A stretch of DNA of 64,000 nucleotides from Octopus vulgaris (taxonomy: Eukaryota), in the NCBI GenBank assembly GCA_951406725.2, contig OX597832.1, positions 48,484,001 to 48,548,000 of the forward strand, given 5' to 3'. The notes beneath the pieces are model-generated. The model had not been told where the DNA came from, did not search any database, and was given only the letters and a program-made list of their open reading frames with translations. How positions within the stretch are numbered: the first letter of the stretch is position 1; each line of letters begins with the position of its first letter. The position numbers were made by a program, and so were the translations under genes. Below are positions 1-64,000 of this stretch, in pieces.

Positions 1-707
1 AGCTGCTTCTTCACACACTATTATTCCATCTAATCTCTAACAATCAATGTTGACGCCATTTTGTCTCGTAATATTCACAAATTAAAAAAGAACAAAAAAA
101 AAAAAGAAAGACGCAGGAGTGAAACTGTAGAAAAAAAGAAAATGTCGGAAAATATCAAACGCAACAAAAAACAGCAACACGTAAATAGAATAAGCGAAAG
201 CAACACAACGAAAGGCAAAGATTGTGTTGAACTGCCATGGTTTCGTGATTAATGTATTTTGTTGTTACAAAATTTTATTGAGATAACATAACTTGTAAAT
301 CTAATTTGAACAAAGTTTTTCAAAATAAAACCCTTGGCAAAAATCAAAAATGGAGAGAGAGAGGGTGAGAGAGAGAGAGAGAGAAGAGTTATGTAGTAAT
401 GTAGATAATGTTACACATTGTAAATCATACAAGTTTACTTTCAATTTCGCTTTTCTGCTTTCTGTCTATCAGTCTTCTGCCTGTCTGTCTGTCTATCTGT
501 TCACCTTTCTCATCCCCTTTCTCACACCTCTCTCCCCTTCTCACCTTTCTCTTCTTTTCTATGTCGTTTTCCTCTCTTCCTTTTCGTTGTCTCGCTCTTA
601 TGTGAATTCAGTTATATGCTAGTAACCATATTGGTACAGTGGCGACTGTCTCACATTCCTAGCTGTTGGGCCGTGCGCTCACATATCTCAATCGATTAAT
701 CAATGTG

Positions 708-792
<85 letters not shown>

Positions 793-794
793 TA

Positions 795-860
795 TAGGCC
801 GCTGGTGGCAAAAGAATTCTACAAAATTTTTTTTTTTTTTTTTTTGCCACCCTATATTGA
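795..860 (+). mobile_element. Orphan terminal hairpin fragment of the 491-nt HHR element, embedded in (TA)n
   Basis: TAGGCCGCTGGTGGCAAAAGAATTCTACAAAAT(T)nGCCACCCTATATTGA matches 46713-46765 apart from T-run length. Confidence 0.85.
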
Positions 861-885
861 TATATATATATATAATATATATATA

Positions 886-936
<51 letters not shown>

Positions 937-951
937 TATATATAAATTTTC

Positions 952-1162
952 AATATGTGACCGCGTGTGTATCGTTGGCGATTTTCTTTCTCCGTCTTCC
1001 TTTCCTTGGAGTTTTCCTTTTTTCTTTTTTTTCTATATTTCTGACGAAGAGCTCCGCTCGAAACGTTAAATCACTTTCCTTTCCTGAGCGTCCAATAACA
1101 CTATACTTGTTCAACGTCCTCGAGTTGTTGTGTTTTCTCTTTGTTGATGTTTGGATTAACTA
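952..1162 (+). mobile_element. ~210-bp non-autonomous PLE pLTR-like unit with minimal hammerhead
   Basis: Second copy with the same ends at 50483-50692 (-); TA-rich flanks; HHR core at 1037-1071. Confidence 0.7.
1037..1071 (+). ncRNA. Minimal type I hammerhead ribozyme motif
   Basis: AUUU-CUGACGA-A-GAGC(UCC)GCUC-GAA-ACGU-U-AAAU: stem I AUUU/AAAU, stem II GAGC/GCUC, palindromic stem III ACGU. Confidence 0.7.
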
Positions 1163-1213
1163 TATATATATTAACTATATATATATATATATATATTAAC
1201 TATATATATAGGA

Positions 1214-1408
1214 GGTTAGGGCAGCGGACTTGCGGTCGGAGGATCGCGGTTTCGATTCCCAGACCGGGCGTTGTGTGTGTTTATTGAGCGAAAAAACACC
1301 TAAAAGCTCCACGAGGCTCCGGCAGGAGGTGGTGATCCCTGCTGTACTCTTTCACCACTCTAAAGGCGGTGCTCCAGCATGGCCGCAGTCAAATGACTGA
1401 AACAAGTA
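1214..1408 (+). mobile_element. Chimeric SINE: family C tRNA-like head fused to family B 3' tail
   Basis: 1214-1358 matches the 5' part of 52778-53160; 1361-1408 TAAAGGCGGTGCTCCAGCATGGCCGCAGTCAAATGACTGAAACAAGTA matches the family B tail. Confidence 0.8.
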
Positions 1409-1410
1409 CA

Positions 1411-1459
<49 letters not shown>

Positions 1460-1814
1460 TTAAAAAACAAAGTAAATTTTATCTGTTTCTCCGTTGGCTG
1501 AGATACAAAAACAAACAAGCAAACAACCGAACAACCTTATTTGATTTTCGAACCGTACTGGGTTCTCATCAAATTCATCTGCATGACTTGACCAATTCCA
1601 GAGAAATAAACAGTCAAATTGTTTATATACGTAGCGTACTGTATACTAATTTTGCTTATAGTGGGGCGAACGTATTGTTTTGGAAAATTAAAGTGCGAAC
1701 ATGGAGGAAAATGGGAGTAGAAGCACTGTCTTAGTAATTGGCTAGGACGGGGCCAAGACGCGAAAACGATCAATAGATAAGAATAGTCTCAGATATATTA
1801 CGATAGCGGATATA

Positions 1815-2226
1815 CTCTTTACTCCTTTACTCTTTTACTTGTTTCAGTCGTTTGACTGCGACCATGCTGGAGCACTGCCTTTAGTCAAGCAAATCGACCA
1901 CAGGACTTATTCTTTGTAAGCATATTACTTATTCTATCAGTCTTCTTTCGCCGAACCGCTAAGTGACGGGGACGTAAACACACCAGCATCGGTTGTCAAG
2001 CGATGTTGGAGGGACAAACACAGACATACAAATATATATACACACTTGCCTATGTATATATACATATTTACGACGGGCTTCTTTCAGTTTCCGTCTACCA
2101 AATCCACTCACAAGGCTTTGGTTGGCCCGAGGCTATAGTAGAAGACACTTGCCCAAGGTGCCACGCAGTGGGACTAAACCCGGTACCATGTAGTTCGTAA
2201 GCAAGCTACTTACCACACAGCCACTC
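1815..2226 (-). mobile_element. SINE family B (tRNA head, CORE-like segment, internal microsatellite, hairpin tail)
   Basis: Minus strand GTGGCTGTGTGGTAAGTAGC...GCGTGGCACCTTGGGCAAGTGTCTT...GACTGAAACAAGTAAAAGAGT; many copies in window. Confidence 0.85.
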
Positions 2227-2739
2227 GAGTCATAGAACGAAACCGGTCACGAATTAGGGTCCTATATTTTAGAGCAGAACTATCGAATGAACCAGAAAAG
2301 GCCAGGGAGATGAGCAGAGTTAGATAGAAAAAAAAAAAAGACATGAATTATGTGAAGCGGGGGTGAGGGCAAACCCACACATAGTCTAGTTATTGTTTAT
2401 AGAACGCTTAAAAAGCTGACGAAGATGAGGGTGACCCAGGGTTAGACATGATGTGTCAAAACGAGAATAAGGTTAGGCATTGTTAGCAAAGAGCAAAAAA
2501 GTGAAGAAGCTGGTTTGAAGATGACATGCAGTGTAGGTGGGCGGGTGGGTTTATGGAGATGTTGGGTCGGGTGGGGGGTGGATGGTGAGTGGGTGGGTGG
2601 GTGGGGTGGATGGTGATGCCATTGGCTTTATCAAGTGTTGTTTTATCACGTGATCAAAAGTCAATTATACGAGTGAAGGGAAGCAGAAAATTACTTGCAA
2701 TGCTGTTAACGGTTATTATTGTTGCAGTTGATGTTGATG

Positions 2740-3309
2740 TAGTTGCAGCTGTATGGCACTTGCTACTGTTGTTGTTGCTGTTGCTGTTGTTATTATTGTT
2801 GCTATAATTGCATTTATTGTTGCTGTTGTTGATCTTCTTCTTCTTCTTCTTCTTCTTCTTCTTCTTCTTCTTTTTCTTCTTCTTCTTCCTCTTCTTCACA
2901 GCAGCAGCAGCAGCAGCAACAGCAACAACAGCAGCAGGAGCACGACGGCGACGACCACGACGACGACGACCACCACCACTATCATCATCATTATCATCAT
3001 CATCATCATCATCATCATCGTCATCATCATCTTCATTATCATCATCATCTTCATCATCATCATCATCATCATCATCATATCATCATCATCATGACCCTCA
3101 TTGCTGCCGCCGCCGCTGTCACCGCTATCATCACCACATCACCACCACCACCACCATCACCATCACCATGACAACCACCGCCACTACCAATGATGAACAT
3201 CATCATCGTCATCACCATCGACGTCATCATCATCATCCTCATCATCACCCTTCCTGCCGCTGTCGCCACCACCATCACCACCACCACCACCACAACCATC
3301 ACCACCACC

Positions 3310-3354
<45 letters not shown>

Positions 3355-3640
3355 TTCGCCATCATCATCTTCATCATCATCCTCATCGCAATCATGTACC
3401 TATTTCCCGAATTTTACTTTACTGTTGATCTGTCTTTTTTTTTTTGTTGCTGTGCTGATGACGTTGTTGTTGGCATTGTTGTTTACACTGTTGCTGTTGA
3501 TTTTGTTGTTGTTTACATTGTTGTTGTTGATATTGCCGATAAAAGCAGAGAAACTATTATTAGCTTCTGTTATTGCTCCCCTTAGAATTATTGCTGTCAT
3601 CCTTGTTATCATCGCCGTCGTCGTATTCGTCATTATTTGT
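2740..3640. repeat. Compound trinucleotide microsatellite/low-complexity block (TTG, TTC, CAG, CAT, CAC)
   Basis: Direct reading. Confidence 0.95.
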
Positions 3641-3896
3641 TGATATTTGTTATTTTAAAATTACTTTCGTTGTTGTCTAACTTCCAAATTAACTTTGATC
3701 TCGAAAACCTTTTTACCAAAGGCATTCCAAACGTGATCATCTCGCCATTTATTGGAATATATTAAGCTAAATTATATAAGGAGTTCTTTGATTATTTTCA
3801 GACGATGAGGTGTGATTTGAAGGAGTTTTGTTATTTGTGGAAGACCAAACGACTAAGTAGAGTCTTTTAACACTGGCTCTTTGCTGTTCTGGATGG

Positions 3897-3945
<49 letters not shown>

Positions 3946-3946
3946 A

Positions 3947-3981
<35 letters not shown>

Positions 3982-4004
3982 GATGAAGATGATGATCTTT
4001 TTGA

Positions 4005-4152
4005 CTATTTTACTCTTTTACTTGTTTTCAGTCATTTTGACTGCCGCCATGCTGGAGCACCACCTTTAGTTCGAGCAAATCGACCCCAGGACTTATTCTT
4101 TGTAAGCCTAGTTCTTATTCTATCGGTTTCTTTTGCCGAACCGCTAAGTTAC

Positions 4153-4191
<39 letters not shown>

Positions 4192-4204
4192 TTATTATTT
4201 GAGG

Positions 4205-4250
<46 letters not shown>

Positions 4251-4378
4251 ACGACGGGCTTCTTTCAGTTTCCGTCTACCAAATCCACTCACAAGGCTTT
4301 GGTCGGCTCAAGGCTATAGTGGAATTGAACCCAGAACCATATGGTTGGTAAGCAAGCTACTTTCCACACAGACACTCC
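4005..4378 (-). mobile_element. SINE family B, internally deleted and interrupted by (TA)n
   Basis: Tail 4005-4153 and head part 4251-4378 match 1815-2226. Confidence 0.8.
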
Positions 4379-4612
4379 AATGATGATGATGATGATGATG
4401 ATGAGAAGGAGGCGGAGGGGATGATGACGATAACGATAACGATGGTGAAGATGATGATGATGATGATGATGATGATGGTGGTGGTGATGAGGTAATGATG
4501 ATAGGATAACGGCAACGAGGAAACTCGAGTGATGATGATGATGGATGGTAACGACGACGAAGACAACGACAACGATGCTTCTGTTGGTGGTGGGAGCAGT
4601 GACAGCGTTGGC

Positions 4613-4678
<66 letters not shown>

Positions 4679-5224
4679 TTTAGTAGTAGTAGTAGTAATG
4701 GTAGTGAGGAGGAGGAGGACGACGACGACGATGATTATCATGTTGACGATGATGTAGAGCGTGCTATTTTTATCGTTTGTCACAGCTCCTTAGGTGATTG
4801 TGGTCAGAGCGATGACATCTTAATTGCTGTTATTATACTTGCTGTCGTTGCAGTTGCCAATGATATTAGCAACAATTCAATTATTGCTTCTGCGGGCGGC
4901 ATTGCATTCCTTGTTGATAGTTTTGCTCTTCCTACAGTTACAGCATCTGCTGTTATCATAACGGCCACCGAAACGCCTCCTTGTTCCGAATGTTGCTGCT
5001 GCTCTCTCTCTGCATTTGTAGCTACTCTTAATGATAAATGGTGTTGCGAAGTTTCTAGTATTTTTTTTTTGTGAAGTCCTAGTTTTGCAGGTGTTGCTAA
5101 CACTTGTTTTCGTCGTTACTGCTGTTATCGTTTTCCCGATTGTTGCTATTATTGTCTTTATACTATTTCCTGTTTCGAAGTCGATAGTGTTGCTACTGTT
5201 CATATAATAATTAATAATATTAAA

Positions 5225-5629
5225 ACCTATTTCTTTACTACCCACAAGGGGATAAACACAGAGAGGACAAACAAGGACAGACAAACGGATTAAATCGATT
5301 ACATCGACCCCAGTAACTGGTACTTATTTCATCGAAAGGATGAAAGGCAAAGTCGACCTCGGTGGAATTTGAACTCAGAACGTAGCGGCAGACGAAATGC
5401 CTATTTCTTTACTACCCACAAGGGGCTAAACATAGAGAGGACAAACAAGGACAGACAAACGGATTAAGTCGATTATATCGACCCTAGTAACTGGCACTTA
5501 TTTAATCAACCCCGAAAGGATGAAAGGCAAAGTTGACCTCGGCGGAATTTGAACTCAGAACGCAGCGGCGGACGAAATACGGTTAAGTATTTCGCCCGGC
5601 GTGCTAACGTTTCTGCCAGCTCGCCGCCT
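5225..5629 (-). mobile_element. SINE family A, dimeric, with ~18-bp TSD
   Basis: Head GGCGGCGAGCTGGCAGAAACGTTAG, B-box GAGTTCAAATTCC, central GTCGACTTTGCCTTTCATCCTTTCGGGGTCGAT (resembles Deu/Nin-type domain, from memory); TATAATAATTAATAATAT at 5203-5220 and 5632-5649. Confidence 0.85.
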
Positions 5630-6282
5630 TTTATAATAATTAATAATATAAAAGTTTCATAGCTGTTGATGTTGCTAACTAGTTACAATTGCTGTTATCG
5701 TTGTTCCTGTTATTGATGTCACAGATTTACATCGTTGCTACTCTGTTGTTGCTACAGTTATTGTGACAGCTGCTGTTATCGATGTTATTGTTGCTAACTA
5801 GCTGCTATTGTGACTGTTGCTATTACTGTCGCCGCAGCTGATATTGCTGAAGCTCAAGTTGCTATTGTCGCTGCCACTGTAGATATTATCGATGCGATTG
5901 TTGCTATTGACGTATATCGCTGTTGTTATTGTCGGCGCCGCTGTTGCAGAGGTTGCTAATATTGCTAATGTCGCTATTGTTGGTGACATTATTGTTGCTA
6001 TTTGCGCTGTCGCGGAGCAGAAACTGCTGCAACAATTCCTGTATTGCTGCAATTAAACTACATGACAATTAAACTACATGCGAGGGCTAATTACCAACTA
6101 TGATGACAGTGATGATGCTAATGATGACACTGACATGAATAAATGATGATGACGACGATGGTGGCGATGGTGATAAGGCTGACACCGATAACGACGTCGA
6201 CGACGATGATGATGACGACGACGACGACGACGTTGATAGGGATAGTGGTGGAGATGGTGGCGGTGGTATATTCAAAAGAATA

Positions 6283-6690
6283 AGGCGACGAGCCGGCAGA
6301 AACGTTAGCACGCCGGCCGGAATGCTTTGCGGTATTTTGGCTGTCGCAACGTTGTGAGTTCAAATTCCGCCGAGGTCGACTTTGCCTTTCATCTTTAAAT
6401 TAAGTACCAGTTACGCACTGGGGTCGATGTAATCGACTTGATACCTATGTCTGTCCTTGTTTGTCCCCTCTATGTTTAGCCCCTTGTTGGTAATAAAGAA
6501 ATGGGTATTTTGGCTGTCGCAACGTTGTGAGTTCAAATTCCACCGAGATCGACTTTGCCTTTCATCCTTTCGGGGTCGATAAATTAAGTACCAGTTACGC
6601 ACTGGGGTCGATGTAAACAACTTAATACCTATGTCTGTCCTTGTTTGTCACCTCTGTGTTTAGCCCCTTGTTGGTAGTAAAGAAATAGGT
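6283..6690 (+). mobile_element. SINE family A, dimeric
   Basis: Two body units; flanked by GGTATATT(C/G)AAAAGAAT direct repeats. Confidence 0.85.
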
Positions 6691-7133
6691 ATATTGAAAA
6701 GAATCTTATATAATACTGGTACTTGTAACACTAACTCCAAAATGATTAAACGCCTTTCCAACAACCTGTCTGTCTGACTATCTGTTCCTCTTTGATTCTG
6801 TCTTTCCTCCCTCTCTGCCATTCTCTCTTTTCCTCCTTTCCTTTCTACTTCTCCTTCTCTCCTTCCCTCTCTCTCTTTTCTCTTCCTTTCTCTTTCTTTC
6901 TCCTCCCTCTATAATTGAGTTTCAACTCAGACTGCAAGTCTAAATATACTTACCTATATCAAACTTGTTTCTACTTCATAAACTGTCTGGAAAGACGAAA
7001 CTTAAACAAATTTTTTATAATGTATACTAAATTGTTGAATATGGCAGCGCGTTGGTTAAGCAGTCACTGTACATTTAGTGTATCTTATTTAAAATACAAA
7101 AGACCGTTAACAAATATAATATACGACTGTTGT

Positions 7134-7147
7134 CTTCTTCTTCCTCT

Positions 7148-7179
<32 letters not shown>

Positions 7180-7187
7180 TTCTTCTT

Positions 7188-7276
<89 letters not shown>

Positions 7277-7285
7277 TTTCTTCTT

Positions 7286-7316
<31 letters not shown>

Positions 7317-7364
7317 TTATTATTATTATTATTATTTTTCTTCTTCTTCTTCTTCTTCTTCTTC

Positions 7365-7397
<33 letters not shown>

Positions 7398-7432
7398 TTA
7401 TTATTTTTCTTCTTCTTCTTCTTCTTCTTCTT

Positions 7433-7463
<31 letters not shown>

Positions 7464-7492
7464 TTATTATTATTTTTCTTCTTCTTCTTCTT

Positions 7493-7523
<31 letters not shown>

Positions 7524-7606
7524 TTATTATTATTATTATTATTATTTTTCTTCTTCTTCTTCTTCTTCTTCTTCTTCTTCTTCTTCTTCTTCTTCTTCTT
7601 CTTCTT
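7134..7606. repeat. Alternating (TTC)n/(TTA)n compound microsatellite
   Basis: Direct reading; repeated TTC-to-TTA switches. Confidence 0.95.
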
Positions 7607-8007
7607 CCAATCAGGACTCACGCCATTAGCCACAAAGAATAGTCTCTAATTCGAGCCTACTCTGAGCTACTAAGAATGCGTGTGGCAACTTGAGGATCCA
7701 CCCACCACACGCGATAGACTGGTGGCTGCACGAGCGCAAAAGCTACGTTGTTATCCTCATTCCGTAAACGGTGGCTTTTAACGGGTGGAGAGCTGAACCA
7801 TCCTGGTGTACAGAGGATTCGCAATCTAGACTAGGGTCTGATAGTTTACCACACCATAGTGGTTTACACCATGGTTCCTCTGCTTTGTGACAGAAGTAGG
7901 AAGAAGTATGAGTCTTGTGGAGCTTAGGTGTTTTTGCCCAATAAACACTCACAATGCCCGGTCTGGGAATCGAAACCGCGTTCTTACGACCACGAGTTCG
8001 CTGCCCT
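7607..8007 (-). mobile_element. SINE family C head followed by a distinct body ending in (GAA)n
   Basis: 7910-8007 matches the family C head; the minus strand runs into the (GAA)n array at 7606. Confidence 0.55.
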
Positions 8008-8892
8008 GTAATGGTGGTAGTGATGTTGGTGGTGATGGTAGTGGAGGCGACGGTGGTAGTGGAGGTGATGGTGGTGGACGAGGTGGTAGTGATGGTGGTG
8101 GAGGTGAGATATTGGAGGGGATGATGTTCATAATGAAGGCAATGGTGGTGGTGGAGGTGATGGTGGTAGTAGCGGTAACGGTGGTGAAGGTGATGGGGGC
8201 GGGGATGGTAAGGATGGAGGTACTGGTGGTGGTGGACGTGATGGTGGTGTTGATGGTGGTGGTGGAGGCGGTGATGGTGGCGGAAGCGATGGTGGTAGTG
8301 GAGGTGATGGTGGTGAGGGAGGTGATGTGGTTGAGGAAGTGGTAGTGATGGTGGTGGAGCTGATGGTAGTGGAGGGGGTGATGTTCGTAGTGAAGGTAAT
8401 GGTGGTTGTGGTGACGTTGATGGTGGAGGTCATGGCGGTGGTAGAGGTGATGGTGTGGTGGAGGTAATGCTAGTGGTGGAGGTGATGCGAGTGATGGAGG
8501 TGATGATGGTGGTGGAGATGATGGTGATAATAGATCTAATGGTGGTACTGAAGGTGATGGTGGTGGAGGGGATGGTGGTGGAGGGGATGGTGGTGGAGGT
8601 GATGGTGGTGGAGGTGAGGGTGTTGGTGGAGGTGATGAAGATATGATTACTGTGACAGTGGTTATGGCGGTAATATTAATATTGTGATTGCAGTGTTGTT
8701 GTTATTGTTGTTGTTGATGTCGGTGGTGTTGGAGGTGGTAGTGGTGACAGTGGTGGTTACAAAATGGCTGACGATTTATTCAGCTCTTGTTTATTGTTTT
8801 GATTCGTTATCATCAAGTGCAGCAGAATAAATGGTTTGGAGACAAGACAGAAATTAACTTTGCCGTCTTCGATTGCCTCCCAATATTGACTA

Positions 8893-8923
<31 letters not shown>

Positions 8924-8945
8924 CATACATACATACATACATACA

Positions 8946-8979
<34 letters not shown>

Positions 8980-9179
8980 CGTACGTACATACATACATAC
9001 ATACATACATACATACATACGTACATACATACATACATACATACATACATACATACATACATACATACGTAGTACTACGTACGTATGTACATACATAAAT
9101 ACGTACGTACACACATGCATATATATTTTTGATATATACAATAGATATCTAAATATTTATGAATATGATATATATATAT

Positions 9180-9284
<105 letters not shown>

Positions 9285-9307
9285 CTATATATACGTATTG
9301 TATAAAT

Positions 9308-9341
<34 letters not shown>

Positions 9342-9410
9342 TATTGTGTGTATATGTATATATATATATATATATATATACATATATACATATATACATA
9401 TATATATATA

Positions 9411-9454
<44 letters not shown>

Positions 9455-9616
9455 CATATATATATATATACATATATATATACACACACACGCGCACACA
9501 CATAAAAATATTTATTCTTCTACTTCAGTAGACGCCACTTTACTAGATTATTTTAATTTAGTTGGCTGTTGGTGATGGTGACGTTGGTGAGTCGATGTCA
9601 GTGGAGGCGATGACAA

Positions 9617-9669
<53 letters not shown>

Positions 9670-9902
9670 TATATATGAATGTATGTATATATTTATATAT
9701 AGAAAGGGAGAGAGGGAGAGAGAGAGATAACGGCAAGTGCACAAACTGTAACCAGACAGTTTTTTTGACGTAGACAGAGCAGGATGCAATATCGCGGTCT
9801 CCACGTCGGTCTGCGATTAAGTGTGTTGTTTATGTAACAACGACAACACTAACAACAATATCATCATAGCCAATAACAACAACAGCAACAACAAGAATAC
9901 TG

Positions 9903-9944
<42 letters not shown>

Positions 9945-10159
9945 ATAGTAGTGGTCTGGATAAAGACTGTATATTGCGTTGGCATCAAGACAGATTTCTA
10001 GAGAAGTGGCGATGGAAAAAGATTTCACCATTTAATTCCTTTCTCAAGAGCATTAGTTGTGTAAATAAAGTTCATAAGGGTCTTTATTCGCTGTCAAAAA
10101 ATAATAGCAACGATGACAAAAACAATACATTAAGTGACAGTGATTTCTGACATAGTAAT

Positions 10160-11298
<1,139 letters not shown>

Positions 11299-11701
11299 TT
11301 TCCAAAGTTATTTTCCAAAAAAATTGTCTGGATTTATTATCATCATCATCATCCTTGTCCAACGTTTGATTCTTCGTGCTGGTATGGATTGGAAAATCTG
11401 GATGTAAGATTGTTGCTATTTATGTATATGTACATATGTATAGTACTGTGTATGCGTGTGTGTTTAATACAAAATTACAGTTGTATAACCTTAACCAGTT
11501 GAACGTGACCCTTAGTGGCTGGCGATATGAGTGTTTTCGTATATTTTACCCCAGTGTCATCCTGATGGCATGCGCTAGTCTCTTAATAATAATAATAATA
11601 ATATTAATAATAATGATGATGATGATGATGATGATAACAATAATAATAATAATAATAATAATAATATTAATAATAATAATAATAATAATAATAATGATAA
11701 T

Positions 11702-11786
<85 letters not shown>

Positions 11787-11799
11787 GTAGACATAATAA

Positions 11800-11963
11800 G
11801 CTGATGTCTACCAGAAACACACGCACCAATGGTTACGAAGCTCAGGGCTAAAAGCAGAGAGTGAAGGTTTCATATTAGCTGCTCAAGACCAAAGTTTACA
11901 AACACGGAACTGCCAAGCCTATGTGATAAAAAAAATGGAACTGACCCAAAATGCCGATTCTGT
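11800..11963 (+). mobile_element. R4/Dong-type (restriction-like endonuclease) non-LTR retrotransposon fragment
   Basis: Translates ADVYQKHTHQWLRSSGLKAESEGFILAAQDQSLQTRNCQAYVIK, then a frameshift, then NGTDPKCRFC: the WL..LK.E.EG.I.AAQDQ.L.TR...CR.C pre-zinc-knuckle signature; abuts (TAA)n. Confidence 0.75.
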
Positions 11964-12217
11964 ATATTTAGACTTGCCGTCTGAGTTAAAACTCAATGCT
12001 TTGTGTAGGTCCATTGCACTTAAACATCTTTGGCACAGAAACTCACTGGGACAGAAAGCACTTTCAAATGTTAAATTTTTATTTTATTTTAATTCACATA
12101 AAAAAACCTTTTTTCTTTTGCTTACAAAATGTAATTGATTTGATCATCAAATAAAAAAAAACACATCTGAAACAGCTGTAGTGAACCTCAGCCTATCTGT
12201 GTTATTATTCACACACA

Positions 12218-12286
<69 letters not shown>

Positions 12287-12290
12287 GCAA

Positions 12291-12378
<88 letters not shown>

Positions 12379-12435
12379 GCACGCACACACGCACACACAT
12401 ACACACACACACACTCACGCACGCACACACTCACG

Positions 12436-12465
<30 letters not shown>

Positions 12466-12467
<2 letters not shown>

Positions 12468-13119
12468 GGGTGATTGATTTAAAAGTAATTCCTTATTTAA
12501 AAATAATTTTAAATTATTCATTAATCGTAATTTTTACAAAAGAAAATGGATATGAGAGGAAAGCTTTTGGTACGTGGTCTTATTAAGAACTCGATATGGC
12601 CTCCAGATTTTGCCACCAGCTTCTTCAGCCGCCAAGGAATTGTGTTAACTGTTTTCGTCAGGAACTCTTGTGGGATGGATGACATAACTTCTCGTATTCG
12701 CCCGTCAAGTTCTTCCAAAGTCTTTGGTTCGGTGCAGTAGACTTGCTCCTTTAACCAACCCCAGAGAAAAAAGTCACCGGGTGTTAAGTCAGGTCTCCTA
12801 GCCAGTCACTCACCCGGATCCCGACGCCCCATCCATCTCCCGGGGAAGTGGGCATTTAGCCATTCACAGACGACAAGAGCAATACGATTACAGATTAAAT
12901 ACTAATACTTAAAAAAAACCCCCAAAAATTTGATAAAAAATTATACTCTTTTACTGGAGCACCGCCTTTAGTCGAGCAAATCGACCCCCCAGGACTTATT
13001 CTTTGTAAGCCTAGTATTTATTATATCGTGCTCTTTTGCCGAACCGCTAAGTTACGGGGACGTAAACACACCACCATCGGTTGTCAAGCGATATTGTGGG
13101 GACAAACACAGACACACAA

Positions 13120-13154
<35 letters not shown>

Positions 13155-13426
13155 CACATATATACGATGGGCTTCTTTCAGTTTCCGTCTACCAAATCCA
13201 CTCACAAGGCTTTGGTCGGCCCGAGGCTATAGTAGAAGACACTCGCCCAAGGTACCACGCAGTGGGACTGAACCCGGAACCATGTGGTTGATAAGCAAGC
13301 TACTTACCACACAGCCACTCCTGCGCCTATTATAATTAATAAAAATTTCAATAAATAATTTAATAAATATTTTTAATAAATATTTATAAGCATTTTAAAA
13401 TAGGGTGTTGCTTTTCAATCACCCTG
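12466..13426 (-). mobile_element. Internally deleted Tc1/mariner-superfamily DNA transposon with nested SINE
   Basis: TIRs CAGGGTGATTGA (12466) / TCAATCACCCTG (ends 13426); minus strand encodes RRPDLTPGDFFLWGWLKEQVYCTEPKTLEELDGRIREVMSSIP...RLKKLVAKSGGHIE, a transposase C-terminus. Confidence 0.85.
12945..13329 (-). mobile_element. SINE family B inserted in the Tc1/mariner element
   Basis: Matches 1815-2226. Confidence 0.85.
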
Positions 13427-14251
13427 TGTATATGCATAAACAAGCACATATATACGCACACGTATACACCCATACATATGCACATACATAAACGCCTATT
13501 TGTATTGGAAATAAAATAAAATGTAGATTAAAACATTTTCGTATCTTTCCCCAACGATTTGGGACTTATCTTATTCTGCAAATTATCAGCTTTTCCTCAT
13601 TACACAATAAAGATGTGATACAACTGGTAAGTACAGTCAGGAGACGAAGTGTCTGGGATATTTAACATAAAGATATTTGATATATCTTCCTCAGAGTTTT
13701 GCATGGTGTTGCTCTGGAAACCGAGGTTTCTTACTTTTGTTGTTCTTTATTATTTTCATTTTCCTTGTTTTCACTTAGTTTTTCCAGTTTATCTGCGCAT
13801 TGGACTCTAACGTGTGTTTTACTCCGACAGATCCAGCTTCGTTTGCTTCCCTGCATCATCCTTCTTACGTCATTTATCGCTGCGCTTTTTTTTCCCCTCC
13901 TTTCACGGCTCCGGTGTTGCTCTCTGAACTTTGGAGTCAGTAGATCTCGGTAATCAACCTCTCTCAAACACAAGTCACCATGTTTTTTAAGCTCTACATT
14001 GACTACTCTCTTATGCTGTCAGAAAAGGTCGTTGCTGGTCGGCCGTGAGCTGACATCGTGTTCGAGGTCTCATATTGTGGTTCATATGCTTCTTTCGCCT
14101 TGGGACTGGGGCACAATTTTTAGTGGTGACGGGGGTGGTGGTGGAGTGTGTGTTAACATTTCAGAGAACGAAGAGATTCTCTTATGACCTTTGCAGCGCC
14201 ACCACCACCACCACCACCACCACCACCACCACCACCACCACCACTACCATT

Positions 14252-14304
<53 letters not shown>

Positions 14305-14481
14305 TATTCTCCCCACTATAACCACCACCACCACCATCACCATCACCATCGTCAAATAGTGTTGCTGCTACTGCTTCTCCTGTACCTTCTCCTGCTCCTC
14401 CACCTCCTGCCCGTCCTCCTCCTACTCCGACTCCTGCCATTCTTCCTGTCTCTCTTCCCTTACTTCTTTTCCGAACCCCCA

Positions 14482-14527
<46 letters not shown>

Positions 14528-14621
14528 GTAGTAGTAGTAGTAGTAGTATTACTACTACTACTTGTAACAAAAAATAAAATCTAGCAAATCATCTCATTAA
14601 TGAACGTCAAAATAGAAATAT

Positions 14622-14860
14622 GTTTAGCCCCTTGTGGGCAATAAAGAAATAAGAAACGTTAGCACGCCGGGCGAAATGCGTAGTGGTATGTCGTCTGCCG
14701 TTGTGTTCTGAGTTCAAATTCCGCCGAGGTCGACTTTGCCTTTCATCCTTTCGGGGTCGATTAAATAAGTACCAGTCACGCACTAGGGTCGATGTAATCG
14801 ACTTAATCCCCTTTTCTGTCCTTGTTTGTCCCCTTTATGTTTAGCCCCTTGTGGGCAATA
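14622..14860 (+). mobile_element. SINE family A
   Basis: Body match, preceded by a duplicated tail piece. Confidence 0.8.
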
Positions 14861-15266
14861 AAAAAATATTTTGAAAAAATAGATAAAATAAGAATACGTG
14901 CCAGACTTTAAAAAAACAAGACAAAAAATAAAGACAAGTCCTGGGATGTTGATATGTTTGACTAAACCCTTCAGACGGTCTGACAAGAACTAATAGTTTA
15001 GTATCCCCTCAACGGCTTTAGAATGCAACCGTTCGCCATTATGAGTTCTTTTGTGTCTCCGCATATTCAAAAACAAATGAATTACAAAGGGAATAATGAA
15101 GACATTATTAACACCGGAGAAACGAAAAATTTTTCTCTGCACGGCTAACACAGGAACGACGATGGCAAGGAACGATGCGAATAGGACGCCATTAAACCTG
15201 AAATACGACGAATGGTTTACGAGCGTCTGGCTGTGTATTTAGATGTCTCTGTCTTCATCTCCCCGT

Positions 15267-15297
<31 letters not shown>

Positions 15298-15466
15298 CTG
15301 CTCTATTGTTACTTTTTCGGGTGTAAACAGTATTTGTAGACAGGACGATGTTGAATTAAATTATTCTTAATATTAGACTATTTATATTCAAAGCTATGTA
15401 TATGTATGCATGTATGCGCGCTCGTGTAACTGTACGTGTATATATATATACGTACGTACATATATG

Positions 15467-15498
<32 letters not shown>

Positions 15499-15512
15499 CA
15501 TACATACATACA

Positions 15513-15544
<32 letters not shown>

Positions 15545-15579
15545 GTTACATATATCACAGGCCTCACCAGAAACACACA

Positions 15580-15621
<42 letters not shown>

Positions 15622-15922
15622 ATTGCATACACATATCACTCTATATAAATTGATTAGTAGAATTAAAAAGAAACATTATTGATGTATAAATATATGCATG
15701 TGTATGTGTGTGTATACTTAGATAAAAATCTATAAATTTGTACTCACGCACACGGACATATACATTTGTATATACATACTCACACGCGTGCACATATATT
15801 GGTGTATATATATGCATAAATGTAGTCGTATATTTATAGTTGTATATATATATATGTGTGTGTGTGTGTGTGAGCGTGTGTGCGTAGTCTTTCGTTCCGT
15901 TAGCTTTTGTACGTTTCAGCCC

Positions 15923-16006
<84 letters not shown>

Positions 16007-16009
16007 TAC

Positions 16010-16068
<59 letters not shown>

Positions 16069-16103
16069 CATATATATACATACATATATATATATACATA
16101 TAT

Positions 16104-16148
<45 letters not shown>

Positions 16149-16192
16149 TATATATACATATATATATAGATATATATATACATAAATACACA

Positions 16193-16241
<49 letters not shown>

Positions 16242-16750
16242 TACATGCATACATACACACACATATATATGTATATTTACAAAATAAACATGCCTGCACA
16301 CCATACATATGCATGTATAAACACATACATACACAAATGCATATGTATGCATACATGCATACATCCATCCATCTATCCATCCATACATACATACATAGAT
16401 GCATGCATATAAATAGTTCCGCTCATTAGTCTTGCTAGCAAAATCACAGCTCTCTCTTTCTTTCAATGCAATTCCGATAAAATTACCAACTGAAATAGAA
16501 GTTTGAGATTTTTTTTTTCCCCCGCCACAAGTTATAAACAGCGTTAGTATAATGTCGTACCGACATTTTAACTAACATTGACGTAAGCCGCTTCGAAAAA
16601 CTGTACAGAAAAATATCAAGATGTGTTCGCATAATTAAGCGTTCTATCAACATATTTTTAGAATTCATATCTGAGGGAAGCTCCTACGAAATCTGTGTCT
16701 GTATAAGTTTGTCTGTTTGTCTCTGTGTGTGTGTGTGTGTGTGTGTGTGT

Positions 16751-16794
<44 letters not shown>

Positions 16795-16929
16795 TGTTGT
16801 GTTTGTTTGTGCGGGTGTATACGGCATGTGAGTTTTTGTATGCAAGTTGGTTTGTTTGTATATCTGTATGTCTGTATGTTTGTATATGGTGTATATATAT
16901 ACATATATATACATATATGTATATTTATA

Positions 16930-17000
<71 letters not shown>

Positions 17001-17006
17001 ACATAC

Positions 17007-17040
<34 letters not shown>

Positions 17041-17133
17041 ACACACATATATATATATATATACATATATGTATATTTAGATATGTATATTCATATATGC
17101 ATATACATATATATGTATATATATATATGTATG

Positions 17134-17175
<42 letters not shown>

Positions 17176-17223
17176 TGTATATTTAGATATGTATATTCAT
17201 ATATGTATATACACATATATATG

Positions 17224-17298
<75 letters not shown>

Positions 17299-17321
17299 CT
17301 ATATATATGAATATGCATACG

Positions 17322-17359
<38 letters not shown>

Positions 17360-17882
17360 AGGTTTATTTTACCTGCGTGATGTGTGCGTACGTACATGCG
17401 TACTTAAGCACGCATGTGTGTTTAAATGTCTTTTAGTTGTTGCATTCATTTAATTTCGCACTCGCTCCCTCTCTCTGTGACTCTCTTTTTCTTGATAATT
17501 ACACACACATATATATACACTCCCTCTTACACACATATCCATATATAAACTCGGTAAATACATACACATGAATAGATGTGCGTTTGCAAAGTGTGCGTAT
17601 GCGTATCTGTGTGTCAGTGTGTATGTGTGTGTGTCTGTATATATATATATATATATATACATATGTATGTATGCATATATATATTTTTTTTTGAGAGACA
17701 GACAGCTATAGATATATATGCATAGATACATATATATGTCCACACATATATATATATATATATGTATATGTATATATATGTATGTATGTATATATGTATG
17801 CATGTAGGTATGCATGCGTGGAAATAGACATGTATATATATGCACACGTTTGTAAATACGGACGTAAATACATATATGTATA

Positions 17883-17915
<33 letters not shown>

Positions 17916-17940
17916 GTAAATACATATATGTATAAATACA

Positions 17941-18029
<89 letters not shown>

Positions 18030-18396
18030 TTATATATATACATGTACACATATACATGCATAAATATGTCTCTGTGTAAATATTTAAATGAAAACATTCT
18101 GTAAGGATTAATGGTGTTGTTTCCCCCATTGCCTCTCTCTCCCTCTCCCTCTCTCCCTCTCTCTCTCTCTCTCTTTATTTCACAGTTTCCATGTTCTGCA
18201 TTGAGCGAGCGAAACTCATTGTAGCGTATGACCATTTCCTATCCATGGTTATGTTTTGAAACTTTGGTAACGTTGGCGATGAGGATGGGAAATTATCGAT
18301 ATCAAGACTGAACGAAAATGAAACTAAGTTTAGCAGGATCTTCTTGCAATATTGCAGCGGTTCCACAAAATCACCCATTCACAAACACACACATAG

Positions 18397-18528
<132 letters not shown>

Positions 18529-18540
18529 ACACACACACAA

Positions 18541-18614
<74 letters not shown>

Positions 18615-18749
18615 ATTATTATACTCTAATACAGATTTCTTAAATACATTTAGTGAAAATCTTTTACGTGTTTAACAACAAAACTGATGGATGGTTTCAA
18701 ATCATTGTGAATTTATAATGTCTGATGGTACATTTGATAAAATTATACT

Positions 18750-19385
18750 TCTCTACTCTTGGCACAAGGCCTGAAATTTTTCGGGGATTGTCCAGCCAAT
18801 TTGATCGACCCCAGTACGCAACTGGTACTTAATTTATCGACCTCGAAAGGATGAAAGGCAAACTCGACCTCGGCGGAATTGGAACTCAGAACGTAGAGAC
18901 AAACGAAATACTGCTAAGTATTCAACCCGGCGTGCTAACGTTTCTACCAGCACGCCGCCTTATTCGGTAAATTATATTTTCTTTTTTTTTCTCTACTCTA
19001 GGCACAAGGTCCAGAATTTTGGGGAAGGGGTCCAGTCGATTGGATCGACCCCAGTACGCAACTGGTACTTAATTTATCAACCCCGAAAAGATGAAAGGCA
19101 AAGCTGACCTCAGCGTAATTTGAACTCAGAACGTAGCGGCAGACGAAATACCTATTTTTTTACCGCCCACAAGGGGCTACACACAGAAGGGACAAACAAG
19201 TTTAGACAAACGGATTAAGTCGATTATATCGACCCCAGTGCGTAACTGGTACTTAATTTATCGACCCCGAAAGGATGAAAGGCAAAGTCGACCTCGGCGG
19301 AATTTGAACTCAGAACGTTGCGGCAGACGAAATACTGCTAAGTATTTCGCCCGGCGTACTAACGTTTCTGCCAGCTCGCCGCCTT
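18750..19385 (-). mobile_element. Cluster of SINE family A copies (two tail types)
   Basis: Three body units. Confidence 0.85.
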
Positions 19386-19523
19386 ATTTGGTAAAATTAT
19401 AGGCGCGGGTGCAGTTGTGCAGTTAAGAAGCATGCTTTGCAACCGTGTTGTTTCAAGTTCTGTCCCATTGTGCAGTATCTCTGGGCGAGTGTCTTCTTCT
19501 ATAGCTCCCGTCCGACCAATGTA

Positions 19524-19729
19524 CGTGGGGGTGCCGTAGTGTTACGGGCTTTAAGGATATTGCAAAAGGCCTAGTTGGAGGCCCGACCTTCTGAGTTCTT
19601 TTACAGGGCTTAGAAAAACTGAACGGCTGCTGCAATAAATGTGTGAATCTGCTGTATAAAATCATAATTAACTGGTCCTCCTGTATTTTCTTCTGCTCAA
19701 AGCCCAGAACACTTCAACAAACCCCTGTG
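19524..19729 (+). mobile_element. Possible degenerate mariner-derived MITE
   Basis: Weak TIRs GGGGTG...GGGCTTT / AAAGCCC...ACCCC; the peptide QGLEKLNGCCNKCVNL resembles a mariner C-terminus. Confidence 0.35.
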
Positions 19730-19876
19730 TATGCATTTGTATGTAATGTATTATTTTTATTCTTTTGTTTCAGTCATTTGACTGCAGCCTTGCTGGAGCA
19801 CCGCCTATATATATATACATATATATATATATCAAACGGCCATAGTCAAATGACTGAAGCAAATGAAAATATAAAA

Positions 19877-19946
<70 letters not shown>

Positions 19947-20318
19947 TGAGAGTGATTAGACATGTATTTTTGTATAGAATACACTTCGTAGTGCTCAGGA
20001 CATTTGAACATGAGCAGATAGAGAAGTAAATGTAAGGACAAGTAAGTTAGGTAAGTCGATGCACAAAACATATTAAATACATTTAATGCAAAAAAATATA
20101 CATATGTATACATGGAAAAAAATGTCCGACTTACACAGAATGGAAATGATATCAGGAATTAAGGGAATTGAGTGAGCTAAATTTCTTTCATATCGTACTT
20201 TAAAAACGATATCGAGTCAACCGATGTGCAATAGAAAAATGCGTCATGCTTATAATCGAAGCGTCTCTCATCATCGATTTCTCTGAACAGGGTTGAACTA
20301 GGACTAAACATCGACAGC

Positions 20319-20352
<34 letters not shown>

Positions 20353-20365
20353 GCAGCAGCAGCAA

Positions 20366-20397
<32 letters not shown>

Positions 20398-21315
20398 CCA
20401 TCATCTCAACAGCATTGTGAATTATTTCCAGTCTCATATTTGCAAATAAGAGGATGGGTATCAATATTTGTACGTTTGGTAGTATGCCGATATTTTCACA
20501 TCAAAACATGTATGTACGTACGCATGTATGTATGTATGTATGTATGTATGTATGTATGTATGTATGTATGTATGTATGTATGTATGTATGTATACGTATA
20601 TATATCCATATATATGTATATATATGTATGCATATATACATATGTATATGTATATATATTTATATATATAAAATAAAATCAATAACAGAACACAAGGGAT
20701 ATCGCGGTACACGTGTTTCAATCTTTATAAACGACCTGTTCTTATATCAGTGTATAATAGATATAAAAGATATAAAATATGGTTTAAAACTCTCTTCAGC
20801 CGCATACATTGTTATTCCAAGAAGTTACATCACACTATAAAAGATATGAAAAATATGAAAAGTACATGTAGTATTACACATTATAATAGGTATATCATAT
20901 CTCCTTGAGAAAGTGTATTTGTAAAATTTCGTAACTGTATAACTGTATAAATGTTCATTGGATCTCGAAAATCTGTCCATACTGTATCACCAGTCAACAT
21001 ATTTATATATATATATATGTCTGTATGTATTAATGTATGTATGACTGGTACTTAATTTGATCAACTTCCGGATAAAATGTATTGTCGACCTTGACGAAAT
21101 TTAAAAACAAAACAAAAAAAAACGTCGCGAAATATTTAAAGGTCCTGCATCTATCGCACCATCATCTTCATCGTACAATCGATATTGCCATCGATCGTAT
21201 GTCCTTTTGTTCGACATGGACGATTTTGTCAATCAACCGCTCCTTGTCACGCTCATAATTATGAAAAAATAATTCCTAAAGTAGGCGAATACTAACAATT
21301 TTTTGTGGTTGGGTC

Positions 21316-21353
<38 letters not shown>

Positions 21354-21489
21354 TGTGTTGATGATATTAATGCTAGTAACGGAATAGGAATTATTTCGTC
21401 GCGACATAATTTTGAACTCAGAACGTTAAGGGATAATACCTTTATAGATACTGCAAGGCATTTTTCTCGCTGCTCTACCGTTTCTTTTC

Positions 21490-21685
21490 TTCACTAGGCA
21501 CAAGGCCGGAAATTTTGGGGGAGTGTGCCAGTCGATTAGATCGACCCCAGTACGCAACTGGTACTTAATTTATGGACCCCGAAAGGATGAAAGGCAAAGT
21601 CGACCTTGGCGGAATTTGAACTCAAAACGTGAAGACATACGAAACACCGTTAAGCATTTCGCCTGGTGTGCTAACGTTTCTGCCA
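21490..21685 (-). mobile_element. SINE family A (short-tail subtype)
   Basis: Body match. Confidence 0.8.
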
Positions 21686-21729
21686 TCCACTGTCCTTATC
21701 GCAGTCACATATAAAAAAAACAGAAATGT

Positions 21730-21760
<31 letters not shown>

Positions 21761-21967
21761 TGTAGGTTCAAAAAGTAGGTTAGGGTGAAATATTTATTTA
21801 CAGCTGTAACAAAATCCGTGTCCCTTGCTACGTAATTATTGTGTATGTGTATGCCCGTATGTACATGCAATTATATAGATATTTTTCTACGTGCATACGG
21901 TTATATTCATATACGTGGATATATGTGAGCCTGTACCTGCATAAACATATGTATGTATGTATGCATG

Positions 21968-22012
<45 letters not shown>

Positions 22013-22445
22013 GTTTGAAAGTAAGTGTACTGAAATGAAATGAATGTTTCTATAAACGACTGTATGTCTGTGTGCACAAATGAGACAAAAAAGAACCAAA
22101 TAAAAAGAAGGAAAAAACAATAGCCATACAAACAAACAAACAAACACAAACACACAAACGTTGAAGCCGTTAACAATCTCGAAATGGTAGATACAAGTTA
22201 AACGAAGCCTTTCTTCGATTCGTTTTGTCTTTTGATAGCTGTTTCTCTGGCTGTCAAAACATTTCACACATAGTATACAAGACATAGGAGGCTTAAAACT
22301 AGTATTCGGGAAAATTACCGAGTTATTAGCGTTATATTGTAATCCTCTTTTGTTCGGTACACATCGCTGCACAACATCAAACACAACACCTCAACTAAGT
22401 TTTACCGATTCGCCGAGTCTGTTATTTCTATTTTCGATATAACAA

Positions 22446-22499
<54 letters not shown>

Positions 22500-22997
22500 G
22501 ACTACGAAATTAACCATAAAACAAAAGATGTATTTTGGTAATCTCTTCTCTTACACCTCCCACCATCATTACATCGTCGCCGTTGCCGCCACAGACGCCG
22601 CTACCTGTAAAGTTTTGTCACATATACAGGTACAAGAATAAAACGAAATCACCATAGATAGAATCAATGGTTCATGCTGTCTGTAATAATTCTTACAAAT
22701 GCGGGATCTATAGGTACTGAATTGGCTTTTGGAATTTAGTGTTAACGATGTTGTTTAGTTCTAGGGCAGAGGTTTGCTAACCGTTTCGGCAGAACTTTCA
22801 GGTATGAGATTATGAATAATTTCCAAAAATTCTTGCCATGTTATTTGCTGCGAAAGGATGTTGGCGATTTAGAATACACCCTACAAGAAAAATACTGCCG
22901 CCACGAGAAAAATATGTCTAAGAAAGGCGTTAGTCGAAACTAAATTACCAGAACACATTCAGTATCTGTGGATCTTTTATTATTACAGACAATATTA

Positions 22998-23670
22998 CGG
23001 CGGCGAGCTGGTAGAATTGTTAGTACGAAATGCTTATCCGTATTTCGCCCGTCATTAAGTTCTGATTTCAAATTCCGCCGAGGTTTTCTTTGCCTTTCAT
23101 CCTCTCGAGGTCGATAGATTAAGTACCGTTTGAGTATTAGCATCGGTGAAATCGATTATCCTCCTTCCCCCAATCTCAGACCTTGTGTCTATAATAGAAA
23201 AGATTATTACAGATAACATTAAGGCGCGAGCTGGCAGAATTGTTAGCACGCCGAGCGAGATGCTTAGCGGCATTTCGTTCGTCTTTACGTTCTGAGTTCA
23301 AATTCCGCCGGGGTAGGACTTTACCTTTCATTCTTCCAGAATTAGTAAAATAAATACCAGTTGATCTGTGGGATCGATGTAATCGACTGTCCCCCTCTCC
23401 CAAATTTCAGGCCTTGTTCCTATAGTGGAAAGGATTATTACAGCGGCGAGCTGGCAGAAACATTAGCACGCCGGGCAAAATGCGTAGCCGTATTTCGTCT
23501 GCCGTTACGTTCCGAGTTCAAATTTCGCCGAGGTCGACTTTGCCTTTCATCCTTTCGGGGTCGATGAAATAAGTACCAGTTACGCACTGGGGTCGATATA
23601 ATCTTAATCCGTTTGTCGGTCCTTGTTTGTCCCCTCTGTGTTTAGCCCCTTGTGGGTAGTAAAGAAATAG
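22998..23670 (+). mobile_element. Three head-to-tail SINE family A copies
   Basis: Three GGCGAGCTGG-type heads separated by TTATTACAG-containing spacers. Confidence 0.85.
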
Positions 23671-24417
23671 GAAAGGATTATTACAGACAACATCAACCAT
23701 AGATTCTATGGGGATTTGTCACAGCTTCGTGGTTATGTCGGGTGGGATAGCAGGGTGTAAGATTTTCATTCTCTCATCAACTTTTTTCAATTATAGCATG
23801 AAACGGTAGCTGACTGCAAGATTTATATCCAAGTATATTTCTAATAGAAGTGCTGCCTTCCCTACGGCTTTGTCAAAAATAACTGCAGCTTTCTCCACCC
23901 CTGAAAATCTTTTTAATCCATAGAGGGAACCCTGACACGTACAGCCGTTCATGGTCGGAACGAACCAGGGAATAATGGTAGTCAAGGAGTGATTCCAATG
24001 TTTCCCACAATTCTAGAATTCCTAAACTGGAGTCTCGCCACCGAAAGCAGTTTAATGTCGGACTCAGAAAATTGAAGTTGATACTTGCATGCATTTATGT
24101 GTATGTGTATGTGAGTGTGTATGTTTGTGTGTGTGTGTGTTTATAAAAAGAAAGAAAGTAAGACAGTGACTTCGAAGTTACGGCTTAATGAACGCGGTTT
24201 GTTGCGGTATATGGAAGGGTGTGGCCGTTGATGTGGTTTCTACTTGTTTCTAAATTTTGCTTTGGGTGTGTTTTGGGGAAAGATGGCCTATTAACCCAAG
24301 AATCTCTTTTATAGAAATTCATCTTATCTAGTACTATCTCAACTCTACATACACTGCCTATCTGTCTGCCTGTCTGCTTGGTCTTTTATTACTTTACGAT
24401 CAATCGTTGTATGTTAG

Positions 24418-24509
<92 letters not shown>

Positions 24510-24943
24510 CCTAACTACCTACATCAGTCGAAAGTAAGAAGTCACTGTTAGTGTTTTCCTTGTGAAAATTAATAAATATGTACTCCATTAAAAGTATTGA
24601 GCGAAACTTAAGTTTAATGCAATAATCTTTTATACATAACTTCACTTAATAACAAACATTAATAATATAATATAACCCCACCACACACACACACACACAC
24701 ACACATGGTTCTATGTAAAAGGACCGAACTATCAGATACGTGATTTCATGTGCGTATGCGAACTTTCAAGTAATTCAATTCCATGTAAAGCTATTAATAT
24801 AAATATTTAAACACCATGAAAATATGTTGGAAGCTCATTTCTTTCGCATGTACGTCTACATGTTATACACGAGTATGTTTCTATAAACACACGCACGCGC
24901 GAGCACACGCACATATATAGATATATGTATATGTATATGTATG

Positions 24944-25001
<58 letters not shown>

Positions 25002-25055
25002 CATGTATGTATATATCTGTACTTATATATATATATATGCATATATATACATATA

Positions 25056-25117
<62 letters not shown>

Positions 25118-25179
25118 TACATATATAGATAGATACACACAGACATATATAGATAGATAGATAGATGCACACAAACATA

Positions 25180-25238
<59 letters not shown>

Positions 25239-25478
25239 ATATATATGTGTATATATATATATATAGAGAGATATATAGATATATATACATATATATATAT
25301 ATGCATGCATGTATATATATATAGTTATATGTATTTACTATATATGTATATACACATATATACATATATATGTGTCTATATGTATGTATGTATAATATAT
25401 ATGCGTTGTATATATATGTATAAATATATATATTTATATATTTGAGTTTTACAAATAAGCTACCCATTTAATTTGTTG

Positions 25479-25518
<40 letters not shown>

Positions 25519-25752
25519 ATGCATATGGCCGGTTTATTGGGTTAACCCCGGTTAAACCCATAAATCGGCCATATTGTAAAATATAAAAGGCGGTGCTCCA
25601 GCATGGCCACAATTATAGGACAAATAAAAGAATATATATATATACAAGAACATGGTTCACATCCTTTATAGTCAGTCACAATTTGAAACAGAGTGTTTTA
25701 TCGATATCTGTCTGGATTTTTAATCCCTCTTTATTTTTTATAGATACACACA

Positions 25753-25792
<40 letters not shown>

Positions 25793-26405
25793 GTATATCA
25801 CAGTCTGTTTTTGTGTGCATACTTTTGCACGGAACACTATATAGATAAACATATTGTTCATGTCTATATACGTCTCATTTTATTTAACCCAATAATTTCC
25901 CCTTTCCTTATATTGACATTCAACTTGTGTCACTTCTAACACCATTTACAGACGGTAATTGATCTTGTGGTTCCTCATTTACTTTCCTTTGGCTTCTGTT
26001 TATGTTTGAGAAAGTGAGACTGTCGAATTCCATCATTTCCATTTAACTGTTTGTTTAATGCTAACATGTACGATTATGCTAGGAAAGCTTTCCTTTATTT
26101 TTGTTTTGAAATGTTTTTTTTTTTGCTGTGAACTTTCCTTTAGTTTTTTTTTCTTTTTTTTTTTTAGCAAAATAAGAAAAGAGTTTATGTAGTTCTTATC
26201 GTTAATTTATTGCAAGTCAGCTTGGTTTGATGCAATTTCAGGAAGCTTTTAAAAATCACAAAACCATACGGAACATCAATATCAAAATCAAAACACTTGT
26301 GTGAATTGTTAGAACAACATACATACATACATGCATACATATACAGTGGGAGGAAATAAATATTCGTACATGTCAAAATTCTTTATTTATTTAATTTCTA
26401 ATGAA

Positions 26406-26438
26406 CATAAAGTTTCATGCCTTAGCGATCATCAGATG
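26406..26438 (-). ncRNA. Degenerate minimal hammerhead-like motif
   Basis: CAU-CUGAUGA-UCGCUAAGGCAU-GAAA-CUUU-AUG; stem II imperfect. Confidence 0.35.
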
Positions 26439-26721
26439 AGATTTTTATGTAAATCTCTTATTTCATATCCATCGGTTTCGTTGTATATTTGAACCCGACT
26501 GTTTTCTTTTTCTGGGCAAAGCCTGTCTTTGGTTTTCAATATTTTGTTTCATAATTCTTGCCAGAAGCGTGTTCAACATTTTGTCCTATTGGCTGTTTAT
26601 ATTTTGATCCCAGTTTTCGTATTTGACTCAAAACCGTACGAAATTGGGCCCTGATTCTAGAACGCCAACTTCTTGCTTTAAAGTAAAGAGTAAGTATCTC
26701 ATTTATTTCTTTTGCCACATG

Positions 26722-26774
26722 TATCACTGACGAAGGGAGGGCTGTTATGAGCTAACTCTGAAATCGGTCCGATA
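26722..26774 (+). ncRNA. Type I hammerhead motif in a PLE pLTR-like segment
   Basis: UAUCA-CUGACGA-AGGG...CUCU-GAA-AUCGGU-C-CGAUA; GUC triplet, near-palindromic stem III. Confidence 0.55.
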
Positions 26775-26966
26775 TGGTAATAATGGAATTTTTTAGAAAT
26801 TTCTGTCGACCTTTCTCGAGTAGCGTGCGTATTGTGAAAAAATTATATGGTTAATGGACAATATGTCCAATTTTTCGGCATAGTTGGCATTAGAAATTTT
26901 TTCGTTTGCTCTTATTTATGAATTGTTTATAAATATATATTTATATATATATATATATAAATATAC

Positions 26967-27043
<77 letters not shown>

Positions 27044-27047
<4 letters not shown>

Positions 27048-27230
27048 GTATACGTGTGGCTGTGTGATCAGAAGCTTGTTTTCCAACCACTTGGTTCCGT
27101 GTTCAGTCCTATTGCGTTGCACCTTGGGCAGGTGTCTTCTACTTTGGCCTCGAGCCGACAGAAGACTTGTGAGTGGACTTGGTAGACAGAGACTGAAAGA
27201 AGACCATCACACACACACATACACACACGC

Positions 27231-27274
<44 letters not shown>

Positions 27275-27330
27275 ATGTATATATTTGTACGAGTGTGTCT
27301 GTGTTTCCCCTACCATTGCTTGACGATATA
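27044..27330 (+). mobile_element. Diverged SINE family B
   Basis: GTGGCTGTGTG...CACCTTGGGCAGGTGTCTTCTACT. Confidence 0.75.
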
Positions 27331-27395
27331 TATATATACACACATATACATACATATATATATGTGTATATATATATATATATACATATATACAT

Positions 27396-27551
<156 letters not shown>

Positions 27552-28271
27552 TTCTCTGCCTATTTCCATTTCTTTGCTCTCTTACTCTCACACTCTATAC
27601 AGCAGTCTCTCCTCTCTTACTCCCTTCATCTATTATCCCTTTCCTCTTCTTAGCTTTCTCTCCAAGCCTCCCCTCTTTATAATTGTCCACCATCTCTCTC
27701 TCTCTCTCTCTCCTCCTCCGTCAGTCACCCTACATGTGTGACTGAACAAGAATGGACCACCCAAAATGCTTATTAATGGCGACGTATTGGTTTCAAATGT
27801 ATGAAAGCGACCAAATAAACGTTGGGCGTTGACTATCGACGTCATATACAGAGGAGATACGGCAAAGTGGAACAACCGTGGAAGTTATCTACGAAAGAAC
27901 AGAAGCCGTTATATTCCGTTTCAGTTACTTCTTGAGTTCCCGTGGAACACCATTACGCATGATGCTGTAGGGAAATGACGAAACTTATGTCACTTCTGAA
28001 AATAAATATTAGCGAATTTGGCAGTGGCGTTTTTGACAGGCACTGAAACAGCGGCGTTTCTATGATAAGATTTGCTTATATACAGATATACTTGTTCGTC
28101 CGTCGGAACGGCAATGACCGTCTTGTCGATCTCGATGAAGGATGGCTTGTGACCGTGTTTAAAAGTGAGAAGCTGCTCAATACATAAATATATACTACAC
28201 GAAGAAACACACACATATGCACACATAAGCACACTAATACATACATACTCACACATGTAGGCACACACGTA

Positions 28272-28343
<72 letters not shown>

Positions 28344-28411
28344 CATGTGCATTTGTATGTACGTATGTATTTTAGCATAAATGTGAGTGTATTTATATAT
28401 ATATATACATA

Positions 28412-28793
28412 TGGGGTCATCCCATAAATAATGCGTTTTTTAAATACTTTTATTTTTCAAAATTAAGATAAACAAAGTTCTTTTTTAATCTAGAATATAC
28501 TCTCCTTCATTTTCTACAATGCTCTTCCATCTATCTGGTAGACTTGAAAGGCCCCTCTTCCAAAATGCACTTGTTCGTGACGAAAAATACTCATCCAGTA
28601 CTGTTCTGGCCTCTTCTAGAAAATTCACATTTTTTGCGTCTAAATTATTTTGGAAACTGCGGAATAAATTATAATGAGATGGGCTAATGTCCGTCGAATA
28701 TGGTGGGTAGGATATCGTTTCCCAATCAAACTATTACAGCCTTTGGAATGTCATGCAGTTGAAAAATTCCGCATTATTTATGAGATGACCCAG
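28412..28793 (-). mobile_element. Internally deleted mariner element
   Basis: TIRs GGGTCATC(C/T)CATAAATAATGCG flanked by TA; minus strand YPPYSTDISPSHYNLFRSFQNNL...LDEYFSSR...FWKRGLSSLPDRWKSIVENEGEYILD matches the mariner PYSPDLAP.DY C-terminus. Confidence 0.9.
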
Positions 28794-28804
28794 TATATAT
28801 ACAT

Positions 28805-29020
28805 ATCTTTCATCTGTTTCAGTCACTTGATCGCGGCCATGCACCATATTGAAGAATTTCTGGTCGAATGTATCGATCTTATTACTTAGGTTGTGGTACT
28901 TATTCTATTGTACCTATTCTGTTGTACTTATTCTATTGGTCTCTTTATGGGGACTTAAACACACCAGCACCGATTGTCAAGCGGTGGTAGGAGACAAACA
29001 CAGACACAACGACACATCAC
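28805..29020 (-). mobile_element. Degenerate SINE family B 3' half
   Basis: Tail similarity. Confidence 0.65.
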
Positions 29021-29080
29021 ACATACACACACACACATATAATATGTATGTATAAATATTAAAAAATACGATATGATTAG

Positions 29081-29120
<40 letters not shown>

Positions 29121-29133
29121 CATACATACATAC

Positions 29134-29253
<120 letters not shown>

Positions 29254-29567
29254 GCACACACTCACACACACACAAGTACACACACATGCGTATATATAAT
29301 AATGTTAATAGCTATTTTAAGCAAATAACATCCTATTCAATGGTCTGAATACAGAATATGGTTTCTATAAAACCAGATCCCTTAATGACTAAACTATCCT
29401 CGCCGCGATGTAATTTAATGAACGCAATGTGGTTTCCCGCAACATCAGTAAAGCTTACACCCAAATCTAGTAACATCCTGCCACTCATATATCCATATGA
29501 GCATGTGTGTGTGTGCGCGTGTCTTAGAGAGAGAGAGTGAGAGAGAGAGAAAAAGGAGGAGGGCTAG

Positions 29568-29614
<47 letters not shown>

Positions 29615-29897
29615 AGTTGAATATTGATTTAACTGAGTCGCCTGTAATCAATCAACTCACGCCTATTCTTGCAGTTAACGTGAAAAATCATGGTTTTTTA
29701 CCAAGTCCGCTATTCTGGAATTAAAAAAAAAAAATGAAGTGCGGGCTGACGATCAACTCAATCTATTTTATGCGAGGAAATTCTAAATACTTCGTGGTAT
29801 TGTTTTCTGTGAACCGAATTCCAGCCATCTACCCATCTATACACCCCACTCCACATCCATCTAAAGAAGTCATCCGTAGTAGTGAGAATTATATATA

Positions 29898-30520
29898 CGG
29901 ATTTGAACTCAGAACATAACGGCAGACGATATACCTATTTCTTTACTACTCACAAGGGGCTAAACCTAGAGGGGACAAACAAGGACAGACAAAGGTATTA
30001 AGTCGATTATATCGACCCCAGTGCGTAACTGGTACTTAATTTATCGACCCCGAAAGGATGAAAGTCAAAGTCGACCTCGGCGGAATTTGAACTCAGAACG
30101 TAACGACAGACGAAATACCTATTTCTTTACTACCCACAAGGGACTAAACACAGAAGGGACAAATAAGGACAGACATAGGTATTAAGTCGATTACATCGAC
30201 CCCAGTGCGTAACTGGTACTTATTTAATCGACTCCGAAAGGATAAAAAGCAAAGTCGACCTCGGCGGAATTTAAACTCAGAACGTAACGGCAGACGATAT
30301 ACCTATTTCTTTATTACCCACAAGGGACTAAACACAGAGGGGACAAACAAGGACAGTCATAGGTATTAAGTCGATTACATCGACCCGGGGGCGTAACTGG
30401 TACTTAATTTATCGACCTCGAAAGGATGAAAGGAAAAGTCGACCTCGGCGGAATTTGAACTCAGAACGTAGCGGCAGACGAAATACCGTTAAGCATTTCG
30501 CCCGGCGTCCTAACGTTTTT
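29898..30520 (-). mobile_element. SINE family A concatemer (one head, three ~180-bp bodies plus a partial)
   Basis: Repeating ACCTATTTCTTTA...GAACTCAGAACGT units. Confidence 0.9.
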
Positions 30521-30619
30521 GTGCATCTCACACTCTCTCTGAGTTTGGGTTTATTATATCGTTCATTAATTCGTTCATCAATTTTAGCATTCAACATACA
30601 TCTAAATATCTATACATAT

Positions 30620-30831
30620 TACTCTTTACTCTTTTACTTGTTTCAGTCATTTGACTGCGGCCATGCTGGAGCACCGCCTTTAGTCGAGCAAATCGACCCC
30701 GGGACTTATTCTTTTGTAAGCCCAGTACTTATTCTATCGGTCTCTTTTTGCCGAACCGCTAAGTGACGGGGACGTAAACACACCAGCATCGGTTGTCAAG
30801 CAATGCTAGGGGGACAAACACACACACACAA

Positions 30832-30880
<49 letters not shown>

Positions 30881-31055
30881 CATATATACGACAGGCTTCT
30901 TTCAGTTTCCGTCTACCGAATCCACTCACAAGGCATTGGTCGGCCCGGGGCTATAGCAGAAGACACTTGCCCAAGATGCCACGCAGTGGGACTGAACCCA
31001 GAACCATGTGGTTGGTTAGCAAGCTACTTACCAAACAGCCACTCCTACGCTCCTA
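30620..31055 (-). mobile_element. SINE family B, full length
   Basis: Head to tail match. Confidence 0.9.
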
Positions 31056-31132
31056 CATATATTTATCCAAATTGACTGATCCAGTACTGTTTCTGCTCAT
31101 GAGCATACGCCCGTGTGGATAACTATGTGGAT

Positions 31133-31487
31133 GGAAGCACTCCGTCGGTTACGACGACGAGGGTTCCGGTTGATCCGATCAACGGGACAGCCTGAGCACT
31201 CCACAGACACGTGTACCCTTAACGTAGTTCTCGGGGATATTCAGCGTGACACAGAGAGTGACAAGGCCAGCCCTTTGAAATACAGGTACAACAGAAACAG
31301 GAAGTAAGAGTGAGAGAAAGTTGTGGTGAAAGAGTACAGCAGGGATCACCACCATCCTTGCCGGAGCCTCGTGGAGCTTTAGGTGTTTTCGCTCAATAAA
31401 CACTCACAATGCCCGGTCTGGGAATCGAAACCGCGATCCTCCGACCGCGAGTCCGCTGCCCTAACCACTGGGCCATTGCGCCTCCAC
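31133..31487 (-). mobile_element. SINE family C (tRNA-Arg-like head, probably OR-type), full length with TSD
   Basis: GTGGAGGCGCAATGGCCCAGTGGTTAGGGCAGCGGACTCGCGG...GGTTTCGATTCCC; TSD GGATAACTATGT at 31117-31128 and 31488-31499. Confidence 0.9.
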
Positions 31488-32059
31488 GGATAACTATGTA
31501 TGTATGTACGTGTACGCGTGTCTCTATGTTTGTATCTGTTCCGTCGTATATTCGCTTAATTATATACTATTGTATATCTCCGCATGACTTTATGAGTTCA
31601 TTAGTTTTTATATAATTGTCTGTCATTCACTGCTCTTTTATCTGTCTTCATGATTGTCTCTGCGTGCGTTTAAATTATATATGCATAATTATGTATATAC
31701 GTGTGTATATGTTCCTGCGAGCGTATATCGGTGCATATGATTTAATTACCTCATGCCAGGTGTACCAAAATATTAAATTGCCAATGGATGGATAGTGGTT
31801 GAATTCCGGAAGTGAGATTATTAGAATCTTGTCTAGTGACGTCAGTCGTATGAACGATACGATATCCTAACTAGGTTACGACATGATAGCAAAATGGAGT
31901 CACTGAAATCGTCTGTCATCTGTTGACTTGATGATGTTTTACTGAATAACGTAAAACAGCAGCTGCGGTTTTCATTTGCGGTGACCACTCCCACGTACAT
32001 ACATGCATACATACATACATACATACATACATACATACATACATACATAGATAGATACA

Positions 32060-32143
<84 letters not shown>

Positions 32144-32256
32144 GATACATAAATTTAGATATATATGCACATACATATACAGAGATATTATGTTTATGTT
32201 TATGTTTTCCAGTTTCAGCTCTTGAGCTGTGGCCATGCTGGGGCACCGTATGTATA

Positions 32257-32315
<59 letters not shown>

Positions 32316-32512
32316 GCATATATATATACATACATACATACATACATACACATACATACATATATTTAAATACATAGATTTAGATATATATGCACACACA
32401 TATATATAGATATATATGTATATGTATATATATGTATATATATATATATTTATATGTATATATATGCATGTATATATATGTATATATATATATATGCATG
32501 TATGTACGTATG

Positions 32513-32543
<31 letters not shown>

Positions 32544-32921
32544 ATATACACCCACCATTGGAAGACAAGGGAAAATGAACAGAAAATAAGTCAATTTACC
32601 CGACGGGAAACTGTTAATGCATACATATATACATAAATATTCACAAATCCATTTGTCTACACGTATATCAATGAAGAAAAGTGTGTGCATATGTGTACGT
32701 AGCAATACATATGTACATACGTACATACATTAACTTTTGAAAACCAGTTAAGAATGAAAAGAAATTAAGAACTGCTTACGTACGTGAAAAATTAACGTAG
32801 AATTGAGGTTTATGTCTGATGGCGTTTCATGAACAGATGCGCAGATGGTTCTTGTCCCTGAAAATGAACGATAGCAAACCGTATAATGGCGATTTATTCC
32901 ATCATGTGATTTACATAAATG

Positions 32922-33137
<216 letters not shown>

Positions 33138-33217
33138 TACTAACACACACACACACACATATATATATATAATTTATTTATATATATAATTAATTATATA
33201 TATATATATATATATAC

Positions 33218-33806
<589 letters not shown>

Positions 33807-33821
<15 letters not shown>

Positions 33822-33852
33822 CTGGAGGGTATATCAGCCGAAACGTTTTGTT
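33807..33852 (+). ncRNA. Minimal hammerhead motif (C3U here; CUGAUGA in the inverted partial copy at 33220-33226)
   Basis: GACAC-UUGAUGA-A-GGCUG(10 nt)CAGCC-GAA-ACGU-U-UUGUU. Confidence 0.6.
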
Positions 33853-34403
33853 GAAAACAAACAAGATGAGGATAAATATCCGTCAAATGTAAATAATGTA
33901 AATAATGTACATAATTCTTCATCTCTTAAATATAGAACTGACAATCCTAATTCTACATCTAAACTCTAGTGTCATTCTAGGGTCGATCTGATAACGGATT
34001 TTATAGCTATATCATATTTCTCCCTAACCCGCTCTCATATTCTTTGCACTCAACATTAATTGTCCCTTACCAAAAATATAAGACTGTCAAACCCATTATG
34101 CCCCATTTCGCTTCAAACTACCAATATTGGCAACACCTTGAATAAAGCTGTATGGATATGTTTTTAACCGGGATGAAACCAGAATGCAGTTGAACCAGAA
34201 GGATGGAAATGAATGTCGATGAAGCAAAAACATACGTTGGACTGAGGTTTAAAGAAACTGTATAGATATACATTCCCCATCTCTATTTTGTCTTATATAT
34301 GTATATGTATATATATATATAACAATTGCAGCGTGGAAGGTGTTTGTAAGCCATTTAAGAAACACGCAAAAGCCGTTCGATTCACTTCAACATTTAAGTT
34401 TAA

Positions 34404-34453
34404 TTTGTCAAAATATTTTCGTCGCTAAAATCTGCGACTTGTTCAATGACAAA
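34404..34453 (-). ncRNA. Hammerhead-like scaffold with non-canonical core
   Basis: UUUGUCA-UUGAACA-A-GUCGC(8 nt)GCGAC-GAA-AAUAUU-U-UGACAAA: three stems present, core deviates. Confidence 0.4.
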
Positions 34454-34492
34454 AATCCGTGCATATAATATAATATAATATAATATAATATA

Positions 34493-34558
<66 letters not shown>

Positions 34559-34687
34559 TATATGTATGTTTGTGTATTTATATATATATACATATATAAA
34601 TTTGTGTTTGTATATTTTTTTTCCATTTTATCTAGTTTTAGCTCACGAGCTGTGGTCATGCTGGGGCACCGCCATTAAAAATTAACG

Positions 34688-34754
34688 TTCCCATGCCGGG
34701 AATCGAACCCGGGCCGCCTGAGTGAAAGCCAGGAATCCTAACCACTAGACCACA
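34688..34754 (-). pseudogene. tRNA-Glu(TTC) lacking the first 5 nt of the acceptor stem
   Basis: TGTGGTCTAGTGGTTAGGATTCCTGGCTTTCACTCAGGCGGCCCGGGTTCGATTCCCGGCATGGGAA; the expected 5' TCCCA is replaced by a TG repeat. Confidence 0.85.
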
Positions 34755-35609
34755 CACATATATATATGCTAATTATTTAATATATCAATATACCATCTAC
34801 TTGATGCATTGACCATCTTACTATAATTATGGTTGTTTCCGTTTCTCACTGAATCGCCAGCATCTAAATACACAGACATATTCTTATACACAGATATTCA
34901 CACATTCGTTCATACATACATACATACATACATACATACATACATACATACATACATACATACATAAATAAATAAATACATACATACATACATACATACA
35001 TACATACATACATACATACATACATACATACATACATACATACATCCATCGCCGTATAAATGGAGTCAATTAATGTTGCTCCTTCAAACGTCGGACGACG
35101 GCTGAAAGTAAAGTTTATATTTGGAGAGAATTTACAACCGGAAATAATTCCGAAGTGAATCGCGACTAAAGTGGCTTTCATATCTTATTCAGAACGTTCA
35201 TAAAATAAGGGAAATGAAATTGTCGCAATGGGATAAATTGAAACCTTAGATACAGGAGTCAACCTCTTGGGAGATTTTCCCAATTATTTGTTACTTGCCA
35301 GCAACAGACACAGCCACATCCATATATGAACAGATATATAATATAATATAATATAATATAATATAATATAATATAATATAATATAATATAATATATGATA
35401 TGATGTAATATGATATCTATTATATTAACTCCGTTCTGTCTGTCTGTGAGTAAGTTCTAAGAGTAAGTTCTAACCACCACCGTTCTCTCCTCCATATCTT
35501 TTAACCACTGCTTGGGTGGGATAATTTCCCACTCCATGACAGGGTTCTTCTTTTTATATTACTTCTCTGCCATGTGCAAAAAAAAACCCAGTTCAAAAGC
35601 AGTTCACAA

Positions 35610-35784
35610 AAAACAGTCCACCCAAAATTAAAACCCAATAAAACCAGCAGGAGCATTAGTTTGACGTTCGGGAAGGCAGACAGTCTTTTACGTTTCGAGC
35701 CTACGCTCTTCAACAGAAAAGGAACACGCTGAAGTAAGCTGAGGGAGAATAAAAGTTCTTGTTGATTTAGCGATTAATAATGGC

Positions 35785-35790
<6 letters not shown>
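35610..35790 (-). mobile_element. Short pLTR-like unit with CUGUUGA-core hammerhead-like motif (35685-35720)
   Basis: UUU-CUGUUGA-A-GAGC(GUAG)GCUC-GAA-ACGU-A-AAA; relatives at 42431 and 50117. Confidence 0.6.
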
Positions 35791-35877
<87 letters not shown>

Positions 35878-35899
35878 TGTATGTATGTATGTATGTATG

Positions 35900-35993
<94 letters not shown>

Positions 35994-36291
35994 CATATAT
36001 GTATGTGTCATTAATTAAATATATTCTGTTAGAATATTATACACTGAATTTATAATGAGTGCTCTTTGTATAAAATGTCAAAGATATTAATACTATAAAG
36101 TATTTAGACTAGTCATGGATTACTGAGATGATCTTACCAAGGATATAAATACAAGCTTTAAATGTTATTACCAAAGTCGACCTCCATAAATCTAAACCAG
36201 TAAAATTTAATCTATTTTTCAAAAAGACTTTCTCATATATTTTTCTAATTTTAAAACAACGATCGATATATTATAAAAATTTTATCATCTC

Positions 36292-36387
36292 CATCTCTGA
36301 CGAGTGGAAGTATTTTTTGTCTATCAATGTGTATCAACAGTGGATTCCATTACAATGATAATATTTTCGTGAAAAGATAGTAAGATG
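36292..36387 (+). ncRNA. Type I hammerhead-like motif with extended stem II
   Basis: CAUCU-CUGACGA-GUGGAAGUAUU...AAUAUUUUCGU-GAAA-AGAUAG-UA-AGAUG; stem I 5 bp, stem II 11 pairs, stem III decayed. Confidence 0.55.
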
Positions 36388-36546
36388 CATATATTAACAA
36401 GTCTTCAAGCTGTCATGTTTCAAATATTTATATATATTTTTAATTCAATACTATTTTAGACATATATATCTTCTTGAGAAATTTTGCTTGATATTGAATT
36501 TCATGCTATTATTTCTAAGTACAGTAAATATATATATATACATACA

Positions 36547-36634
<88 letters not shown>

Positions 36635-36848
36635 GAAATTTATCCCTAATAGTGGTTTAGATTTTGGCTATTCTTTCTAGCGTGCCAGGTATCCCATGAT
36701 TGATAACTCTTATGTGTTTAAATGTACACTGTATTTATATGAATAATATATAGTTTATTGACTAATTTTTCTACACGTTAGGCCACTGGTAGTAAACATT
36801 TCTAAAAAATCTTTCTTACTCTCATATTATTAATTATATATATATATA

Positions 36849-36927
<79 letters not shown>

Positions 36928-37334
36928 TTGTACTTATATATATATATTCAAATATATATATACATACATATCTGCATATATACATATATTGATACATACA
37001 TTCATACAAGCATACAACAATACATATGTGGTTGGAAGCAAACATTTTATCTTACAGTCCGGCGACTTCTTGCTCAGCAACCCACACAGGTGTTTTGTTG
37101 ATAGTAGATGAAATGTTTATGTCGTACAATTACTTCATTCCCTCCGCCAAATCGACCTTATTTGTACAATGGCACGGTGTGCCACACGGCAGATGTCGAA
37201 ACGATTGCTGAACACCGTAACAACGTGAGGCGATGTGGTATTTTTCTCAAGAACACAGCACACGGCCGGGTCAGGAAATCGAACACATGACCTCACGGTC
37301 GTGAGTGCATCACCCTAACCACTAGGTCAGGTGC

Positions 37335-37366
<32 letters not shown>

Positions 37367-37880
37367 ATCCTCTCTCCATCTCCCGCTCACACACTCACGT
37401 ACACACATATACATACAAACATATATAAATATTCACGCATACATATATATATGCATATGCCCCAATAAAACTTACACACTCTCACTCTACATATATTTCC
37501 GTTTTATTGCTTTTCATTTCCTTCACCTTTGCCATTAGTTGCTTAATATTCAACTTTATATTCTCATTAGTTCACAATGATTTGGCCATTAACTATTTAT
37601 TACATTGTGAGGTGAAGTGCCACCGAGGTAGACTTTGTCTTTCATTCTTCAGCTGCTGATAACATCAAATACCAGTTAAGTACAGGCATCGATTTAATCT
37701 TCGGAGCGAATCTCCCAATATTTGTAGCCGATGGCCCGTCCAAGAAATCACTATTAGTTTGATTATGCATACTGCGAAACACAAGAATTACACATATATG
37801 AATCCATATATACATACATACATACAAACATACAGACAGACACACAAGCACACACGAATAAATATGTATGTATGCATGTA

Positions 37881-37955
<75 letters not shown>

Positions 37956-37979
37956 TAAAATGAGGGTGAAAAATTGAGG

Positions 37980-38167
37980 GGTTCAGTCATTTTGACTGCG
38001 GCTATGGTGGAGCACAAACTTTAGTCGAACAAATCGACGCCCATGTAAGTTAGTACTTATTTTATCGCTTTGGCGAAGCGCTAGGTTACGGGGGTGGGGG
38101 TAATCATCCTAATATCAGTGGTCAAGCGATGGTGGGAGCACAAATACAGACACACAAATACATATAT

Positions 38168-38227
<60 letters not shown>

Positions 38228-38275
38228 GTGGGGCTTCTTTCAGGTTCCGAAGCATACTTCTCACCATACAGCCAT
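37980..38275 (-). mobile_element. Degenerate SINE family B
   Basis: Tail and body similarity. Confidence 0.65.
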
Positions 38276-38729
38276 GCATATATATATAATATATATATAT
38301 ATAATGTGTATATATATAATATATATATATATATATATCGATATATATATATATTTATATATCGATATATATATGTATTTATATATATATATGTATGTAT
38401 GTATGTATATATATGTATTTATATACGCACACACACACATATGCAAGTGCATAGGAAAATATATATACACACCCATATACATATATGTGTATGCTTTGGT
38501 ATTATGTATTGACAGCATACAATGAAAACAATAAACTGATGCCTTCAAAATCTCTTGAAATATTTATTTCGTCCAAGTTACATGGAGGCCTCACGTGTCA
38601 ATCCTGTCATCGCAGATGATTCGCTTTTTGGAAACCTGTAACGAACGACACTATCGTTAATAATATACGTTATAGACTAAAAATAGAATTTTCCGTGTCT
38701 TATATATTATTTATTGATTGCTATGTCAA

Positions 38730-39648
38730 TCAAAATGCTTAGCGATATCTCGTCTGAATGCAAGTTCTGGGTTCAAATTCAGCCGAGGTCGACTTTGCTT
38801 TTCATCCTTTCGGGGTCGATTAAATAAGTACCAGTTACACACTGGGTTCGATATAATCGACTTAATCTGTTTGTCTGTCCTTGTTTGTCCTCTCTGTGTT
38901 TAGCCCCTCGTGGGTAGTAAAGAAATAGATATTTCGTCTGAATGCAAGTCCTGCGTTCAAATTCCACCGAGGTCGACATTGCCTTTCATCCTTTCGGGGT
39001 CGATTAAATAAGTACCAGTTACACACTGGGTTCGATATAATCGACTTAATCTGTTTGTCTGTCCTTGTTTGTCCTCTCTGTGTTTAGCCCTCGTGGGTAG
39101 TAAAGAAATAGATATTTCGTCTGAATGCAAGTCCTGCGTTCAAATTCCACCGAGGTCGACATTGCCTTTCATCCTTTCGGGGTCGATAAGTTAAGTACCA
39201 GTTACGCACTGGGGTCGATATAATCGACTTAATCCGTTTGTCTGTCCTTGTTTGTCTTCTCTGTGTTTAGTCCCTTGTGGGTAGTAAAGAAATAGGTATT
39301 TCGTCTGCCGTTACGTTCTCAGTTCAAATTCCGCCGAAGTGGACTTTACCTTTCATCCTTTCGGGGTCGATTAAGTAAGTACCAGTTACACACTGGCGTC
39401 GATATAATCGACTTAATTCTTTTTGTCTGCCCTTGTTTGTCCCCTCTATGTTTAGCCCCTTGTGGGTAATAAAGAAACAGTTATTTCATCTGAATGCAAG
39501 GCCTGGATTCAAATTCCGCCGAGGTCGACTTTGCCTTTTATCCTTTCAGGGTCGATGATTAAGCACCAGTGAAATACCGTGGTCGATTACATCGACTAGT
39601 CCTTTCCTCCAAATTTCAGGCCTTGTGCCTTTAGCAGAAAAGGATTAT
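38730..39648 (+). mobile_element. SINE family A concatemer, five ~180-bp bodies
   Basis: Direct repeats joined at AAATAG(G/A)TATTTCGTCTG. Confidence 0.9.
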
Positions 39649-39904
39649 TTCATGATTAGTGCTAATTTTAGCAAGCTTGGTATCGTGAAATGTGAAACCA
39701 ACCTTATCTGGATTTGAACTTAAAACATTAAATTACTGCATCAAATAATGAAAATCTCAAATTATGATTTTCATCTAGAATTCGTTTTTAAATTTCACTT
39801 TTTTTCTCCTTTTTTTTTATCTTTTACATTCATTTTCCCTGTTATCGGCAGCATGTAAGTAGATCTGCTCTGCTCACACATTTAAATCCCAATAATTTGG
39901 CTGT

Positions 39905-40165
39905 TTCAGCGTTCAAATACTGCCGAGTCCGATTTTGCCTTTCATCCTTTTGGGGGCGATAAATTAAGTACCAGTTGCGTACTTGGGTAGATGTAATCGA
40001 CTGGGCCCCTCCCCTAAAATTTCGGGCCTTGTGCCTAGAGTAGAAAAAAAAATTAATGTGGCGAGCTGGCAGAAACGTTAACACGCCGGGCGAAATGCGT
40101 AGTCGTATTTCGTCTGCTGTTACGTTCTGAGTTCAAATTCCGCCGTAGAATATGTTTGCGTAGAT

Positions 40166-40216
<51 letters not shown>

Positions 40217-40416
40217 CTTTTATTTGATTCAGTCATTTGACTGCGGCCATGCTGGAGCACCACCTTTAGTCGAGCAAATCGACCCCAGGACTTATTCTTT
40301 GTAACTCTGGTACTTAGTCTGTCCATCTCTCTTGTCGAACCGCTAATGACGGGGATGTAAACACACCAGCATCGGTTCTCAAGTGATGTTGGGGGTACAA
40401 ACACAGACACACAAAC

Positions 40417-40460
<44 letters not shown>

Positions 40461-40735
40461 GGGCGTGCCCCAGCATGCTCAGCCGGATGGCTGAAACAAG
40501 TAAAATAAATAAAAGAGTATATATATATGACGGATTTCTTTTCTTCTTTTCTTCTTTTACTTGTTTCAGGTATTTGATTGCGGCCATGCTGGAGCGCCAC
40601 CTTTAGTCGAGCAAAACGATCCCAGGACTTATTCTTCGTAAGCCTAGTACTTATTCTATCGGTTTCTTTTGTCATGCATGTATGCGTGTATATGTATATA
40701 TATATATTTATATACATGTATGTATATTTGTATAG

Positions 40736-40831
<96 letters not shown>

Positions 40832-41033
40832 GTATGTGTCTGCCTATGTATATATATATATATATATATACAACGGGCTTCTTTCAGTTTCCGCCTAACA
40901 AGTCCACTCACAAGGCTTTTGTCGGCCCATGGCTATAGTAGAAGACATTATTCGAAGGTGCTTCGCAGTGAAACTAAACCCGGAACCATGTGGTTGGGAA
41001 GCAGGCTCCTTGCCACTCAGCCACATCTGCACC
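39905..41033. mobile_element. Cluster of SINE A (39905-40145, +) and SINE B pieces (40215-40420 -, 40460-40515 +, 40552-41033 -)
   Basis: Matches to family consensus seen elsewhere in the window. Confidence 0.8.
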
Positions 41034-41127
41034 TATGGTATGTATACAAATCTATATGTGTGTGTATGTGTGTGTGTAAAATATCTATCTAATTGTCTGT
41101 CTGTCTGCCTATATATGTATGTATCTA

Positions 41128-41199
<72 letters not shown>

Positions 41200-41243
41200 C
41201 CTCTCTGTCTTTCTATCTGTCTGTTTCTCTCTCTCTCTACCTA

Positions 41244-41306
<63 letters not shown>

Positions 41307-41350
41307 CCATCTATCTATTTATCTATCTATCTATCTATCCATCTATCTAT

Positions 41351-41464
<114 letters not shown>

Positions 41465-41471
41465 CTATATA

Positions 41472-41531
<60 letters not shown>

Positions 41532-41625
41532 AATCTGTCTGTCTGTCTCTCTCTCTATCTATCTGTCTGTCTATTTATTTATCCATATACCTAGCTACAC
41601 ACACATACACACAAGCGCATACACA

Positions 41626-41664
<39 letters not shown>

Positions 41665-42000
41665 ACACACACGTACGTATAACGTGTGATTATAACGCAC
41701 TCAATTTAAAATATGCAGGCGACTGCGCACCTACGAACGTAGTCTATATGGGAATCTAATTTGATGCGAAACTCCAGGTGAGCTAATTACCTTTTAACCA
41801 TCTAACATGAAAATCTAATTTATCAATCTTTTCCTCATTATTCTGGATTCTTCTACATCCGTACGCCTTGTACTTATTCCTAATCGTCTATTTACTCTCT
41901 TCCGTATTACTCTCTTTCCGCATCTTTCCATCTGTTTGATGCTGTTGCGTACCTATCAGCTTCAGCCTCCTTTCTTTCTCTGTTTGTCTCTGTTTCTGTT

Positions 42001-42055
<55 letters not shown>

Positions 42056-42146
42056 ATGTGTTAATCTAAGTAAGACTATGCTTTATAGATATAATCTATA
42101 TGATTTACTCCCTTCTATTTAAAACGAAGCTGTGTTGATTATTTAG

Positions 42147-42192
<46 letters not shown>

Positions 42193-42229
42193 TTTGTGTG
42201 TGTGTATGTGTACACGTGTATGTATTTAC

Positions 42230-42273
<44 letters not shown>

Positions 42274-42333
42274 ACACCATTGCACATATAAGTATAAATG
42301 TGTATGTATTGATATATATATATATATAGACAC

Positions 42334-42398
<65 letters not shown>

Positions 42399-42430
42399 TA
42401 GATAGATAAGTATATACACATACATACATA

Positions 42431-42760
<330 letters not shown>

Positions 42761-42947
42761 AATATGTGTATTCATTATATTTATATAGGTGTATATATTT
42801 TAGAAAACTAAATAAGTAAATGAGTGGAAATTTTACCGGTGAGTGTGTTAAATTATAAGACACTAAATGAGATTGGCTCTCCCCAGACAACAGAATATAC
42901 TTCAACACCCGAACTCATGTATAGGATCTTGCAAACCAAATCCAAAA

Positions 42948-42979
<32 letters not shown>

Positions 42980-42982
<3 letters not shown>

Positions 42983-43120
42983 CTTGCTTCCTGACTACAT
43001 TGTCTCGGGATCAGTCCGTCCAACTGTATGACACCTTGGGCAAGTGTCTTCTACTATAGTCTCGGATCGACCATAGCCTTATGAATGGATTTGTTAAACG
43101 GAAACTGAAAGTAACTCGTC

Positions 43121-43192
<72 letters not shown>

Positions 43193-43410
43193 CTTTGCGT
43201 CTTTTTTGTGTCTGTCTTTGTCGCCCACCACCGCTTGTCAACTGGTGTCGGGTTTTTCTTTACGTCCCTGTAACATAAAACGGTTCGGCAAATGATTGGT
43301 AGAATTAGTACCACGCTTTAAAAAAAAATGCAATGGGGTCGATTCATTCGACTTAACATTCTTCAAGGAATGGCCCCAGCATGGCCGCAGTTTAATGAAC
43401 AAAACACATA
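42980..43410 (+). mobile_element. Diverged SINE family B
   Basis: ACACCTTGGGCAAGTGTCTTCTACTATAG...CCCCAGCATGGCCGCAG. Confidence 0.75.
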
Positions 43411-43464
43411 AGAAGAAACAAAGGTGTTTTGCTGTCAAAATCTTATGCTTCTGGCTACCTTAGA

Positions 43465-43616
43465 GTACAGTAAGGTTCGCTACCACCCCCTGCCGGAGCC
43501 TCGTGGAACTTTATGTTTTCGCTCAATAAACACTCACAAGCCCCGGTCTGGGAATCGAAACCGCGATCCCACGACCGCGAATCCGCTGCTCTAACCACTG
43601 AGCCATTGCGCCTCCA
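43465..43616 (-). mobile_element. SINE family C, 5' part
   Basis: Head match. Confidence 0.8.
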
Positions 43617-43718
43617 CACACATACACACATATATATATATACGCACACGCACACACACATGTACACTCACATGCACACACACATGCACACACATGTATA
43701 TTGTAAGATACTATGCAT

Positions 43719-43763
<45 letters not shown>

Positions 43764-44445
43764 GTATATATGTATATATATATATGTCTATATGTATATA
43801 TATATATATATACATATACATATACACACATATATATAACAAGTCTATCAATGGCATCTGTTTTTCCTTTCACTATTTTTTTACATTTTGTTTTTCAATT
43901 CTATATCAGCAGTTTCTGTAAATATGTTCTCCCTGAACAGCGTGTGATAACGACGACAACGATGACAGGCAACGAACGACAACCATGTTACCGAGGACAC
44001 AACGTTTGCTCTACAAACACACAGAATATGCTTACTCCACTTATTCTATCGCTACTTGCAACCAACTCCGACTCCTCCAAAATACGCTGATGTTATTTAT
44101 CAATCTTCGCCACCCAGATTCACCGATATATACCCGCCTCTCTTACTCCTTGTCATCCCCCCCACAAAAAAAATCTGTGTCTTATCCCAAAGCTTGCCCC
44201 GTTAACTCCAGCTTGTTCGTTTCCTTTCCAGATTGTCAACTGTCTGGAAATATCAGCCCACCCACGTTCTCGACTTCTGACGGTAAACTCAACAAACTGC
44301 GAGATAAAAAACAAGCATAAGCGATTTCTTTAGGCCGAGAAGGTCTGTGAATTCCATGGCACTATGGTATTGCATCTTTCTTCAAAGAAAGAAAAAATTA
44401 ACAATGACGACAGTACTGGTCAAATGTGGTTTGATACAATTACAA

Positions 44446-45145
<700 letters not shown>

Positions 45146-45659
45146 AAATGAGTCGTATAAGATATAAAGAAAAATAATTGCAACGAGGACAAGATAAAAT
45201 AATTAACTACGGTGACTGATGCGAAAAAAATAATTGCAAATTTTTACATGACCGGAGAATAGAAGAAAGTATTATGATAAACAAAGAAGAAAGTGGAGAA
45301 AAATGAAAATAAATAAAATACAGAGGAGAAATAGATAGAAAAATAGAACAAAGAAAAAGAAAGAATCCTGGTAAAAAAAGAAAAACAAAAAAGCAATTAA
45401 GTAAGTGTAATTATGGGTAAATTTGAAATATATATGTGTGTGTGTGTGTGTGTGTATATACATACATACATATATATATATATATTCAGAGGGAGAGAGA
45501 GAGAGAGAGAGATAGAGATAGATAGATAGAGAGATTTGAATGTATGTACGTAAATATATATAGGTATATATATTAATATATATATATATAAATGTATATA
45601 TGTATATATATACATACATATACATATATACAGACCGACAGACATAAATATATACATAC

Positions 45660-45690
<31 letters not shown>

Positions 45691-45834
45691 TACAGTGATG
45701 GATAGATAGTTAGATATATATATATATTAATATATATATATATGTGTGTGTATATATATATACATATATACATACATGCATACATATACATATACATATA
45801 TACAGACAGACATTAATATATACATACATACATA

Positions 45835-45873
<39 letters not shown>

Positions 45874-45878
<5 letters not shown>

Positions 45879-46480
45879 TCAATATAGGGTGGCAAAAAAA
45901 AATTTGTAGAATTCTTTTGCCACCAGCGGCCTAGTAGGAAAAAATTAAATAGTCATAAACCATTTTTACGTTCAACATCACAATCAAGGAACGGCCATAA
46001 TAGGCCATTCACCCACTAGAAATAACAGCCAAAAGCTTTAACCGCAAAATAACATTAATTCAGTAAACCAGGAGAAAATTGAAAAACTTTTACCCTGTAA
46101 TTTCTTAGACGATGCACCGTTTCATCTACCGTTTAATGGTAAACTAACCTGATTAAATTAAATCAAGCCAATCCACCATAGGCCCTTAGACTCATCAGTA
46201 AGAAATAGCCAAGTCGGAACAGATATTTTTCACAAGGCATTCCTCTTGCTACCTCGGCAATATCTGACCTAAAATTTTCAAATCGTCGCACTCGCGCCAA
46301 ATTTATCGGCAGCAAATAAATATAAGCCACCGATTCCATTACGGAACTAACCAGAAAATTCATAATTAATCAATATAGGGTGGCAAAAAAAAATTTTGTA
46401 GAATTCTTTTGCCACCAGCGGCCTAGTAGGAAAAAATTAAATAGTCATAAACCATTTTTACGTTCAACATCACAATCAAG
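45874..46480 (-). mobile_element. 491-nt HHR-bearing unit as a partial tandem (about 1.23 copies)
   Basis: 45874-45988 is repeated at 46365-46480; left end in (TA)n; HHR at 46100-46206 on the minus strand. Confidence 0.85.
46100..46206 (-). ncRNA. Type I hammerhead ribozyme, canonical core, long stem II
   Basis: Reverse complement of 46929-47035. Confidence 0.85.
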
Positions 46481-46483
46481 TCG

Positions 46484-46591
46484 GTTCCGACTTGGCTATT
46501 TCTTACTGATGAGTCTAAGGGCCTATGGTGAATTGGCTTGATTTAATTTAATCAGGTTAGTTTACCATTAAACGGTAGATGAAACATCGTC
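46484..46591 (+). ncRNA. Inverted partial hammerhead copy ending at the GUC site
   Basis: GTTCCGACTTGG...CTGATGA...GATGAAACATCGTC followed by AAAAA. Confidence 0.75.
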
Positions 46592-46712
46592 AAAAAGAGA
46601 GAGAAAGAGAGAGAAATCCAGAAAGCCAGTAATAAAACGAGCAATAAACAAAACTGAACTGAATAAACGTTTGTAAGCAATATCAGAAGATTGAAGTCTT
46701 TTAAGAATCTAC

Positions 46713-47156
46713 AGGCCGCTGGTGGCAAAAGAATTCTACAAAATTTTTTTGCCACCCTATATTGATTAATTATGAATTTTCTGGTTAGTTCCGTAATGGA
46801 ATCGGTGGCTTATATTTATTTGCTGCCGATAAATTTGGCGCGAGTGCGACGATTTGAAAATTTTAGGTCAGATATTGCCGAGGTAGCAAGAGGAATGCCT
46901 CGTGAAAAATATCTGTTCCGACTTGGCTATTTCTTACTGATGAGTCTAAGGGCCTATGGTGGATTGGCTTGATTTAATTTAATCAGGTTAGTTTACCATT
47001 AAACGGTAGATGAAACGGTGCATCGTCTAAGAAATTACAGGGTAAAAGTTTTCAATTTTCTCCTGGTTTACTGAATTAATGTTATTTTGCGGTTAAAGCT
47101 TTTGGCTGTTATTTCTAGTGGGTGAATGGCCTATTATGGCCGTTCCTTGATTGTGA

Positions 47157-47158
<2 letters not shown>
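46713..47158 (+). mobile_element. Inverted, circularly permuted copy of the 491-nt unit
   Basis: Reverse complement of ~45976-46423; ends in (TA)n. Confidence 0.9.
46929..47035 (+). ncRNA. Type I hammerhead ribozyme, predicted cleavage after C47027
   Basis: Stem I AUUUCUUA/UAAGAAAU (8 bp), CUGAUGA, stem II GUCUA/UAGAU plus a 19-pair hairpin, GAAA, stem III ACGGU-GC-AUCGU, GUC triplet. Confidence 0.85.
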
Positions 47159-47201
<43 letters not shown>

Positions 47202-47730
47202 CATGTATTTATATATATATATAATGTGCAAATGTCACCACTTCCATACATGTTAATGTATATATGCCTGTTGGTGTGTGCATGCGTGTGTGTGTGTTTG
47301 TATATGGTGAGAGGGAGAGAGAGAGAGAGAGAAATCCAGAAAGCCAGTAATGAAACGAGCAATAAATGAAACTGAACTAAATAAACGTTTGTAAGCAATA
47401 TCAGAAGATTGAAGTCTTTTAAGAATCCACAGAGGGAGGACACAAGAAATACATTTTTTTATACAAGAGTTTAAAATCGCTTGAAGACACGAACGGAATT
47501 ATAGAGTGGGTGGTTATGCTACTGCTGCTGCTGCTGCTAACGACGACGACAACGATGATTATAATGATGATGATGATGATGATGAATGAAGAGGTGATGA
47601 TGAAGGTGATGATAATGAAATGGAAGAGGTTCGTGACAATGATGATGATGATGGTGGTGATGATGATGACGACGTTGACGACGACGATGATATTCAAGAT
47701 GGTGATGATGATGATGATGATGGGGAAGGG

Positions 47731-48007
47731 GTGATGATAATGAAGATGATGAAGAAGATGATACCGATGTTGATGATGATGATGAGGAGGAGGAGGAGGA
47801 AGTGGGTGATGATAATGAAGATGATAAAGAAGATGATACCGATGTTGATGATGATGATGAGGAGGAGGAAGAAGTGGGTGATGATAATGAAGATGATGAA
47901 GAAGATGATACCGATGTTGATGATGATGAGGAGGAGGAGGAAGAAGTGGGTGATGATAATGAAGATGATAAAGAAGATGATACCGATGATGATGATGAGG
48001 AAGAGGG

Positions 48008-48008
<1 letters not shown>
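47731..48008. repeat. 72-75-bp minisatellite, four copies, within (GAT)n low complexity
   Basis: Units start at 47731, 47806, 47878 and 47950. Confidence 0.9.
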
Positions 48009-48044
<36 letters not shown>

Positions 48045-48430
48045 GGGGAGGGGGTGGCGGATGGTGATGTTGCTGCGATCGGACGTTGATGCTGATAATG
48101 AAAAGGAACAGGCGGAGAATGATAGTGATGACGGTGATGGTTGATGATGACGACAAAAAGGAGGAAAACAAAGAGAAGAGGTGTGGTGATGATAGTGACG
48201 ATGATGATGAGAATCATAATGATGGTTATAAAGAGGAGGATGAGGAGGAAGGGAACGAGAAGAGCTATGGTCATGACAGTGATGTGATCGAAATCATTTT
48301 GATGTAGATGAGGATGAAAAAGGAGAAGGCTGGTGATGGCGATGATGATGATGATGAGGATAATGATGACGACGATAATGATGATGAAGATGCTGCTGCT
48401 TCTGCTGCTGATGATGATGATAATGATGAA

Positions 48431-48508
<78 letters not shown>

Positions 48509-48650
48509 ATTGATGGTGAAGATGATTTTGGTTAAATACAATTAGAGGAATGTTAATGAAAATACAAAGCTCTTCTTCTGTTTGGATTGGAAATATTCAG
48601 TTGTTGAAATTGCCAAACACGTTTTCATTCACATGTATTAGACAGACGTG

Positions 48651-48694
<44 letters not shown>

Positions 48695-48912
48695 GAGACA
48701 GATAGATCAATAAATAGATAGACAGATAGATAGATAAATAGATAGATAGATAGAGAAAAAGATAAAGCTAGATAGAGCCACAAGAATTTTTAATATTTCT
48801 TTAACGTTCATACCAGTTGCAGCGTAGCCTTGGCCAGTACATAGGTTTTGCCCTCTGGCCATCTTATATATATGTGTATATATATACATACAAACATATA
48901 TATATACATACA

Positions 48913-48944
<32 letters not shown>

Positions 48945-48948
<4 letters not shown>

Positions 48949-49243
48949 CGTGATCACCGTGACCGACCAGGCTATCAGATGTTATTACACATCGCTTCGC
49001 ATTGTTTTAGCCTTCAAATGACGCCACCCCGCAGGCTAAGCGAGCAGGCCAACAGAAGAAAGAGTGAGAGAAAGTTGTGGCGAAAGAGTAAAGCAGGGAT
49101 CGCCACCACCCCCTGCCGGAGCGTCGTGGAGCTTTTAGGTGTTTTCGCTCAATAAACACTCACAACGCTCAGTCTGGGAATCGAAACCGCGATCCTACGA
49201 CCGCGAGTCCGCTGCCCTAACCACTGGGCCATTGCGCCTCCAC
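48945..49243 (-). mobile_element. SINE family C with an alternative 3' tail
   Basis: Head and central part match 52778; the tail ends ...GGTCGGTCACGGTGATCACGGTGA. Confidence 0.85.
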
Positions 49244-49305
49244 TTATATATTTATATATATATCGCTTATTAGGCTGGTAAATGGACAAACGTTATGTAT
49301 GTATA

Positions 49306-49377
<72 letters not shown>

Positions 49378-49887
49378 CGCATACATACATACATACATAC
49401 ATACATACATACATACATACATACATACATACACGCACATATATATGTATATATGAAACCTGTATCCCTGGTCTGGATGAATGCTATATGCAGCGATAGT
49501 CACGGATAGACTTGTGAGATGTAGATTAATAGTCAGGAAGGCCTGGTGTCTTCGATTCGTCATCCAGTTTACATATTTGAGCAAGAAATCATATTGATAT
49601 TAGCATGACAACCATAATACACACACTCAACAAAGGGAAAGAGAGAGAGAGAGAGAGAGAGAGGGGTGGGGAGAAAGAGAGAAAGTGACAGAGCCAGGAA
49701 GTGATATATCATCACCGAAGCACGCTCATACACATGTGTGTATATTTGCACAAGAATTCATATTACTATCGGCATGAAAACGATAAAATTATTAAGGGCG
49801 TGGCTGCGATTTAATCGAGTCGGCTTACAAAACATTTCAATACAGACATCTTTACAATGCTGACGTCTAAGTAATATACACACATGC

Positions 49888-49976
<89 letters not shown>

Positions 49977-49984
49977 CCTATCTA

Positions 49985-50081
<97 letters not shown>

Positions 50082-50116
50082 GTATCTATCTATCTGTCTG
50101 TCTATCTATCTAAATA

Positions 50117-50290
50117 TAGTTGAAATTTATAGAAAATCAAAAGACGAAGACAGTTGTATGAACAACAAGCAAGTGTATCATTTTGACGCTCGGGAAAATG
50201 AAAATCTCTTTTACGTTTCGAACCTATGCTCTTCAATAAGAGAAAACTGAGAGAGAATGATTAAAATTTGCAGGTTTCAGCGGTCCAGCA
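50117..50290 (-). mobile_element. Degenerate copy of the CUGUUGA-family pLTR-like unit
   Basis: Aligns by eye with 42431-42560. Confidence 0.6.
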
Positions 50291-50302
50291 AACACACACA
50301 CA

Positions 50303-50343
<41 letters not shown>

Positions 50344-50348
50344 ACACA

Positions 50349-50401
<53 letters not shown>

Positions 50402-50428
50402 ACACACACACGCACGTACGCACGCACG

Positions 50429-50478
<50 letters not shown>

Positions 50479-50482
50479 AATA

Positions 50483-50687
50483 TAGTTAATCCAAACATGA
50501 ACAAAGAGAAAACACAACAACGCGAGGACGTGGAACAAGTATAGTTTTATTGGACGCTCAGGAAAGGAAAGAAAGAAGGAGGATTTAACGTTTCGAGCGG
50601 AGCTCCTCGTTAGAAACATAGAAAAAAGAAAGATCCAAGGAAGGGGAGACGGAGGAAGAAAATCACCAACGATACACACGCGGTCAC

Positions 50688-50692
<5 letters not shown>
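50483..50692 (-). mobile_element. ~210-bp HHR unit, second copy (core CUAACGA, 50583-50617)
   Basis: Reverse complement match to 952-1162. Confidence 0.75.
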
Positions 50693-50769
<77 letters not shown>

Positions 50770-50774
50770 TAAAC

Positions 50775-51535
50775 ACCCAGAACTACGACTGGGTGTTAAA
50801 GAAGTAGCTCAATAACTCAAATGTGGACATGATATATCTGAACTTTGAAAAATGAGCATTGTATATGTCAGAAGCAGTGTAATTTCGGCATAGTCTGAAA
50901 AATTGGTGAGTGACTACACGGCTTTCTAAAAGATAGAAATCAGGTAGTTGCAGCCAACGGGGTTAGTTCTGAGGAAACGGAAATCATGAATGGTGTCCAA
51001 CTGAGCATTGTCTTGGGATCACTACTATTCATAGCGGTCCCTCTAAGACATGCCCTCAGCTGCTCCGATAGGCACCCTTGTTTGTAATGCAGAGGATGCA
51101 AAACTTTCTCAGGGGATGCAGAACACTGGAAATTTTGCGTACCTCCAACAAAAGTTGGACGCGATATACAGGTGGGCTGAGGACAATAACACGTAACTTA
51201 ATGCTGGAAAATTCCAAGCCCTTCGCCACTATCATACGAAGCTGAATGAAAATCAGTCAGGATACACTGGTCCACGAGAGATTGGGCTTTGACGAGAGTA
51301 ATGATGCATCTTTTCAGGTGCATATTACTAGGTTGTCAATAATATGCAGACGCTTAGTCGGATGGTTCCTTAGAACTTTCAGATCGAGAGAACAGGAAGC
51401 CAGGATGGTCCTCTGGGGGACATTTGTCCTCAGCTGTTTAGACTACCGCTCCCGACTATGTAAAATTAACGACGGAATTGAAGCAATCCAGCGATGCCAC
51501 TGCAGAACTGCAGCTCCCGAGTTGAAACTAGTAAT
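50775..51535 (+). mobile_element. Decayed CR1/L2-group LINE reverse transcriptase 3' fragment with tail
   Basis: VDMIYLNF, FLKDRNQVVAANG, NGVQLSIVLGSLLF, NAEDAKL (decayed FADDTK), LQQKLDAIYRWAEDN, GWFLRTFRSRE, LDY, IEAIQR; stops and frameshifts present. Confidence 0.85.
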
Positions 51536-51599
51536 ATATATATATATAACTCCATGTCCCCCTACATGGCCTTGCTTTTTGCCTTTTGAGCCCCAAAAT

Positions 51600-51697
<98 letters not shown>

Positions 51698-51790
51698 TAT
51701 GCATACATATATATATGTATATTTATGTATATACACACTCTAGGTACATACACATATCTAATACTTCAATGATTATATACATATGCATTA

Positions 51791-51821
<31 letters not shown>

Positions 51822-51980
51822 AACATATATAATGAAATTATATAGACAAGGGGAGAAAGAAGGGGAAACAGTAAGAGAAGAAGAGAGAGAAGGAGACAGT
51901 GAGAAAAACTGGTGTCTACCACCTCTACCTCTTTAGCACTTAATCACTCTTGATTCCCTCACGCAATGTGATCTAAATAC

Positions 51981-52011
<31 letters not shown>

Positions 52012-52062
52012 TGTATGTATGTATGTATGTATGTATGTATGTATGTATGTATATATGTATGT

Positions 52063-52114
<52 letters not shown>

Positions 52115-52521
52115 ATAACTATATATATATACATGTATTATAAATCATATAAGTAACACATCGGTTTCCTTCCTCAACAGCCCAAAGTGACTGCCTCTTT
52201 CAGCAAATTGGTAACCAAGCACCGAACTCTGATTCTTCGTGCAACTAAAAAGCAAAGCACCATCCCCCAAGAGTGGGAATTACCAAGAGAAATCTCTCAA
52301 GAATACATTCACAGACAACTAACAACACAGGCTTGAAGACAACTGATAAGAAATACAAGAAAATGTCATCAACCGCAAAAAATAAAATTGTAATGAAATA
52401 TATAATAAAAACAGAAATAAAAATTCCGGTGACATTCAACAATACCCAGAAGTATAGATGCAAGAATTTACAGCTAATGTAAATAATATACAAACCAAGA
52501 AATTGGTTTTTCTTAAACTGC

Positions 52522-52552
<31 letters not shown>

Positions 52553-52777
52553 GTAATATATAAGTAAATAATTTTGACGTTGAAAGGAAAGATGTCAACG
52601 TTTTTTTTCCTGTGTCGTGCAGAATGCTAAAATTCCATCGGAATCGAGTTTTATCTCTAAATATTTTATGGTTAGTCTCAGTCAAGCCGTTACCAAATTA
52701 TGGTTTGTTTTATAAAGAGCAGCCACGTAGGCATTGTCGTATACATTGCTATTCATATGCAGCTTAATATATCGTCC

Positions 52778-53164
52778 GTGGCAGCGCAATGGCCCAGTGG
52801 TTAGGGCAGCGGACTCGCGGTCGTAGGATCGCGGTTTCGATTCCCAGACCGGGCGTTGTGAGTGATTATTGAGCGAAAACACGTAAAGCTCCACGAGTCT
52901 CAAGCAGGGAATGGTGGTGATCCCTGCTGTACTCTTTCACCACAACTTTCTCTCACTCTTACTTCCTGTTTCTGTTGTACCTGTATTTCAAAGGGCCGGC
53001 CTTGTCACTCTCTGTGTCACGCTGAATATCCCCGAGAACTACGTTAAGGGTACACGTGTCTGTGGAGTGCTCAGCCGCGTACACGTTAATTTCACGAGCA
53101 GGCTGTTCCGTTGATTCGGATCAACCGGAACCCTCGTCGTCGTAACCGACGGAGTGTTTCTCTC
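52778..53164 (+). mobile_element. SINE family C, full length with 13-bp TSD
   Basis: TAATATATCGTCC at 52765-52777 and 53165-53177. Confidence 0.9.
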
Positions 53165-53388
53165 TAATATATCGTCCATATAAACATTTTACACGGACAA
53201 CCAATGTATACGTGTTGCAGTAATTGTTGATGGGAAATATTACCGTCTATCATCGTACATCTCTTGAAGATAATCTATGAAGTTCGTATCTTTATGCTTA
53301 GAAGTAACAGTCCCGTAAAACGCATCTAGAGCGCTAATTGAGGTATCATTTTATATGTGTGTATGTGTGTGTGTGTCAGAGTGCGTAC

Positions 53389-53429
<41 letters not shown>

Positions 53430-53476
53430 GTGAATTGAAGAAATGGAGCTGAACGAAGATTGAACAGAAATCGTTT

Positions 53477-53569
53477 TATTTCATTCTACACGTGTTTCGA
53501 AAGGCACAATTTACCAAAATCCGATTGAGTAATGAGACCATATTGTGTCTTTCTCTTCAGGAAGAAATA
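53477..53569 (-). ncRNA. Type I hammerhead ribozyme (inverted copy)
   Basis: Reverse complement of 53670-53762. Confidence 0.8.
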
Positions 53570-53669
53570 GGAAATCCGTTGGAAAGTTTTTGCCATGGGC
53601 TCTTAGGAGCCTAGTTCGATTTGTTTTGCTCCGCCTCTGTTCTGTTTTTGTTTTTTCCAACGGATTTCC

Positions 53670-53762
53670 TATTTCTTCCTGAAGAGAAAGACACAATATG
53701 GTCTCATTACTCAATCGGATTTTGGTAAATTGTGCCTTTCGAAACACGTGTAGAATGAAATA
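53670..53762 (+). ncRNA. Type I hammerhead ribozyme, predicted cleavage after A53752
   Basis: UAUUUC-UUC-CUGAAGA-GAAAG-A-CACAAU...AUUGUG-C-CUUUC-GAA-ACACGUGU-A-GAA-U-GAAAUA. Confidence 0.8.
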
Positions 53763-53969
53763 AAACGATTTCTGTTCAATCTTCGTTCAGCTCCATTTCT
53801 TCAATTCACCAATAATATTAAAATTCAATTATCCGCACCAACGCACGGTTGCAACACCATATGGTTGTACCTCCAACCGTGCTGTCTTCTGGTGTGATTT
53901 TTGCTACCAAGGTATCGGTTAAACTTTTGATTAATCTGCTACAAGATTATTCATCTTTCTATTTCACAT

Positions 53970-54009
<40 letters not shown>

Positions 54010-54011
54010 AT

Positions 54012-54441
54012 AGGCGTAGGAGGGCTGTGTGGTAAGTAGCTTGCTTACCAACCACATGGTTCCGGGTTCATTCCCACTGCGTGGCACCTTGGGCAAATGT
54101 CTTTTACTATAGCCTCGAGCTATAGATTTGGTAGACGGAAACTGAATGAAGCCTGTCGTATATATGTATACATACACACACACACACATATATATATATG
54201 TATGTATGTATGTATGTGTGTATATGTTTGTGTGTCTGTGTTTGTCACCCCTTCCAATGTCGCTTGACAACCGATGCTGGTGTGTTTACGCCCTCGTAAC
54301 TTAGCGGTTCGGCAAAAGAGACCAATAGAATAAGTACTAGGCTTACAAAGAATAAGTCCTGGGGTTGATTTGATCGACTAAAGGCGGTCCTCCAGCATGG
54401 CCACAGTCAAATGACTGAAGCCAGTAAAAGAGTAAAAGAGT
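54012..54441 (+). mobile_element. SINE family B, near full length
   Basis: Head to AGTAAAAG tail. Confidence 0.9.
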
Positions 54442-54513
54442 ATATATATATATATATATATATATGTACGTATGTAAGTAAGTATGCATGTCTATACGGA
54501 GGGGGGAATAGCC

Positions 54514-54596
<83 letters not shown>

Positions 54597-55117
54597 GCCG
54601 TAGGTGGGGAGAGAAGGTTAAAGAGAGAGAGACAGAGGTAGAGGAGGAAGAAAGAGAGGGGAAGAGAGGGAGAGTGGGAAGGAGAGAGATAGAGAGAGGT
54701 AGAGAAAGACGGAGAGAGAGAGAGAGGGAGGAAGAGGCAGGGAGAGAAGAAGACAGAGAGAGAAGGAGACAGTAAGAAAAACTGTTCTACCTCCTCTATT
54801 TCTTGAGCTTTTAATCAGTCGATTCCCTCACGCAATGTGATCTAAACTTCTGATAGAATTAGAAAACCAATTTAATTGCATGAGAATTACTGTTTACATA
54901 AAAGTATGTAAAATTAATTAATTCCAATCACGTACATAGGTGCCTTGTAGGCGCACTATGGTTGAATGGTTGTGAAATTCGTTTTGAAATTATGCATTTC
55001 CGGTTTCGATCTCACAAAGTGGTATGATGGGCACATGTAATTTTCTATCGCTCCGGATCGAGCCATTCCTTGGAAGTGAAGTTACGTCGACAGAAACTGT
55101 ACGGGAATCTGTAGAAG

Positions 55118-55720
55118 GTGGCGAGCTGGCAGACACGTTAGCACGCCGGGCGAAATGCTTAGCGGTATTTCGTCTGCTGCTACGTTCTGAGTTCAAATTC
55201 AGCCGAGGTCGACTTCGCCTTTCATCTTTTCGTGGTCGATAAATCAAGTACCAGTTACGCACTGGGGTCGATGTAATCGATTTAATCCGTTTGTCTTTCC
55301 TTGTTTGTCCTCTCTGTGTTAAGCCCCTTGTGGGTAGTAAAGAAATATGTATTTCGTCTGTCGTTACGTTCTGAATTCAAATTTCGCCAAAGTCGACTTT
55401 GCCTTTCATCTTTTCAGAATCGATTAAATAAGTACCAGTTACGCACTGGCTTCGATGTAATCGACTTAATCCGTTTGTCTGTCTTTGATTGTCCCCTCAG
55501 TGTTTAGCCCCTTGTGGTTTAGTAAAGAAATAGGTATTTCTTCTGTCGTTACGTTCTGAATTCAAATTTCGCCGAGATCGACTTTGCCTTTCATCCTTTC
55601 GGGGTCGATAAATTATGTACCAGTTACGCACTGGGGTCGATGTAATCGACTTAATCCCTTTGTTTATCTTTGTTTTGTCCCCTCTATGTTTAGCCCCTTG
55701 TGGGCAGTAAAGAAATAAGA
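55118..55720 (+). mobile_element. SINE family A trimer
   Basis: One head, three bodies. Confidence 0.9.
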
Positions 55721-56089
55721 AATTGCGCAGGAATCTCGTTAGGGTCTGTGATTTAAAAGGTATGAAGTCTTGTCACACGAAATCGCGTTGGTGAGTTTGA
55801 AAAAGACGTATGTAGAAAGTGTTTGGGGATTTAATAACAGAAATGACGTGTCAAGGGAATACAAATGACAAGGGAATAGAAATGACAAGGGAATACAAAT
55901 GACATGTTAAGGGGATACAAATAATAGAGACGGTAGTAGTTGAATTCTGTGACACGTCGGAGGGAGAAGGCGAAGATTATGAAGGAAACGAATTGATTTT
56001 GCGTAAGGAGTGCTCCATCAGCGCATTCTTAAATGTAAAGATCGTACAAGTCTTGGGTGGAGCTGATGGAAGGAAACGTACACGCACGC

Positions 56090-56154
<65 letters not shown>

Positions 56155-56901
56155 GTGAGTTTTAGAAATGAAATTCAAGGACCGGAAGGACAATGCAAGG
56201 GTTATGTTGGAGACGAGGTGATTTGGGGCTGCACCAACGCATTCTTAAATGTAACGGTAGAGGAGTAGGGGCCGAAACTGGACGTGGTTCCTCCTGATGA
56301 TATCTTGAGCTAACTGGATCCTATAAAGGAGCTGTTGTGGTAGCAGACCACGAAACACGGTTTTAATTTCTTCCCTGAAAGCGACTTCGAAATTTCGGAC
56401 AGCTAAAGCATCGTCCGACGAGAGTTCAGCTACCACACGCGCGCATGCGCACGTAGACACTACTGCTTTATTCGTCTAATAGCTGGAATAAGAAATCTGT
56501 GCCAATACAAAAGATCAGATTTTTCTACAAAGGATAATCTAAGGTAATGTTTAAAATACATACACACACAGACACGCACAAATCGCTCAGTCTCTCTCTG
56601 TCAGTATATATACGTATATAAACACATACATAATTTATATATATGTATGTGTGTGTGTGTGTGTGTGTGTACATATACATATATCATACACACACGGATA
56701 CACAGACACACACACACACAAACACATATGCACATATCCATAAATATACACTTTCTCCTTTGTATATTAAATATTCTTGCGCCAGGAAATTGGGTATATC
56801 CCATGTCTGGTCTGTCTAAACAGCTTACGTTAAATCAGATTTGGTTTAATGGGAATTCAATTTGATGAGTCTGCTGCCGTTTTCGCTACTCCTAGAGTTA
56901 C

Positions 56902-57185
<284 letters not shown>

Positions 57186-57412
57186 GTAGTAGTAGTAGTT
57201 ATAGTAATAGTACTAGTAGTAGTTTAGTTGTTGTTGTTGTTGTTGTTGGAACACTTGTAGCTCTAAACGTACAGATTATATGTTGTGTGTTATCCATTCT
57301 GGCTTTGGTTCTGCCATGTACAACTAATCGTTGCTACAGATCTTAAGAAGATTCTGAATTCCTAGTTAACTGGATTATACACAACACACACACGTACACA
57401 GACACACATACA

Positions 57413-57456
<44 letters not shown>

Positions 57457-57664
57457 CTTATATATTTGCATGTGGTAAATTTACCACAATTCATCTATAT
57501 AAGTACACACACACATATATATATATATATGCATGTAAATATATATATACGTACATACATATATATGTATATATACATATATATATATATGTGTGTGTGT
57601 ACATATATATACGTACATACATATGTATATGTACATATATATGTGTATATGCATATTTGTATAC

Positions 57665-57704
<40 letters not shown>

Positions 57705-57986
57705 ACATATACACATATATAAATAGGTATATATATACATATATATATATACATATATAGATATATATGTATGTGTGCATACATATATATGTGCACACAA
57801 ATACACAGATGTATACGTATGCACATATATATATGTATGTGTGTATGTATGTATGTATGTAAGTATGCATACATGCTTTATTGAGATTATTATATATGCC
57901 ATACATATAAAATGAAACATGTATGCATCACTGTATATATGCATATATGTTTGTGAGTATATACACAAACGTGAAAATGGGTATAC

Positions 57987-58927
<941 letters not shown>

Positions 58928-59515
58928 TATTATATATGGATGTGCGAATGGCATCCGCACGTTTAAGCTTGTTCCCTAACTCACACATTTACACACACAT
59001 GAAATGAGTTTCCGGGGTGTATTCGGCAACGTTTATATGCTCACCAGCGAGTGTGTTTCTGTGTGTACGTGCATGTACGTCTCTGTGTCTGTGCGTGTGT
59101 ACATATACATATATATATATATATATACATATACATACATACATATATATATATGTATGTATGTATATGTTCATGAGATTGTAAGCACGAATATGTGAGT
59201 GTATTTGTGCGTTTACAAGTATATATATATATGACTTGCGTGGCTTGTCTTCAAGCTTAGGCAAAAATTCCATATCAGACAAGATAATTCAATAGATAAA
59301 TATCTGAATGTATCTAGACTTCAATATATATATATATATACAGACATAAGCTACTTAATTGTTTTAGCTATATTTACAGAGCTATCGTTTAAATACTAAT
59401 AGGTCTTCATAAAACTCTGTCAGCACAGCAAACATTGGTGTATTATGAGCACGGGGAAAGCAATATCCACTCGTAATCTCGCAAGCAGTGCGTTTATGTG
59501 TGTGGCATAAACGCA

Positions 59516-59570
<55 letters not shown>

Positions 59571-60217
59571 ATATATACATATGGACTCCTACATATACAC
59601 ACATACACATATGTGTATGTGAAACTATGCCATAGCTGTTTATCCCGAAGGGTCTTACTTCTCCAGCATCAGACTTGACAGCTGTAGTAAGGTCTCTTAA
59701 ATGGAAAATACAGATAGATATAATTATTAGCGACAGCAGCAATGTTAGTAACGAAAGGCAATATTTACATCCAACTTAATGTGGATGTTCTTTTAGAGTG
59801 CCGAATACTGCGATATTAGCCTTGAGAAGTCCTGTGATTTAGACTCGTGGTACAGAAAAGTACACATACATATATCGCTAGCTGACGACCGACAATCGCC
59901 TGTTACAGAAGCCGAAACTTCCAGTTCACGTGATTTCGACGTACTGCGTCTCTTCGGTGACAGTTGCCTGCTATAAGCATTCCAGCCAAATATCACTGCC
60001 AACGATATATACAAATTACAGTTGACCTTTCAGGCACTGATGTCACAAATAGCCAGCAGGCTTATCAAAAATAATTATTAACCACGCAAACCGTTAATAA
60101 TTATTTACGGAAGGGTAATGTTTACATCAAACTTGACGTGGAGGTTTTAAGAGGTTGCCGAACACTGTGGTATTAACCCCCGAGAAATCCTCTCATATAA
60201 ACTAATGTTGCATACAA

Positions 60218-60305
<88 letters not shown>

Positions 60306-60649
60306 AGCAGACACCAATCATCTGCAATGGGAGCCGGAACCACCAGATCACGTAGTTTCGATGCACTTCGTCTCCTTTCACAATGAATTGTAATAAAATT
60401 CAGTCACAATACAAAGCAGTCATAAATTAAGCTAATACATTTATAATTTGTTCCGTGTGGGGAACCGGCATGGCAAAGACTAGACCCAGCGTTTCCTCTG
60501 CATGTCGAAAAAGACGACTAAAAGACGTTGAGGTACGATTTGCACTCCGACGTTCTAGAAGCCTCATAAGCAGCGTCTACCCATAAGAGACTCCATGGTT
60601 TGGAGGATTGTCGCCTGAGTGATGCAAAGGCGTCTATACATACATATAT

Positions 60650-60817
60650 ATATGACGGACTTCTTTCAGTTTTCGTTATTCCAAATCCACTCACAAGGCT
60701 TTGGTCAGCCCGAGGCTATTGTAGAAGACACTTACTCAAGGTGCCACACAATGTGACTGAACCCAGAACCATGTGGTTGGTAAAGAAGCTACTTACCACA
60801 CAGCTACTCCTACGCCT
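60650..60817 (-). mobile_element. SINE family B 5' half
   Basis: Head and CORE-like match. Confidence 0.8.
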
Positions 60818-60874
60818 ATTTATAAATCTATGCCTGTTTAATTTAGTATGCATACACATACACAACAACGTAGC

Positions 60875-60968
<94 letters not shown>

Positions 60969-61414
60969 AATCAATCAATATACCTATCTATCTACAGACA
61001 CGCATTCACACTTATAAAAATATACATATGCATATATAAATATGTTGATACATATACGCACTATAGCTGTGAGTCCGTGCAAATCTATTAAATGAATCGC
61101 TTCCCAATCAACGTGAAATGGCTTTGTATAACATAAATAATTGAAGATATCATTGAGTACATTAGACACAAAATGTATTCTACGGAGTCTATTTTCCGCT
61201 CTGTGTAAATGACTGGAAATTAGATTACAGAAAGACGGATGCAAATGCGAGAATCTATGAGGAAGCTTGTCTAATTGTATAGTTGTGTATGTGTGTGTGT
61301 GTGTGTGTATGTGTGTGTATGTGTGTGCGTGTGTTGATGGATGCTTTTGTGTTAGTGTCTGTTATATTATAAGCTGTCATTCTAATTTTAATCTCTATAA
61401 CACACGCACATGCA

Positions 61415-61548
<134 letters not shown>

Positions 61549-61559
61549 TTTTGTGTGTT

Positions 61560-61943
61560 TATTCTTTTATTCTTGTATTTGTTTTAGTCATTTGACGGTT
61601 GGCCATTCTGGAGCACCGCCTTTAGTCGAGCAAATCGACCCCAGGACTTATTCTTTGTAAGCCTAGTGCTTATTCTATCGGTCTTTTTTGTCGAACCGCT
61701 AAGTTACGGGGACGTAAACACACCAGCATCGATTGACAAGCGATGTTGGGGGGGACAAACACAGACACACAGACATATGCACACACATATACATACATAT
61801 ACATATATACGACAGGCTTCTTTCAGTTTCCGTCTACCAAATCCACGGTCTGAGGCTATAGTAGTAGACACTTGCCCAAGGTGTCACGCAATGGGACAGA
61901 ATCCGGAACCATGTGGTTCGTAAGCAAGCTACTTACTACACAG

Positions 61944-61945
<2 letters not shown>
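61560..61945 (-). mobile_element. SINE family B
   Basis: Family match. Confidence 0.85.
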
Positions 61946-61996
<51 letters not shown>

Positions 61997-62386
61997 GTAT
62001 ATATATATTTACAAATAAGGATAATATCGATATTCAAATATCGATCTTATCAAGAGGCCAGCATGGGAACAAATACCATACAAAGGTAGTAATTATTTAA
62101 AACTGTAAATAAGGGTATCTGAGAGATACCACCATGCCGAAATAGCAGTCAAGACCCCGACTCCCAAAACCACCTTAAAAGTTCATATCGCGCCATGAGA
62201 TAAGACAGAGAGACAAAAAAAACTAGCAAAAAAGATTTTACTGGATAATTCGAGATCCTTGATTTCTGACTTTGCTTCCTCTAAGATCTGCCTTCGTCAG
62301 GTGAATATGCCAGATGGGTACATAAATACAAATATATATACAGAACATACGTGATACTTACATATACGAACGTCCTTACACACACA

Positions 62387-62480
<94 letters not shown>

Positions 62481-63171
62481 GCAAGATTTTTTATGTGAAG
62501 TCGTGTGTTGAAACAGATATTGTTATATTTCGGAATGGTCATATTGCCAGTTTAGCCAATAAAAACACACGCACTATATATTTGGTGTTATTTTGCTTCA
62601 GTGATATTTATTTTTTACATTAATCTTAATCTTATTTCGGCCAAAGTTCTTTCGTCACACTCCTGTGACCGCATCAGTGGTCCTTTGTTTTCTTCTCACT
62701 TACTTGTGTCTCTCCTTACTAACCGTCAGCCATTTTGTATTTCTATTGTATGTCTTCATTTGCGCATGCTTATATCTCTATGTGCGTCTATGTTTATTTA
62801 GTGTGTGTGGGGGGGGATGCCTGTAATATTTGTATCTTCTGGTTATATACATTCTTGTAATTTGTATTTTGTTTTTGTTGTTGTTGCTTTTGTTCTAATT
62901 TTGTTCATGTGTTTACATCCACCCATTATTATCATTACATATGCTTGTATGTATGTATAACAACAATATTAGTAATAATAATAATAAATCTAATCGAAAA
63001 AAAAAAAAAAAAGAATATACATATACATATATATATATACATACATATACATATACATATATATATATATACATATATACACACATATATACACATATAC
63101 ATATATATAGATATTCATTTCTATTTCTTTAATTACCTGTGTATTTATTATGTTTGCAGGATCCACTATTG

Positions 63172-63766
63172 TCATATGTTGTGGTGTGCGCTATTGCTCC
63201 ATTCTAGTTTTCTATTCAGGCTAGGTTTATTTTCTATTATATGTGTAGCTTCTGTAATTTGTCTAATTGTTGCATCTGTTCTATGTGTGGACAATATCTT
63301 AATCTCTATGTTATTGATTGATCCCCCGTGTTCTTGTTCGGCGTGTTGGTACAGAATCGATGAGCTTTTACCTTCCTTGAGTTGCCTCCAATGTTCATTC
63401 ACCCGCTCACCAATGCTTCTTGCAGTTTCCCCTACGTATGTTACTGTCTTGTTACTGCATCGTCCCTCTATACATCTTATACTATAGACCACATTTCTGG
63501 CTTTACAGTTCGTTTGTGGGCTAAATCTACATACAGTGCAATAGTTATCCGTACAGAGAGTTCTACTAAAAGGATAGCTTCTACCAATTATAGATCTGAT
63601 AGGGTTGCCTGGCTTTTCAACAACCTTAATTCTTAGTTTAAGTTTATCTAGGGTCCTTCTAAAGCGGTACGCTAGTTCACCTCCAGGGGTGGTGTCAACG
63701 AACATGACACTCTGGTATTTATGGCTATCATACCAAGAGTTGGCCTTCCCTATTTTCCTATGGCTC
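63172..63766 (-). CDS. PLE ORF C-terminal fragment: Cys-rich linker plus GIY-YIG endonuclease
   Basis: FVDTTPGGEL...CTDNYCTVC...NCKARNVVYSIRC...YVGETARSIGERVNEH...LYQH...EH...RQITEATHI...KPSLNRK; the frame is open but RT is absent. Confidence 0.9.
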
Positions 63767-63809
63767 ACGGTTAGTAAGGAGAGACACAAGTAAGTGAGAA
63801 GAAAACAAA

Positions 63810-63854
63810 GGACCACTGATGCGGTCACAGGAGTGTGACGAAAGAACTTTGGCC
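63810..63854 (+). ncRNA. Hammerhead-like motif with variant core in the pLTR (mirror copy at 62639-62683, -)
   Basis: GACCA-CUGAUGC-G-GUCAC(AGGAGU)GUGAC-GAAA-GAAC-UU-UGGCC. Confidence 0.55.
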
Positions 63855-63968
63855 GAAATAAGATTAAGATTAATGTAAAAAATAAATATCACTGAAGCAA
63901 AATAACACCAAATATATAGTGCGTGTGTTTTTATTGGCTAAACTGGCAATATGACCATTCCGAAATAT

Positions 63969-64000
<32 letters not shown>

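Follow-up and report, generated by a model that had tools for sequence, protein, structure and literature searches.

How did near-identical copies of a short non-coding unit with a hammerhead ribozyme come to lie head-to-tail and head-to-head between two microsatellites in the genome of Octopus vulgaris, and is this unit an RNA-borne mobile element in its own right, a terminal part of a larger retroelement, a satellite, or a product of assembly? The locus lies in a stretch of 64,000 nucleotides (GenBank assembly GCA_951406725.2, contig OX597832.1, positions 48,484,001 to 48,548,000), hereafter the window, in whose coordinates all positions are given. We conclude that the element is real, young and abundant, and that it belongs to a class already described, the family itself being apparently unreported. 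Most probably, the unit is a non-coding, high-copy, non-autonomous non-LTR retrozyme, with an RNA that is predicted to be cut as a dimer and that was likely copied into (TA)n in trans by the reverse transcriptase (RT) and endonuclease of a Penelope-like element (PLE).

The unit (45874-46364; GC content 36.5%) has a period of 491 nt, with anchor words at 45875 and 46366 offset by this distance, and the longest stop-to-stop frame derived from unit sequence alone is 71 aa; both the period and the non-coding character had been proposed in a sequence-only reading of this DNA, and both hold. The copies and the features around them are collected in Table 1. Copy A, which in ribozyme sense adjoins the left (TA)n with its 3' end, and copy B together span ~606 nt, or 1.24 units, so that the locus itself does not contain two intact ribozymes in direct tandem. 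The inverted partial copy noted in the earlier reading corresponds to copy C, which aligns at 98.1% identity over 46481-46585 and then on to 46591 past the deletion. At the B/C junction, we infer a snap-back combined with a template switch. Copy D adjoins the right (TA)n with its 3' end, and the inverted alignment of 46709-47158 with 45976-46429 is 98.9% identical over 454 nt, rising to 99.5% where it overlaps copy A (390 nt). The description of this copy as near-identical, inverted and continuous through the unit junction is thus accurate, but it is not a full copy, being ~445-450 nt long. Because copy D falls wholly inside the A+B span, it is not on its own independent proof of permutation. 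The TA-rich arrays noted at both outer ends are in place.

Table 1. Features of the locus and of related sequences, in window positions
Feature	Position	Strand	Description
Separate short insertion, same family	796..861	+	Unit positions 63 to 5, 66 nt, inside (TA)n
Left TA-rich microsatellite	45554..45875		Insertion target
Copy A	45874..46364	-	One complete 491-nt unit; ribozyme sense is minus
Strong hairpin	45888..45924	-	Just 5' of the preferred 3' end; in copies A, B and D and in the 796-861 fragment
Type I hammerhead, copy A	46100..46206	-	Core CUGAUGA at 46198-46192; predicted cut between 46108 and 46107
Copy B	46365..46480	-	Direct continuation, unit positions 1-115, 99.1%
B/C junction	46477..46494		8-bp fold-back palindrome and 4-nt microhomology
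Copy C	46481..46591	+	Inverted and incomplete; most of the ribozyme retained, 5 nt of stem III deleted
E1	46597..46713 (alignment to 46714, 118 nt)		Host DNA, not part of the element; duplicates 47315-47432 at 94.9%
Copy D	46714..47158	+	Inverted and permuted: unit positions 62 to 1 followed by 491 to 103, through the junction
Type I hammerhead, copy D	46929..47035	+	Predicted cut after 47027
Right (TA)n microsatellite	47159..47223		Insertion target
E2	47315..47432		Downstream twin of E1
5'-truncated Penelope-like element	62474-63976		GIY-YIG frame 63175-63759 (-)

The duplicated host tract E1/E2 carries 6 substitutions in 118 nt, compared with 1 in 390 nt between the element copies (p 0.0008), and hence looks older than these copies, as far as divergence can date it. 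Across the slightly longer intervals 46592-46713 and 47310-47432, there are 9 differences, all of them transitions, with no indels; in 6 of the transitions, E1 has A and E2 has G, and 4 of those 6 lie in a (GA)n run. A simple target-site duplication upon insertion of copy D is a doubtful origin for E1 and E2, given their 5% divergence. The fragment of the family at 796-861 has 4 matches in the window, compared with 0 in 100 shuffles; its 5' end is that of copy D, and its 3' end lies 4 nt from that of copy A. The 5' end common to copy D (46713-46714) and this distant fragment (796-797) falls at unit position 62-63, 9 nt beyond the strong hairpin, and is possibly a transcript start or a site where reverse transcription stopped. 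Neither the duplicated host tract nor this fragment appears in the sequence-only reading.

The family is not confined to the window. Parts of the unit occur in 20 of the 24 public sequencing runs listed (10 studies; four organism labels and one metagenome with a small share). Four of the 24 runs, X1, X2, X5 and X19, were aligned to the 491-nt monomer at 85% likeness; X20, which is RNA on record and has a share of 0.06, was outside this set, whereas X5 and X19 are marked as RNA by guess and may be shallow DNA, with contigs that lack starts and strand and a depth of 20-200. The aligned contigs number 4446, 11121, 27 and 43, respectively, that is, thousands in each of the two deep DNA runs. The head-to-tail joint from 46364 to 45874 is present in all four runs (7, 11, 1 and 1 contigs, under two organism labels), so that the closed 491-nt map is a trait of the family, and in X5 and X19 the depth at the joint (22.3 and 17.2) equals that of the adjoining end bin. 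The share of contigs that continue into unlike sequence is 0, 0, 0 and 0.11, and the loose ends listed for X19 include (TA)n and a diverged relative. No contig piece among those listed spans the entire unit, and the end table of the four runs shows no pile-up of contig ends. The most variable stretch of the unit is 46229-46255, with many substitutions, indels and loose ends among copies; the copies fall into subfamilies, and the alleles common to A, C and D are, by summed depth, the less frequent ones in X1 and X2. Window-like alleles take a greater share in X5 and X19, which we do not read as preferential transcription because these runs may be DNA and the summing of contigs is biased. Two exact unit patterns had 0 matches in metagenome contigs and one had 0 in viral contigs; at exact-match sensitivity, nothing in these collections points to an origin from a viroid-like agent or a virus.

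Both copy A and copy D contain, as had been claimed for full copies, a type I hammerhead with the complete core and three stems: stem I (8 bp), CUGAUGA, stem II (5 bp), GAAA, stem III, which is short, and GUC. Within the loop of stem II there is a 19-bp hairpin, 6 of whose pairs are G-U, and the stem III strand consists of 12 self-complementary nucleotides. A scan of the window at Rfam gathering level retrieved only a tRNA and did not pick up the hammerhead of the unit, which matches Hammerhead_1 with 22 bits (E 0.023; gathering score 34), a low score that is presumably due to the long insert in stem II; the other 30 of 31 relaxed Rfam matches, none of which reaches its cut-off, were regarded as chance. 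A relaxed hammerhead pattern arose in 6 of 5000 shuffles of the unit. The RNA of the unit is predicted to be strongly self-paired (66% of positions; z -4.5 linear and -4.6 circular), and the circular fold is strand-specific, at -136.8 kcal/mol (z -4.6) for the sense strand versus -79.8 (z -2.1) for the antisense strand, with 40 shuffles each.

Folding further predicts a switch that depends on dimerization. A single ribozyme is expected to misfold (-34.2, versus -30.0 for the active form), whereas two ribozymes cofold at -77.9 into a double hammerhead, in which a 12-bp stem III joins the two molecules and both cores are free, compared with twice -34.2 for two misfolded monomers. In an in-silico tandem, the predicted probability of stem III is 0.83 between ribozymes and 0.0002 within one, with the second core only partly free, and in the monomer circle stem III has a probability of 0.017. 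Since stem III is thus predicted to form only between two ribozymes, cutting is expected in tandem RNA and would be off in the monomer circle, a logic known for metazoan hammerheads (PMC4209133). Variants of stem III, reverse-complemented by hand, are found among the loose ends: CGGUAUACCG (3 contigs, X2) and CAAUGCAUUG (1 contig, X19), as opposed to CGGUGCAUCG. All three sequences are self-complementary, and CGGUAUACCG swaps the central pair of stem III, which can form only in the dimer. A common variant changes the cut base, C17, to A, and two G-U pairs become A-U; under the NUH rule, A is permitted as well as C at the cleavage base of hammerheads. CUGAUGA and GAAA are free of variants among the 40 of 69 variant rows listed. 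The common variants at 46175 and 46128 would break pairs of stem II, barring changes of their partners outside those 40 of 69 rows, and G10.1-C11.1, a pair that PLE and canonical hammerheads strongly conserve (PMC4209133), is replaced by G-U or A-U in this unit; we count both features against the retrozyme reading.

The ends of the copies bear on the way in which the RNA might return to DNA. In ribozyme sense, the 3' ends of copy A, copy D and the 796-861 fragment all point outward into (TA)n, at unit positions 1, 103 and 5, respectively; one X5 contig joins (TA)n one base from the 3' end of copy D and one X19 contig does so behind 46317. Copy C, after its 5-nt deletion, ends exactly at the predicted cleavage base (GUC); the chance that one of four ends hits the cut is 0.008 for an exact hit and 0.04 within 2 nt. 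The last 6 nt of copy C also align in register, at 4 of 6 positions, with the flank upstream of E2, and we regard a cleavage end as the probable origin of this terminus, rather than a diverged flank. Of the 6 internal skip joints in the contigs, 3 are compatible with a start at 46106-46107, where a cleaved monomer is predicted to have its 5' end; such a concentration was reached in 55 of 400000 simulations, or in 1481 of 400000 when the two X1 joints are counted as a single event, under a uniform null that takes no account of sequence bias and for a pattern noticed post hoc. Each of these three joints is a single contig with sides of 23-24 nt and an intervening sequence that is not known. As read from sequence, the breakpoints at the predicted cut are likely a trace of how such RNAs return to DNA, and some of them point to linear, cleaved RNA as the template.

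Several features of the unit would also be expected from the pseudo-LTR (pLTR) of an autonomous PLE, of which the locus would then hold 5'-truncated, tandem and inverted pieces, with no free cycle of a 491-nt RNA. Indeed, pLTRs bear dimer-type hammerheads with a palindromic helix III (PMC4209133), a partial tandem with an inverted copy is typical of PLEs, the retrozymes of Xenopus are related to pLTRs (Li, Clavereau and Pollet 2026, bioRxiv 10.64898/2026.07.22.740005), and a rare autonomous partner could sit among 148 loose ends beyond those listed. However, both the window and all four aligned runs show the unit continuing into a further unit, which leaves no room for an ORF; in the two deep DNA runs, none of the contigs continues into unlike sequence; and a coding signal is absent, given the shortness of the frames and 0 Pfam matches for all 4 unit-only frames tested. 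Nor does the unit flank an RT and GIY-YIG ORF anywhere in the window. We therefore consider it unlikely that the unit is simply the pLTR of a long PLE, the case named by the sequence-only reading as fatal to its proposal.

It is also quite unlikely, in our assessment, that the family is a satellite or minisatellite derived from a retrozyme or pLTR and spread at the DNA level, by unequal crossing-over and fold-back repair at microsatellites, with the ribozyme now irrelevant. Copy D, lying inside the A+B span, could be a local inverted copy, the B/C junction is of the fold-back type, the E1/E2 duplication apparently predates the element copies, and local amplification by unequal crossing-over is discussed by Li et al. 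2026; nevertheless, a separate insertion into (TA)n 45 kb away has the 5' end of copy D, the contigs of X5 and X19 enter (TA)n at differing positions, breakpoints cluster at the predicted cut, the stem III variants stay self-complementary, and the fold is strand-specific, with many G-U pairs. Similarly unlikely is a genuine family whose tandem and inverted arrangement at this locus is a mis-assembly, for example, of two haplotypes joined across microsatellites. Structures of this sort do trouble assemblers, E1 and E2, 5% apart, could be alleles, base 46234 of copy A is absent from all four runs, and the alignment of the runs covered the monomer, not the B/C, C/E1 and E1/D junctions. Against this, the junctions carry microhomology and a snap-back, of the kinds that repair makes, two unrelated elements in the window have the same layout, and E1 and E2 differ by substitutions without indels; moreover, a mis-assembly would leave the conclusion on the family standing.

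The preferred reading, a retrozyme mobilized by a PLE, requires a helper, for which the earlier reading had pointed to a PLE enzyme like the one at 63 kb. The GIY-YIG domain of the 63-kb frame scores 20.8 bits with Pfam (cut-off 22.6), and 13-18% of the members of the frame's Atlas neighbours (at 0.97) carry GIY-YIG; a CX4CXXC motif lies upstream and a stop follows the domain, so that, by published description, the element is Neptune/Nematis-like. The first 43 aa of the 238-aa frame derive from a 217-nt inverted repeat (99.5%); a tail of 43 nt is present on one side only, and (TA)n borders the structure on either side. Near 62680 (-), a hammerhead-like motif with CUGAUGC for CUGAUGA can be read by eye. 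A motif scan found no RT in the window, this copy included, and shared sequence between the unit and the 3' part of this PLE was rejected (score 21, shuffle mean 21); local alignments of the unit with this part and with the ribozyme region at 26.7 kb scored 21-24, within 200 shuffles each. Thus, of the proposed mobilization in trans, the PLE-like layout is upheld, whereas the 63-kb piece, lacking both an RT and likeness to the unit, shows the kind of helper and not the helper itself. The head-to-head, (TA)n-flanked layout recurs at 62474-63976 and 53421-53966, in elements unrelated to the unit, so that a (TA)n-directed machinery that produces this layout likely operates in this genome.

The element at 53421-53966 is a second, unrelated hammerhead-like family, with a 165-nt inverted repeat at 100% identity, 3' ends in (TA)n, and cores at 53560 (-) and 53679 (+) that have a long stem II, a palindromic stem III and a weak stem I. 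Single hammerhead-like motifs with a self-complementary stem III were found in a relaxed scan at 20690-20810 (-) and 26719-26782 (+), and the genome seems rich in dimer-type hammerheads. Other repeats of the window include tandem arrays with a period of 184 nt (29901-30487 and 38744-39597), putatively an octopus-type SINE-derived repeat; a tRNA-like match at 34694-34754 (-) (Rfam, 44.1 bits, model positions 6-65), either a truncated tRNA gene or the head of a SINE; and a dispersed repeat pair (43462-43637 and 49085-49263), 86-88% alike and 5.6 kb apart.

Going beyond the retrozyme reading itself, we tentatively propose, while holding it somewhat less likely than its negation, that the copies record in the genome how cleaved monomers and RNA longer than the unit are both reverse-transcribed by a Penelope-like enzyme that targets (TA)n and primes on both strands, and that a ribozyme active only as a dimer serves as a switch by which tandem RNA is cut and the circle left intact. 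Under the preferred retrozyme reading, the self-complementary stem III strands of two ribozymes in one tandem transcript would pair, and cleavage at GUC or GUA would set 491-nt monomers free; in a putative, optional step, monomers would be ligated into circles, in which the core is predicted to be mispaired and the ribozyme off. The Penelope-like enzyme would cut both strands within (TA)n and prime one cDNA at each end, with reverse transcription starting at internal AT-rich spots (unit positions 1-5 and 103-104) or, as in copy C, at the cleaved 3' end. Such two-end priming would give rise to head-to-head inserts joined by microhomology, and template jumps would account for A+B, copy C and the snap-back. 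The A+B insert exceeds one unit and hence calls either for a template that is multimeric or circular or for a template jump, so that the multimeric or circular template of the sequence-only reading is retained as one of the options, although some breakpoints suggest linear, cleaved RNA. Assays with a purified PLE protein showed that it both cuts and extends the two DNA strands, favors AT-rich targets and begins synthesis at internal sites of its RNA (PMC11167929), properties that fit two cDNAs primed from the ends of one break, and PLE insertions show traits matching this locus (bioRxiv 2021.04.23.441226).

Our literature search found no report of this 491-nt family or of a cephalopod retrozyme, subscription papers being mostly outside its coverage, and a repeat annotation of Octopus vulgaris contains 0 mentions of hammerhead, ribozyme or retrozyme; for its host group, this may be the first retrozyme on record. 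The value of the locus lies in its insertion footprints, left by a young, abundant family with sharp ends. The integration of animal retrozymes is still treated as a hypothesis (PMC7229834), Li et al. 2026 call for work on mobilization, and the role of the hammerhead in Penelope-like transposition is open, the ribozyme being dispensable in vitro (PMC11167929). Breakpoints at the cut site, together with the dimer switch, make the question of retrozyme integration testable, and the ends of copies on the 491-nt circle could tell templates of cleaved RNA, circle and uncut multimer apart. If true, the proposed mechanism would provide direct evidence for the hypothetical mobility of animal retrozymes and a real role for the cut, in a genome with several such ribozyme families.

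Among known systems, the plant LTR retrozymes are the most distant: they carry type III hammerheads in LTRs, a PBS and PPT, and a 4-bp target-site duplication, whereas the hammerhead here is of type I and a short target duplication would not be discernible inside (TA)n. The hammerheads of newt satellite 2 and of the Schistosoma satellites (PMC7229834, PMC4209133) resemble the unit in occurring as tandem repeats and acting as double hammerheads, being transcribed and active in multimers, but they differ in sequence and size, and the insertions described here are dispersed and targeted to microsatellites. With the pLTR hammerheads of PLEs (PMC4209133; bioRxiv 2021.04.23.441226), the unit shares the palindromic helix III, the partial tandem with an inverted copy and the AT-rich or (TA)n targets; unlike them, it adjoins no RT or GIY-YIG ORF and has a full 8-bp stem I, with no extra base after position 9. 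The internal starts of reverse transcription recall PAc of Anolis (PMC11167929), but several breakpoints of the unit lie at the predicted cut, whereas the RNA-seq reads of PAc neither began nor ended at the cut. Cleavage is not needed for insertion in vitro (PMC11167929), and of the 9 dimers from Xenopus, a single one cleaved in vitro (Li et al. 2026); we count both results against the retrozyme reading.

Closest are the non-LTR retrozymes of animals. Cleavage and circles have been shown for those of coral, mussel and axolotl (Cervera and de la Pena 2020, PMC7229834), dimer-dependent cleavage has been shown for those of axolotl, and vertebrate retrozymes are PLE derivatives of 51-972 bp (Li et al. 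2026). The unit differs in the long hairpin of its stem II and in a locus that is a head-to-head (TA)n insertion, not a long array, with 1.24 units where Li et al. 2026 call active those loci with at least 2 consecutive units bearing intact ribozymes; its 491 nt lie above the 170-400 nt of PMC7229834 and within the range of Li et al. 2026. It resembles these retrozymes in being short, non-coding, of low GC content (36.5%, below 45%) and self-paired, with one type I hammerhead, and in occurring as head-to-tail units at high copy number and, to judge from the truncated GIY-YIG piece in the window, perhaps also in living beside PLEs.
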